Shown here: piece after piece, positions 1 through 51,371 of the stretch
Layout of the letters: each line of letters opens with the position of its first letter
How positions within the stretch are numbered: the first letter of the stretch is position 1
IMG/VR virus record: IMGVR_UViG_3300037801_000099
Location: 1 to 51,371 of that record
DNA: 51,371 nucleotides
Strand: one strand, 5' to 3'
Source: a virus
Lineage: Duplodnaviria > Caudoviricetes
Program-made: the position numbers and the translations under genes
Notes under the pieces: model-generated
Told to the model about the DNA's origin: nothing
The model's input: only the letters and a program-made list of their open reading frames with translations
The model's database searches: none

Positions 1-108
1 AATGAAGGCAGATGCGACGAACCTCTAATCGGTTACGAGGAAGAGCTGTTAAGGCATCTCGATCATCTCGTTCTGGAATACGACTATCAGCAGGGAGGTG
101 CGTCATGA
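1..108 (+). CDS. Hypothetical protein, 5'-truncated
   Basis: Frame 1 open from base 1 to TGA at 106-108, overlapping the next ATG (ATGA). Confidence 0.5.
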   Translation, partial: NEGRCDEPLIGYEEELLRHLDHLVLEYDYQQGGAS

Positions 109-413
109 ACATGACCCGCGAACAACGAACCGCGCTCCGTATAGCTCGAGCAAATAACGAGTTTGATGAAATACGTGAATCCCTCCCAGAGGGTTTCCAC
201 GTTGGATACATCGGCAATTGTGGGTACGTCGGCAATACGTACATCGATGATCGTGCTTGGGCTATCTACAGAGAGCATGACGAGCAACGTCCGTACCAAA
301 GCAAAGACTGGATCGGCAGAGCACGCCATGCAGAACGGTACAAACTCAATAAATACATCAACTTAATCCGTTGGGCACACGGTGAAGAGGTATATGCAAA
401 TGCAGATTCATAG
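105..413 (+). CDS. Hypothetical early protein
   Basis: GGAGG RBS before ATG 105; ORF in track. Confidence 0.7.
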   Translation: MNMTREQRTALRIARANNEFDEIRESLPEGFHVGYIGNCGYVGNTYIDDRAWAIYREHDEQRPYQSKDWIGRARHAERYKLNKYINLIRWAHGEEVYANADS

Positions 414-642
414 CAAAGAAATCATTTCGTCTTTGGAAGCAAAGATCGCAAGTCACGCAGATCCCAAGGAGGAGGATCTGCTCGTCTCAGCAATGGGCGT
501 CATGGAGACATGCGCCCCGTACGTCGGTCAGATGTGCGCGGAGTATCTCGATGGTGAGTGGGTGTGGCAACCGTACGGCAGGCTCAGCGATTACATGGGC
601 AGTGTCGAAGAAGCTCAAGCTCAATTGGAGGAATGGTCATGA
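394..642 (+). CDS. Hypothetical early protein
   Basis: GAGG RBS before ATG 394; coupled to neighbours. Confidence 0.7.
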   Translation: MQMQIHSKEIISSLEAKIASHADPKEEDLLVSAMGVMETCAPYVGQMCAEYLDGEWVWQPYGRLSDYMGSVEEAQAQLEEWS

Positions 643-794
643 AAACTCAAAGCTCATTCTCAAGCTCAATGCGTCGTGCTTGGCGGCGCTGGCAGCCAAT
701 CTTCGACGCAATTGGATCAGCCGCGCTAGTAGTGCTGTTAATCCCTGTGGTTGCGTTTCTTCTCACACTCTTTGTTGTGATCGCACAGCAATAA
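639..794 (+). CDS. Small membrane protein (51 aa)
   Basis: GGAGG RBS, ATGA overlap; basic N-terminus then a hydrophobic helix (AALVVLLIPVVAFLLTLFVVIA). Confidence 0.65.
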   Translation: MKTQSSFSSSMRRAWRRWQPIFDAIGSAALVVLLIPVVAFLLTLFVVIAQQ

Positions 795-816
795 ATTAAT
801 CAAGCAGTACACCGAA

Positions 817-858
817 GCCGATTCGGTAACCACACACGTGGTTACCGGTCGGTTTTTT
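817..858 (+). terminator. Long hairpin plus U-tract (intrinsic terminator)
   Basis: GCCGATTCGGTAACCAC-ACAC-GTGGTTACCGGTCGGT followed by a T run. Confidence 0.75.
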
Positions 859-916
859 CTATGTCAGTGGCAATTCAGTCACTGCATTTAATTAATTACG
901 TCCTTTGGAGGGCAAT

Positions 917-1603
917 ATGGAACATTCTACTTTTATCTCACAAGTTATCACCAACATGACTTCGAACAAAAACCGCAACGGCAAAATCGCGGAGTTGGTT
1001 GATTCAGCAGAGCACAAGCTCCCTGCGAACCGCATAGCAGTTACTTGGGAAGCTCTGAAAACTCAGCGGCAGGAAGCCAAGATCGACGCAGTGAAATCTG
1101 GCGTGCCTGCTCCAGAAATGGAGGTCAAGCCCGAGCACCTGTTGAGCTTCGTTCAGCAAGTGATGAATAACTGCTGTTGGGCGGCTCGTCGCGTAGCGAA
1201 CTCAGGCCGTCAGAAAGATCAAGCTAACGGCTTGGATTTCTCGCAGTCCGTTGCAGAGCAGGCGGGCCAGCTCGAGGGTGCGCGGCTTAAAGATGTAGAA
1301 GCTACGTTGATGGATGACTTCGGCATTCTAAATGAGCTCCACTCTTGGCTCTGCGGTGAAATGAACTACATGAGCGATCTCGATCCGTTGTTCTTGTACG
1401 CAGAGAAGGTTTGCGTTGATGAGGACCAGCAGGTGTACGAGCACACTCATATGCTCATGGACTTCAATGACATGATGGCTGTTCTGGAAGAGAAGTCCAA
1501 GGAACTTGGCGATCTGAAAGCTAAGCAGACTCGCGAGCACGCAGCTACTCACGTGTTCGGTGCGAAGCAGAAGGCCAAAAAGCCAGCCAAGAAAGCTGCA
1601 TAA
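917..1603 (+). CDS. Hypothetical protein with Lys/Ala-rich C-terminal tail
   Basis: GGAGG RBS before ATG 917; ends KQKAKKPAKKAA. Confidence 0.85.
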   Translation: MEHSTFISQVITNMTSNKNRNGKIAELVDSAEHKLPANRIAVTWEALKTQRQEAKIDAVKSGVPAPEMEVKPEHLLSFVQQVMNNCCWAARRVANSGRQKDQANGLDFSQSVAEQAGQLEGARLKDVEATLMDDFGILNELHSWLCGEMNYMSDLDPLFLYAEKVCVDEDQQVYEHTHMLMDFNDMMAVLEEKSKELGDLKAKQTREHAATHVFGAKQKAKKPAKKAA

Positions 1604-1617
1604 AGTTTCTCCCCTAC

Positions 1618-1652
1618 GCCCATCCGATCCTTGTGGTCGGGTGGGTTTTTTT
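1618..1652 (+). terminator. Intrinsic terminator
   Basis: GCCCATCCGATC-loop-GGTCGGGTGGGT followed by a T run. Confidence 0.85.
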
Positions 1653-1719
1653 ATGTCCGCCACTGGTCTCAGGGGCTCAAGGGACTTTATCGAATGGTAG
1701 CAACCCACGAATCACGAGA

Positions 1720-1918
1720 GGAGAAAGCCCATGAAAAACAACGATTGGGAAATGAAGTTCCCCGATGTGTCCTTCACGGACAAGGTAGCGATCCACTTTG
1801 AAGATGGATCAGTTCTTGAATTGAAGCACTTGTACCACGACGACTCTGCTCTAAACACAGTCTTCTGGGAAAACGTAGTCGACTGCCACGAAATCTAACG
1901 GAGAAAGCCCATGAAAAA
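1720..1918 (+). repeat. 19-bp direct repeat GGAGAAAGCCCATGAAAAA at 1720-1738 and 1900-1918
   Basis: Identical RBS+start blocks 180 bp apart. Confidence 0.9.
1731..1898 (+). CDS. Small hypothetical protein (55 aa, MKNNDWEMKFPDV...)
   Basis: Read by hand; AGGAG RBS; below the ORF-track cutoff. Confidence 0.7.
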   Translation: MKNNDWEMKFPDVSFTDKVAIHFEDGSVLELKHLYHDDSALNTVFWENVVDCHEI

Positions 1919-2087
1919 ACTAAATGATATCGACAGAGAAGAAATCTCTGCGCGAATGAAATTGTATGCGTCGTTAGGAGCTGCAGCAGTAAGCGCCGCG
2001 TCGGCGTCGGTCTTTACCTGGCTGGCCAAACGTTGCGACGCAATGCATACCTATTTCTTAGCTAAATCTGCCCATTACCGGAGGTAA
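1911..2087 (+). CDS. Small hypothetical protein (58 aa, MKKLNDIDREEIS...), possible TM segment
   Basis: Read by hand; GGAG RBS. Confidence 0.65.
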   Translation: MKKLNDIDREEISARMKLYASLGAAAVSAASASVFTWLAKRCDAMHTYFLAKSAHYRR

Positions 2088-2089
2088 CT

Positions 2090-2380
2090 ATGGCTATTTT
2101 CAAAGAAGAGTTCCCGTTCAACGAACTCAGAATGCCTGACGGTGACTACTACCAAACCATCGAACAGATGGAACGTGCTGGTTTTGAACCCAACCAAATG
2201 TGGTCAGTAGTTGAAGCCGAAAGCGACGACGGTAGCGAATGGTACATCTACGGCCCGCGGCACCACCGCGTGAACCGCATGTATTACGTCGCGACCGCTG
2301 AATACCACGACGGTGAAACCTACTACGAAGAATGTGTCAAAGAGCCCGATCCATTCTTCTGCCCATCATGTGACGACTAA
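2090..2380 (+). CDS. Hypothetical protein
   Basis: GGAGG RBS; acidic 96-aa ORF ending in CxxC. Confidence 0.8.
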   Translation: MAIFKEEFPFNELRMPDGDYYQTIEQMERAGFEPNQMWSVVEAESDDGSEWYIYGPRHHRVNRMYYVATAEYHDGETYYEECVKEPDPFFCPSCDD

Positions 2381-2395
2381 TAAGAGGAACAAGTC

Positions 2396-2638
2396 ATGGA
2401 AACAGCTGAAACCGAATCTGTTCAGTTCGCTGAGCGAGTGCACAAACTACGCGAAAAAATCATGTACGCCCTGCCTGAAGAAGCAGACACCCATGAAGTA
2501 GTTCTTGCAGGACTCACGTTGTTTTTCCAAGCAGCTTATTACTGCTCGGATAACAACTTCGAAGCAGTCGAGAGAATGACGCGCGACTGTATGGAACTGG
2601 CTCAAGCGATGAATGAAGCCGACGAAACCGTTCACTAA
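2396..2638 (+). CDS. Hypothetical protein
   Basis: GAGG RBS; ORF in track. Confidence 0.75.
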   Translation: METAETESVQFAERVHKLREKIMYALPEEADTHEVVLAGLTLFFQAAYYCSDNNFEAVERMTRDCMELAQAMNEADETVH

Positions 2639-2643
2639 CTCAT

Positions 2644-2822
2644 GGGGTAGGGCCCAAATCGTGAGGCTGTGAGATCTCGCCTCCCCTATTCAACGTGTGG
2701 CGGTCACCGCACGATTTAGTTTCGATGCTTACTACGTTACTCCCCCGTAATTTTTTGTCAGTAGCGCAGTACGTCAAATACGGGGCCCGTAATTAGCATA
2801 CGTCAAATCGAAACATGACCCC
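2644..2822 (+). ncRNA. Putative structured RNA / leader upstream of the HTH gene
   Basis: Nested complementary segments 2644-48/2818-22, 2656-63/2710-17, 2719-26/2807-14, 2743-49/2779-85; no ORF. Confidence 0.5.
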
Positions 2823-2852
2823 TAATCACTAACCAACAAACAGGAGGCAGTT

Positions 2853-3248
2853 ATGCCCTCAACTAACTATCGCCAACAGAAAGTTGGCAGAAATTTTGAA
2901 ACCGCAATCGCTAACGCAGACATAACCCGTGCCGAGCTAGCTGAAATGCTAGGCGTTCACCAGACCTCGTTCACCTATTGGTACAAGCGTGGCGTCACAG
3001 CTGATTACGCGAAACAAGTTGCTGATCTGCTCGACCTCGATGTCAACGAAATTATGTCTACACACAAGCGTAAGCCTAAAAAGCTCTTTGTCGATGAGCT
3101 TCGTGAGTCAAAAGTAAAACTCCCTCGCCCCGAACCACGGACCGTGAACATGGAGCTTTTAGCAATTGTCGCGAAGATGCGTCTCTCGGCGCAGCAGGAA
3201 GCGACGCTTCATTCACTCGCTCTCACATTCTTGGGCGAAGAGTCATGA
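2853..3248 (+). CDS. XRE/Cro-type helix-turn-helix regulator
   Basis: ITRAELAEMLGVHQTSFTYW HTH pattern; AGGAGG RBS. Confidence 0.85.
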   Translation: MPSTNYRQQKVGRNFETAIANADITRAELAEMLGVHQTSFTYWYKRGVTADYAKQVADLLDLDVNEIMSTHKRKPKKLFVDELRESKVKLPRPEPRTVNMELLAIVAKMRLSAQQEATLHSLALTFLGEES

Positions 3249-3421
3249 GCATCCAAGAGCTTATCAATGCGTTGCAAAACGCAATCACTGTCGACAATTA
3301 CGACCCAGAAACGCCAGTGCAAATAGATATGGAAACCGACACGTACTGGAATATTTCAGTGGACGCATCAGCAATATCTGAACCGCGCTCACTTGCTATT
3401 AACGTGGAGAACGAATCATGA
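3245..3421 (+). CDS. Small hypothetical protein (58 aa, MSIQELINALQNA...)
   Basis: Read by hand; ATGA overlaps at both ends. Confidence 0.65.
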   Translation: MSIQELINALQNAITVDNYDPETPVQIDMETDTYWNISVDASAISEPRSLAINVENES

Positions 3422-3609
3422 GCCGCATGCCCTGCAGTATCACCGACGGACCGCAGTACGACGACGATGATTTCAAAACGCCAACGTACGAACGCGACCC
3501 TGACGACGCCTACGACGAATGGCGTCTAACCCAAATCCGTAACCCGAAAACCGGAAACCTTGAACCGTTAATCACACCTCATGTAGGAGATAAAGATGAG
3601 AACCATTAG
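3418..3609 (+). CDS. Small acidic hypothetical protein
   Basis: GGAG RBS; coupled overlap. Confidence 0.65.
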   Translation: MSRMPCSITDGPQYDDDDFKTPTYERDPDDAYDEWRLTQIRNPKTGNLEPLITPHVGDKDENH

Positions 3610-4594
3610 ACCAAGTGATCTCACAGCAGAGATCAAAGCCAACGCACTCGCTGGCATACCAACGATGATCTGGGGCGGCCCAGGCGAAGGTAAGTCAGAG
3701 ATCGTGTATGGCGTAGCTAAAGAAATGAACGCCAAGCTGTTTGAAATACGCGCCAACCTGTTTGACCCAGTTGACGTACGTGGTGGCTTAAAAGTTGTCG
3801 AGCAAGAAGACGGCACGTACCGCACTCGGTACGGTGTGCCTGAAGACTATCCCGACTCTAACTACCAAGGCACTGTAATCATCTTCATTGATGAGCTCAG
3901 TACCGCACCCAAAGCCACTCAAAACTCACTGTTGCAACTTCTTACTACTCGTAAGATTGGTACGTATGAGTGTCCCAAAGACACCATCTTCATTGCAGCT
4001 GGTAACCGCGCAATCGACCGCGCTGCAGTTCACGAAATGCCGACGCCTGTGAAGAACCGCTTCAGTCACTTCACCCTCGAGGCAAACATCGACGATTGGG
4101 TAGCGTGGGCAGTTAACTCGCACATCGATCCGTCAATCGTGAGCTTCCTGCGTTACCGCCCGCAGCTCCTGAGCGACGCAGACGCAACACAGAATGCGTT
4201 CCCGACGCCTCGTGCCTGGGATTACGTCAGCCGCAAACTACCGTTTATGTCTGATGAGTTCTACGGTGTTGCATCACTCGTCGGTGACGGGCCCGCTGGT
4301 GAATACATCGCATTCAAGCAGATCTACCAAGAAGTGCCTGACATCGATGTCATCCTCGAAAAGCCAACCACCACCCGCGTACCAACTGGCACCTCAGTAC
4401 TGTACGCAGTTTGTGGCGCACTGACTGCTCGCGTCGATGCAGACAACTTCGAAGCAGTAATGAAATACGCGAAACGCATGCCACCTGAGTATCAGGTAAT
4501 TGTTGTTCGTGACTCACTCGCAAAGGATCGCTCGCTCATGCAAACCGAGCACTTCACCAAATGGACTCAAGAAAATGCTGACGTTTTACTATAG
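3596..4594 (+). CDS. MoxR-like AAA+ ATPase
   Basis: Walker A GGPGEGKS, Walker B IIFIDE, AAGN sensor, NRF arginine finger, TPRAW. Confidence 0.92.
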   Translation: MRTIRPSDLTAEIKANALAGIPTMIWGGPGEGKSEIVYGVAKEMNAKLFEIRANLFDPVDVRGGLKVVEQEDGTYRTRYGVPEDYPDSNYQGTVIIFIDELSTAPKATQNSLLQLLTTRKIGTYECPKDTIFIAAGNRAIDRAAVHEMPTPVKNRFSHFTLEANIDDWVAWAVNSHIDPSIVSFLRYRPQLLSDADATQNAFPTPRAWDYVSRKLPFMSDEFYGVASLVGDGPAGEYIAFKQIYQEVPDIDVILEKPTTTRVPTGTSVLYAVCGALTARVDADNFEAVMKYAKRMPPEYQVIVVRDSLAKDRSLMQTEHFTKWTQENADVLL

Positions 4595-4603
4595 GAGGTA
4601 AAC

Positions 4604-5314
4604 ATGGCTTCAGTAAGAATGACCAATGAACTGCGAGACACTATCCGTCGCAACGCAGAAAATGCATACGACTTAGCTAACCCCGAACCCAAACCAAGTA
4701 CCGAGTACATAGATCGCGTACGTAAAGCCGTAATCAACAGCCCCGCACAAAAGTTCTTGAAAGATATGGCAGAGCTTGGCGCAGAACGCGGGATCACTAA
4801 GCTGGAAAATGGCAAACAGAAAATCGTGCCATTTGCTAACAAAGATCCAATCACTGGCGTCGACCTAAAACGTAAAGCTCCCAGTCAAGGTAACCCATTG
4901 CACGCTGAGCGACACACCATCAAGTTCGCTACTCAAATGCACAAGTACTACGTCACCGAAGAAAACTACAACCGTTGGGGCAACCCAGACGTTTGGGTAG
5001 AAGACTTCGAAGATGACGACCGTCTTGAGATTATGGACCTGTTTGCTAAGCACGAAGCTGCACACGACACTTGGTTTGGCGAAAAACAATCTTACGAAAG
5101 AAGCATCAGAGATCTGCTCGATAGCGTAACAACGCTCAAGCAGCTTTTTGAAATCTGGCCAGCCGCAGAATCACTTGTGCCTGCTGACAAGATTCAAAAG
5201 ATGCACACCAAAGAAAACCGTAAGCAACAAGCACAACGAGTCAGAGAAGAAGTCAACTTTGACCCGACCATCGCTAACCAAGCAGTACTCACGGCTAAAA
5301 TGCTAGGAGGTTAA
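4604..5314 (+). CDS. Nmad5-like (nucleotide modification-associated domain 5) protein
   Basis: N-terminal RMTNELRD and C-terminal LLDSVTTLKQLFEIWPAAESLVP resemble Nmad5 family signatures (from memory). Confidence 0.6.
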   Translation: MASVRMTNELRDTIRRNAENAYDLANPEPKPSTEYIDRVRKAVINSPAQKFLKDMAELGAERGITKLENGKQKIVPFANKDPITGVDLKRKAPSQGNPLHAERHTIKFATQMHKYYVTEENYNRWGNPDVWVEDFEDDDRLEIMDLFAKHEAAHDTWFGEKQSYERSIRDLLDSVTTLKQLFEIWPAAESLVPADKIQKMHTKENRKQQAQRVREEVNFDPTIANQAVLTAKMLGG

Positions 5315-5315
5315 T

Positions 5316-6416
5316 ATGTCCGCCGAAAGCGACATGCTCAAAGCTCGGGCTCAACTGCTAATGGATCAGCCGTTCTTCGGCACATTAGCGTTGAAACTCA
5401 AGCTGGTGCAAGACGACGAAGGCTGTGATACAGCCGCTACCGATGGTACGCGGCTCGTATACAACAGTAAGTTCGTCAGTAAGCTCGACACCGTTACACG
5501 CAAAGGTCTCATTGCGCACGAAGTAATGCATTGTGTGTTCAACCACATGACGCGTCGTCAGCAACGGGACCCTAAGCTGTGGAACATCGCCACTGACTTT
5601 GCCATCAACCTTCACCTTCTAGACTGTGGCTTCGTGCTACCCGAAGGTGGTCTTGTCGATAAGCAGTACAAAGACATGTCTGCCGAAGCGATCTACAACA
5701 AGCTCGACAAAGACAACCCGCCCAAACAATGCCCTTGGGGCATGGTTATGGACGCAGGCGCAGGCCAAGTGCAAACAGGAAGCAACGCAGCGATGGAGTC
5801 CGACTGGCAAATAGCTGTGACTCAGGCGGCTGAAGTTGCCAAACAAGCAGGCAAGCTCCCTGGTCAGATGGAAAACTTCATCCGAGACATCGTCAAACCC
5901 GTCGTTGATTGGCGGAGTGTGTTGTGGCCTTTCTGTACGTCGCTTACTCGTGACGATTACAGCTGGCGCAAACCACACCGCGCATACATCAGTGAAGACG
6001 AGTACCTACCGTCGATGCTCAACGAAGCTGCAGGCCACGTCGCAGTCATCATTGATTCGTCTGGTTCTTGTCAGGATTACTGGGAACAGTTCCTTGGCGA
6101 AATGTCTGCTATCCATTCAGAACTGCGACCATCTCAGATGACAATCATCCATTGCGACTACGACGTAGCACATGTTGATGAGGTCGACCCTGACGACCAG
6201 TTCCCAATGACGCCCATTAAAGGCGGCGGTGGCACTGCGTTCAAACCAGCGTTTGATTACATCAATGAGCATCATCCGGAAGTAGAAGCGGCTGTGTATC
6301 TAACGGACCTCGAGTCACACGACTTCGGTGACGAGCCACCCTACCCTGTTCTTTGGGTTTCTACGGAGAGACACGACGCCCCTTGGGGACAAACCTGTTA
6401 TATTCAGCTTGATTAG
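5316..6416 (+). CDS. DUF2201-type metallopeptidase + VWA domain protein
   Basis: TAATDG and HEVMH (HExxH) N-domain; MIDAS DSSGS, GGGGTAF, LTD. Confidence 0.9.
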   Translation: MSAESDMLKARAQLLMDQPFFGTLALKLKLVQDDEGCDTAATDGTRLVYNSKFVSKLDTVTRKGLIAHEVMHCVFNHMTRRQQRDPKLWNIATDFAINLHLLDCGFVLPEGGLVDKQYKDMSAEAIYNKLDKDNPPKQCPWGMVMDAGAGQVQTGSNAAMESDWQIAVTQAAEVAKQAGKLPGQMENFIRDIVKPVVDWRSVLWPFCTSLTRDDYSWRKPHRAYISEDEYLPSMLNEAAGHVAVIIDSSGSCQDYWEQFLGEMSAIHSELRPSQMTIIHCDYDVAHVDEVDPDDQFPMTPIKGGGGTAFKPAFDYINEHHPEVEAAVYLTDLESHDFGDEPPYPVLWVSTERHDAPWGQTCYIQLD

Positions 6417-6445
6417 TTGAACTAATATATTAGCGATAGTACTAT
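6411..6445 (+). promoter_or_regulatory. Sigma70 promoter (TTGAAC-N17-TACTAT) overlapped by operator(s)
   Basis: -35 at 6417-22, -10 at 6440-45; GATTAG-TTGAA-CTAATA at 6411-27 and degenerate TATTAG-CGATA-GTACTA at 6428-44. Confidence 0.75.
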
Positions 6446-6465
6446 TTCGCTCTTACTAGGAGAGT

Positions 6466-6828
6466 ATGATGAGTATTAATGACGCCACACCACGCGAATG
6501 GGACCGCTCAACAAAGACCCAAACCCCTCATGGCGATGCAATCGCCGAACTTGAACGATACGTCGACCCCTACGACATATTGCCTGAAGACATAGACCCA
6601 GTCAGTGCACCCCCGCACTACAACACTGGGAACATTGAGTGCATCGACGCAATTCAAGAGTCAATGGCACCAGAGTCCTTCAAAGGATACTGCAAAGGAA
6701 ACGCACTGAAGTACATCTGGAGAATGTCTTACAAAGGCAAGCCAGTCGAAGATCTTCGAAAAGCTATCTGGTACATCGAGCGCCTCATTGAAGCGGAACT
6801 AGCTGACCCAACAATACCGCCGAAATGA
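6466..6828 (+). CDS. DUF3310 family protein (T7 gp1.7 nucleotide kinase-like)
   Basis: DPVSAPPHY..IECIDAI..GNALKYIWR..K..EDLRKAIWYI. Confidence 0.88.
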   Translation: MMSINDATPREWDRSTKTQTPHGDAIAELERYVDPYDILPEDIDPVSAPPHYNTGNIECIDAIQESMAPESFKGYCKGNALKYIWRMSYKGKPVEDLRKAIWYIERLIEAELADPTIPPK

Positions 6829-7052
6829 TTGGCACTCTGTTTACAGATATCGAAGCCGCTGTCGAAGAAGGACACTTTATACAAAACAAGCTAGGTAAGA
6901 CTGCTTACTTAGCTTGTGACAGACAACGCAACCTCTATGTCTTTACTCATGAAGAGCTCAAGGCATTCAAAAAGAAGACAACAGTCTTAGAAATTTTCCA
7001 CCCTGGAGGGCGCTTAAATGAATACGAAGGATTACTTCCAAGCTATACCTAG
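6825..7052 (+). CDS. Hypothetical protein
   Basis: ATGA-coupled ORF. Confidence 0.7.
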   Translation: MIGTLFTDIEAAVEEGHFIQNKLGKTAYLACDRQRNLYVFTHEELKAFKKKTTVLEIFHPGGRLNEYEGLLPSYT

Positions 7053-7221
7053 TCTAGAAGAAGACCAGCTACACCCCGAGTTCCACACCTATACCGCCGT
7101 ATGGATGAAGTCGCGGATGCCTGACGCCTACAACGAACTCAAGGCCCGCTTCAAAGCTATCGAAAGTGAAGTCATGGCGCAGTACGCATGTGACGACGCT
7201 AACTCGGAGCTACCGTTCTAA
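7018..7221 (+). CDS. Hypothetical protein
   Basis: GGAGG RBS; TAATG coupling to the polymerase gene. Confidence 0.7.
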   Translation: MNTKDYFQAIPSLEEDQLHPEFHTYTAVWMKSRMPDAYNELKARFKAIESEVMAQYACDDANSELPF

Positions 7222-9023
7222 TGATCATAACTCTCGACTTTGAAACCTATTACGACAAACAACTGTCACTAACTAAAATGACCACGATGGACTACGTCCG
7301 ACACGAGAAGTTCAAAGTGTGGGGCGTAGGCATCAAAATAAATCATGACGAAACCGAATGGTATGGCGAGGATGAATGCGAAGACGCGCTGCGGGCCCTG
7401 GACTGGAACGACGCAACGCTTATCTGCCACAACACACCATTCGATGGTTATATTTTAACCAGATACTACGGACTAACACCGAAGTATTACGTCGATACCG
7501 CGGCAATCAGTCGCGGCCTGTTCCCTAGCCAGAGCGCCCGTCTTAAAGATTGCGCAATACGTGCGTTCCCTGACGACGAACACATGCGTAAAGGTGAAGA
7601 GCTCGCTGATGCCAAAGGTATCTACGACCTCGACCCCGAGCTCGAGGAGTCTATTGCAGGTTACTGCATACAAGATGTCGACTTAACGCATGCAATCTAC
7701 CTTGCTTGGGTACACAAGATGCCGCAGTCAGAGATGGACCTCATCGATATGACGTGCCGTATGTTCTGTGAACCAAAGCTGACCGTGAACCGCGAAGCAC
7801 TAATCACGTTTCGTGATGAACAGATCGCTCACAGTGCGTCGCTCATAGATGCAGCAGGCGTCGACCGCAAAGTGCTCAGCTCGAATCAACAGTTCTCTAA
7901 CTACATATATGAGCTGGGTATCGTACCGCCAACAAAGATCAGCCCTACCACTGGTGAAGATATCCCTGCTCTCGGTAAAAACGACAAGGCATATCAGCAG
8001 ATGTGCAACATGTATCCCCAGTTTCAACACATATGGGATGCCCGCAAAGCAGTAAAGAGTCGCATCAACGAGACCAGGGCCCAGCGCTTCATCGACGCAA
8101 CGCATGACGACGGCACCATCAGCGTACCGTTGCGTTACTACGCTGCCCATACCGGACGCTTCGGTGGTACTGAAAAGATCAACATGCAAAACATGCCGCG
8201 CAACTCAGAGCTCCGCAAAGCGTTGTGCGCACCCGAGGGGTCCCTCGTGTTTGTTGCTGACTTATCAAACATCGAAGCGCGCATGCTTGCGTGGCTCGCA
8301 GACGAACAAGATCTACTCGATCAGTTCCGCAATGGCGACGACATATATAGCAACCTTGCGTCTGTCATCTACGACCGACCAATAAACAAGCACGACGACC
8401 CGACGGAACGCTTCGTCGGCAAGACAGCTGTACTTGGTCTAGGTTATGGAATGGGTGCGCCCAAGTTCAAATCCACACTCGAGGCTGGTGCAATGGGCCC
8501 ACCCATGACGTTTACCGATGATGAAGCGTACAACGTAGTAACTACATACCGTAGTACATACTCAGGTATACCTTTGTTATGGCAAAAGCTAGAACTCAAG
8601 CTAGCCAACACGATAACCAGACAAGATGAAGACTGGCACGGTCTCAGATTCGCAGACCGCAAGATACATCTACCTAACGGTATGGCTCTGCACTACAACA
8701 ATCTGCGATATGAGCAGGGTAAGCTCGTATATGACGGTGCCCGCCACAAAGAATCTACATGGGGCGGACGCATCGCAGAAAACGTAGTGCAAGCCTTATC
8801 AAGAATCATCGTGACCGATGCAATGCTTCGTATCCAGAAAGATCCGGATTTAGACGCACAAGTCGTGCTCACTGTCCATGATGAGATAGTAATAATTAGC
8901 CAAGCTAATAACCCTGATGATACAATGGACAAACTTATCGCCCATATGTGTACACCTCCAGACTGGGCGACAGACATTCCCCTTGATGCCGAAGGGGGTT
9001 ACGACGTTAGTTACAGCAAATGA
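7221..9023 (+). CDS. polA: Family A DNA polymerase with 3'-5' exonuclease domain
   Basis: ExoI LDFETY; HTGR; motif A DLSNIEAR; motif B RFVGKTAVLGLGYG; motif C VHDE. Confidence 0.96.
   Translation: MIITLDFETYYDKQLSLTKMTTMDYVRHEKFKVWGVGIKINHDETEWYGEDECEDALRALDWNDATLICHNTPFDGYILTRYYGLTPKYYVDTAAISRGLFPSQSARLKDCAIRAFPDDEHMRKGEELADAKGIYDLDPELEESIAGYCIQDVDLTHAIYLAWVHKMPQSEMDLIDMTCRMFCEPKLTVNREALITFRDEQIAHSASLIDAAGVDRKVLSSNQQFSNYIYELGIVPPTKISPTTGEDIPALGKNDKAYQQMCNMYPQFQHIWDARKAVKSRINETRAQRFIDATHDDGTISVPLRYYAAHTGRFGGTEKINMQNMPRNSELRKALCAPEGSLVFVADLSNIEARMLAWLADEQDLLDQFRNGDDIYSNLASVIYDRPINKHDDPTERFVGKTAVLGLGYGMGAPKFKSTLEAGAMGPPMTFTDDEAYNVVTTYRSTYSGIPLLWQKLELKLANTITRQDEDWHGLRFADRKIHLPNGMALHYNNLRYEQGKLVYDGARHKESTWGGRIAENVVQALSRIIVTDAMLRIQKDPDLDAQVVLTVHDEIVIISQANNPDDTMDKLIAHMCTPPDWATDIPLDAEGGYDVSYSK
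8894..8910. promoter_or_regulatory. Near-perfect 17-bp operator AATTAG-CCAAG-CTAATA inside the polA 3' end
   Basis: One mismatch to TATTAG-N5-CTAATA; about 115 bp upstream of csrA. Confidence 0.55.
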
Positions 9024-9026
9024 TTT

Positions 9027-9215
9027 ATGCCACGTTTAGTACTAACAAGGAAATTAACGGAAAAAGTTGTCATCCATGATGACGACGGCGTTCTGGCGAG
9101 AGTTACAGTCTCAAAGGTTGACAGGAATCAGGTCCGATTAACATTCGAAGCGGACAACGAGATCAGGATAGATCGACAGGAAGTATTCGACAAAAACGCT
9201 AATCCTACTAAATAG
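9027..9215 (+). CDS. csrA: CsrA/RsmA-like RNA-binding translational regulator
   Basis: LVLTRK..E..I..VTV....NQVRL...A..EI.IDRQEV aligns with CsrA, including the Arg equivalent to R44. Confidence 0.85.
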   Translation: MPRLVLTRKLTEKVVIHDDDGVLARVTVSKVDRNQVRLTFEADNEIRIDRQEVFDKNANPTK

Positions 9216-9216
9216 A

Positions 9217-9233
9217 TATTAGTTATGCTAATA
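9217..9233. promoter_or_regulatory. 17-bp palindromic operator TATTAG-TTATG-CTAATA
   Basis: Perfect consensus; intergenic, upstream of the primase gene. Confidence 0.85.
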
Positions 9234-9255
9234 TCATTGCTCTGTAGGAGGAGCC

Positions 9256-11754
9256 ATGCAACTTACCTTTTTAGAAGCCGCCAATGGACAGCGGCTAAGT
9301 AAGCGACACTGTCCAAAAAATGGGTTCACACCCTACCCCCACGTAAAAAACGTTACATCTCACGAGCACACAGTACCGACCGGTAACACTGGGCTCGCAA
9401 TGCTAGAGAAACTGATCCGAGATCATGGAGAGCAAGGCCACTGCCTGCTCAAAGGTAATCTCAAACGACCAATACAGAACGAATCACGTGCTGGGAAGAC
9501 CGATCGTATTGGTTATTCCAACCTACTCGTCTTAGATATTGACGGGATAACTATCCCGAATCACACAAACCCCAAGACATTTACTGACAAAGATGTCAGC
9601 ACGCTCGCAAAAGCAGTGATGCGCGAACTACCTGCAGCGGTACAAGACTGCAGTTTCATCGCACAGGCTTCATCGAGTCTTGGTCTCAAAGGTGACAAGG
9701 TATCGCTACACATATTTATTCTGCTAGAACATGCGATGCCTGCGAAGTCAGTCAAGCTGTGGCTACAGAACTGTAATTTTGAGTCTCAGCTGTTCTCGTC
9801 ACAGCTAGAACTGTCTAGTAACGGGCACTCTCTCAAGTACCCGCTCGACACAAGCGTAGCTGACAACTCAAAGCTGATCTTCATTGCCCCTCCTACCTTT
9901 GAAGATGGAGCCCACGATCCGTTCAGTTCCCTTGCTGAGCGGATCGTGCGTGTTTCCGGTATTACGGAGACTCTTGATCTAGCAGCACTCATGGGTGATA
10001 TCAGCCCAGAGGTTGTTTATCAAAAAAGCAATGAACACAAAAACAAGCTACGCACACAGCGTGGCTTCAAAGCAAAGAAAGAACGCCTAACGATTGCCAC
10101 GGTCGACAATAAGTCAGAAGAGATCCTGACTAATCCAGACCGCATGTCGATCGCAATAGCAGACGATACGAACCCACCGTACATTCGGTGCAACGTCAAC
10201 GGCGGAGACAGCAACGCGTACTACTTCAAGCTCGAAGACCCGACGTACATGTTCAACTTCAAAGGCGAACCCATCTGGTCCATCGAGCAAGCAGACCCTG
10301 ACTTCTATCGGTCACTGTTTGATGTGTACCAAGAAGAAATGGAGAAAGAAGGTCGAGCTAACTTCCCTGTAGCCATGCGTGACTTCTATACAGACACGTA
10401 CTACAACGGAGTATTCGACCCTAATCTTAACCAGTTCAGCGACGAATTCCCGCTAATGCCTTGCTCATCAGCAAGCATCGAGGGATTCATGAGATCACAC
10501 GGTCGTAGCAAACCTGACTACGTACCCGACGCACAAGTCGTCTTTGATCCAGCGTCTAACGACGACGCAATCAACCTGACAAAAGTGCCGTACAAGATAA
10601 ACATGTTCCGCAAGACAGAGTACATGCTGTCGAACCGTGAGCACGAACCGCTAAGCATGGGTGATGCAGCTAAGATCGCTGACTCATGTCCACTGATCTA
10701 CAAGTTGATGACTCACATCTTGGGAGGATCGGCTCTCGAGGTCGAGCACTTCACCAACTGGTTGGCGTACATCTTCCAAACCAAGAAAAAAGCAATGACT
10801 GCATGGGTACTGCAGGGCGTACCAGGGACCGGTAAAGGCATCTTCTACACCAAAGTACTCAGACCACTCTTCGGTAATGAACATGTACCAATGCGTGCAC
10901 TGCAGAATATCGAAGAGCAGTTCAACCTATATATGCGACAGGCGCTTTTCCTCGTGGTTGATGAGTTTCACATGGCTTCAGCCAACTCAGGCACGATGAA
11001 AATCGCTGACAAACTCAAGAACGCTATCACGGAAAACACAATGACTATCCGTGCCATGCGTTCTAATCAGGTTGAAATGCCTAACTACACCAACTTCATC
11101 TTCCTGACTAACAGAATGGATGCAGTAAAAATTGAAGAAGGCGACCGTCGATACAACATAGCTCCTCGCCAAGAGCAGAAGCTCGAGCATGTATATCCAG
11201 AGGTGATCGACGGTATAGATGACATCAGCTCAGAGCTACACAAGTTCGCTGCCCTACTTCGCGCATACAAAGTGAACAAGCAGCTTGTACGTACGCCAAT
11301 TGCAAACAACGCGAAAGCTCAGATGGCTCAAGTCACTATGTCTGTAATGGAAGAGTTCTTTGCCGCAGTAAGACACGGCAACTTACAGTTCTTTACAGAC
11401 ATTCTCGACATCAGCCTGACAAACGTATTGCAGGGCCAAGAGATCACCACCGCACAACGATTTGTTAAACAGTGGATAGCAGAGTCTCAATGGCCGCACT
11501 CAGTTATACCAATGGAAAACCTACGAGTTGTATACGGTGTACTGACTGATGACCGTTTGTCTCAACGTGAGTTCCAAAAGAGAGCGGCACGATGTGGCAT
11601 CAGTAAAGAACGGAAACGCGAATACAACGCCCCGCGATCTGCTAACCCAACGCGCGGAGTAGTCGTAAGCTGGAAATTAGAATCTGAACAATTAAAAGAA
11701 GTTACTGATAAGTACTTCGATGACAAGGATCGCAAGTTACTTGCTGTTAAGTAG
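9256..11754 (+). CDS. Primase-polymerase (AEP-like) fused to DUF5906/SF3-type helicase
   Basis: N-terminal LDIDG and SLHIF motifs; Walker A GVPGTGKG, Walker B VVDE, FLTN, DRRY. Confidence 0.88.
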   Translation: MQLTFLEAANGQRLSKRHCPKNGFTPYPHVKNVTSHEHTVPTGNTGLAMLEKLIRDHGEQGHCLLKGNLKRPIQNESRAGKTDRIGYSNLLVLDIDGITIPNHTNPKTFTDKDVSTLAKAVMRELPAAVQDCSFIAQASSSLGLKGDKVSLHIFILLEHAMPAKSVKLWLQNCNFESQLFSSQLELSSNGHSLKYPLDTSVADNSKLIFIAPPTFEDGAHDPFSSLAERIVRVSGITETLDLAALMGDISPEVVYQKSNEHKNKLRTQRGFKAKKERLTIATVDNKSEEILTNPDRMSIAIADDTNPPYIRCNVNGGDSNAYYFKLEDPTYMFNFKGEPIWSIEQADPDFYRSLFDVYQEEMEKEGRANFPVAMRDFYTDTYYNGVFDPNLNQFSDEFPLMPCSSASIEGFMRSHGRSKPDYVPDAQVVFDPASNDDAINLTKVPYKINMFRKTEYMLSNREHEPLSMGDAAKIADSCPLIYKLMTHILGGSALEVEHFTNWLAYIFQTKKKAMTAWVLQGVPGTGKGIFYTKVLRPLFGNEHVPMRALQNIEEQFNLYMRQALFLVVDEFHMASANSGTMKIADKLKNAITENTMTIRAMRSNQVEMPNYTNFIFLTNRMDAVKIEEGDRRYNIAPRQEQKLEHVYPEVIDGIDDISSELHKFAALLRAYKVNKQLVRTPIANNAKAQMAQVTMSVMEEFFAAVRHGNLQFFTDILDISLTNVLQGQEITTAQRFVKQWIAESQWPHSVIPMENLRVVYGVLTDDRLSQREFQKRAARCGISKERKREYNAPRSANPTRGVVVSWKLESEQLKEVTDKYFDDKDRKLLAVK

Positions 11755-11757
11755 ATA

Positions 11758-11774
11758 TATTAGTTATACTAATA
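11758..11774. promoter_or_regulatory. 17-bp operator TATTAG-TTATA-CTAATA
   Basis: Perfect consensus; intergenic. Confidence 0.85.
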
Positions 11775-11802
11775 GTTCTACATATTACTACTAGGAAAGT
11801 AA

Positions 11803-12552
11803 ATGATTAAGTTGACTCAGGACACGAGACCAGACGACGTAGTTGATTTCGAGAAACCCGAGGAGTTAGGCGATGTCAGAGCTTGGAGTTATTCAGCACT
11901 TAAAGTCTATGAAGAATGCCCTTACCGGACATATATCAGCCGTGTCAAAGGCGTCAAAGAACCTAGTGGACCAGCTGCAGACCGCGGTACGCAAATCCAT
12001 CAGTACGCTGAAGACTACGTCAACGGAACTATGGGAGAGATGGCTAACGAGCTGGAACGCTTTAAAGACGAATTTGAAACGCTTCGTCAGCTCTACACCG
12101 AAGCAAAAGTAGAACTCGAAGGCGAATGGGGTTTCGATCTCGACTGGCAATCAGTCGGTTGGATGCAGAAAGAAACCTGGGCGCGCATCAAGCTCGACGC
12201 CCTAGTCCACGAAGACGAGCAATCAGCTCGAGTCATTGATTACAAAACAGGCAAGAAGTGGGGTAACGAGATATCCCACGGGCAACAAGGTTTGCTCTAC
12301 GCCATTGGCACTTTCTTTAGATACCCCGCTCTGCAGTTTGTACAGGTTGAGTTCTGGTATCTCGATAAAGGTGAGACCACAAAGAAAACATATACGCGAG
12401 ACCAAGCGATGGTCTTCGCACCAGGTTTTCATCGACGCGCAATCAAGATGACAACCGAAACAGAATTTGCTCCGACACCCAGTAAAGACAGTTGTAGATG
12501 GTGTTCATTCCGTAAAGGCGATGAACCTGAATGCACGTGGGGTGTTAGCTAA
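11803..12552 (+). CDS. Cas4-like PD-(D/E)XK exonuclease
   Basis: WSYS..ECP, GTQIH, IDYKTG, C-terminal CRWC....C (Fe-S ligands). Confidence 0.9.
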   Translation: MIKLTQDTRPDDVVDFEKPEELGDVRAWSYSALKVYEECPYRTYISRVKGVKEPSGPAADRGTQIHQYAEDYVNGTMGEMANELERFKDEFETLRQLYTEAKVELEGEWGFDLDWQSVGWMQKETWARIKLDALVHEDEQSARVIDYKTGKKWGNEISHGQQGLLYAIGTFFRYPALQFVQVEFWYLDKGETTKKTYTRDQAMVFAPGFHRRAIKMTTETEFAPTPSKDSCRWCSFRKGDEPECTWGVS

Positions 12553-12586
12553 CCGACTTATTTCTCCTCCCCTAGAAGTAAGCCTT

Positions 12587-12623
12587 GCCCCACTAAGGTC
12601 ACTCCCCTTAGTGGGGCTTTTTT
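12587..12623 (+). terminator. Intrinsic terminator
   Basis: GCCCCACTAAGG-loop-CCTTAGTGGGGC followed by a T run. Confidence 0.92.
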
Positions 12624-12675
12624 ATTCCCGATCGGAATTCAACTGATCCTCATGAATGATGAAGAGAGAAACCCT

Positions 12676-12831
12676 ATGAAAAACCTATTGATACGTTTTG
12701 GCTACGCAATCGCAGTAGCCGCTTTACTAACCGTAATCGCGCAGATGCTGGCAGTCGGCTTGTACGTATTTGTACTAGTCGCTGTCGTCTGCACTGTCGC
12801 GTATTTCCATCTAAGGACCAAAGATAAATGA
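12676..12831 (+). CDS. Small two-TM membrane protein (51 aa, MKNLLIRFGYAIAV...)
   Basis: Read by hand; GAGAG RBS; almost entirely hydrophobic. Confidence 0.65.
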   Translation: MKNLLIRFGYAIAVAALLTVIAQMLAVGLYVFVLVAVVCTVAYFHLRTKDK

Positions 12832-12950
12832 CGTTATTTGCACTACTAAACGCTGTCGAAATTTTTCTAATCGCACTTACATTAATTGGAGTTATATATG
12901 ATTTTAGCCGGTCTTCTGTCAGCAGCAGGTCTCCTGTTCCTGATATTTAA
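12828..12950 (+). CDS. Small membrane peptide (40 aa, MTLFALLNAVEIF...)
   Basis: Read by hand; AAGGA RBS and ATGA coupling. Confidence 0.5.
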   Translation: MTLFALLNAVEIFLIALTLIGVIYDFSRSSVSSRSPVPDI

Positions 12951-13191
12951 GTTCGGTATTCGCCGAGCTATCTCATTCGATATCCCAATCGATATCGCAT
13001 GCACTGGCCTCCTGATGTTCCTGTTCGCAGGAACATTCGCTGGCATGTTTGCAGCGATGATTGGCGGTCTCGTTATCTCAATCACTTTGTTTGTCATGAA
13101 GAAAACCATGACCCGCGAAGAACTTATGTATATCAAAACCAAACGATTTCCCTACCGCGCGTTCCGGTGGGTGGAGGTAGATCCATCATGA
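12898..13191 (+). CDS. Membrane protein (about 3 TM)
   Basis: GGAG RBS before ATG 12898; hydrophobic helices. Confidence 0.8.
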   Translation: MILAGLLSAAGLLFLIFKFGIRRAISFDIPIDIACTGLLMFLFAGTFAGMFAAMIGGLVISITLFVMKKTMTREELMYIKTKRFPYRAFRWVEVDPS

Positions 13192-13337
13192 TCCAGATCC
13201 TTGAGTACTTAGCTGCAGGCGGCGTGCTAGCGCTGTTCGCTTTACTAACTTACGGCGGCTACCTCATCGCTAAAGATGAAGAGCAACGTTACCGAGATCG
13301 CCGAAATGGGAGAAAAAACAATGAAAGAGATAAGTGA
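13188..13337 (+). CDS. Small single-TM protein (49 aa, MIQILEYLAAGG...)
   Basis: GGAGG RBS, ATGA coupling. Confidence 0.65.
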   Translation: MIQILEYLAAGGVLALFALLTYGGYLIAKDEEQRYRDRRNGRKNNERDK

Positions 13338-13503
13338 AAAACACGAAGCCCGCACATACGGGCAGCGTATCCGTTTTCAAATTGAATACATGCACACGAT
13401 GCTGGCCTCGGGCCGTGAGATCGAAGCACTAACCGCGATCAACAAGGCACTGGATCTAGCAGACGAGGTGCATGAACTGGAGAAAGCGAATGACAAATTA
13501 TAA
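13321..13503 (+). CDS. Hypothetical protein
   Basis: GGAG RBS before ATG 13321. Confidence 0.65.
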   Translation: MKEISEKHEARTYGQRIRFQIEYMHTMLASGREIEALTAINKALDLADEVHELEKANDKL

Positions 13504-13535
13504 AGACCTGCTTTGTGGCCACCTAAAGGAGATGT

Positions 13536-13841
13536 TTGACGATGCACATGTACTACAAACGCGACGGGAGCAAAGTCGAATACAAGCTCGTCACAGATCC
13601 AACAGAGGCGACAGTGTGGAGTACACACCGTTTAAAGAAGTCCGAGATCAAGATCATGACGAAATGCGATCGGACGACAGCCGCTGAACTACGACAGGAG
13701 ATCCTCGATGACATCCTTAGCCGTGAACCAAATCCAAGCAAAAAATCTGCATCTCCCGCAGACGAGATATCTAAAAGGCGTAAAGGCCCCGCACAGCAAC
13801 ATGTTGAAGCGCGGCAAACAAAACGCAAAGCTAGGCGATAA
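13536..13841 (+). CDS. Hypothetical protein (start uncertain)
   Basis: AAGGAG RBS; ORF in track. Confidence 0.6.
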   Translation: MTMHMYYKRDGSKVEYKLVTDPTEATVWSTHRLKKSEIKIMTKCDRTTAAELRQEILDDILSREPNPSKKSASPADEISKRRKGPAQQHVEARQTKRKARR

Positions 13842-14403
13842 AGTTACTGTAAAGATGTGGAAGGGCATGACCATGTATTCGCTTTCCCTCGAAGAGCGTG
13901 CCACCTGCCCTACTGATTGTCAGCAGTGGAATAATTGCTATGGCAACAACATGCCGTTCGCTCACCGGTTTGACCACACCGATCCGTCGTTCTTGCCAAT
14001 GCTGGAGCTGCAACTAGACGAGCTTAGTCGCAAACATCCTGATGGTTTTGTTGTACGTCTACATGTACTCGGCGATTTCTACAGCGGGTTGTACATTACA
14101 CAGTGGCAGCTGTACCTGCATAAGTTTGAGAACCTGCGCGTGTTTGGTTACACGCACCACAAACCAGACTCTCAGCTGGGTAACATGATTAACAACGTCA
14201 ATAGGATCTACCCAGACCGCTTCCGTGTACGGTTCAGCGATGATGACTCAACACCCTTCAATGCGCATGTAGTTAAAACAATTGAAGAAGCGCTAGCAAG
14301 ACCAGGGATTGTCTGCCCCGAACAAAGCAATTTCACAGACAGCTGTGCTACCTGCGGCTACTGCTGGACCAGCCAAGACCCTGTTCTTTTCTATGAACAT
14401 TAA
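13801..14403 (+). CDS. GP88-like Cys-rich (radical-SAM-like) protein
   Basis: TCP..C....CY, RLHVLGDF, GYT and C-terminal CP......C..C..C; start may lie up to 13708. Confidence 0.78.
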   Translation: MLKRGKQNAKLGDKVTVKMWKGMTMYSLSLEERATCPTDCQQWNNCYGNNMPFAHRFDHTDPSFLPMLELQLDELSRKHPDGFVVRLHVLGDFYSGLYITQWQLYLHKFENLRVFGYTHHKPDSQLGNMINNVNRIYPDRFRVRFSDDDSTPFNAHVVKTIEEALARPGIVCPEQSNFTDSCATCGYCWTSQDPVLFYEH

Positions 14404-14420
14404 TATTAGTAAGGCTAATA
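14404..14420. promoter_or_regulatory. 17-bp operator TATTAG-TAAGG-CTAATA
   Basis: Perfect consensus; intergenic. Confidence 0.85.
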
Positions 14421-14421
14421 C

Positions 14422-14595
14422 ATGAAGCTAACAAAACGTGAGTTACTGCAATTCACGCCCAAGAAAATCAAAACGTCAGGCCACTACGGGTTTCCGGAAG
14501 ACGACCGAACTGCGTACTGCAAATGCGAACCTCAGTACCGGATAGGTGAATGGCCCAACAACTGTAGAAGCTGCGGACGAAGAATCCGTATTTGA
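14422..14595 (+). CDS. Small zinc-ribbon-like protein (57 aa; CKC...CRSC)
   Basis: Read by hand; fills the gap between two operators. Confidence 0.6.
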   Translation: MKLTKRELLQFTPKKIKTSGHYGFPEDDRTAYCKCEPQYRIGEWPNNCRSCGRRIRI

Positions 14596-14620
14596 ACCAC
14601 ATTATTAGCTGTGCTAATAT
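14592..14620 (+). promoter_or_regulatory. Sigma70 promoter TTGAAC-N17-TAATAT containing operator TATTAG-CTGTG-CTAATA (14603-14619)
   Basis: 17-bp spacer; perfect operator over spacer and -10. Confidence 0.82.
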
Positions 14621-14639
14621 TGCAAACCATCAAAGAGTG

Positions 14640-15983
14640 ATGCCTATGTACGAACCATTCGAACATCAAAAAGTCACGACTGACTTTATTAAGAACCACC
14701 CTCGATGTCTTATTACGTCCGATCCAGGTACCGGTAAAACACGCTCCGTACTAGACGCGATCGTGAACCGCGGTACACGAACCTTGGTCCTCGCACCGCT
14801 GTCCATCTTGGAAGCCTCATGGGGCGACGACATCGATAAGTTCCAACCCGATCTAACGTACGCCGTTGCGTACGCAAAGAATCGTGAGAAAGCGTTTACG
14901 GAATCAAACGCAGACGTTGTGATTACCAATCACGATGCAGTGAAGTGGATTGCCAAGAACTACCACGTGCTTTGTGGTTTCGACACGCTCGTTATTGACG
15001 AGTTCACTGCATTCAAAAACAAAGACAGCCAGCGTAGCAAAGCGTGCCGCAAAATCGCTGAAGCGTTTACACACCGCATTGCCATGTCTGGTACACCTAA
15101 TAGCAACGGCATATTAGATGTCTGGCATCCAACGCTCATCATTGATGACGGTGAACGCCTAGGCCATCGCTTCTACAGCTTCCGTTCTTCTGTGTGTACT
15201 CCCCGTTTCAACGGGTTTGCAAACGAGTGGGTACAGAAGAACGATGCTGAAGAAGTCGTAGCTGCGGCGTTGAGTGACATCAACATTCGTTACGAGCTCA
15301 CCGAATGTATCGACATGCCCGAGCAAAGCGTGCAGACCATGTACGTAACTCTACCCAAGAAGATCATGTCCCAGTACGAAGCACTCAGCGAAGACTCAGT
15401 GCTATACACCGGACAAGCGACGATCAATGCGGTCCATGCGGGCAGCAAGGTTAAGAAGCTGCTTCAGCTATGTACTGGTGCTGTGTATGACGAGCACGGT
15501 GAAACACAGCAGATACACAAAGATCGTTACGACCTAGTAATGCAGCTAGCAGCTGAGCGCGCACAGTCACTCGTTGCGTTCAACTGGAAGCACGAACAGC
15601 GCTACATGGCTGAGCTAGCAGACAAGTTAGGTATCAAACACGCGACCATTGACGGCAGTACAGCCGCACACAAACGCAAAGAGATTGTAGACAGGTTACA
15701 AGCAGGCCAGCTGCAGGTGGTGTTCTGTCACCCCCAATCAGCAGGACACGGCCTAACCATGACTAAAGCAAAGACAGTCATATGGGCGTCACCGACATAC
15801 AACGCAGAACATTATCAGCAGTTCAATCGACGCATCTATCGCGCAGGTCAAACAGAAAAGACCGAAGTGATTCAGATTGCCGCACGCGGCACGTGGGAGA
15901 CCGACGTGTACGAGAAGTTGCAGGGCAAAGTCGACCGTATGGACGAGCTACTCGGAATTCTAAACAAACTAAAAGCAGCCTAA
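14640..15983 (+). CDS. SNF2-like superfamily 2 helicase
   Basis: DPGTGKT, VIDE, SGTP, SAGHGLT, QFNRRIYRAGQ; start 14640 or 14646 rather than TTG 14592. Confidence 0.93.
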   Translation: MPMYEPFEHQKVTTDFIKNHPRCLITSDPGTGKTRSVLDAIVNRGTRTLVLAPLSILEASWGDDIDKFQPDLTYAVAYAKNREKAFTESNADVVITNHDAVKWIAKNYHVLCGFDTLVIDEFTAFKNKDSQRSKACRKIAEAFTHRIAMSGTPNSNGILDVWHPTLIIDDGERLGHRFYSFRSSVCTPRFNGFANEWVQKNDAEEVVAAALSDINIRYELTECIDMPEQSVQTMYVTLPKKIMSQYEALSEDSVLYTGQATINAVHAGSKVKKLLQLCTGAVYDEHGETQQIHKDRYDLVMQLAAERAQSLVAFNWKHEQRYMAELADKLGIKHATIDGSTAAHKRKEIVDRLQAGQLQVVFCHPQSAGHGLTMTKAKTVIWASPTYNAEHYQQFNRRIYRAGQTEKTEVIQIAARGTWETDVYEKLQGKVDRMDELLGILNKLKAA

Positions 15984-16007
15984 ACCCAAACGAAGAGTGA
16001 AAAAACT

Positions 16008-16373
16008 ATGAATATTAATGAACTAATCGAAGCAAGAGCCAAGGTTAAAGACGCTATGGCAGGTCTTAACGCTGAGCTCAAAGAGCTACGCAAGACGCAA
16101 GACGATCTTGACTACAAGCTCTTGACCGTATTGGACGAGCAGGGTTTGTCTCGCAGTGCGAATGACAAAGCCAGTGTGTCCATAAACAGCGACACAGTTC
16201 CTGATGTGACTGACTGGGATGCTCTGTATGAGCATATCAACAGCACTAAGGACTATTCGCTGTTGCAACGCCGTGTCTCATCGACTGCATACAAAGAGCT
16301 TCTGAAGCTCGGCGAAGATGTTCCTGGTCTGCAGCCGCGCGAGATCCGACGTATTAACTTTCGTTCCCTTTAA
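16008..16373 (+). CDS. Conserved phage replication-region protein
   Basis: Coiled-coil N-terminus; DWDALY..LLQRRVS..VPG pattern typical of polA-phage replication modules. Confidence 0.75.
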   Translation: MNINELIEARAKVKDAMAGLNAELKELRKTQDDLDYKLLTVLDEQGLSRSANDKASVSINSDTVPDVTDWDALYEHINSTKDYSLLQRRVSSTAYKELLKLGEDVPGLQPREIRRINFRSL

Positions 16374-16398
16374 ACATGAATCATGAAGAGTAACTATT

Positions 16399-17085
16399 AT
16401 GAGTAAAGCAGCAGTAGCAGTAGCATCAAACAACCTCGTAGCATCAACTGACAAATTACCAGCACACCTTGTAGGTATCGAAGGCGGCCGTGGTAACGAG
16501 AACGTTGGTCAAAACGTACAAATCCCACGCATTAAACTTCTCCAGAAGATGTCTAATGAAGTGGACAAGCACCACGCATCGTACGTTGAAGGTTGCGAAC
16601 CTGGCCATTTGGTCAACACTCTCACTAACCACAACTACGGTAACGACCTGTACTGCTTGAGCTTGACGTTCAAGACTGAGTTCGTCGTATGGCGTTCACT
16701 CGACGCTGGTGGTGGCTACGGCGGCGCATTCGCTTCACAAGCAGACGCACAAGCCTATGTCGATGCACAAGACAAGCCTAGTGAGTACGACATCAACGAG
16801 ACTCACGCACACGTGATCCTTGTCAAAAACCCTGAGACTGGTGAGCTAGAACGCTCCCCCGCCATCATGGACTTCGCTAGCTCCAAGCTACGTGTGTCCA
16901 AAGCATGGAACTCTCAGATCGGCATGAAAGGCGGTGATCGATTCGCGGGTCTATGGAAAGTATCTGGCGTACCAACCGAGAACAAGATGGGCAAAGCATT
17001 CATGAATTGCGAAGTCTCGTTTGTTGGTTGGGCTCAGGAAGAAGATTACAAGACCGCAGAGGGCTTGTACGAGCAGTACGCCTAG
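16399..17085 (+). CDS. Putative single-stranded DNA-binding protein
   Basis: IPRIKLLQKMS motif, beta-rich body, position in the replication module; function inferred. Confidence 0.55.
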   Translation: MSKAAVAVASNNLVASTDKLPAHLVGIEGGRGNENVGQNVQIPRIKLLQKMSNEVDKHHASYVEGCEPGHLVNTLTNHNYGNDLYCLSLTFKTEFVVWRSLDAGGGYGGAFASQADAQAYVDAQDKPSEYDINETHAHVILVKNPETGELERSPAIMDFASSKLRVSKAWNSQIGMKGGDRFAGLWKVSGVPTENKMGKAFMNCEVSFVGWAQEEDYKTAEGLYEQYA

Positions 17086-17169
17086 TAAGTCGCTAGACCA
17101 CTGCACTGGGGGGCCGGTGCAGTCCAAGACGGATTGATCCACCGTTGGTCGCAACGGATCACTTACTTT

Positions 17170-17592
17170 ATGAACGAGCACAGCTTTGTACGAAGCATAC
17201 ATAACGCTCTGTCACCCGATGTCTATAAGTGGAAAATCCACGATACATATACGGGAGGTGTACCCGACGCCATGTATGCGGGCCCTGCAGGTGTGCTCTT
17301 CGTAGAGTACAAGTACGTAAAGTCCCTACCAAAGAAAGACGACACCATAATTCGTCACTCCCTATCACCCCTTCAAGAACAATGGTTAACCCGCATGAGC
17401 CATTCGACATTAGTTGCACTAGTATTAGGATGCGAAGACAGCGCACTAATAATAGTTGATGACTTCTCAGCTAATATATGTAAATCTAAGTATGTAGAAC
17501 AAAGCATTCCACGGCGGCAGGTAGCCCAGTGGATCTACGATCAAACACACTCAGGAAGAGCACACAATGAAAAAAGCATCACAACTCCCTAA
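17170..17592 (+). CDS. VRR-NUC-like nuclease / resolvase
   Basis: MNE....GVPD........FVEYK....LSPLQ..W. Confidence 0.82.
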   Translation: MNEHSFVRSIHNALSPDVYKWKIHDTYTGGVPDAMYAGPAGVLFVEYKYVKSLPKKDDTIIRHSLSPLQEQWLTRMSHSTLVALVLGCEDSALIIVDDFSANICKSKYVEQSIPRRQVAQWIYDQTHSGRAHNEKSITTP

Positions 17593-18154
17593 GCCCGTGA
17601 GAAACCTGCGCCGCATTTGGGACAAGAAAAAAGCCGAGATGAACTTTACTCAGGTTCAAGCTGCAAAAGAGCTCGGCTGGTCACAAGGTGCAATATCTCA
17701 CTACCTCAACGCTATCACCGACCTTGGCCCACCAGCGGTCATTAAGCTGGCAAACTTTTTAGGTGTTGCACCTACGGATATAGATCCTGATGTTGTAAAG
17801 CATCTACCCAACGTACAAAGCTACAACGTCACTCGTACTGCAGCTGACTTAACAAAGGTGATAAACCGAACTGTGTACGTGACGCCAACCCCGTCAGAAA
17901 AAAATGTGGTTTGCCCAGCAGGAACGAAGATCTACGGAAATAGTGGTGAAACCGTATGGACAGACGAAATAGTACTGAGAACAACTGAAGTTAAAGACTC
18001 GCCTGATGCTTGTTACTTTTTAGTCGTAAAAAAGGGAGCAGTAAGAGCGCACTTTTACCACCGCGACGTGCTACCCCCTAGCAGTTCCATCAAGAAGATA
18101 CTAGCCATCGAAGGATGTTTTCATTTGACTCGTGGACACATGTTTGAGAAATAG
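17567..18154 (+). CDS. Lambda CI-like repressor (XRE HTH)
   Basis: LRRIWDKKKAEMNFTQVQAAKELGWSQGAISHYLN parallels the lambda CI N-domain ([35 protein letters not shown]). Confidence 0.85.
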   Translation: MKKASQLPKPVRNLRRIWDKKKAEMNFTQVQAAKELGWSQGAISHYLNAITDLGPPAVIKLANFLGVAPTDIDPDVVKHLPNVQSYNVTRTAADLTKVINRTVYVTPTPSEKNVVCPAGTKIYGNSGETVWTDEIVLRTTEVKDSPDACYFLVVKKGAVRAHFYHRDVLPPSSSIKKILAIEGCFHLTRGHMFEK

Positions 18155-18167
18155 CTCTGCATGTCAT

Positions 18168-18196
18168 TTGACATGTATTACCAAGACTAATATTAT
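18168..18196 (+). promoter_or_regulatory. Sigma70 promoter TTGACA-N17-TATTAT for xis, with operator TATTAC-CAAGA-CTAATA (18176-18192)
   Basis: Consensus -35, near-consensus -10; operator has one mismatch. Confidence 0.85.
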
Positions 18197-18232
18197 CGCA
18201 CCTGCTGTCTAAGTTGCAGGAGGCAACAAGAA

Positions 18233-18445
18233 GTGGAAGCGTTATTGCTAGACAAATACGGCCCTTTTATGGACCTCGAGGAGCTGGCCGAGCTGCTCAG
18301 AATAAAAAAACAATCTGTATACCAACAAATCTATCGTGGCCAACTTGATATGCCGCACGTACGACGCGGCAAAAAGTATCTTTTCCCAACACAAGAAGTA
18401 GCCAAGTACTTCACATCCCAGCTAAATCTTCCGCACGAAGGTTAA
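18233..18445 (+). CDS. xis: Excisionase-like HTH protein
   Basis: MDLEELAELLRIKKQSVYQQIYRGQL P..R.GK (HTH_17 type); AGGAGG RBS; convergent with int. Confidence 0.82.
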   Translation: MEALLLDKYGPFMDLEELAELLRIKKQSVYQQIYRGQLDMPHVRRGKKYLFPTQEVAKYFTSQLNLPHEG

Positions 18446-19406
18446 CGTACCTTGAAAGCTGATCAAGCGTACGGTGACCTGACACCACTCGCACCTGCTC
18501 AACTCTCATACCCCTCTCAAACATACGGCTAATAGCTTCATGACGCAGATCGTGGAATCGCAAGTCTTCAATCCCTACTTTCCTCCGTAGTTTGGCAAAC
18601 TTGTCTGAAATGGACTCAGACTTCTTTACATAAAACAGGTTGTCCCCTTGTTGAGCTGTGTTTCGTGCGCGTAGGAGCGCCTCTCTCACGCCCTCCAACA
18701 GGGGGATTTTCTCGTCTGAGCGCCCACCTTCAGCCTTTTTATTCTTCCGTTTTAAGTGGATCACACCAGAGACTTCATCAATATCTGACCACTTCAAGCG
18801 GTGAATCTCCCCCTGTCTCATCCCTGACTCCACAGCTATATCGATTGCTGTGCGAATCCAATGGTCTCCCGCCCCTTCCATCAATGCGTCGTACTCCCCT
18901 GGGCCCAGGCGTCGGTCTCTTCTCTTGCTACCCATGATGATTTTCTTTTTCTTCAGTTCATCGATAGCCATATCCACAACAGCCTGCTCAGTTTTTATCC
19001 TGCTGTTCTCGACTGCTTGCTTCATGTAATACATCTGAGTCTGCAATGTACTTGCGCACACGCTCTTCCGACGATGTGCCGCAAAGTCGAGCACGTCATC
19101 AAAAGTCAGATCGTGTATTGATACACCGAAGAAATACTCTTTGATTTGATGCAGCTGTCCCAACTTGGGGCCAGCGACCTCCAAACCAAACCGCTCAAAT
19201 GAGTAGATAAGATCATCAATCATATTGTCGATGAGCACGGACCGCGTTTCACGAGTATCGATCCACGATCCGTTGTCCATCGCTGTTTCAATGCGGCGAC
19301 CCCATGCTAGAGCCGCGCCTTTAGATTTGAAGGTTTTCTGTTGAGTAGTTCGGCCTTTTGATTTAACGATTGCTTGCCAACCGCTGCCGCGCTTCCGTAC
19401 GTGCAT
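18411..19406 (-). CDS. int: Tyrosine integrase
   Basis: GMRQGEI, FHDLRH, SGH and catalytic Tyr (LSRY). Confidence 0.96.
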   Translation of the reverse strand: MHVRKRGSGWQAIVKSKGRTTQQKTFKSKGAALAWGRRIETAMDNGSWIDTRETRSVLIDNMIDDLIYSFERFGLEVAGPKLGQLHQIKEYFFGVSIHDLTFDDVLDFAAHRRKSVCASTLQTQMYYMKQAVENSRIKTEQAVVDMAIDELKKKKIIMGSKRRDRRLGPGEYDALMEGAGDHWIRTAIDIAVESGMRQGEIHRLKWSDIDEVSGVIHLKRKNKKAEGGRSDEKIPLLEGVREALLRARNTAQQGDNLFYVKKSESISDKFAKLRRKVGIEDLRFHDLRHEAISRMFERGMRVEQVRVVSGHRTLDQLSRYVNLRAEDLAGM

Positions 19407-19408
19407 CA

Positions 19409-19644
19409 GGGTGTCCTATGGGTGTCACAGGACTTTATCCTATCAAAAAGCGTATGAAAAACATACACTTGTAAAGATGGCGGAGAAGGAGGGATTCTGT
19501 TCCCCGTTCCGCTGTTTTTACTTCTATATCAGCAACTTAACTACTACTTACGTATATCAGGACTACAGATCCCGAATCGCATAACTTACTGATAATACTA
19601 CTTAATTAATTTTACCTTTTCTTTAAGGGTGTCATCGACACCCT
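19409..19644. promoter_or_regulatory. attP region with putative integrase arm-type sites GGGTGTC
   Basis: Direct pair at 19409-15 and 19420-26; inverted pair AGGGTGTC-ATC-GACACCCT at 19626-44; these flank the core. Confidence 0.7.
19478..19497 (-). other. attP core: 3' end of a tRNA, probably tRNA-Ser (GAATCCCTCCTTCTCCGCCA)
   Basis: T-loop end, T-stem, acceptor strand, G discriminator and CCA; 71 bp upstream of int. Confidence 0.85.
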
Positions 19645-19708
19645 ACAAGTCCTGCTGAGCTATAGCACCGAGTGCTACAAGGGTGAAGCCTATTACGTAA
19701 AGAATCAT
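19643..19708 (-). CDS. 21-aa hydrophobic peptide MILYVIGFTLVALGAIAQQDL
   Basis: GAGG RBS; upstream TATAAT (19735-40) with TTGGTC at 18 bp. Confidence 0.55.
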   Translation of the reverse strand: MILYVIGFTLVALGAIAQQDL

Positions 19709-19786
19709 GCGTACCTCTGGTTAGTTGAGGCGCAATTATACGGAGGCTAATGATATGCGACCAATGACTTAGTTGCATCCCTGCTA

Positions 19787-19882
19787 TTAGTAGCCGTAAT
19801 TCCGCTTCTTCTTTTTAGCCTTCTTCTTCTTGGGCTTATCTTGCTGGTTTAAAACACACTGCTTACCTTTACCTTTGTGCAT
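19787..19882 (-). CDS. 31-aa Lys-rich peptide MHKGKGKQCVLNQQDKPKKKKAKKKKRNYGY
   Basis: AGGAGG RBS; double stop TAATAG. Confidence 0.65.
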   Translation of the reverse strand: MHKGKGKQCVLNQQDKPKKKKAKKKKRNYGY

Positions 19883-19891
19883 GGTGGCCTC

Positions 19892-20386
19892 CTAAGCGAC
19901 TATGTTGCCGGTTTGAATTGATGTGAACAGAACTACGTACAATTTGTAGGTAACCCCTGCCAAACAGAGAACCCCGATGCTCTGGACTGTCCCCCAGAAC
20001 ACCTGCTTACGACGCCGTGCTTGCGCGTAAATTGTTTTTTCGCGCTCGTTCTTAATGCGCCGACGTAGGTCCACAAGCTCTTTGTACCCATCGGGTCCGT
20101 AGGTATACATGAGGAGTTCACGCAGCTCTTTCTCTTGTTGCTGAGCTTTCTTTTTGGCGGCGTAAACATTCATCGCCTCTTCTTCAACAGACTTACTAGC
20201 TACTATCTTTTTGAAGAGCGGCGGATTTTTAGCGTCGCGTTCAGCTTCATTCAGGTCGGATACTGCTCCGTACCATTTGCCAACTTGGCTGAGCGTGTCT
20301 TCCACGTCTCGGCCCATCGCGACCATTTTTTTAACTGTATTGAATGCGGCAGTAGCGGTTGCTATCGCAGTTACAGGATCGACCAT
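19892..20386 (-). CDS. Conserved phage protein with coiled coil and C-terminal TM
   Basis: MVDPVTAIATATAAF start; hydrophobic C-terminus. Confidence 0.8.
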   Translation of the reverse strand: MVDPVTAIATATAAFNTVKKMVAMGRDVEDTLSQVGKWYGAVSDLNEAERDAKNPPLFKKIVASKSVEEEAMNVYAAKKKAQQQEKELRELLMYTYGPDGYKELVDLRRRIKNEREKTIYAQARRRKQVFWGTVQSIGVLCLAGVTYKLYVVLFTSIQTGNIVA

Positions 20387-20387
20387 A

Positions 20388-20735
20388 TCAGCCCCCTGGC
20401 TTTGGTATATCGTCCTTAACTCCTTTAATGGTTTGATAAAAACTGCCTGTTTTATCTAGTGTGCCGTTATCAATGTCATGAAACAGCTTGTCTAATTGCT
20501 CTGCTAGCTTTGGGTAAGCGTTTCGCCTTTGTTCGGCGTACCCTTTTACGTGCTCATCTCCCGCTATCTGAAATACAACGCCCGTCTCCTCATGCCAATG
20601 AAGACTAGTAGCCTGCCTAAATTTTAAATCCTGTGCCGGTATATAGGGGACCCAGCTGTCGTCTGGTTGAGAGCCTTGAGGACCAGCAACAATCACATCG
20701 TTTTCGATATCGTACTTAATAAATAAATTATTCAT
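20388..20735 (-). CDS. Tail-fibre-associated/assembly protein
   Basis: YAEQRRNAYP..AEQLDKLFHD..VKDDIPKP pattern; directly after the fibre gene. Confidence 0.7.
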   Translation of the reverse strand: MNNLFIKYDIENDVIVAGPQGSQPDDSWVPYIPAQDLKFRQATSLHWHEETGVVFQIAGDEHVKGYAEQRRNAYPKLAEQLDKLFHDIDNGTLDKTGSFYQTIKGVKDDIPKPGG

Positions 20736-22606
20736 CGTAGACTCATCTTTAAACCATTCAGCCCTAGCACCTGATCACCAGACCAGTTTGTGTTATGTGG
20801 GACGGTCGGCAAGCTACCCTGATTCGTGGCGTAGGTATCAGCCATAATTCTGACATCTACCGACACGGAATACGCTGAAGGCAATCCGCCAGACAGAGCA
20901 AACGGTTCAGGATGATCATCATAGTCAGCCCTGAACAGAATCTCAGAAACGGTAATCCACTGAGCGACCGTTTGAATCGACAGAGTGCTTCCTACATTGC
21001 TACTGGAAAACCCTCCGTTTAGTGGGTTGTAAAAAATACTTGTTGTGTTATTCGACGTATTGTAGGTGGTGTTCCGAACCGTGCCTCTTAACGAAGAGCC
21101 GATTTTTAAACCCCCTCCAGCAAAAAGGATGCTTTGCTTATTACCAGAAACAGTAATGAAATACATTGTGGAAGTGCCCATAGGAAAACCAACTGCATGA
21201 GCGCTTAAAATTGATCCAACTGTGGTTGTAGTTGAACTGATGTTAGGCTTCATCTGCACCTTCATTTTGTAGTTAACATCATTTTCCCATAGACCGTAGC
21301 CTACTGCGGTTATATACGGCTTTTTATCCTTACCGCCGGTTGGAGTTGCGGCAAACTGACCCGACCAGATCTGAGTATCACCACTACCTATTTGGACCGC
21401 AGATGCTATTTCAAACTGTTCAAGGTCATTGATGTCGCCAGTAATGTTATTGGCGTAGAGATTATTGATTGTTACGTTGGAAGCATCGAGCGTGCCTGAC
21501 GTTATAGAACCAGCAGATATACTGCCGATAACAATTTGACCCGATGAGTTAGAGGTTATCGATGCGCCGTCGAGTTTGATTTTCGAAGCATCTATCTTGT
21601 TAGTGCTAATTAGATTACTTGTAATCGTGCCCGCCGTAAGCCGATCCGCATTAACACTACCCGCCTGTATATTCGCACCTGTAATCGTATTACCAGCAAT
21701 TTTGTCACCGATAATCGTGTCATCTGCAATGATGTTGGTCGCATTAATTGCGCCCGCAGCTATCGCACCAGCCTGAACAGCCCCCGCTTGAATTTTATCC
21801 GCTGTGACTGCATTGGCAGCTATTTGTGAAGCGCCAATTGTACCGCTCAGATCACCAGTAGGAACCGCTGCTGTCCAAGATCCACTTACTAAGCGGTAGA
21901 GCTTGCCATTAGTGCTTAACAGAACTACTGACGGGCCTGTGTAACCTGAAGTTGACGGCAAAGAATTTACAACTGAGATAGGCTCTATCCCTGTAGCGAA
22001 AGCCACAGCGGGAATGCTGCCCTGCAATTCGGCTAACAAGTCATCTACATTTGCAGCGGTTGTTGCAGGTGTCCCCGTACCACTGTTAAACGGGCCTAAA
22101 ACCCCTGACGTAGAAACGTGCCTGATCCAGTAATAACGGGTGAAACTTTCGCCAACTGGATCTATGTAAACACGGCCTGTTGTTACGCCTATTAGCTGAG
22201 CGTCACCTATAACGTCGGAACTATGAGCCCATATTTCAGTAAACGAATGATTAGCGTATGTCGGGTAATCCCAACTAAGAATTATCTGGCTGTATGCAGC
22301 GGCCACCGAAATCGAAGTTGGTGCGGGTGGAACGGACGTATCAGGGGGCTCGGTAACCGGACCAATCCCTGTGTCGCTACCATCAAAGTTATTAGGGTCG
22401 AAGTTGCGCGCTGCGAGATCTTTAGCGAGCCCACTCTCAATCAATTCGCGAAGCGTAACCGCCCTGTCTCTAGGATCTCCTCTACGCCCTAACCGTATTT
22501 CAAGTGCTTCAGCGACAGATGTAAGCCAGCCGCGTAACCCTGGGGTAACATCGGCGGGTGGCTTTGGAATGCCTGGGACTTTTGTTGGGCGTTGGTTCTT
22601 GATCAT
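20732..22606 (-). CDS. Tail fibre / receptor-binding protein
   Basis: FN3-like YYWIRHV..GPFN; A-x-x-I-T-A-D-K-I type shaft repeats; Ser/Thr/Gly-rich C-domain. Confidence 0.8.
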   Translation of the reverse strand: MIKNQRPTKVPGIPKPPADVTPGLRGWLTSVAEALEIRLGRRGDPRDRAVTLRELIESGLAKDLAARNFDPNNFDGSDTGIGPVTEPPDTSVPPAPTSISVAAAYSQIILSWDYPTYANHSFTEIWAHSSDVIGDAQLIGVTTGRVYIDPVGESFTRYYWIRHVSTSGVLGPFNSGTGTPATTAANVDDLLAELQGSIPAVAFATGIEPISVVNSLPSTSGYTGPSVVLLSTNGKLYRLVSGSWTAAVPTGDLSGTIGASQIAANAVTADKIQAGAVQAGAIAAGAINATNIIADDTIIGDKIAGNTITGANIQAGSVNADRLTAGTITSNLISTNKIDASKIKLDGASITSNSSGQIVIGSISAGSITSGTLDASNVTINNLYANNITGDINDLEQFEIASAVQIGSGDTQIWSGQFAATPTGGKDKKPYITAVGYGLWENDVNYKMKVQMKPNISSTTTTVGSILSAHAVGFPMGTSTMYFITVSGNKQSILFAGGGLKIGSSLRGTVRNTTYNTSNNTTSIFYNPLNGGFSSSNVGSTLSIQTVAQWITVSEILFRADYDDHPEPFALSGGLPSAYSVSVDVRIMADTYATNQGSLPTVPHNTNWSGDQVLGLNGLKMSLR

Positions 22607-24354
22607 GAGGTACGAATCTCCTCCATACCCTGCGCAAGACAGAACTCATTGATATCAGTGCCCTCGACTTGGACTTCCCACTCAGTAGCAACCGTCGCTG
22701 GCATACGCATGATCGGCTCTACCAAACTGGTATTACTAATCCCGCTCGGCACAGTAGTAGCCTGCGTATATGTTGCTCCTGATTTACTAAGTACATAATG
22801 AGCAACAAGTGAGCCGTCGCCGTATACCTTTACTGTTACTGGGTAAACATTTGCGTGGACTGAGACCCAACCCATAGACACAGGTGCAGGAGTCACAAAC
22901 TTTTTACTCTTGAACTTGAGTGTGTGGCTCGCTGTACCGCCGCGATATTTCTGAACAGCATTACCCACAATGACGTAAAGCTGGCCATCTTTAGGGTTGC
23001 GATAACCGCCGCGTACATCTGCTGAAAGGGTCAAAGTAGAAAGCGCCGCTTCACCGCCTCTTGGATCGAACACCCAGCCACCGCCAGAATGGAACGCTAC
23101 ATACGTACCCTCGTGCCTAAAGGCGCGAATAGTGGTTGGATTAAAGTCGGCGTTCCACTGCTCTACAGATATCTGACCTTCAGTGACCACGGACCCCGAA
23201 GCGCTTTGCACGGAGCACAAACCGTCTGGCCCTGCATAAAGAACGTAGTCACCCATGTCGACCACACTGTGTTCGTTAACACAGGCTTGCGCTAAATCTA
23301 TGCGGACCGCGGTCATGGCACTCGGTTCGGTGCCCGTGATGAAGTAAGGCTGTCCATTAGTCAGTGCTGCAACGCCGTTAGCTGTAGACGCAATCGCTAC
23401 AATGTCTTCTTCCGTCGTTATCCGATATTGGATCGGCCATGCATGAGGCAAGAATGGCTCGCTGAGGCAGAAACGCTTACCCGTGAAACCCGCCATTACA
23501 CCTTGTGCCAAGGGGATCAAGCCTTTCAACTGACCGTCGGGGTACAGGCTGGTATCATCATCCGGTGGGCCAATCCAACCGCCAGAAGGTAACACTTCAC
23601 CTAACGTAGCAGCGTCCGAATTGTCATTAACGGTTTCAATTGCAATAGGTATATCGCTATATGTGTTGCCGCTAAGCGCACCAGTGGGCACAACCACATT
23701 TCCAACATACTGAAACGTCGTGTTGGTCGAGCCTGTGTTGGATCTATATAGCCGTTTGTATGAACCAGTGCCTAAGTTATGGCCACTACTAAACGTCTCA
23801 TTATTCATCGTAATAGTGGCTGTCTCACCGTCAGACATTTCTGTAACAGTCGAGGGCGCACTAGGCGGACCCTCGCGACCATCAGCGGTAACGTACGTAT
23901 AGACGTACGACACACTGTTTGGTGAAACACCTTCGTCCGCCGTACCAGAAATAGTTATAGAAGGCGCGGCTGCTGGAGCGGGAACCCCGAGCCGATAAGA
24001 ATTTTGTGGGTACGACGAACCACTAACAATGGTGGAAGCCCACCCTATTCGTGGATAGTTTTGTCCTGTCCAGTACAAGCGATCAGTTATGTCCCCTGGT
24101 ATTGGGCCAGGGACCACCTCTACTTCTTCATTCCACTGTAGCCATACAGAATTAGAAGTACCGTAATCGTACTTGTAGACGCTTCGACGATTAGAGTTTG
24201 ATAACGCAAATTCGTTGGCATTGCCTTTTGTAGCTACAAGCCGACCAGACTCGAAGTCTATGTTCTCCGCTATTTGGCCGAACTGATCCGCCAAAAGTCG
24301 TGAACTGACTGCTGGTGCAATGCCTGCGAACCTGTCTCGTTTAAAATAAACCAT
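22603..24354 (-). CDS. Tail (nozzle/stabilisation-type) structural protein
   Basis: GVPAP, YVYTYV..G.EGPPS, SEPFLPHAWP motifs; true start ATG 24354 (MVYFKRD) with GAGG RBS. Confidence 0.78.
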   Translation of the reverse strand: MVYFKRDRFAGIAPAVSSRLLADQFGQIAENIDFESGRLVATKGNANEFALSNSNRRSVYKYDYGTSNSVWLQWNEEVEVVPGPIPGDITDRLYWTGQNYPRIGWASTIVSGSSYPQNSYRLGVPAPAAAPSITISGTADEGVSPNSVSYVYTYVTADGREGPPSAPSTVTEMSDGETATITMNNETFSSGHNLGTGSYKRLYRSNTGSTNTTFQYVGNVVVPTGALSGNTYSDIPIAIETVNDNSDAATLGEVLPSGGWIGPPDDDTSLYPDGQLKGLIPLAQGVMAGFTGKRFCLSEPFLPHAWPIQYRITTEEDIVAIASTANGVAALTNGQPYFITGTEPSAMTAVRIDLAQACVNEHSVVDMGDYVLYAGPDGLCSVQSASGSVVTEGQISVEQWNADFNPTTIRAFRHEGTYVAFHSGGGWVFDPRGGEAALSTLTLSADVRGGYRNPKDGQLYVIVGNAVQKYRGGTASHTLKFKSKKFVTPAPVSMGWVSVHANVYPVTVKVYGDGSLVAHYVLSKSGATYTQATTVPSGISNTSLVEPIMRMPATVATEWEVQVEGTDINEFCLAQGMEEIRTS

Positions 24355-24371
24355 TATTAGCCTCGCTAATA
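24355..24371. promoter_or_regulatory. 17-bp operator TATTAG-CCTCG-CTAATA covering the RBS of the tail gene
   Basis: Perfect consensus filling the intergenic gap. Confidence 0.8.
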
Positions 24372-24373
24372 TT

Positions 24374-24814
24374 CTACCACAAGACTGAAGCAACGTTGTG
24401 CCGTGCGTACCCTTTAACAGGGCCATACTCCAGCGTGGTTTTGTTAAACACAAACCCCCAGAAAATGATCTCATCACAATCGTCAGGAGTAGTCGGGTAT
24501 AGCAGCCCCTTATCGCCGCAAAACTGTTGTATTACAGCTGGTGATGCTTGGACGTAAGCGTCGATGAAGTCTGAACGTGTGCCGTCTTGAGCGTGTGTAA
24601 TAGCAAAAAACGTAGAACCTTCTGGAAGCTCGGGTTTTTCGCCGTCATAGTCATTTACAACTACCTTTAACTGAACAGTATTTGCCTCTAAATCAAACTT
24701 CAATCCGTACCAATTCTTTAGGTTCGATTGCCGATAACTTGTACTAAATGCAAGTTGTAGAGCTTCGCTTGGGTAGTCCCGCCTAACGACCGCGCCGTCT
24801 ATCACTTGATTCAT
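24374..24814 (-). CDS. Hypothetical protein, short paralog of 24825-25505
   Basis: Shares NLK.WYGLKFDL, KPELP.G, GFVFNK.TLEYG.VKGYA. Confidence 0.85.
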   Translation of the reverse strand: MNQVIDGAVVRRDYPSEALQLAFSTSYRQSNLKNWYGLKFDLEANTVQLKVVVNDYDGEKPELPEGSTFFAITHAQDGTRSDFIDAYVQASPAVIQQFCGDKGLLYPTTPDDCDEIIFWGFVFNKTTLEYGPVKGYARHNVASVLW

Positions 24815-24824
24815 ATAAACCTCT

Positions 24825-25505
24825 TTAGCTCGTGTAGCGTTTTGCGTAGCCTTTTACGACTCCATACTCCAATGTGGCTTTGTTAAAAACGAACCCGAAA
24901 CACACTATGTTCTCCACATCCCTCTGCGACAAATCGTCTGGGAATGGGTACTTCAACCCTTTGGCTTCGCAAAAAGCCTTTATCTTTTCTGGGTCAGCAC
25001 CCGCCACATAGTAATCAACCCAATCGGACATGCTTTTGTCAGGGCTGTGAGTAGTCGCAAAAAACTGATCAATACCCTTCGGCAACTCAGGCTTATCGCC
25101 ATCTACGTTTCTGACGACACACTTGAACAGCACTTCATCTTTGGTGAGATCAAACTTCAGGCCATACCAGGCTTTTAGATTTGTCGTAGTTTGGGAGACG
25201 CCGTATTTCTCTATTAAAGAAAAAGGGGGTTTTGAAAACATGTCATAAAAGCTGATGCTTGAGTTTTCATATGGCTCCCGATACCCATCGTATGCGCCTA
25301 TTATGTTGTAGCGACTAAAAGGTAATGAGTGGTCTGGGTAGGCTGACTTTACCTTGGAGCAAAGCACTTCCCCCTCACTGGATTTCATGGGGTAGTCTTG
25401 GCGAACTATTTGTTTGTCGACGTATATGTCATCTCTGCCGTCAGAATGCCCATTCCAAGTCGCCTGTATGGCAGGATTTAGGTTTCTTGGCCCAACCTTA
25501 ATCAT
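24825..25505 (-). CDS. Hypothetical protein, long paralog of 24374-24814
   Basis: AGGAG RBS before ATG 25505; shared motifs. Confidence 0.85.
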   Translation of the reverse strand: MIKVGPRNLNPAIQATWNGHSDGRDDIYVDKQIVRQDYPMKSSEGEVLCSKVKSAYPDHSLPFSRYNIIGAYDGYREPYENSSISFYDMFSKPPFSLIEKYGVSQTTTNLKAWYGLKFDLTKDEVLFKCVVRNVDGDKPELPKGIDQFFATTHSPDKSMSDWVDYYVAGADPEKIKAFCEAKGLKYPFPDDLSQRDVENIVCFGFVFNKATLEYGVVKGYAKRYTS

Positions 25506-25506
25506 G

Positions 25507-25863
25507 CTATTGCTCCTGAATTTCAGAAACGTCTTTTTCTTCAACGTCTTTTAGTGACATTTTTTTCTGCAATTCTGCTTCGTGATAAGGCAACAACTCG
25601 TCCAAAAACGAATCGCCTCCTTGATGATCTAAAGCCATCTGCAATATCTGCTGTTGGGTGAGATCAGCAAACGCTATGAAGCTATCAGACAAAGCATCGG
25701 TGTCTAAAATAGTCTCCACTCCCGCAACGCTCCAAACTTGTTCGGGGTAGGTAGTTTCAAAAAAGTTGATCTCCCACCGAACAACCTTGCAAATGTCTGT
25801 TTTGCCGTCCTGCTCTGGGATTGTCTTTAGTGCGACTAGGGTCGCGGCGTAGTCAATGTGCAT
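25507..25863 (-). CDS. Fibre-associated small acidic protein
   Basis: FIAFADLT...I pattern recalled from proteins adjacent to phage fibres. Confidence 0.6.
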   Translation of the reverse strand: MHIDYAATLVALKTIPEQDGKTDICKVVRWEINFFETTYPEQVWSVAGVETILDTDALSDSFIAFADLTQQQILQMALDHQGGDSFLDELLPYHEAELQKKMSLKDVEEKDVSEIQEQ

Positions 25864-25864
25864 T

Positions 25865-26569
25865 TCACTGGTCCTGTAAAGGTAAACATTTAGCCAAGCC
25901 GACTCTCAACTTCGAAGCCCGCTCAGCAGTTTTTGATGCCAGTTCCTGTACGCCTATAAGACCTTCTGAAAATGGCAACGCTTTTTCCAAGGCATAAGCA
26001 AACATCTCGTTACCGTTTGCTGCTCCTCTTTCAAACACGTCTACATAGTTAAATACGGATGCTTGCTCTGCGAGCATCCCGTAATCCATTGCCACTTTTG
26101 CGCTAATTGCTTTCGCAACAATCGGATCACTTTTGTGGTTCATATGGCGCGGCATACGTAGACGTTTAACCCGCGCCAAAACACCCTTGTCTGTCTTGGG
26201 CACCCTCACCCATCGCTTTGGGTTGATCAAAAAGATCGACAAATCCAAAACCTTTTTGTTGAGTTTGCTCCCGATCAAGCCATACACATGGCTGTTGGAC
26301 CTGTTATCAGCAAACACTGCGGATCGACTTACACAAATGTCGTACCTCTCGAGCAGCTCCTGCTTAGGCAAATCACCATCTTGAATGTCCAAGATGACCC
26401 CGCTTTTAACCACCAAACAAAGCTCGTCGGCGTGCCGCAAAGCTGTTGGTATAAATCCGCCTTCGTAACTAACTACCTTGTAGTCCCAATCAGGCATGTT
26501 TTGTCGAATGCTATTAACCGTTAGCGCGGTTAAGTGATTGCACTCGATTACCAAAATTCCTAGGCGCAA
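25865..26569 (-). CDS. Glycosyltransferase-like protein (GT-A/GT8-like, DxD degenerate)
   Basis: LTVNSI..N, CLVVKSGVI at the DxD position, SIFLIN...W, MP..MN, VFNY follow the GT8 motif order. Confidence 0.5.
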   Translation of the reverse strand: MRLGILVIECNHLTALTVNSIRQNMPDWDYKVVSYEGGFIPTALRHADELCLVVKSGVILDIQDGDLPKQELLERYDICVSRSAVFADNRSNSHVYGLIGSKLNKKVLDLSIFLINPKRWVRVPKTDKGVLARVKRLRMPRHMNHKSDPIVAKAISAKVAMDYGMLAEQASVFNYVDVFERGAANGNEMFAYALEKALPFSEGLIGVQELASKTAERASKLRVGLAKCLPLQDQ

Positions 26570-27416
26570 CGTGTTCCTCCTGACCGTATTGGAAAAAGAA
26601 TCGATTTATCCGCTCTTGCGGATACTCGATATTCGCGGGGATAAGCCCCGAGTCCTTGCAAGACAAAATAGCCTTTAGCTTGTCTGCACTTAATTGGCCT
26701 TTGTCCAATAGGGCTCTGTATATCGCGCTGTACGTGCACCACTGGTCGTCTTTACTAAAACTGTAAACGGTCTTGCCTTTGGCTAACGCCGCAATACCCA
26801 TCTCAGAGTTCTCACAACAGCCGACAATCTGAGCGTTATTCAACAACTCGTGCCCCGACACCTTCTTCTCAATCACCGCATCACCGTACTTGTGTACAAG
26901 ATGCTCATAAGCTGATGCCGCTGTAAGTGGGTGGCACTTCAATTTCGCACCCTGGGCGACCGCCTCATCTACTTTTTTCCAATCAGTAACCTTGTCGAGA
27001 ATGTTCGTACCAGCAAGAAAAATGACGTATTCGTATGCCAAACCTTTCTTTCTCAGCCGGTACTTATCTCCACAGTTATTCGCCATTTCAGAGAAAAGCC
27101 GTTCACCTTCTTCTGTAATGTCGGTCTTCACAGCACGCTTCATGGCCTCGGTTGCCCACATACGGCTTGCAACCCTGATGTACAAAAACTGAGTTAGTAC
27201 ATCCGTGTACACATACCCATGAATGCGTTGATCACTTGGAAAGTCATACCAAACGTCGTACTCGACTTTCGTATCGTTAATCCACTTCTCTGGAACTAAA
27301 GACTTCAACTGTGTTAACTGGTCGTTGTCTCTGCTCCGTAAAACATTTCCAGATTTAAAGAAGTGGGCAACTGGGTTACCCAGTTCGTCTTTATCTGCGA
27401 GCTTCTTCAAGGTCAT
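26514..27416 (-). CDS. Glycosyltransferase-like protein (GT-B; KpsS/KpsC capsule-synthesis-like)
   Basis: DKY, K.HP and LL..A..V....NSEMGIAALAKGKTV motifs. Confidence 0.65.
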   Translation of the reverse strand: MTLKKLADKDELGNPVAHFFKSGNVLRSRDNDQLTQLKSLVPEKWINDTKVEYDVWYDFPSDQRIHGYVYTDVLTQFLYIRVASRMWATEAMKRAVKTDITEEGERLFSEMANNCGDKYRLRKKGLAYEYVIFLAGTNILDKVTDWKKVDEAVAQGAKLKCHPLTAASAYEHLVHKYGDAVIEKKVSGHELLNNAQIVGCCENSEMGIAALAKGKTVYSFSKDDQWCTYSAIYRALLDKGQLSADKLKAILSCKDSGLIPANIEYPQERINRFFFQYGQEEHVAPRNFGNRVQSLNRANG

Positions 27417-27534
27417 TCCTAAGTCTCTCCACCTCTTCCTCGAGGGCTGATATTCGATCTTCTGTTTCGCTGAAGTGCTCCATAATTATTTCCAGAGCGT
27501 TCTCCAACTTCCCGTTAATCTCTCTGAAGTCCAT
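27391..27534 (-). CDS. 47-aa coiled-coil protein (MDFREINGKLENALE...)
   Basis: Read by hand; GGAGG RBS, TAATG coupling; heptad pattern. Confidence 0.7.
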   Translation of the reverse strand: MDFREINGKLENALEIIMEHFSETEDRISALEEEVERLRNDLEEARR

Positions 27535-28799
27535 TAGTCCTCCGTCCACTGAGAGCCATCCCAGTAGCTCGCGTTGTGTGCGCTGCCGCTGGTCACTTCA
27601 GTCTGATTTCCGGTCGCGGTTAAGCGTTCGTAAACCACGGTTGATGTATCGCGGCTCGTGGTCGTTGATCGACTAGTGCCAGTTTCATGACTAGTAGATC
27701 GCGTAGTGTCAGTGTTAAACGCAGTAGTCGTATCGTGACTAGTGCCGTGTGACGTGCCAAACGTAGTCGTAGTGTCAAACGAGGTCGTTGTGTCGTGGCT
27801 TGTGCCAAACGTAGTCGTGTAAGACGTACTCGTGGACTTGCTGGTGCCAAACGTAGTCGTGGTGTTGTATGAGGTTACCGTTGATCTATTCGTTGAACGC
27901 GATGTGTTCCAGTATGTAGTCCAAGTAGTAGTCGTTGATCTGCTAGTGCCCTTCGATGTCTGCCAAACAGTCGTCCAACTAGTGGTAGTCGATCTGCTAG
28001 TTCCGCGAGATGTTGATCGAGAATGGCTGTTAGTTTTTTGGCGGTAAAGGCTTGCGCTACTAGTATTGTAGGCAGTCGTCTGAGTCACACCCCGATAGTA
28101 CGTCCACCCGCCACTGGTGACAGAGGTTGCGGTTACCCCTGTTGACACAACTATTGATGAGCCACCCCAGTAAATATTTGCGGTTGTCGAAAGTCGTACC
28201 CAGTTATACACCCCAACTGTGTAGTTATACCCTGAGCTAGGCTCTCTGGTAGTGCTAGACCAATATGTCGTATAGGACGTATTCCAACTAGTGGTCGTTG
28301 ATTTGCTAGTGGATCTTGTAGTGTTGTAATAGGTTGTCCAGCTAGTAGTCGTTGATTTGCTAGTGCTACGAGCAGTCTGGAAAGTAGTATTCCAAGTGGT
28401 AGTCGTGCTTCGGCTTGTCCCTGTTGCGCGGCTAGTGTTGTACGAGGTTGTAGTGTTGTGAGAAGTCGTACGGCTCGTGTTGTACGAGGTCGTAGTTGAT
28501 CTCGATGTCCCTGTAGCACGGCTCGTGTTGTACGAAGTGGTATAGCTAGTCGTAGTAGCGCGAGACGTACCCGTAGCAAACGTAGTGGTATACGTAGTCG
28601 TAGTATCAAATGAAGTAACCGTAGAAAAAGCTGTCGAGGTGTTGCGACTAGTCGTATAAATCGCGTTCCAAACAGTTGTTAACGTACCGTTATTGTTAGC
28701 TACAACATAGTTAACGCCATAAAGCGTACCCGAATCTCCTTTCGCAAAGATTTGGGTAGGCTCTTTTAGGGTGCCACTGTCGTTAACTTTGATAGACAT
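27534..28799 (-). CDS. Thr/Ser-rich fibre/appendage protein with self-complementary beta-hairpin arms
   Basis: Two T/S-rich arms (about aa 48-184 and 257-390) around a non-repetitive core. Confidence 0.85.
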   Translation of the reverse strand: MSIKVNDSGTLKEPTQIFAKGDSGTLYGVNYVVANNNGTLTTVWNAIYTTSRNTSTAFSTVTSFDTTTTYTTTFATGTSRATTTSYTTSYNTSRATGTSRSTTTSYNTSRTTSHNTTTSYNTSRATGTSRSTTTTWNTTFQTARSTSKSTTTSWTTYYNTTRSTSKSTTTSWNTSYTTYWSSTTREPSSGYNYTVGVYNWVRLSTTANIYWGGSSIVVSTGVTATSVTSGGWTYYRGVTQTTAYNTSSASLYRQKTNSHSRSTSRGTSRSTTTSWTTVWQTSKGTSRSTTTTWTTYWNTSRSTNRSTVTSYNTTTTFGTSKSTSTSYTTTFGTSHDTTTSFDTTTTFGTSHGTSHDTTTAFNTDTTRSTSHETGTSRSTTTSRDTSTVVYERLTATGNQTEVTSGSAHNASYWDGSQWTED

Positions 28800-28808
28800 G
28801 GCTGGCCC

Positions 28809-29396
28809 TTAGCTCACTACATACCAGATATGTCCGTTAGCAAAGCCACTTGCGCTGGTAGGAGCCGTAGTGACAACAGATTGTGTTCCCGCATTATTGA
28901 GCTTCGTATGATCTGCATCAGTAAACACATTTGAGTCACTGGCACTTTCGACTAAAGCTCTAATCTCTGCCGCTGTTTGGTCAGCAGTAGCGCTTGCTTC
29001 AATCCCATCGAGCTTCGTCTTCAAAGCATCAGTGAAATTGTTCTGAGTCAGACCGCCATCGCCCACAGAGTAAGTTGTATCGGTGTCGGCTTGAGTAGCA
29101 ACATCATTCAACCCAGCTGCAGTCAGTCGAATCTCTGCTTTATCAGCAGTGCTAAACGTGCGCGCAGAGGTGTTGTCTTGCCCCCTGGTAATCGTCAGCG
29201 TGTTGCCACTCCGAGCCGTACACTTAACGATCTCTTTCAGTGTAGGGTCACTGTCTACTTCTAGCGTTAGATAAAAGTAGTCGCTACCAGAAGGCGATGG
29301 GAAAACAGACCCATCAGCCACTGTAATAGATGTGGCAGAGTCTCCAACGCCCGCTGATAAGGTAGTGCTCGCGTTGTTTAAAAATAAAACTGACAT
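28809..29396 (-). CDS. Fibre/appendage structural protein
   Basis: NNASTTL..ITVADG..EIVKCTAR..LTITRGQD.T.A pattern of phage fibre N-domains. Confidence 0.72.
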   Translation of the reverse strand: MSVLFLNNASTTLSAGVGDSATSITVADGSVFPSPSGSDYFYLTLEVDSDPTLKEIVKCTARSGNTLTITRGQDNTSARTFSTADKAEIRLTAAGLNDVATQADTDTTYSVGDGGLTQNNFTDALKTKLDGIEASATADQTAAEIRALVESASDSNVFTDADHTKLNNAGTQSVVTTAPTSASGFANGHIWYVVS

Positions 29397-29407
29397 CTAA
29401 ACCTCTC

Positions 29408-29833
29408 TTACGAAGCGGTTACTGCCCACGTGATGGTCATCGCGTCCGACGAACCTTTGTTCACAGTTGCAAAAACGGTGCGGCAAAGCATGGTGCCGCC
29501 ACTGGAAGCATTGAGGATGCCCGCTTCGGTCAATGCAGCTGTCGCTGTACCAGCTGGAAAGGTTGCAACGTAAGTAATGACGTTATTGCTGACAGTGGTC
29601 GAGGTTAGTGCTACGCGGCCAGACTCTGTGCCCAGTGCAGTATCACCAGCCGCAGCTGCAGTGCTGCTAGTACCAACAGCCATGTGACTCATCGCGCCGT
29701 CAGTTGTGTCTTTCATTCGACTTGCTACGTAGCCCTTACCTGCGGTTACCACAAGGTTCGGTATCTCTTGAACGACTTCGTCGTTAACAGCCACAGTTAC
29801 ATGGCCAGTAAGTTTTAACTCTTCGTTAATCAT
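29408..29833 (-). CDS. Virion structural protein (collar/fibre-like)
   Basis: NLVVT.G, MAVGT, DTAL..E, EAGI pattern. Confidence 0.72.
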   Translation of the reverse strand: MINEELKLTGHVTVAVNDEVVQEIPNLVVTAGKGYVASRMKDTTDGAMSHMAVGTSSTAAAAGDTALGTESGRVALTSTTVSNNVITYVATFPAGTATAALTEAGILNASSGGTMLCRTVFATVNKGSSDAMTITWAVTAS

Positions 29834-29842
29834 GGTTTTATC

Positions 29843-30508
29843 CTATGAATTAAGTGTGTAAGTATTTAGTGCTGAAGCATTCAACACCGCGTTATGACCT
29901 GCCCTGATTTCGTAACTAAAGCTGTCTGTAAAAGACACGACGTTAGTTTTTTCCACACCCCAGTTAGGGGTCACGCTCACCAACTCGTCTAAACCAAACG
30001 CGTCTGTGAAACTTCTGGCGTAGGTCGCAACACGCCCAAAGGAGTCAGTAGCTGTAAAAGACTCAGCTACTGGCTTCGCAAATACACTGCTGTATGTATC
30101 GCTTATCGATATACCGTCTGCTTTACCTAGCGACACAGCTTTTTGCTGGCTTTCCGATAAGCTGACTGCCTCGGTCAACCCTTTGTCCAGAGCTATGACC
30201 GATACGTCGCTTACTGCGACCGAATCTGAAAATGCCCTTTCGATAATGAGCAATAGAGAAACTGTGTCGCTAAATCCGACGCTATCTGCCGCGGCCTTAG
30301 CTACAGCTTTTACCTGCTCATCGCTGAAACCTAAGCTGTCTAACGTAGTTTTTTGTGCCTCAAGCGCCGCCACATCTGAAAAGCTAAACGTATCTTCTGG
30401 CCACTGATTAATCGGGTATGCATCTAAAATGATGTCGGTGGCCGTCATGTCAACGTATGACGCGTTTGCCTTTATCAGGACATAAGTAACGTCAGTAGTT
30501 GCCGCCAT
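29843..30508 (-). CDS. Repeat-containing structural protein (18-20 aa D-S-x-x-F-S-D repeats)
   Basis: About 9 repeats such as DSLGFSD, DSVGFSD, DSVAVSD. Confidence 0.75.
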   Translation of the reverse strand: MAATTDVTYVLIKANASYVDMTATDIILDAYPINQWPEDTFSFSDVAALEAQKTTLDSLGFSDEQVKAVAKAAADSVGFSDTVSLLLIIERAFSDSVAVSDVSVIALDKGLTEAVSLSESQQKAVSLGKADGISISDTYSSVFAKPVAESFTATDSFGRVATYARSFTDAFGLDELVSVTPNWGVEKTNVVSFTDSFSYEIRAGHNAVLNASALNTYTLNS

Positions 30509-30882
30509 TAGTCAAAATCGCCCCGTACTTTTAGCTTGATCAAGTCGTAAACGGTCTGAATGCCACCAGACGCGAATGTCATCTCAAGCTCGCCCTCAAA
30601 GGTGCCTGCTTTATCTAGCGTCCCAGTAGGAAAATTAGTGGCGACCTTTCCGTTTGCACCGTCCGTAATAGTGCAAGTCAAAGTGGACTTAACTTCAGTA
30701 CTGCCCAGCTCGCGTATGCGTAGCTTCACAGAGCCACCCGTTATATTGATTGGTGCCCATGTAGAACTATCGTTCTCATCTAGCGTTTTGCCACTGGCAG
30801 CAGCAGAACTGTCTTTCAAACTGAAAGTCAGCTCAGGCAGGGTGTCACCTGCTACAAGATTTAAAGTTTGCGAATACGCCAT
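30508..30882 (-). CDS. BppU N-terminal-like (Ig-like) structural protein
   Basis: GDT.P.L...L.D, INITG.SVKL, G.FEGELE.TF..G..QT. Confidence 0.65.
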   Translation of the reverse strand: MAYSQTLNLVAGDTLPELTFSLKDSSAAASGKTLDENDSSTWAPINITGGSVKLRIRELGSTEVKSTLTCTITDGANGKVATNFPTGTLDKAGTFEGELEMTFASGGIQTVYDLIKLKVRGDFD

Positions 30883-30909
30883 CTTCTACACCTATAAGTT
30901 ATTCGATTA

Positions 30910-30926
30910 TATTAGCTCTGCTAATA
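30910..30926. promoter_or_regulatory. 17-bp operator TATTAG-CTCTG-CTAATA
   Basis: Perfect consensus; intergenic at the head of the fibre module. Confidence 0.85.
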
Positions 30927-30937
30927 AATGTATACCT

Positions 30938-31285
30938 CTAATAGCACCAGAGAACCGGAGTAGACTCCCTAATATCTACATGAACAAAGCCTTTAGCGGC
31001 ACCGACGCCCCCGAAGCCCAGCTCAAGCGCCTTTTCAATAAGCAACCTGCGCTGCACGCCGCCTTGTACAGCTATGTCAGCGGCCAGCCCAGTACTGTGC
31101 ATTCCTGGTTTTGACTTGGCCTTCTCGATACTGTGGTTGGGCGACCTGTATCCACTAGTTATGTAGAACGGGAAACCACAGGCTTCTCTCAGCTCGTCTA
31201 GACGGTGTATAAACGCCTCCGACATCTGGTTCTCACCAGTCTCTTGGCAGTCGAAGTCAGTAATTTTGAAGTACTTAAACATCAC
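30938..31285 (-). CDS. Endolysin, peptidase M15 family
   Basis: ITSGYR, H..G.AADI, FVHVD zinc motifs. Confidence 0.9.
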   Translation of the reverse strand: MMFKYFKITDFDCQETGENQMSEAFIHRLDELREACGFPFYITSGYRSPNHSIEKAKSKPGMHSTGLAADIAVQGGVQRRLLIEKALELGFGGVGAAKGFVHVDIRESTPVLWCY

Positions 31286-31566
31286 TATTCCCTAAACATG
31301 TAAACAATTGCGCCAACCAAGGCGGCCCATACAGACGCTACGATTCCCTGACCTACTTTCACGACCTGACTGTTAGTCCTGACTTGACCTTCGACCTCTT
31401 CGATCTTCTTCTCGTTCTCATCGAGACGATGCTCATGACGTTTCAGGCGCGCGTCTGTACCAATGAGCTTCTCTTCAACACGAGCTACGTTGGTTAGCAC
31501 TTCAGTTAGCTTGTCGATCTTTACTTCAAGACGGTCGAACCGTCGGTTTGTTTCTGGGTCGGTCAT
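31285..31566 (-). CDS. Coiled-coil + C-terminal TM protein (lysis accessory/holin-like)
   Basis: Heptads then a hydrophobic tail; lies between holin and endolysin. Confidence 0.65.
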   Translation of the reverse strand: MTDPETNRRFDRLEVKIDKLTEVLTNVARVEEKLIGTDARLKRHEHRLDENEKKIEEVEGQVRTNSQVVKVGQGIVASVWAALVGAIVYMFRE

Positions 31567-31940
31567 TTGCGCATTCCCATTAGCTTTGATGCGCCCTTGA
31601 TTCCGAAAGAACTAGAGATCGCGATAAATAGAAGGTATTGATACCACTCAGGTAGCTCGCCAAGCGTTGCAAATGCCTGCTGGACACGATCAATTACAGT
31701 CATGTCGTCAGCAATTATTGCGTACCCTACCATGAATATTGGTATAGCTAATATTATAGTCCAAAACTCATCTTTAAGACTGTTATTTGAGGCATCCGCC
31801 ATCTTTGTTTCCCAGTCTGCATCGTTCTGGATAATGTTCATTTTGGCTTCATGCTTTGCCTGCTTCTCAGCCGCTTTATTGCTGAGATATGTTTTGCCCA
31901 AATCCGCTACTGGGCCAAGTAATGCGCTAAATATGCTCAT
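31563..31940 (-). CDS. Putative holin
   Basis: Start ATG 31940 (MSIFSALLGP) with GAGG RBS; two TM helices, basic C-end. Confidence 0.7.
   Translation of the reverse strand: MSIFSALLGPVADLGKTYLSNKAAEKQAKHEAKMNIIQNDADWETKMADASNNSLKDEFWTIILAIPIFMVGYAIIADDMTVIDRVQQAFATLGELPEWYQYLLFIAISSSFGIKGASKLMGMRK
31737..31753. promoter_or_regulatory. Near-perfect operator TATTGG-TATAG-CTAATA inside the holin gene
   Basis: One mismatch; spacer and flanks match the 46688 site. Confidence 0.55.
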
Positions 31941-34900
31941 AGTACGGTCCTCGCGATCGCTCCAACGCCTAATATGACGCCAGCTTGTTCTTGCGGTGAG
32001 TTCATACGAGTCCATGCGCCATCTAATGGGCCGTCTCGTAACGTTTTATCTACAAGCTCAGCTGTTGGGCCGAGCAATGTTGCTAGTGCTGAGCCGCCCC
32101 AATCACCAGAACGCTGAGCCATAGTCAGCATTCCAAGAGGGCCATCCAAACCAGCTCTGCTAAATAACTCTAGGAAATAGGTGCCATAATCCATTTGATC
32201 CGACCGTAAATACCTAAAGCTGCCGTCAATCCCTGGTAGTGCAAAAGAAAGTCCCACTTTTGCGTACTCACGTAGTTCTAATCCAAGAGCCGCAAGAGGC
32301 ATAAACGCCGCCATTGTGAGAACCATTAATGGGCCCATTGCCGCAACAAAGCCTTTTCCTTCAAAAGTTCTTGTATGTGCTTCGCGCATTACGCCGTCGA
32401 GAATTACTTTGTTAAATGCATAGATGAATGACTTTAACTGCCACACTAGCGCAAAGCGCGGATCTGAGGCCCATATGGGGCGCTCGCCTGCATTGGGGCG
32501 TAATACAGAGCTTTCAACGAACCGTTGAAGCGCCGCTCTGACTGCCTCGCCCTCTTCCGTAGTAAAAGATTGATCGCCTTCGTTCCAAGCGCGCACTTGT
32601 TCAGCAGTAACACCCATTTGCCTAAGATATCTTTCTGAACGCTCAGTCGGATGGTATGCATGTTCAATCAAGAACTGCTTACCCATTCCAGTTGAAAACT
32701 CGCGCGACAACGTTGTTAAAAACTGTAGGCCCGTCCATTGGAAAAACTTGTCGGTGGCCTGACGAGCCGTCGGATCAAGCATGTCGCTATCGGCTTGTGA
32801 CATCCACGCGTTTGCCGCCGCTTCTGGCATTACCACGCCAATATCATTTGCGAGTCGTTTGGCTTGCTCCCTGTTTTGGATCTGATTCACTATCTCTTTA
32901 GCGGCCATACCAAAACCTTTGAACTCTCTGGTCTGCACAATAGAGCCAGCAAAGTCAGGTATCGAGGCTAACGTGGCGAATGGCAGTAGAGTTACAAGGT
33001 TCATGGTTGCCAAATAACTATTTGTCTTTCGCCAAAATGGCGATAAATGAGTAACGTTACCTACATAGGCATTTATCACGGATTGAGCTACTTCCCTCTC
33101 GCGCGGCGTCATTTCTTCAAGGAAAGCCCCTAGCTTGTCTTCGCCGTTAGGGCCTTTCATTGCTCTGTTCCATTCAACGCGCTTAGTAACGTTATCCACG
33201 TATTTCATTAACGCTACTTCTGGGTCCATCAGATATCCGGTATCGCGCAACAACCCTCTATCTACGTTTTTAGTTAGCTCAAGTGAGGCTTCAGCAACAG
33301 CCCCAGGGTCAAGTATGTCTTCGCTTTCCGGAGTGCCACCCTGATCAACAACTGCTTGGTATTTCACAAGGCGGTTGACTGACTTTTTCAATGCTTTCAT
33401 GTCAGTTTCGACGCCAGCAGCATTGTTCGCTTCGACGACCATTTCTATAAATGTATCTGGGTCAGCGGCAATTTCCGCGAGCTCGAGGAGTACTGGGAAG
33501 TAGTTCTCGCGGAAGTCGATCTCTGAATTAGATGGCGCTATGTAGTCCTCATGCATACGTTGCAAATAATTTCTGATTGCGACGGCTTTCGGATTTTTAA
33601 GTTCACCAGTGGGGGTACTGCTTTGCGCTTCTTTCAGAGCATCTTGTACTTCGTCAGTAGTCCAATCTTTACCCAAAACCTCGAATAGACCAGCGCGCCA
33701 CTTATCCCGCGCTAACTGTCTTGCTTGCGCAAAGCCCATTCCGCTTCTGTCAAAAGATCTTACGTAAAAAAGGTCTGCTAACTCATCACCACCAACCATG
33801 CGAAGCATGCCGTCTGCGGTTCTTATAATTCCCAGTATCTGAGTTGCCCAAGGGTTATCGTTCAAGAAGTCTCGGCCTATGTTCTCCATGAACTTTCTAA
33901 ACTCTGCCTCGCGCGCGGCGGCACCAGTCTCAATATTGATCTGCTCTTTAATAGCTTTAACAAACGCTTTCTGCTCGAACGGAGGCTCGTCAGGCTCTGG
34001 CATACCGTCAGTGTTAGGTGGGGGTGGAGGTGGAGTTCCGCCTCCTTGACCGCCGCCTGTAGCTGCTTGGTACTCAGCTTCCATACGCTCTTCAAAACGA
34101 GGGTCGAGGTCTGATTTCAACGGGGTATAGAAAGGATTTTCTTGCCCTTGTTGTAGAGCGTCTACCAAGTCCGATAACAAGTCATTCGCACCTTGCGTGT
34201 TTGGTGCGCCTTCAGGGTTCTGGTTATACCAACCAGCTTCTTGCAACGCGGTAAACATGTCGTCAATAGACAAGCCGTTATTAGTAAACACAAACTTGCT
34301 ACCAACGCGCTCTCGGTAATAATCTCTTAAACCATCTCTTTCAACCGACTCACGGCTTATCCCGCCTCGAGCGGCGATAGCAGCTAACAGGCCATCCTCA
34401 TCTCTAGGGGTAAAGTTTTTCTTGGCTTGCTTACGGCGGCGAGCGGTTTGTGCGCCTTGTCTGGCAAGCTCATCCCTCTGCTCTTGGGTTTGTTCAGTGG
34501 TAGGCTGTGCCGCTCCCATTGCTGACGCAGAGCCGACCATATTTCCATCGTCATCATAGATCGGGTTAGCAACTACCTCACGCGTACCTTCACGGGTCTC
34601 CATAACTGAGTCCATGTAAGTACTAAACTCAGGGGCCACCGTATTTGTTCGACGGAAGATCGCGCTGTTTTTCACATCGCGCCATAACTGCTTAAAGCGA
34701 TTCGCGACTCTCTTAAAGTGGCTATCGACAGCGTTCTTAGCACCACGCTTGTCTTTAGTCATATCTTTCTTGATCCACGCAGCTATTTGGTCTGCGTACC
34801 ACTCTTCGAAACCGTTTTTACCTTCGTACTGTTTTGTCGCACCTTTCTTAGCTCTATCGCGAATAAAGCGTTCTGACAGTCGTCCTAGAATTGCTGGGTT

Positions 34901-37900
34901 TTGCAGTGTCCCATTTAACTCTTCGCGAAAGACTGCGTGGCCAATCTCATGAGCCGCGGCCATAGCTTGAGCTGCTTCGTTAGTAACGTGTAAGTCATTC
35001 ACCATGACTACGCCGCCACCTTCAAAGCCTTTAAAAAAGCCTTTTCGGTTTGGCTTACTGAACGAGTCTACGAAGTGATTAGCTAGTTTTTCAGCCACAA
35101 GTGTTGAGTTAGTAATCGGCGCAAGTGCTTCGTACGCCGCGCGTCTAACTGCAGAGTGACCTAATACTGCGTCACTCTTAACTTTACGAACCTGTGCGGC
35201 ATAACTCTTATCGAGTAAGCCGTCTTTTTCAGCTTTACGAATAAACGCGCCGACCGCTTTTTTATCGGTTAGATCAAGCGTTTCTAACGCTTTCATCGCG
35301 ATCTTGCCGTTTGCGGTCTTCTTTTGTTTCGCTGGTATCAAAGCCGCAATCTGGTCGCGTGTGGCAGCTTGGAAGCCTTTGAGACCTATTACTGCAATAG
35401 GTGTCTGGAGTTTGATTTTGCGAGACAAACGCCTTGTCAGGGCACTAACTGTTTCGCTCACACCTTCAAATGGGAAAGTAACAGCCCCCACAAGGTTTAA
35501 TTTTGGCTTCGGCTTTCTCTCACTCTCTGGCCCCGTTGTTGGAGCTCGACCCAGCGGCCTGTTTTGAGTGCTGTTTACATTGCGCTCATCTTCAATATTC
35601 AATGTAGTGAGGGGGATACCATCTTCCGTACGCGCATTGTTTTCAGCCATGTCATATGGCTCAAGCGGGTCACCTTGCTCTTGTTCTAACACTTGAGCTT
35701 CTTCTCGCGTCATAAGACGCGGCTCTGGGAAGACATCAATAACCTGAATACGTCTAATGTTATCGCGGACACGAGTGCCCGCTTCTGGCTTGGTAAGTAG
35801 CCTTGTTATCTGTTGTAAGTGCGCGCGAGCCAGTGGGCTATTTTCGGTCTCGGGGTCTTTTTCTAGTTCAACATTATCGAATGGCCCAGAACGACCTGCT
35901 TCTAGAGGTGTAGGGTTAGGGCTACTTCTGCGCTCATCAAATGAATCAAATGGCCCTTGGTTAGGGGTCAGATCGCGTCTTTCTGTTGGCTTCTCTACTT
36001 CTGGTAGCTCATATAAACCTTGCTCGACAAGGCTTTCACCAATCCTGACAATCTCGTCTTCTGGAAGAGCACGCAGTTTTTCTATCAGTTCGCTAGGTTT
36101 TTCGTCGCCGCTAATTCCAGCTAAACCGCCTGACTCCTGTTGCTGCCCATACGTTTCGACTACTCGTACGTCATTACCGAAGTCATCTGTAACTAACCTT
36201 TGAGATTGCTGTACAGGCGAATTCGGAGTTACTTCGACAAGGTCTTCTTCGGTCAACTCGTTTACTTTTAGGTCAGTGCGCTCTTGTGGAGTCAGCTGGC
36301 CGATAATGAAATCTAAATCCTGTCTGGCAAGTTTCGTGATCTCTTTAATGTATGCCTCGTACAAAGCCTGTGTCTTTGCTTTCGGAGGACGAATCTTCCG
36401 CATATCGCTTTCATCAACGAAAATAGACTGAGTCCTAGCCAGCTTTCGGCCTAGTTTTATGACGAATGGTTGGCCTAAGAGTTTGAGGTTTCGAATAAAC
36501 TGCGTGGGTCGCTGGTCAGGTTTGCCAGGGACATAGTTCTTTAGAAGCGACTTCAGCCGAATCGGCTTACCACCACTATCAAATGCAAGGACGATATTAC
36601 CGTACGCGTCATCCAAATCCTTACCGCTATTCAGAGCTTCCATGATGTCTGAGAGCGGGACACCCTGAATATCTACCTCATAGCCACGCATTTGTAGCTC
36701 CGCAAGCATTGCAAGGATGCCTTGCTGAGAAGACTGAAATGCGCCGCCGCCCATAAACCCGCTTGCTGGATCGTTAGACTCGACGATACGGCGTCCTGAG
36801 TTCATAAGGTCAACAGGGTTTACTGCTACTGCTTTCTCTCGATCAGGAGCTTTTACATTAACCGTTCTGAATTTGGGTAGGCTTTGTGCCGCCTTGTTCA
36901 GAGAGCGGGTAAGGAACTGCAATATAGATAGTTCTTGTTCGTTGCCTTTACCGTCTCGAAATCTAACCATCTGGGTTTCAGGAGTGGTTTCAATTTCAAT
37001 GCGGAACGTGCCATCTGCATTTGGGCGAACCGTTACTACTTGATCTGGATTGGCTTGTTGGAGCTTGGTAGCGGTATTCAGCAGGCTCTTGCTCATGCGA
37101 GCATTCAGGGGGTTGCTGAAGTCCGTTTCACCAAACATGCTCTTGTAGTTCTCACGGGCTTCGTCAATCCCTTCGAAAGTATTGTCGCCGTCTACTCCCT
37201 GATAGTTTTCAAATACCTTCCCGTTCTTAACGAAAGTATGAACGCGTACCTCTGATTCAAACTCGTTGTCACCGACTTGCTCATTTGTATCTTGGTCTTG
37301 TTCCATGATGTCGGCATCTTCATCCTCCATGAAACGGATATCTGGATCTGCTCGGCGTGCGCGATCAGCCATTGCCTCTTCGATAGACATAAACTCAACA
37401 CGGCCGCCATCAGGCATAATGTTTTCAGCTGCACTTTTAGCCGCTTTAACGGCTTCCGGATCAAGCGTCACTGCTTCTTCAGAAACAATCCCACCATCTT
37501 CGTCATATACGCGATAAACGTGTGTCTCTTGACCAGTTTTTGCGTTGCTGTACCCCAAGGCAGATGCAAGCACTGAATCAGATGCTTGCCCTTTAACAAC
37601 ATTTCTAACGACATCTATGTCTTGAGAAATGATCGTTCCGCGCCCTGGTACAAAAGCTGCGTATGCAACTTCACCATTAATCGTAATGGCTCTCGGGGTA
37701 GTACGTGTCGCGTAACGAGAGTCAGGCTCAGTACCTGCAATCCATACCGCTTCTTTGGAGCTACTTTTATTGAGCATGGCTCGTAGCTGCGCATTAATGT
37801 CTTGTTCGGATTCTTGAGAAGTTTGATCTGGATCTACGTCAGCAGTTTCTGCAGTCGTTTGTGCTCGCGTCATCGTCTCCTTAATGGAGTCGACCATATT

Positions 37901-39619
37901 TGCGGCTTTTTCTACGACCTGTGCTCCCGCACCAACAATATTACTGTTGCCAACTTCAGCTAACGTCTGCCTCGCAAGGCCAGTACTACCAGCTAAAGAA
38001 CCAGCCCCAAAGAAACCTACAAACCCTGCATTTAATCTACGGAGGTTTGCGTCTGCGTCCGTGAACGTATCGTCCATAGACATGCGGTTGCGGATTGCTA
38101 ACTCTTCTTGTGCGAGTTCAGCAGTGCCCTCAAGAGCACCACCTTTTACAAACTGCCCACCGAATGAAGTAGCTAATCGACCCATTACTGAATCTGGGCC
38201 AGTGGATTTTTTAGCAGCTTGGTTACGTATAAGGCTAACTAAACCTGCTTCACCCAAGACACCAATCGCTGCTTGTGGAACTGCCACGCCCATTGCACGC
38301 AAGGCGTTTGCTCGATCTAGTTCGCGTCCGGACTCCAAAGCCTCACCAACGTTAGAACCTGTTAGTGGGGCAAATTCAGAGGCTCCAGCACCACCAAGGG
38401 CACCGCGTTTCATCAAACGATTACGTAAAAACCTGTCTCGCGAGATAACGTGTGCTTCTTGCAAGGCTTCGTACGCGGCTTGAGCAATCTTCTGTTGATC
38501 TGGCGTGGCCTGTTTCTTAGCAGTTGCTTCTACAGAATCTTGAACAATGTTCTTTACAGCCCGCTTGCTTACTCCTTGGAGCGCCTCTTTACCAAACAGC
38601 ATTGCCAAAGAGCCGACGCCAGCACCAGATATCGAGCTAACTACGCTTGGAACTAGCTGACCTGTGCCAGCAGAAACTTGATCTAAAAAGCCTCCAACTG
38701 TTGGTGAGTCTAAAAATTCTCCAAACGTTTCCATCCCAGCTAGCGGTATGCCCGCAAACTCCTCTGAGATACGGGCGTTCTCAATAGAATCTGCTAACTC
38801 GGCTTCGTCTCCCTGCAGGGCGTCAATCGCTGCCCCGAAATATGCAAAATCCGAAAGTGTTTGCTCAGCGCCTTGCGCCATACCCCGACGGAACGTAGTT
38901 ATTAAGTCGGTGGTACCCGTTGGGCCGATCGGAGTAGATGCAACTTGGTCGACGTTGTCAGCTGTAACGCCTCCTGTTGCTCCCATAGAGTAGATGTCAC
39001 CCATCAATGCGGCATCTGTCGAAGTCGTACCCGTGTTGTACGCCGCTTGATTAACAGCTTGCGTGGTAGGCACAGGAGCTTTTGGAGCTGGTGCATTTAC
39101 AAATTGCGCTACCCAATCTTGCGCCGCTGTATCTCCCGCACTTTTGATCTGAGGACCAAAAAACTTAGCTATTGCGTCTTCTTCAGTAGCAGGTTTATTA
39201 GTACTGGTATTACTTAAACCCCGCGCTTGAGACATTAAGGCAGGGGAGTACAAGCTCGTAGCATCTGGAGTTTCAAACTGTACCATCGCCGAAATCATTC
39301 TTTCGCGGACATCAGGGTCACTTAGATCAATCTTGTCATCAGGATTGATACCCATCTTGTCTGCTACAAACTTAGCGTAGGCGGGCGTAGGGTTGTTATC
39401 TTCAGGAGGGGCGAATCTAAAGATCGCTTCATTCAGGTTATCGATACCGTGCTTGGCTCCGTAGTTCTTTAGAACTATGTCAGCCGCACGCAAACCGCTT
39501 ACGGGATCATCAAAAATCGCGTAGTTGTTATCGTCTCCACCAGTCTGACCTTGCCAATCATTAGCTGGGTTGTAGCGGATGTTTAGCCAGTTATTGTTAC
39601 GGACTCCGAGATTCGACAC
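31937..39619 (-). CDS. Giant internal virion/DNA ejection protein (2560 aa) with N-terminal lysozyme-like domain and HExxH motif
   Basis: GVRNNNWLNIR..F.....G.RA..RFAPPEDNNPT.AY N-domain; AHEIGH...EEWYAD; last of four ejection-type genes. Confidence 0.8.
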   Translation of the reverse strand: MSNLGVRNNNWLNIRYNPANDWQGQTGGDDNNYAIFDDPVSGLRAADIVLKNYGAKHGIDNLNEAIFRFAPPEDNNPTPAYAKFVADKMGINPDDKIDLSDPDVRERMISAMVQFETPDATSLYSPALMSQARGLSNTSTNKPATEEDAIAKFFGPQIKSAGDTAAQDWVAQFVNAPAPKAPVPTTQAVNQAAYNTGTTSTDAALMGDIYSMGATGGVTADNVDQVASTPIGPTGTTDLITTFRRGMAQGAEQTLSDFAYFGAAIDALQGDEAELADSIENARISEEFAGIPLAGMETFGEFLDSPTVGGFLDQVSAGTGQLVPSVVSSISGAGVGSLAMLFGKEALQGVSKRAVKNIVQDSVEATAKKQATPDQQKIAQAAYEALQEAHVISRDRFLRNRLMKRGALGGAGASEFAPLTGSNVGEALESGRELDRANALRAMGVAVPQAAIGVLGEAGLVSLIRNQAAKKSTGPDSVMGRLATSFGGQFVKGGALEGTAELAQEELAIRNRMSMDDTFTDADANLRRLNAGFVGFFGAGSLAGSTGLARQTLAEVGNSNIVGAGAQVVEKAANMVDSIKETMTRAQTTAETADVDPDQTSQESEQDINAQLRAMLNKSSSKEAVWIAGTEPDSRYATRTTPRAITINGEVAYAAFVPGRGTIISQDIDVVRNVVKGQASDSVLASALGYSNAKTGQETHVYRVYDEDGGIVSEEAVTLDPEAVKAAKSAAENIMPDGGRVEFMSIEEAMADRARRADPDIRFMEDEDADIMEQDQDTNEQVGDNEFESEVRVHTFVKNGKVFENYQGVDGDNTFEGIDEARENYKSMFGETDFSNPLNARMSKSLLNTATKLQQANPDQVVTVRPNADGTFRIEIETTPETQMVRFRDGKGNEQELSILQFLTRSLNKAAQSLPKFRTVNVKAPDREKAVAVNPVDLMNSGRRIVESNDPASGFMGGGAFQSSQQGILAMLAELQMRGYEVDIQGVPLSDIMEALNSGKDLDDAYGNIVLAFDSGGKPIRLKSLLKNYVPGKPDQRPTQFIRNLKLLGQPFVIKLGRKLARTQSIFVDESDMRKIRPPKAKTQALYEAYIKEITKLARQDLDFIIGQLTPQERTDLKVNELTEEDLVEVTPNSPVQQSQRLVTDDFGNDVRVVETYGQQQESGGLAGISGDEKPSELIEKLRALPEDEIVRIGESLVEQGLYELPEVEKPTERRDLTPNQGPFDSFDERRSSPNPTPLEAGRSGPFDNVELEKDPETENSPLARAHLQQITRLLTKPEAGTRVRDNIRRIQVIDVFPEPRLMTREEAQVLEQEQGDPLEPYDMAENNARTEDGIPLTTLNIEDERNVNSTQNRPLGRAPTTGPESERKPKPKLNLVGAVTFPFEGVSETVSALTRRLSRKIKLQTPIAVIGLKGFQAATRDQIAALIPAKQKKTANGKIAMKALETLDLTDKKAVGAFIRKAEKDGLLDKSYAAQVRKVKSDAVLGHSAVRRAAYEALAPITNSTLVAEKLANHFVDSFSKPNRKGFFKGFEGGGVVMVNDLHVTNEAAQAMAAAHEIGHAVFREELNGTLQNPAILGRLSERFIRDRAKKGATKQYEGKNGFEEWYADQIAAWIKKDMTKDKRGAKNAVDSHFKRVANRFKQLWRDVKNSAIFRRTNTVAPEFSTYMDSVMETREGTREVVANPIYDDDGNMVGSASAMGAAQPTTEQTQEQRDELARQGAQTARRRKQAKKNFTPRDEDGLLAAIAARGGISRESVERDGLRDYYRERVGSKFVFTNNGLSIDDMFTALQEAGWYNQNPEGAPNTQGANDLLSDLVDALQQGQENPFYTPLKSDLDPRFEERMEAEYQAATGGGQGGGTPPPPPPNTDGMPEPDEPPFEQKAFVKAIKEQINIETGAAAREAEFRKFMENIGRDFLNDNPWATQILGIIRTADGMLRMVGGDELADLFYVRSFDRSGMGFAQARQLARDKWRAGLFEVLGKDWTTDEVQDALKEAQSSTPTGELKNPKAVAIRNYLQRMHEDYIAPSNSEIDFRENYFPVLLELAEIAADPDTFIEMVVEANNAAGVETDMKALKKSVNRLVKYQAVVDQGGTPESEDILDPGAVAEASLELTKNVDRGLLRDTGYLMDPEVALMKYVDNVTKRVEWNRAMKGPNGEDKLGAFLEEMTPREREVAQSVINAYVGNVTHLSPFWRKTNSYLATMNLVTLLPFATLASIPDFAGSIVQTREFKGFGMAAKEIVNQIQNREQAKRLANDIGVVMPEAAANAWMSQADSDMLDPTARQATDKFFQWTGLQFLTTLSREFSTGMGKQFLIEHAYHPTERSERYLRQMGVTAEQVRAWNEGDQSFTTEEGEAVRAALQRFVESSVLRPNAGERPIWASDPRFALVWQLKSFIYAFNKVILDGVMREAHTRTFEGKGFVAAMGPLMVLTMAAFMPLAALGLELREYAKVGLSFALPGIDGSFRYLRSDQMDYGTYFLELFSRAGLDGPLGMLTMAQRSGDWGGSALATLLGPTAELVDKTLRDGPLDGAWTRMNSPQEQAGVILGVGAIARTVL

Positions 39620-39630
39620 GCAGTTACCTT

Positions 39631-41850
39631 CTATTTAGTGGCTTGTTTAGATAACTCTTCGTTTGCCAACGCCGCCTTAACGAGCAAATTCGCAACGATC
39701 TTGGAGTCCTTTTGTAGGTCTTCGATGTTCACGGACTCACTACGTACGCCTTCCTGATCCACGTAAGAGATAACTGAGGGTTTGCCGTTTTTCACCTGAC
39801 CAATTCGTACAGCGGAGAGGTCAAACGAGAACGACCCATCTGCGTCTTTTCGGAAAAAATCAGCGTATTTCTCACCAAATTGGCCTACATCTGAATTCAC
39901 TTTGGCCTGTAGGTATTGGTCGAGCATTAAATTGAGGTACTGCATACCAGCCGCACCAGATGTACCGCCTTGTGCGAGCTTAATCTTAGGTATGAAAGCA
40001 GAGATCTCTCGGCCAATCTTCAGGGCGGCTTCGTCATAATTACCCTTGAACCCTTCGGTACTCCACTCACCATCAACTTTAGCGCCCGTGATGGCGTAAA
40101 CCTTCTCGAGGGAGGCATCACCTGCTTCAAGAATTGCGGGGATTGCCTCGATATCAAACTTTTGCAACTTAAAGTTCAGTTCATCGCGCTTAACTTGAGC
40201 GGTTCGCAGTGCCGCTTCACCTTGCGCTCTCGCAGAATCCAACTGAGCTTGTTGTAATTTGCCAACGGATTGATCGCCGCGGAACGCTAAGTTTTCGATC
40301 TTCTGTGCTAACGCCGCCTTTTCTTTCGTTGATCCTTCAGCTGTTGAGCCTAACACCCAAGCCATCATTTCCAGCTCGCCGCGATTAACTTCACCTTTTT
40401 TAACGGCTTCTTCCAACTGTGCCTCGGTATCTATGCCGCGATTCTGCAAGAACGTCTTAATACCTTGCTTCTGTTCTTCAGTTGGCTCAGTGGTCTGGCT
40501 AAGAATTGCCTGTTTAACATTCTCTGCTGTGAGCTCGAATGGTGGTGGAGCAATTACAGGATCATTGTAGGTAACCTGTCGGCCGCTAACGCCAGTCCCT
40601 TTCGGTACTTGGCCTCCCTGAGATGGTTCTTCAGGTGAACCTTCAAACATTTGAGTAACGCGGTCTGCGGTAACAGGTACGCGCTGCTGATCGATCTCAG
40701 CTTCGTTAGCCTCTTTAGCCTCATCGTAGTTAGGTGAGTCTTTCGCAAACTCGTCAATATCAGACATTCCGAAGAATCTGCCGACGCCGCTTGTTTTAAA
40801 GCTATCGTAAGCGCTACCGATCGCTTTCCCAGGTGCGCTCATTATATCGCTGGTGCTGGCTGCTATGCGGCCAGCTGTCGCATCCCATATTCTGCTAAGG
40901 TCCTGACCGCTGTTTAAGCGATCAACGACGATGTCTTTTTCTTCTTGGCTCAGCTCATTCCAACGTTCTTTTGTAAGCCCTGAATCAGTAAGTCTCTGTG
41001 CCAATGATCCAGCAGGATATTGATCACCTTCTTCAGCGCCTTTTTGTGGGGGATTTGCTTTCTTCCACGCTTCAAGTGCATTAGCTTCTGAAGTCTCTCT
41101 TAACTCTTTCTCATTTCCACCGATAGCTTTGTAAGCACCCAGCAAAGCCTCTAGAGCCCCTGGCTCCTCCACGTCAATCTTGTCAATCTCTGACGCAAAA
41201 GCAGACAAATCACTCTGCTTACTAATCTGAACCGTAGCTGCATCGAGGACCGCTTGCTTAGCTTCGAGCGCCTGTAACGCCTCTCTGCTACTCATCATGG
41301 TTGCGGTGTTTTCATTTCCACCTAGGGCAACAGCTTCTTGGTAGCGTGAGGTGACGTGTTTTTTGAGGTCTTCTCTATCAAACACTACAGCCATTGATTG
41401 GCCGTCTGCATTTCGGGCTTCTGTTAGTGGAACCTCTTCTCGAGCGCCTTCCAACATAACCATAGCGCCGTACGTGCCGTTACCGTTGTCGATAAATCGA
41501 GTAATCTTTGCGGGAACTTTAGTACCGTCATCAAGCTCACTTCTTAAAATAGATTGAGCCGTGGGCGAGTTGTTGAACATATCGACAACAATATCCATAC
41601 GCCCATCGATGAGTTTGTCAGAGTCAGTCTGATTCCAAGCTGTTGTTCGCGCACCAAGGTAAGCATCAACCTTTCCGATTGTTGATTGAGCATCAACAAC
41701 TCTCTGCTCATTTAGATGTTGTTGATTCAAGATATCTTGTTGCTCTCGAGCAATACCAAGAGAAACTCTCTGACGGTTTCTGTTGTACTGCTGATCAGAA
41801 ACGTTTTTCGCCGTCGTTAGTGCTGCTAGTGTTCCGTCCCATACTGACAT
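39631..41850 (-). CDS. Internal virion (ejection) protein
   Basis: 739 aa, helical, Ala/Gln/Glu-rich; synteny. Confidence 0.7.
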   Translation of the reverse strand: MSVWDGTLAALTTAKNVSDQQYNRNRQRVSLGIAREQQDILNQQHLNEQRVVDAQSTIGKVDAYLGARTTAWNQTDSDKLIDGRMDIVVDMFNNSPTAQSILRSELDDGTKVPAKITRFIDNGNGTYGAMVMLEGAREEVPLTEARNADGQSMAVVFDREDLKKHVTSRYQEAVALGGNENTATMMSSREALQALEAKQAVLDAATVQISKQSDLSAFASEIDKIDVEEPGALEALLGAYKAIGGNEKELRETSEANALEAWKKANPPQKGAEEGDQYPAGSLAQRLTDSGLTKERWNELSQEEKDIVVDRLNSGQDLSRIWDATAGRIAASTSDIMSAPGKAIGSAYDSFKTSGVGRFFGMSDIDEFAKDSPNYDEAKEANEAEIDQQRVPVTADRVTQMFEGSPEEPSQGGQVPKGTGVSGRQVTYNDPVIAPPPFELTAENVKQAILSQTTEPTEEQKQGIKTFLQNRGIDTEAQLEEAVKKGEVNRGELEMMAWVLGSTAEGSTKEKAALAQKIENLAFRGDQSVGKLQQAQLDSARAQGEAALRTAQVKRDELNFKLQKFDIEAIPAILEAGDASLEKVYAITGAKVDGEWSTEGFKGNYDEAALKIGREISAFIPKIKLAQGGTSGAAGMQYLNLMLDQYLQAKVNSDVGQFGEKYADFFRKDADGSFSFDLSAVRIGQVKNGKPSVISYVDQEGVRSESVNIEDLQKDSKIVANLLVKAALANEELSKQATK

Positions 41851-41861
41851 ATTGAGTTACC

Positions 41862-42449
41862 TTAGAATGCGAACGCAAAGATCGCGGCAGACGCTAAGCC
41901 GCCGATCGTGCTGTAAGTTTGTGCTTTAGAAGCAGCCTTCGCTTGGTCGTACGCGTTCTTACGCTGGGTGGCTGATTGAGCCGCTCCCTGCATCTGGCTC
42001 AAGGAAGAGCGATTGACTCCTTGTCCAATGTTTACAAGGTCAGCAATAGCCGCTTGGTTTACTTCTTTCTGAGCGATTCGCGCGTCGTTTATTGATTGAG
42101 CTGCACCAAGAGTATTTGCTCGATCCAAGCTACGCGCCTGCTCTTGGAGTTGCATAGGTGTTAGATTAGTTCCGTAGCGCGCAGCATTACGTGCTACGAC
42201 TCCCGACATTAAGCCTTGCGCAATTTCCGAGTTTTCCTTTGCGGAATCTATAAGGGTAGTGTCAGTCTGCGCCTGCTCTAAGAGCTTCTCTTCAAACGGC
42301 CGATACTCCTGTACATACCTGTTGTAGTCATCACGAGTCATCTGGGCGTAAGTTTTATCGGGGTCCGTTACGGTTTGCAGGCTACCAACGTAGTCCTGTC
42401 CACGGTAATTTCCGTAACCTCGATAATTTCCAAGAGCGTTATATGACAT
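41862..42449 (-). CDS. Internal virion (ejection) protein
   Basis: Gln/Ala-rich with hydrophobic C-end; synteny. Confidence 0.68.
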   Translation of the reverse strand: MSYNALGNYRGYGNYRGQDYVGSLQTVTDPDKTYAQMTRDDYNRYVQEYRPFEEKLLEQAQTDTTLIDSAKENSEIAQGLMSGVVARNAARYGTNLTPMQLQEQARSLDRANTLGAAQSINDARIAQKEVNQAAIADLVNIGQGVNRSSLSQMQGAAQSATQRKNAYDQAKAASKAQTYSTIGGLASAAIFAFAF

Positions 42450-42460
42450 ATCGATGCTCC

Positions 42461-43111
42461 TTATTCAGGTAGTGGGTTGGTACCGAAATAATCGGTGTGA
42501 CTTAAACGATTACCGAAGCCTTGGACTTTTGTCCCGTCTTTATTAACCGGAGAGAAGAATGAGCCTTTTACCTCGTTACCTTTAGCGTCTTTACCTCGGG
42601 TCTTCATGTTCTTCGCACCCTGCACGATTGCAGAAGTAGCAATCTGTCCAAGTGCCGCTGTTTTCGCAGCGCGTTCTGTTTGCTTAGCCTTAGCTTGAGT
42701 CAATACTCTAGATGCACCCATGTTTGCCGCGGCACTCATACCACTCTGTGCGTCTCCAGCTTGCCCTCGAGCAACACCGAGTACGCCAAGCTGCTTCTTA
42801 TTTCGAATATCTATTGCAGCCTGATCAGCCTGTGCTAATTGAGCTTGATACGCTTGTGCTAAATCGCCACCGTCTGAACCCGACGCCGCAAGGTCATAAT
42901 CAGCTTGTGCCGCCAATGTCTGCATGGTGTCGGCGTTTGCACGCGCACGTAGAGTTTTATCGACCCTTTCAGTCAGAGACTCGTCTCGCATCTTTTGCAA
43001 CAGCGGGTCGTATTTAGCGTTGAAGTAGTCCTTCTCAGCTTTAGCTACCGCCGCCGACGCGATTTCTGCGGCAGATGGTTTGTAGTCTTGTTTCTTTGGT
43101 TTGCTACCCAT
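42461..43111 (-). CDS. Internal virion (ejection) protein
   Basis: MGSKPK start, Ala/Gln-rich; synteny. Confidence 0.68.
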   Translation of the reverse strand: MGSKPKKQDYKPSAAEIASAAVAKAEKDYFNAKYDPLLQKMRDESLTERVDKTLRARANADTMQTLAAQADYDLAASGSDGGDLAQAYQAQLAQADQAAIDIRNKKQLGVLGVARGQAGDAQSGMSAAANMGASRVLTQAKAKQTERAAKTAALGQIATSAIVQGAKNMKTRGKDAKGNEVKGSFFSPVNKDGTKVQGFGNRLSHTDYFGTNPLPE

Positions 43112-43566
43112 TACAGTTCTCTCGTGTAAATGACCGTATCTTTCTTCCAGCCTTCAGCTAAAAAGTAATCTTCTAAAGCCGTTACAGGTGTTCTGGTTTC
43201 GATGTTCTTGAAACCGTTCTCTCTGGCTAGCTCCGCAAAAAACGGGAGGTACTTAATCGCGCAACTTTGTCCGCGGTTCTTGGCCCATGCCAACCAAAGT
43301 AAAAATGTCTTTGCCCCTGTAAACTCATCCACCTCAGCGGTGGTGATTACAAAGCCCTCTGGTGCTACCCAAAGGTGGGCTTCCCCGTTTAGACAAGCCG
43401 CATATACGTCTTCTGGTCTAAACGTAAGCTGAGGTTGCTCAGCTAAAATCTCTTCAATACCGCGTTTTACCCAAACCCATTCTTCACGCACTTGGGCAAA
43501 AGTCGGCTTATCCTCCGTTGCCGTAGCGTCGACGCCTTGTGCGCCAAGGTCCTGACATACCGCCAT
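43111..43566 (-). CDS. GNAT-like virion assembly protein
   Basis: LLWLAW..RG...ELARENG...IE..T...GW pattern; typical position before ejection genes. Confidence 0.6.
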   Translation of the reverse strand: MAVCQDLGAQGVDATATEDKPTFAQVREEWVWVKRGIEEILAEQPQLTFRPEDVYAACLNGEAHLWVAPEGFVITTAEVDEFTGAKTFLLWLAWAKNRGQSCAIKYLPFFAELARENGFKNIETRTPVTALEDYFLAEGWKKDTVIYTREL

Positions 43567-44188
43567 ATTTCACGCTCCTGCGAACTGCGGTGTCTGCATT
43601 ACGCGACCTGCGCTCTGCATCAGTGACACCTTGATTAAATAACTGGCCATAAATTGACGCGCTCTGTAGGTCCGACCAGTCTTTGTTTGGGATTCTTAGT
43701 AACCGGAATAGAGCGCCATTGACGATCGTGTCTCGATAGTCGTTCATAACATCGTTATCGCAGGCTGTACTCGTGTGCGTTGGTCTAAGGACAGCTCTAA
43801 CGATCGTGCTACCTACGAGGGTGTCAGCTGGGATAGGTGCTAACAGAAAAGTCTCGGAGGTTTTTTGTACGAAATATTCAGGGACGCCAGACTCTTCACG
43901 CCATTTGGGCAGACGCTGCTCAAGCAAGGTAGTAGTTAAGGGCTCTAAATCTTTACCCTTGTGTGTGACCCAAAGAATTCTTCGGACAGATGTCCCAGTT
44001 GGAGTCTCTAAATCGTATTCGTAGATACCGGAAACAGTGGTAACGGGATCGAGCTCTACTTGGTACACATTTGCGCGCTCGCAAAGTTCAACTACTGCTG
44101 ACCGGATGTTGCTCTCTATTAAAGTGTCGGGACACCCAGGAACCATCGGTAGTATTTCGGGGAGTAGCGCCTCATAAGTGATCGCCAT
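43508..44188 (-). CDS. Head-tail adaptor / tail tubular protein
   Basis: VPGCPD..I, IVNGAL.RLL.IP.K.WSD; synteny. Confidence 0.72.
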   Translation of the reverse strand: MAITYEALLPEILPMVPGCPDTLIESNIRSAVVELCERANVYQVELDPVTTVSGIYEYDLETPTGTSVRRILWVTHKGKDLEPLTTTLLEQRLPKWREESGVPEYFVQKTSETFLLAPIPADTLVGSTIVRAVLRPTHTSTACDNDVMNDYRDTIVNGALFRLLRIPNKDWSDLQSASIYGQLFNQGVTDAERRSRNADTAVRRSVKYGGMSGPWRTRRRRYGNGG

Positions 44189-44191
44189 ACT

Positions 44192-44878
44192 TTATGCTCC
44201 CATTTGCGCTCTGCGTTCTATGTTGGGGTTGGTAATTGCGTCTATCTGACCTTTTCCAGTAACCGAAGCAGTAAACAACTGGTAATGACTTCCCGCGCGC
44301 TGTTGGTTACCCGCAAACTCAGCGTCTTTCATGTAGGCCATGTATAAGACGTAGTTCATTACTGCGTTGGCGAATATGTCGGGGACGGACAAATTATCGG
44401 AAAGCGCAACTGTCGATGGGTTGGCTGAGTAAATCAGCTCAACATAAGCGTTACCGCTAACCCCAGGGTAGACGTAAAAGTTTCTAGGGTTGGACTCTTC
44501 ATACGAGTAGTGCTTAACAATATTCGTATGAGACGCATCGCCTGTTACGGTGGGGTCGTGCCAGTTGGGGCTTTGAGAGTCTAGAACTGCTAGATCCACC
44601 AGCCTAATCGCGCGTGCACCTGTACCACCGCTAGCGGCAGACATGTTGCGGACAACCTTTAACAGTCTGTTACCACCGGATGGGATTTCTTGTTTGGTGC
44701 CAGTTACGAGCGTTACCGTAGTATTTACTGCACTTGCATCAGGCTTTAGTAGCGCAATCTCGCGTTGTGCGTCGTTGACCCACAGTACAAGCTCGCTAGT
44801 AACAGGCCATCTAACGCCAGTAGTGTCTTGTATAACAGCTTGAACTCGATCAATAACGCTCTGTACGGTTACAGCCAT
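44192..44878 (-). CDS. Head-tail adaptor (DUF6682-like)
   Basis: RW...EL..WVNDAQREI, FYVYP, YMAY.KDAE. Confidence 0.75.
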   Translation of the reverse strand: MAVTVQSVIDRVQAVIQDTTGVRWPVTSELVLWVNDAQREIALLKPDASAVNTTVTLVTGTKQEIPSGGNRLLKVVRNMSAASGGTGARAIRLVDLAVLDSQSPNWHDPTVTGDASHTNIVKHYSYEESNPRNFYVYPGVSGNAYVELIYSANPSTVALSDNLSVPDIFANAVMNYVLYMAYMKDAEFAGNQQRAGSHYQLFTASVTGKGQIDAITNPNIERRAQMGA

Positions 44879-44886
44879 AGTAGTAC

Positions 44887-45267
44887 CTATGAGTTAAGTA
44901 TTGATTCCCACGCGGCTTCTCGGGCATCAGTATCAACCGTTCTACCAAGCGCTTTATTAACAGCCGCTGCTTTCGGGTAGCCATCGGTTTTAAAATTCTT
45001 TGGATCACCTTCGTCCATCATCTTCTCGAGACAAGTAACGAGCTCTTCATCAAGCTGTGCAGGTTCCTGTACAGTGACCTCTTCTTCGAACTCGACGACC
45101 TCAGCCGTCTCTTCTTCAACGACTTTGTCGTTGTATTCTTTCGCGCCCATTTGGATGGCTAGTAAGCCGATCTCTTCGGCGATTTCTCTGGGTACACCCG
45201 CTTCAAACAAAACTGCTGTACCACCTAGGGTTGTGACTCGTAACGGTTCACTACTTACAATCTTCAT
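44887..45267 (-). CDS. Hypothetical virion-module protein
   Basis: ORF downstream of the capsid gene; C-terminal F..DG.PK..AV motif. Confidence 0.75.
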   Translation of the reverse strand: MKIVSSEPLRVTTLGGTAVLFEAGVPREIAEEIGLLAIQMGAKEYNDKVVEEETAEVVEFEEEVTVQEPAQLDEELVTCLEKMMDEGDPKNFKTDGYPKAAAVNKALGRTVDTDAREAAWESILNS

Positions 45268-45280
45268 GATTAATACCTTT

Positions 45281-45310
45281 AGAAAAGAAAGCCCCCTCCG
45301 GAGAGGGGGC
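45281..45310 (-). terminator. Intrinsic terminator after the capsid gene
   Basis: GCCCCCTC-TCCG-GAGGGGGC followed by TTTCTTTT on the - strand. Confidence 0.88.
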
Positions 45311-45317
45311 GATAGTC

Positions 45318-46466
45318 TTACTGGGCAGTATCGAGAGCGATAACACCGAAGTCCTGTACAGAGCCACTTACGTCGCTGTTGTACTTAGGCTTACGGAGAC
45401 CGAAGATCTTGCCTACAGAGATACCTGACTGGTTGCCATAGTCGAAGGTGTCTTCAACCATTTCAGGCAGACCGATGTCAGCCAGTGCCAGAGCCTGAGC
45501 ACCACAGAACAGAGCACGTCCACCAACAACGTCAGCGTCAGCACCCCACTTGTAGCCAGCTGCGCCAGCGTTAGAGGAAGTACCAGTAGTTGCGCCAGAA
45601 GTGTTAAACACGTGGCGGAACTCGTGGATCATTACACCGTCAACCATCAACGAGGCAGAACCAGAGAACAGGCTGTTGCCAGTTCCTCGAACACCAGCGT
45701 TACGAACGTTGGCAAGGAAGTCAGAATCTAACTTCAGGTCAGCCATCTGCTGAGGAGTAACGAACATGTGGAAAGTTTCTTGGTTACCAGCACCACGGAT
45801 ACCACGGATGTAGTTGTCTTTGGCATAAGCCTTCAACTCTACGATTGTGCGGTAGCCGATCTTGTCAGCAGCAGCGACAGCAGTAGTGTCACCAGCAACT
45901 AGACCGCTAGTAGCGTCCCAACGACGGTGACGATCACCAGTTGGAGCAGAAACGTCTGATGCAAACTCCAGATCTACCAACTCGTGGCCAGCAGAAGAAG
46001 AAGTAGTACGCAGACCACCATTGTTTTTGTGAGTGAAAGCAACACCTGACAAAGTCAAGAATGCCAACTGGTCACAACGGTCAGCCATTGCATAAGCAAG
46101 TGCGTCGCGAGACTGCTCACGGAAGTTAACTACAGTCTTCTGGTCGGTCATACGGCCAGCGATGCGGTTAGCAAAACGTAACTGATCCAGCTCAATGGTG
46201 ATGTCATACGCGCGGAGGGCTTCTTCGTTGCCTTCCAAAGTATTGTCACCAGTGATGCCGTCGCCAGTCATGTCAGCGAGCAAAGTGATGTTAGCTTTTG
46301 TGCCTTTCTGGTTCTTAGTCAGTTCAGTAACTCGCTGAACCATTGCGTTTGAACCTGAACCAGCGAACTGGTTGATGAAAGATTGGTTGCGAGCAACTTT
46401 CCAGAAGTCGCGGCTCCAAGTTTGGAGTTGGTCGCCTGTAAGCGTACCGAAATTAGTTAAAGCCAT
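45318..46466 (-). CDS. Major capsid protein (N4-gp56/DUF4043 type)
   Basis: G.GI.GDNTLEGNEEAL, IELDQLRFA, DYGNQ.GISVGKI.GLRKP, DFGVI. Confidence 0.92.
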   Translation of the reverse strand: MALTNFGTLTGDQLQTWSRDFWKVARNQSFINQFAGSGSNAMVQRVTELTKNQKGTKANITLLADMTGDGITGDNTLEGNEEALRAYDITIELDQLRFANRIAGRMTDQKTVVNFREQSRDALAYAMADRCDQLAFLTLSGVAFTHKNNGGLRTTSSSAGHELVDLEFASDVSAPTGDRHRRWDATSGLVAGDTTAVAAADKIGYRTIVELKAYAKDNYIRGIRGAGNQETFHMFVTPQQMADLKLDSDFLANVRNAGVRGTGNSLFSGSASLMVDGVMIHEFRHVFNTSGATTGTSSNAGAAGYKWGADADVVGGRALFCGAQALALADIGLPEMVEDTFDYGNQSGISVGKIFGLRKPKYNSDVSGSVQDFGVIALDTAQ

Positions 46467-46499
46467 GATGGCCTCCTGTTAAATAGACAAATAAATTCA

Positions 46500-46680
46500 T
46501 GCGGCACACGCCGCCTTATCAGCCGACTTAAAGGAGCGGCTAATCCGTATTCCCGTATCGTGGGACAACGAACTAGCGCTTATTTACGAGGTGCGACCTC
46601 GGCAGGTTTTACGCCTTGTGCAGGCGAGGAATACGTTTTTTACGGCTACGGGCCGACCCCATATCGTAGGGATGGACGTA
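46500..46680 (-). ncRNA. Putative structured 5' leader RNA of the capsid gene
   Basis: Multiple hairpins with repeated loop and tail motifs (ACGAUA; CGUAAA) between promoter and RBS. Confidence 0.55.
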
Positions 46681-46686
46681 TAGAGC

Positions 46687-46715
46687 ATATTAGTATAGCT
46701 AATATTACAATGCAA
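46687..46715 (-). promoter_or_regulatory. Sigma70 promoter TTGCAT-N17-TAATAT with operator TATTAG-TATAG-CTAATA (46688-46704)
   Basis: 17-bp spacer; perfect operator over the -10. Confidence 0.82.
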
Positions 46716-46718
46716 CCA

Positions 46719-47114
46719 CTATCTATGGCGGGCTGTTTTCTTGGCTATCTTCTTAGGCTGTTTCGAAAACTGCTTACCAGCTTTTGTATCAGCACGCTTC
46801 TTACGAGAGGTTGCGGCGTACTCTTTCTTACTGAGGGACTCTCTGGCTTTCTTCGGTAAGTACCGCTCGCCGGTAGCCTTGCTACCCTGTGTGCTGTTCT
46901 TCCCGCTCTTGGTGCCCCACTTCTCTTTAGTCCACTTCGAGAGAGATTTCTGCGCCTTTGTCTTTGCGCCACTGTAGCCTCCACCAGCTTTTTTATAGCG
47001 TTGGGTCGCGAGTTGGGCTTTACGAGCACTCCACTGTCCAGCTTTGCCGCCCTTCGAGCTTGCTTTTACATCGGCAACGATGCGTTTCCACAGCTTTTCG
47101 TTGGTTCTGGCCAT
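46719..47114 (-). CDS. Highly basic phage protein (DUF5872-like)
   Basis: GGKAGQWSARKAQL..YKKAGGGY, SLSKWTKEKW, RYLP. Confidence 0.75.
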   Translation of the reverse strand: MARTNEKLWKRIVADVKASSKGGKAGQWSARKAQLATQRYKKAGGGYSGAKTKAQKSLSKWTKEKWGTKSGKNSTQGSKATGERYLPKKARESLSKKEYAATSRKKRADTKAGKQFSKQPKKIAKKTARHR

Positions 47115-47118
47115 CAGA

Positions 47119-47409
47119 TCACCACTTAACTTTGTTAGCCCAATAAGCCGCGCTCATTTTTCCTTTGGATATGTTTCGACGGTGCCGCGCTTTGAAGCTA
47201 GCTCGCTTCTTCTTCATCTTTTCAGACTCGCCTTTCTTCGGTTTACCCGCGGTCTTCGCTCCTTGCTCACCAAAACGTATGGTTTTGATCTTATCGCCCT
47301 CTTTTGCCACCACAATGTGCGACTTCTTAGGGTGATTAGGCGTCCTTTTCGGCTTGTTAAAGCCCGAGACTCCAGCTCGGGCTAATCGTGGGTCTTTTTT
47401 TACTGGCAT
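47119..47409 (-). CDS. Highly basic phage protein
   Basis: IRFG.QG, SFKARH, SAAYWANKVKW. Confidence 0.78.
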   Translation of the reverse strand: MPVKKDPRLARAGVSGFNKPKRTPNHPKKSHIVVAKEGDKIKTIRFGEQGAKTAGKPKKGESEKMKKKRASFKARHRRNISKGKMSAAYWANKVKW

Positions 47410-47420
47410 AACTCACCTCG

Positions 47421-48449
47421 TTATAAAATATCGCCTCGTAAACGCTTGATTGTGGCTTCAGGCAGGGCATCAAACTCTTCTTCCGTCATAGTTGAGAGAT
47501 CAAGAGCCTTCTCACCGTGAGTCGATGAGCTTTCACCTGGTAGTTCTGGAGGTTGTGCGTCGGCAGCTTTCAGTTTCTTGCTGACTTGTGCTCGTTTTTT
47601 AGCCAGTTCGTCAGTTTTCTGCGCCTTCCCAGCCAAACTCGGAACACTTTCTTGCGCTTGGTCTAAGTCGTGGTCTTTCACAACGTATTTGACAGCTTTT
47701 GATAGCGCATCTACTGCTTCGTAGCCCTTCATGATGAACGCGTCGCGGAGCTCAACGACTTCATTAGTCATATCTTCATTGAAATCATCGGAATTTCGAT
47801 CAAAAACAGGGTATGCATCTTCCATAGCACTGGCGGCTTGTTGTAATGCAGTCATCTGGCGGTCTTGATTCACCGTCTGACTCATTTCTTGGCGCATTTC
47901 GTACTCTAACTGCTCGCGTTCGGCCTTTCGGATCTCTCTGCGGAGAGCAACTGCTTTCTCCGTTTCGCCATCAAGTACCATATTTTGGTATTCGACTTCT
48001 TTCGCATCGAAATCGTAAGATTCGGGCGCTTCCTCTGCTTTTTCATTTGCTGCATTTATCTCATCAAGTTGCTTTTGTAACGCTTTTTGCTTTGCTAACA
48101 CCTCATCGAGGCGAGCTTTTGGAACCATCGGCTTCTTAGCGGGCTTTTCCTTCGCTACTGGCTCCTCTTCGGCCTCTACTTCTGCGTCGTCCTGTTCAGT
48201 TCCCTCTTCGGGCTGTTCGACGCTTTCATCTTCGGCCACAGTTTCTTCGGATTCTTCGGCAACGGGTTCTTCCGTCTCGTCCTCTGCCACAACTTCTTCC
48301 TCTTCAGCAACTTTTTCTGGCTCCTCTTCAGGTGTGTCGAAACTCAAATCCAGCTGAGGGCCATCATCTTCTTCGGGCTTATCAGCCCCAGGCATTACGT
48401 CAAACTCAATTGGCTTATCTTCTGCTACTTCATCTTTTTGCTTACTCAT
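47421..48449 (-). CDS. Capsid scaffolding protein
   Basis: Very acidic N-half, VPKARLDEV, coiled coil, C-terminal MTEEEFDALPE; lies between portal and capsid. Confidence 0.82.
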   Translation of the reverse strand: MSKQKDEVAEDKPIEFDVMPGADKPEEDDGPQLDLSFDTPEEEPEKVAEEEEVVAEDETEEPVAEESEETVAEDESVEQPEEGTEQDDAEVEAEEEPVAKEKPAKKPMVPKARLDEVLAKQKALQKQLDEINAANEKAEEAPESYDFDAKEVEYQNMVLDGETEKAVALRREIRKAEREQLEYEMRQEMSQTVNQDRQMTALQQAASAMEDAYPVFDRNSDDFNEDMTNEVVELRDAFIMKGYEAVDALSKAVKYVVKDHDLDQAQESVPSLAGKAQKTDELAKKRAQVSKKLKAADAQPPELPGESSSTHGEKALDLSTMTEEEFDALPEATIKRLRGDIL

Positions 48450-50570
48450 TTAAGAACTCCTGTTAGTCCTGTTGGTGTTTTGAAACGCTGCCGTGGCCAA
48501 CTTAGTTGCAGCGGAGGTTTGCGTTGCGTTTTCGCGCTGAGTATTCGTGGCGGAAGCCAACTCGCGACGCAGTTGCAACTGTTCTTGGTTGATTTGGATC
48601 TTGGTTTGCAGCTCAGCCATGCGGATCTGCGGATCAATGTCAGCTTTATCCTGTGCCTTGGCGATGTTCATTGCAGCTTCGGACTGGAGCTTCTTAACTT
48701 CAGCTTCCAGCTTCATAATTTCCAGCTGGATCTGCTGTTGCTGAATCGCTTGCTGTTGCTGCATTGCTGCCAATTGTTCTTCAGTCGGCGGCTCTTGACC
48801 TGTCATCTGGCGAATACGTTTCGCTAGCTGACCTTTACGGGCCAAGTGGCTGTACTCGATGATTGCGTCGTCAGGTACTACGACGCCTGCTTGTCGTAAC
48901 GCGATAGCTTCAGCGAACTGAACTTCATCGAAGCTGTCTCTCGCTGGTGCAGTGGCAACAATCACATCGTACTCACCAAGAGTTAGGTCATTAATCACTC
49001 GACCTTCAGGTGTTTCTTGGTTCACGACCATTTCTTCGCGAGGTTTCAACGGGTCATCTTCATTAGTCACTTGGATGACGCGCTGTTCTGTATAAAAAGT
49101 CTGTATCAGATTCAGTACAGACTCTGCTAAGTACTGCCGTGCCTTACGTAGGTTGTCGAGCGGTACTTGAATCATTACCGCGCCGCGGTTCTGTTTAGCT
49201 TGGATCGCGACACCAGATACTTCTGCGCTATCAGAGCCCAACATGCTGTCGTTAACACCTGAGATAGTCTTAATATTTGCCGCGGCTTTCTGAGCGATAC
49301 GGTCTAGACCCGTAGGAATCTGGTTGGCTCCGATCTTTTGGGGTGGTGTAGTTCCTCGAGCGTATTCAAGTACTAGACCAGTCTCAGCACCGTGCTCCTC
49401 GAGGTCATCGGCAGTCATACCTACCAATGAACCACTCTCTACCATCCAACCACTATTAGCTGTGGTATTAACTATATGCAGCTCTTGGCTGGCAATCTTG
49501 TTCAACTGCTCCTGTGGTGAAAGGAGGTTACGAACAACACCAAATGGTCGGCCTCTGCGGAAGTAGCAGAAGAAAGGAATAATTGTGAACTGGTTATATG
49601 GCGACCAGTCGTCATGCAAAACAACTTTGTCGCAGGTAACAGTCCAACGAATCTTGCGAATAACCTTACTAATCAAAGTCAGGTTGTACTGTTTAGCAAA
49701 CTTCTTGTTTTTACTTTCACTCCACTCATCAGGAGCTTGGCGTTGGTCACCTGTATCGGGGTCGACGAAGAAAAACGCGCGGCTCAGCTTCTTGTGCTGG
49801 CGCTCCACGACGCGCAGTGCTTTTACATTGCGGTACTCTTCGTCCCCAGGAACTCCCGCTCCGAAATAATCGTCGTTTGTTTCCGTATCTCCGAAACGTG
49901 TCTCCTGATATTCCACAGAGTCAGGCCCAAAGCTCATACCGTTTTCAGCTACGAATAAAAGACGCTCTGCGCACTTCTTACCGTACAACTCCTCGATCTC
50001 ATCGAGAGTCATCCACTTAGTTTCGAACACCTCGTTCCAAGTCTTGGGGTCAGCATCTTTAGCGTCTGGGTCGATAAGTATGTCTAACGGGTCTTTGGCC
50101 GTGATGCGGATCTCACCTTCAACGTGGTCACTGAAGTCCATACGAACATCGAAGTAGCCGCGACCGTCCATAATCAGGCCATCACTGAATACTTGCTGCT
50201 CCACCCAATCCAACTTGTTGTTGTCGGAAATTTGCATGTACAACTTAGTCAGGGTGTGGGCTACATCCTCGTCGCCGCCTCTTCGCGGCTTGAACTGTAT
50301 GTCTGCTCTGCGGGTTGCTTGCTCACCAAGAATGCTATTAATAGTAGGAAGAATGGTATTGATGGTCAGGGCGGGGCGACCTTCTTGTTCTAGTGCAGAC
50401 TCATCATCTGGGTCCCACTGATCACCTTGATAGTACTCATCACATTTAAGTGCCATCTCTACATAATCTAAGTGCCCGTTGTCTCGTGCGCGCTCATATC
50501 GAGCCCACTGAGTACGGGTTATTTCTTCTTCCTTTGCAGGATCTACCTTCTTTGATTTTTTGTATGCCAT
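48450..50570 (-). CDS. Portal protein (P22-like)
   Basis: YYQGDQW, RPALTIN.I, PFF, Q..LNK..S, SGVAI, Gln-rich barrel tail. Confidence 0.92.
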   Translation of the reverse strand: MAYKKSKKVDPAKEEEITRTQWARYERARDNGHLDYVEMALKCDEYYQGDQWDPDDESALEQEGRPALTINTILPTINSILGEQATRRADIQFKPRRGGDEDVAHTLTKLYMQISDNNKLDWVEQQVFSDGLIMDGRGYFDVRMDFSDHVEGEIRITAKDPLDILIDPDAKDADPKTWNEVFETKWMTLDEIEELYGKKCAERLLFVAENGMSFGPDSVEYQETRFGDTETNDDYFGAGVPGDEEYRNVKALRVVERQHKKLSRAFFFVDPDTGDQRQAPDEWSESKNKKFAKQYNLTLISKVIRKIRWTVTCDKVVLHDDWSPYNQFTIIPFFCYFRRGRPFGVVRNLLSPQEQLNKIASQELHIVNTTANSGWMVESGSLVGMTADDLEEHGAETGLVLEYARGTTPPQKIGANQIPTGLDRIAQKAAANIKTISGVNDSMLGSDSAEVSGVAIQAKQNRGAVMIQVPLDNLRKARQYLAESVLNLIQTFYTEQRVIQVTNEDDPLKPREEMVVNQETPEGRVINDLTLGEYDVIVATAPARDSFDEVQFAEAIALRQAGVVVPDDAIIEYSHLARKGQLAKRIRQMTGQEPPTEEQLAAMQQQQAIQQQQIQLEIMKLEAEVKKLQSEAAMNIAKAQDKADIDPQIRMAELQTKIQINQEQLQLRRELASATNTQRENATQTSAATKLATAAFQNTNRTNRSS

Positions 50571-50572
50571 CG

Positions 50573-51370
50573 TTATGCGCTCATAGCTGATTTAGTGCGT
50601 TCGCCTTTAAGTAATCCAGGGAGCCTGTCTCTCCAACTTGGTACGTGTTCAACCTTCTCTACGAAGGTGCTGAACTCGGTCATCATCAAACCGATCCAAG
50701 CCAAGGCATCTACCTGGTCGTCGTGAACCCCATTCGGGAAGCGCAATAACTCTGCTACCAAAGGGCCAGTAAACTCTTCATCTCTGGGCATAAACACCAT
50801 GCCCTGTTGCATCCGACCTTGGATCGCCCGTGCTCGTGCTTCTTTATCTCTGCGTCCTGTTTTGAGGTCCTTGAAATACGCCTCATATAGTCCGCGTTCA
50901 CGAACACGCTTCTCGAGGAACGGCCCGAGGGCCATCTCGATGTGTCCTTTCTCAATACCAATTATTGATGGCTTCCAGACCTCATATAGATCGAGTATCT
51001 GCTCAACCAATTCGAAACCATCAAAACGACCACGCACTATGTCCATTACAAACATCTGGTCGTACTCGTCGACGCCTACAACGATGCCGACGGTGTAGTC
51101 GTTTCTATCGTTCTTACCGATCGCCAAGTCCCATGCGCAGTAGTAACGCATACGGTCTTCATCTATCTCTTCGCGGTCGTAGTACTGCACCATGTCTCTG
51201 GTGAAGTAATCACCATCGTCTGCTACAGGATTCTGCTGATACAACGCAGACCAATCTCGTGGTCCAACGGCCTTCTCTATACGAGACAGCGCCTCCTCGT
51301 CGTAGCGCTCCCTGTGTAGCGCCTCACCCTGCTTCCGGAACTGCTCATCAACTTCAGCTCTTGCTGGGTA
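50573..51370 (-). CDS. terL: Terminase large subunit, C-terminal nuclease part (5'-truncated)
   Basis: Frame open to the window end; LYQQNP, WDLA, DYTV, FPNGVHDDQVDA. Confidence 0.93.
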   Translation of the reverse strand, partial: YPARAEVDEQFRKQGEALHRERYDEEALSRIEKAVGPRDWSALYQQNPVADDGDYFTRDMVQYYDREEIDEDRMRYYCAWDLAIGKNDRNDYTVGIVVGVDEYDQMFVMDIVRGRFDGFELVEQILDLYEVWKPSIIGIEKGHIEMALGPFLEKRVRERGLYEAYFKDLKTGRRDKEARARAIQGRMQQGMVFMPRDEEFTGPLVAELLRFPNGVHDDQVDALAWIGLMMTEFSTFVEKVEHVPSWRDRLPGLLKGERTKSAMSA

Positions 51371-51371
51371 G

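What the first reader, a model, noticed from the sequence alone, without database searches (positions are those of the whole stretch)
27534..28799. A 'protein hairpin': two arms complementary residue by residue through 26 aromatic-basic pairs
Seen: in the 421-aa Thr/Ser-rich protein, bulky residues punctuate a T/S background at irregular 4- or 6-residue spacing. The spacing in arm 1 is the exact mirror of arm 2. At one register (i+j=441) each aromatic faces R/K/H and vice versa: F58-R383, F64-R377, Y70-H371, F74-R367, R80-F361, Y86-H355, Y90-H351, R94-F347, R100-F341, Y106-H335, R110-F331, H114-Y327, Y120-K321, R124-F317, R130-Y311, W136-R305, F140-R301, R144-W297, K148-W293, W154-R287, Y158-K283, R162-W279, K166-W275, W172-R269, Y176-R265, W180-R261. 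Three extra aromatics (Y157, Y179, Y296) lie off this register. Inference: the chain runs out and back as one antiparallel beta-ribbon zipped by cross-strand cation-pi pairs. About 123 residues per strand gives roughly 40 nm. An approximately 80-aa tip domain (aa 181-260, nt 28020-28259) would sit at the far end, with N- and C-termini together at the virion anchor. The aperiodic pattern would fix the register as base pairing does. I do not recognise this as a described phage-fibre architecture.
Basis: partly seen in the sequence, partly recalled or inferred. Interest (0 to 1): 0.92.

Follow-up and report, generated by a model that had tools for sequence, protein, structure and literature searches.

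The report
Mirror-coded beta-ribbon phage fibre cassette
A marine phage protein has two threonine-rich arms that match each other residue by residue when one is read backwards, and relatives lengthen both arms together, so it likely folds back into a thin zipper-like stalk that is predicted to sit on a virion fibre tip and may be sugar-coated by enzymes encoded next to it.

Summary
At i+j=441 there are 26 aromatic:basic pairs; the next register has 11 and the best of 20,000 shuffles 15. All 36 other same-face pairs are Thr:Thr. Homologs supply the decisive test: in 61 of 66 distinct full-length relatives (282-1534 aa) the best register is the one fixed by the two terminal anchors. In 73 of 77 the shaft keeps one ungapped register, up to 846 residues per arm. 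Some relatives close it with a 2-6-residue loop. Best reading: a single-chain antiparallel beta-ribbon stalk carrying a hypervariable tip. Its N-cap is predicted to dock 1:3 on the conserved C-terminus of the upstream fibre (ipSAE 0.85, best control 0.01). The gene sits in a cassette with a small coiled coil, a KpsC-like protein and a GT8-fold protein. The KpsC-like gene accompanies mirror proteins in unrelated cultured phages (Lullwater, DLP6, KVP40), which suggests glycosylation. No structure exists, and AlphaFold2 left most of the arms unresolved. My searches found no paper on it. This scan noted the same code earlier on other DNA (two-gene fibres, a jumbo-phage hairpin).

The parts
27534..28799 (-). 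Mirror-ribbon gene, 421 aa
   Evidence: no Pfam or PHROG hit; no PDB sequence hit with profile A1
28656..28799 (-). N-cap (aa 1-48): three beta-hairpins, predicted to dock on three copies of the upstream fibre C-terminus
   Evidence: AF2 pLDDT 86-89 for aa 1-40; complex ipSAE 0.85 vs best control 0.01; mean identity 67% in 43 homologs
28260..28628 (-). Arm 1 (aa 58-180)
28020..28259 (-). Tip domain (aa 181-260): hypervariable, with conserved core W211, G230-G231, Y234, R236, R253; likely binding head
   Evidence: aa 186-255 identity to 43 homologs: mean 21%, max 41%, against caps 67-71%; AF2 block pLDDT 60-82 over aa 201-260; function inferred
27651..28019 (-). Arm 2 (aa 261-383), mirror complement of arm 1
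27537..27638 (-). C-cap (aa 388-421), conserved; returns beside the N-cap by the register
   Evidence: invariant columns in A1; anchor rule
28809..29396 (-). Upstream fibre gene (195 aa); its last ~22 residues (28812-28877) are the conserved docking peptide
   Evidence: PHROG tail-fibre hits to E 1e-20; all 44 loci with an ORF of 80 aa or more ending just before the ribbon show the motif, while lengths run from under 100 to over 700 aa; interface
27391..27534 (-). Unlisted 47-aa acidic coiled-coil-like ORF between the ribbon and the KpsC-like gene
   Evidence: a like ORF found in 60 of 71 loci by a crude filter
26514..27416 (-). KpsC/Capsule_synth-like protein (300 aa), candidate CMP-sugar transferase; constant partner of mirror proteins
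   Evidence: follows the ribbon in 51 of 59 loci, the other 8 ending within 270 bp; weak PF05159, GT52 and KpsC matches; invariant K-x-H-P
25865..26569 (-). GT-A fold, GT8-like protein (234 aa) without a conserved DxD
   Evidence: 48 of 59 loci; AF2 pLDDT 93; VIA top hit GlyE 5gvv Z 12.3, rmsd 3.3, 180 aligned; alignment

Best explanation
The protein likely folds back on itself as one long two-stranded antiparallel beta-ribbon whose register is written in the sequence, and likely serves as a thin stalk that holds a variable binding head away from the virion. Shown: on one face every cross-strand pair is Thr:Thr or aromatic:Arg/Lys/His (in relatives also aromatic:N/Q/L/I/V/A), in an aperiodic 4/6 spacing that only one register satisfies; the other face is small residues (S, T, N, A, G). 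Relatives add or lose units in both arms together. Inferred: the coded pairs occupy non-hydrogen-bonded sites and act as folding register and side-chain core; the ~80-aa tip recognises a host or other surface; stalk length (about 40 nm here, up to about 280 nm) sets reach; the KpsC-like and GT8-fold neighbours likely O-glycosylate the Ser/Thr face, with the small coiled coil as a helper.
For: Register statistics. Anchor-fixed register in 61 of 66 homologs; 2 more tie for first and 2 are off by one residue. Single shaft register in 73 of 77. Pair table of 6768 face positions: TT 3674, aromatic-basic 1939, aromatic-other 666, aromatic-aromatic 9, aromatic-Thr 27. Sliding by 2 drops aromatic-basic from 1849 to 19-20; orientation swaps freely, 970 vs 879. 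Tight-loop relatives. AF2 strands E170-186 and E247-267, with a hairpin region 129-285 matching long beta-hairpins at Z up to 4.4 only. Complex: ipSAE 0.85 (runs 0.85, 0.87, 0.77), best of 3 controls 0.01, at least 96% contact agreement, partner pLDDT 80-84; the mark was reached by 116 of 157 solved and 2 of 215 mismatched pairs, counts that hold only roughly for this job. Cassette linkage. Enzyme folds. Phage glycosyltransferases that modify virion proteins are reported for mycobacteriophages (PMC11600133 passage citing Freeman 2023).
Against: No experimental structure. AF2 gave pLDDT under 50 for aa 49-150 and 267-410 (pTM 0.31), and the Atlas model is useless (pTM 0.12). 4 of 77 relatives have uncompensated shaft shifts of 20-44 residues. 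Homo-oligomer states were not tested. The KpsC-like protein lacks the QXXXD nucleophile motif and its family matches are below cut-off. The GT8-fold protein has no conserved DxD. In 9 of 40 further loci the KpsC-like gene lies beside the small terminase rather than the ribbon. In KVP40-type phages it borders a queuosine/NAD gene block. No virion proteomics shows a mirror protein. Homologs are related and partly redundant, so counts are not independent events.
Confidence: 0.7

Rival explanations
1. The arms pair as described but in an oligomer: three hairpins form a six-stranded needle like T4 gp37, or arm 1 pairs with arm 2 of another chain.
For: One face is all small residues, which could line a narrow barrel or pack ribbons face to face. 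The gp37 needle is an out-and-back trimer. Earlier scan notes describe two-gene versions, i.e. pairing in trans (not checked by me).
Against: The N-cap alone occupies all three docking strands in the predicted complex. No second coded register exists at +/-2 or +/-4. Tight loops at the mirror centre in several relatives favour pairing within a chain.
Confidence: 0.17
2. The ribbon is real, but the two neighbouring enzyme-like proteins do not glycosylate it; they are folding chaperones derived from transferases, or they modify other virion proteins or the host surface.
For: Catalytic motifs QXXXD and DxD are missing. 9 of 40 loci have the KpsC-like gene away from the ribbon. The arms carry net positive charge and an intrinsic pairing code, so they may need no glycan.
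Against: The HP motif is invariant in 22 divergent homologs. The KpsC-like gene lies within three genes of a mirror protein in this family, the short-cap family (5 of 5 loci), Caulobacter podoviruses, KVP40-type phages and a SAR92 prophage, and in the same genome in DLP6. The arms are 58% Thr+Ser.
Confidence: 0.35
3. The protein is not a virion part but a host-surface or secreted product of infection.
For: No virion detection. In KVP40-type phages the related gene lies outside the tail block.
Against: Position in the virion gene block after a fibre gene, predicted docking, fusion of the same code to a baseplate wedge in DLP6, and position directly after the tail-fibre gene in Lullwater.
Confidence: 0.07
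4. The mirror is a by-product of low complexity, DNA duplication or assembly.
For: The sequence is repetitive, and repeats can be mis-assembled (4 shifted cases).
Against: All nulls fail, there is no DNA inverted repeat, other runs hold the same letters, and the code is complementary rather than identical and survives divergence.
Confidence: 0.01

Closest known systems
T4 long-tail-fibre tip gp37 needle (PDB 2XGF; PMC9659904, PMC3004832 and PMC12028318 passages)
   Same: Antiparallel beta needle with a receptor-binding head at the far end of a phage fibre.
   Different: Homotrimeric, six-stranded, about 150 x 25 A, metal ions in the core. Here: predicted one chain, 40-280 nm, held by a Thr:Thr and aromatic:basic code; no sequence match.
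T2/S16-type gp38 adhesin (recalled; only the reference was seen in PMC9942802)
   Same: A single variable adhesin docked on the tip of a trimeric fibre encoded next door.
   Different: Helical adaptor and polyglycine sandwich (recalled); no long stalk. No GP38 Pfam hit; Atlas structural rows at TM 0.28 or less.
KpsC/KpsS beta-Kdo transferases, GT107 (PMC10148158 passages)
   Same: HP motif and the following strand-helix segment align (E 0.22; 4 of 5 PDB hits are KpsC).
   Different: QXXXD nucleophile motif not kept; below Pfam cut-off; phage-encoded beside a Thr-rich fibre.
GT8 enzymes such as S. pneumoniae GlyE (5gvv), and serine-rich repeat glycoproteins
   Same: GT-A fold, Z 12.3. That GlyE decorates a serine-rich adhesin is recalled.
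   Different: No conserved DxD; the substrate would be a self-paired phage hairpin rather than a cell-wall-anchored repeat chain.
Thrombospondin type-1 and WSXWS cation-pi ladders; tryptophan zippers (recalled)
   Same: Cross-strand aromatic:Arg stacking that stabilises beta strands without a globular core.
   Different: Those are a few residues long and periodic; here 26 to 141 pairs in an aperiodic, heritable code.
CryoSeek glycofibril TLP-12 (10.1101/2025.09.30.679562 passages)
   Same: Thin beta-based fibre coated with Ser-linked glycans.
   Different: Parallel triple beta-helix of dodecapeptide repeats, with candidates from alveolates; not a hairpin.

Membership tests
T4 gp37-type needle | Sequence or profile similarity to solved needles | tested here: not met
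   0 PDB hits at E up to 10; no Pfam or PHROG hit
T4 gp37-type needle | Homotrimeric six-stranded assembly | not tested
T4 gp37-type needle | HxH metal-binding motifs along the core (motif recalled) | tested here: not met
   The arm histidines H114, H335, H351, H355, H371 form no HxH
T4 gp37-type needle | Out-and-back chain path with a distal head | tested here: met
   By covariation, not by structure
gp38-type adhesin | One chain on a trimeric fibre tip | tested here: met
   Predicted only: ipSAE 0.85, best control 0.01
gp38-type adhesin | GP38 or Gp38_N domains, glycine-rich head | tested here: not met
   No Pfam hit; 26 Gly in 421 aa
GT107 KpsC/KpsS (gene 26514-27416) | HP motif | tested here: met
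   K160, H162, P163 invariant in 22 of 22
GT107 KpsC/KpsS (gene 26514-27416) | QXXXD nucleophile motif | tested here: not met
   The strand before carries G136-T-N138 and no conserved Asp four residues on (motif); position inferred, no structural alignment
GT107 KpsC/KpsS (gene 26514-27416) | PF05159 above its cut-off | tested here: not met
   5 of 28 members match weakly, best E 7.9e-4; 16.5-18.4 bits against a cut-off of 20
GT107 KpsC/KpsS (gene 26514-27416) | CMP-Kdo transfer activity | not testable with these tools
   Needs an assay
GT8 (gene 25865-26569) | GT-A fold | tested here: met
   All 13 VIA hits at Z 8 or more are glycosyltransferase-type entries; best Z 12.3, rmsd 3.3, 180 aligned; Foldseek agrees weakly
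GT8 (gene 25865-26569) | Conserved DxD metal motif (recalled) | tested here: not met
   None conserved in 27 sequences
GT8 (gene 25865-26569) | Pfam GT8 match | tested here: not met
   0 of 27 members

The most novel reading that the evidence does not exclude
A widespread, undescribed class of phage fibre in which a protein chain behaves like an RNA stem: a heritable side-chain pairing code sets one register over up to about 850 residues per strand, length evolves by mirrored insertions, different adaptors plug the ribbon into podo-, sipho- and myovirus virions, and a dedicated phage KpsC-like enzyme coats it with host-derived Kdo or nonulosonic sugars.
Probability: 0.45. Interest if true: 0.95.

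Novelty: categorically new. Interest (0 to 1): 0.88.

Why it matters
A single-chain two-stranded ribbon tens to hundreds of nanometres long, with no globular core and a readable pairing code, would be a new way to build a protein filament and a natural dataset for beta-sheet register rules that current predictors miss. It adds a tunable, modular receptor stalk to phage biology and points to virion glycosylation in phages of Gram-negative hosts. Cultured carriers (Caulobacter phages Lullwater and BL199, DLP6, KVP40, and a SAR92 prophage) make it directly testable.

Tried and rejected
Family and structure look-ups for the ribbon gave nothing: Pfam, PHROGs, NCBIfam, PDB by profile, tblastn of cultured phages (low-complexity filter on), Atlas (best 0.86). 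Fold searches of the low-confidence model gave Z up to 4.4 and no Foldseek hit at E 0.001 or better; that does not show the fold is new. A DNA inverted repeat was rejected. KVP40 first looked like a KpsC-like gene without a ribbon; KVP40.0254 proved to be a mirror protein. I hoped to use the 6E351A virion proteome (PMC12028318 Tables S4 and S8), but that annotation does not call the mirror gene, so its absence says nothing; the KpsC-like and coiled-coil homologs are not among the 94 proteins. A locus scan with the short-cap alignment could not run, so one protein was used (5 loci). Rows dropped before counts: 31 of 97 sequences (duplicates, partial, other caps); 8 of 85 (anchor pattern not matched); 9 of 77 shifts lie only inside the tip and were not counted as shaft shifts; 39 of 79 loci overlapped earlier contigs. 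RNA run X19 holds a relative with another tip, which does not show transcription. Literature searches (listings only) found no description of the code; the library lacks most subscription papers and Freeman 2023 was not held. The Pam3 and phiKZ structure papers (passages) show no such fibre.

Full report
Observation. The ORF at 27534-28799(-) encodes 421 aa, half of them Thr or Ser. Three nulls of 20,000 shuffles reach at most 15, 17 and 22. Every pair has even i, and the other 36 of the 62 positions on that face are Thr:Thr; the opposite face is S, T, N, A, G and D. The arms are not a DNA inverted repeat, and contigs from another study carry the same letters in pieces.

Context. The window is a 51-kb virus record found in seawater metagenomes. 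It has a P22-like portal, SU10-type adaptors and internal virion proteins, which suggests a podovirus. The gene lies in the virion block. It has no Pfam, PHROG or PDB match.

Homolog test. Searches gave 59 viral loci and 37 proteins, of which 66 are distinct and full length (282-1534 aa). In 61 of the 66 the best aromatic:basic register equals the sum of two terminal anchors plus 7; 2 more tie for first, 2 are off by one residue and 1 is shifted. A gapped arm-to-arm alignment of 77 sequences finds one shaft register in 73, up to 846 residues per arm. L026, L052, L056 and L144 carry uncompensated shifts of 20-44 residues, which may be real loop-outs or repeat mis-assembly. Over 6768 face positions the pairs are TT 3674, aromatic-basic 1939, aromatic-other 666, other 336, basic-nonaromatic 117, aromatic-Thr 27 and aromatic-aromatic 9. 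Sliding the register by 2 cuts aromatic-basic pairs from 1849 to about 20, and the aromatic sits in arm 1 or arm 2 about equally (970 vs 879); spacings are almost all 4 or 6. These sequences are related, so the counts are not independent events.

Geometry. Strict two-residue parity is what an antiparallel beta pair gives. Several relatives lack the tip and run the mirror into a loop of 2-6 residues. In KVP40.0254 the closing T139:S142 pair is off-face, which by recalled hairpin rules puts the coded pairs at non-hydrogen-bonded sites. AlphaFold2 modelled the N-cap well and the tip moderately, formed strands 170-186 and 247-267, and left most of the arms under pLDDT 50. The ribbon therefore rests on covariation, not on a model. 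Extended length would be 39-42 nm here and about 270-290 nm for the longest relatives.

Anchor and tip. The upstream gene varies widely, including collagen-like forms, yet in all 44 loci where it was seen it ends in the same short motif. Three copies of that C-terminus folded with the N-cap scored ipSAE 0.85 against a best control of 0.01, with at least 96% contact agreement and partner pLDDT 80-84. Each copy contacts one hairpin (near K4, F18 and V33). The mark was reached by 116 of 157 solved and 2 of 215 mismatched pairs, counts that hold only roughly here. No like complex was found by sequence. This suggests one ribbon per fibre tip. The tip is at most 41% identical to any of 43 homologs, while the caps reach 94-96%, the pattern expected of a binding head. 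Whether the fibre is on the tail or the head is open: in the SAR92 prophage the cassette follows the capsid genes.

Cassette. Downstream lie a 47-aa coiled-coil-like ORF (60 of 71 loci), a 300-aa protein (51 of 59 loci; the other 8 end too soon) and a 234-aa protein (48 of 59). The 234-aa protein folds confidently and matches GT8-type enzymes, best GlyE at Z 12.3, but has no conserved DxD. The 300-aa protein keeps an invariant HP motif and matches KpsC, PF05159 and GT52 weakly, without the QXXXD nucleophile motif (PMC10148158 passages). Searching from this gene, 30 of 40 new loci have a mirror gene within 1.3 kb upstream, 9 have it beside the small terminase and 1 is too short; 3 of 5 such contigs tested hold a ribbon-family match elsewhere.

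Wider spread. The same code occurs with other caps and as inserts, and 5 of 5 short-cap loci have a KpsC-like neighbour. In cultured phages, mirror proteins accompany the KpsC-like gene: Lullwater gp41 and BL199 gp042 (0 of 2000 shuffles), KVP40.0254, 6E35.1a p0320, and the C-terminal part of a DLP6 baseplate wedge (37 pairs, 0 of 1000). Quill gp041 fails as annotated and looks frameshifted. Virion glycosylation by phage enzymes is reported in mycobacteriophages (PMC11600133 passage). Glycosylation of this ribbon is inferred, at about even odds.

Comparison and verdict. It works like a gp38-type fibre-tip adhesin and resembles the T4 gp37 needle in chain path (PMC9659904 and PMC3004832 passages), but fails membership of both. 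Ten library searches (listings only) found no description; most subscription papers are not held. Earlier notes of this scan report the same code in two-gene myophage fibres and a jumbo-phage hairpin, one beside a Kdo-transferase-like gene; I treat them as leads, not support. The feature is real, and the self-paired ribbon is very likely (about 0.85). The 1:3 docking is predicted, and tip binding and glycosylation are inferred.

Noticed in passing
window 27391-27534 (-): Unlisted 47-aa coiled-coil-like ORF overlapping both neighbours; small coiled-coil genes also precede the KpsC-like gene in DLP6 and KVP40. Possibly a fibre chaperone.
   Followed up: partly
L144 (SAR92 clade bacterium H921 contig) 6078-11558: A siphovirus-type prophage carries the whole cassette (collagen fibre, 988-aa ribbon, both enzyme-like genes) between capsid and head-tail genes; a host hint for relatives, not for this window.
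   Followed up: partly
L116-L121, L135, L137, L139: The KpsC-like gene (with the GT8-fold gene where the contig reaches) sits next to the small terminase gene, apart from the ribbon gene.
   Followed up: partly
L143 8917-12444: Two ribbon paralogs (307 and 270 aa) flank the two enzyme-like genes.
   Followed up: no
L030, L039, L040, L051 near the mirror centre: 1400-aa relatives end in a 3-residue Arg-Ser-His loop after three tyrosines, with no tip domain.
   Followed up: no
L065 2322-2967 (Caulobacter phage Quill gp041): The mirror gene looks frameshifted; the missing arm end lies in another frame.
   Followed up: partly
L153 1449-1982; L154 2501-2686: The Schizotequatrovirus mirror gene is missed in a newer annotation and so in its virion proteomics.
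   Followed up: yes
P0063, P0067, P0117, P0036, P0086: Mirror-like Thr-rich segments inserted in or fused to other proteins; P0117 appears to hold two.
   Followed up: partly
window 24374-25544 (-): Two adjacent ORFs (146 and 239 aa) share motifs and look like paralogs; no family hit.
   Followed up: no
window 3596-6416 (+) and 18411-19406 (-): MoxR-like ATPase, Nmad5 and DUF2201/VWA genes, and an integrase that suggests a temperate phage.
   Followed up: no
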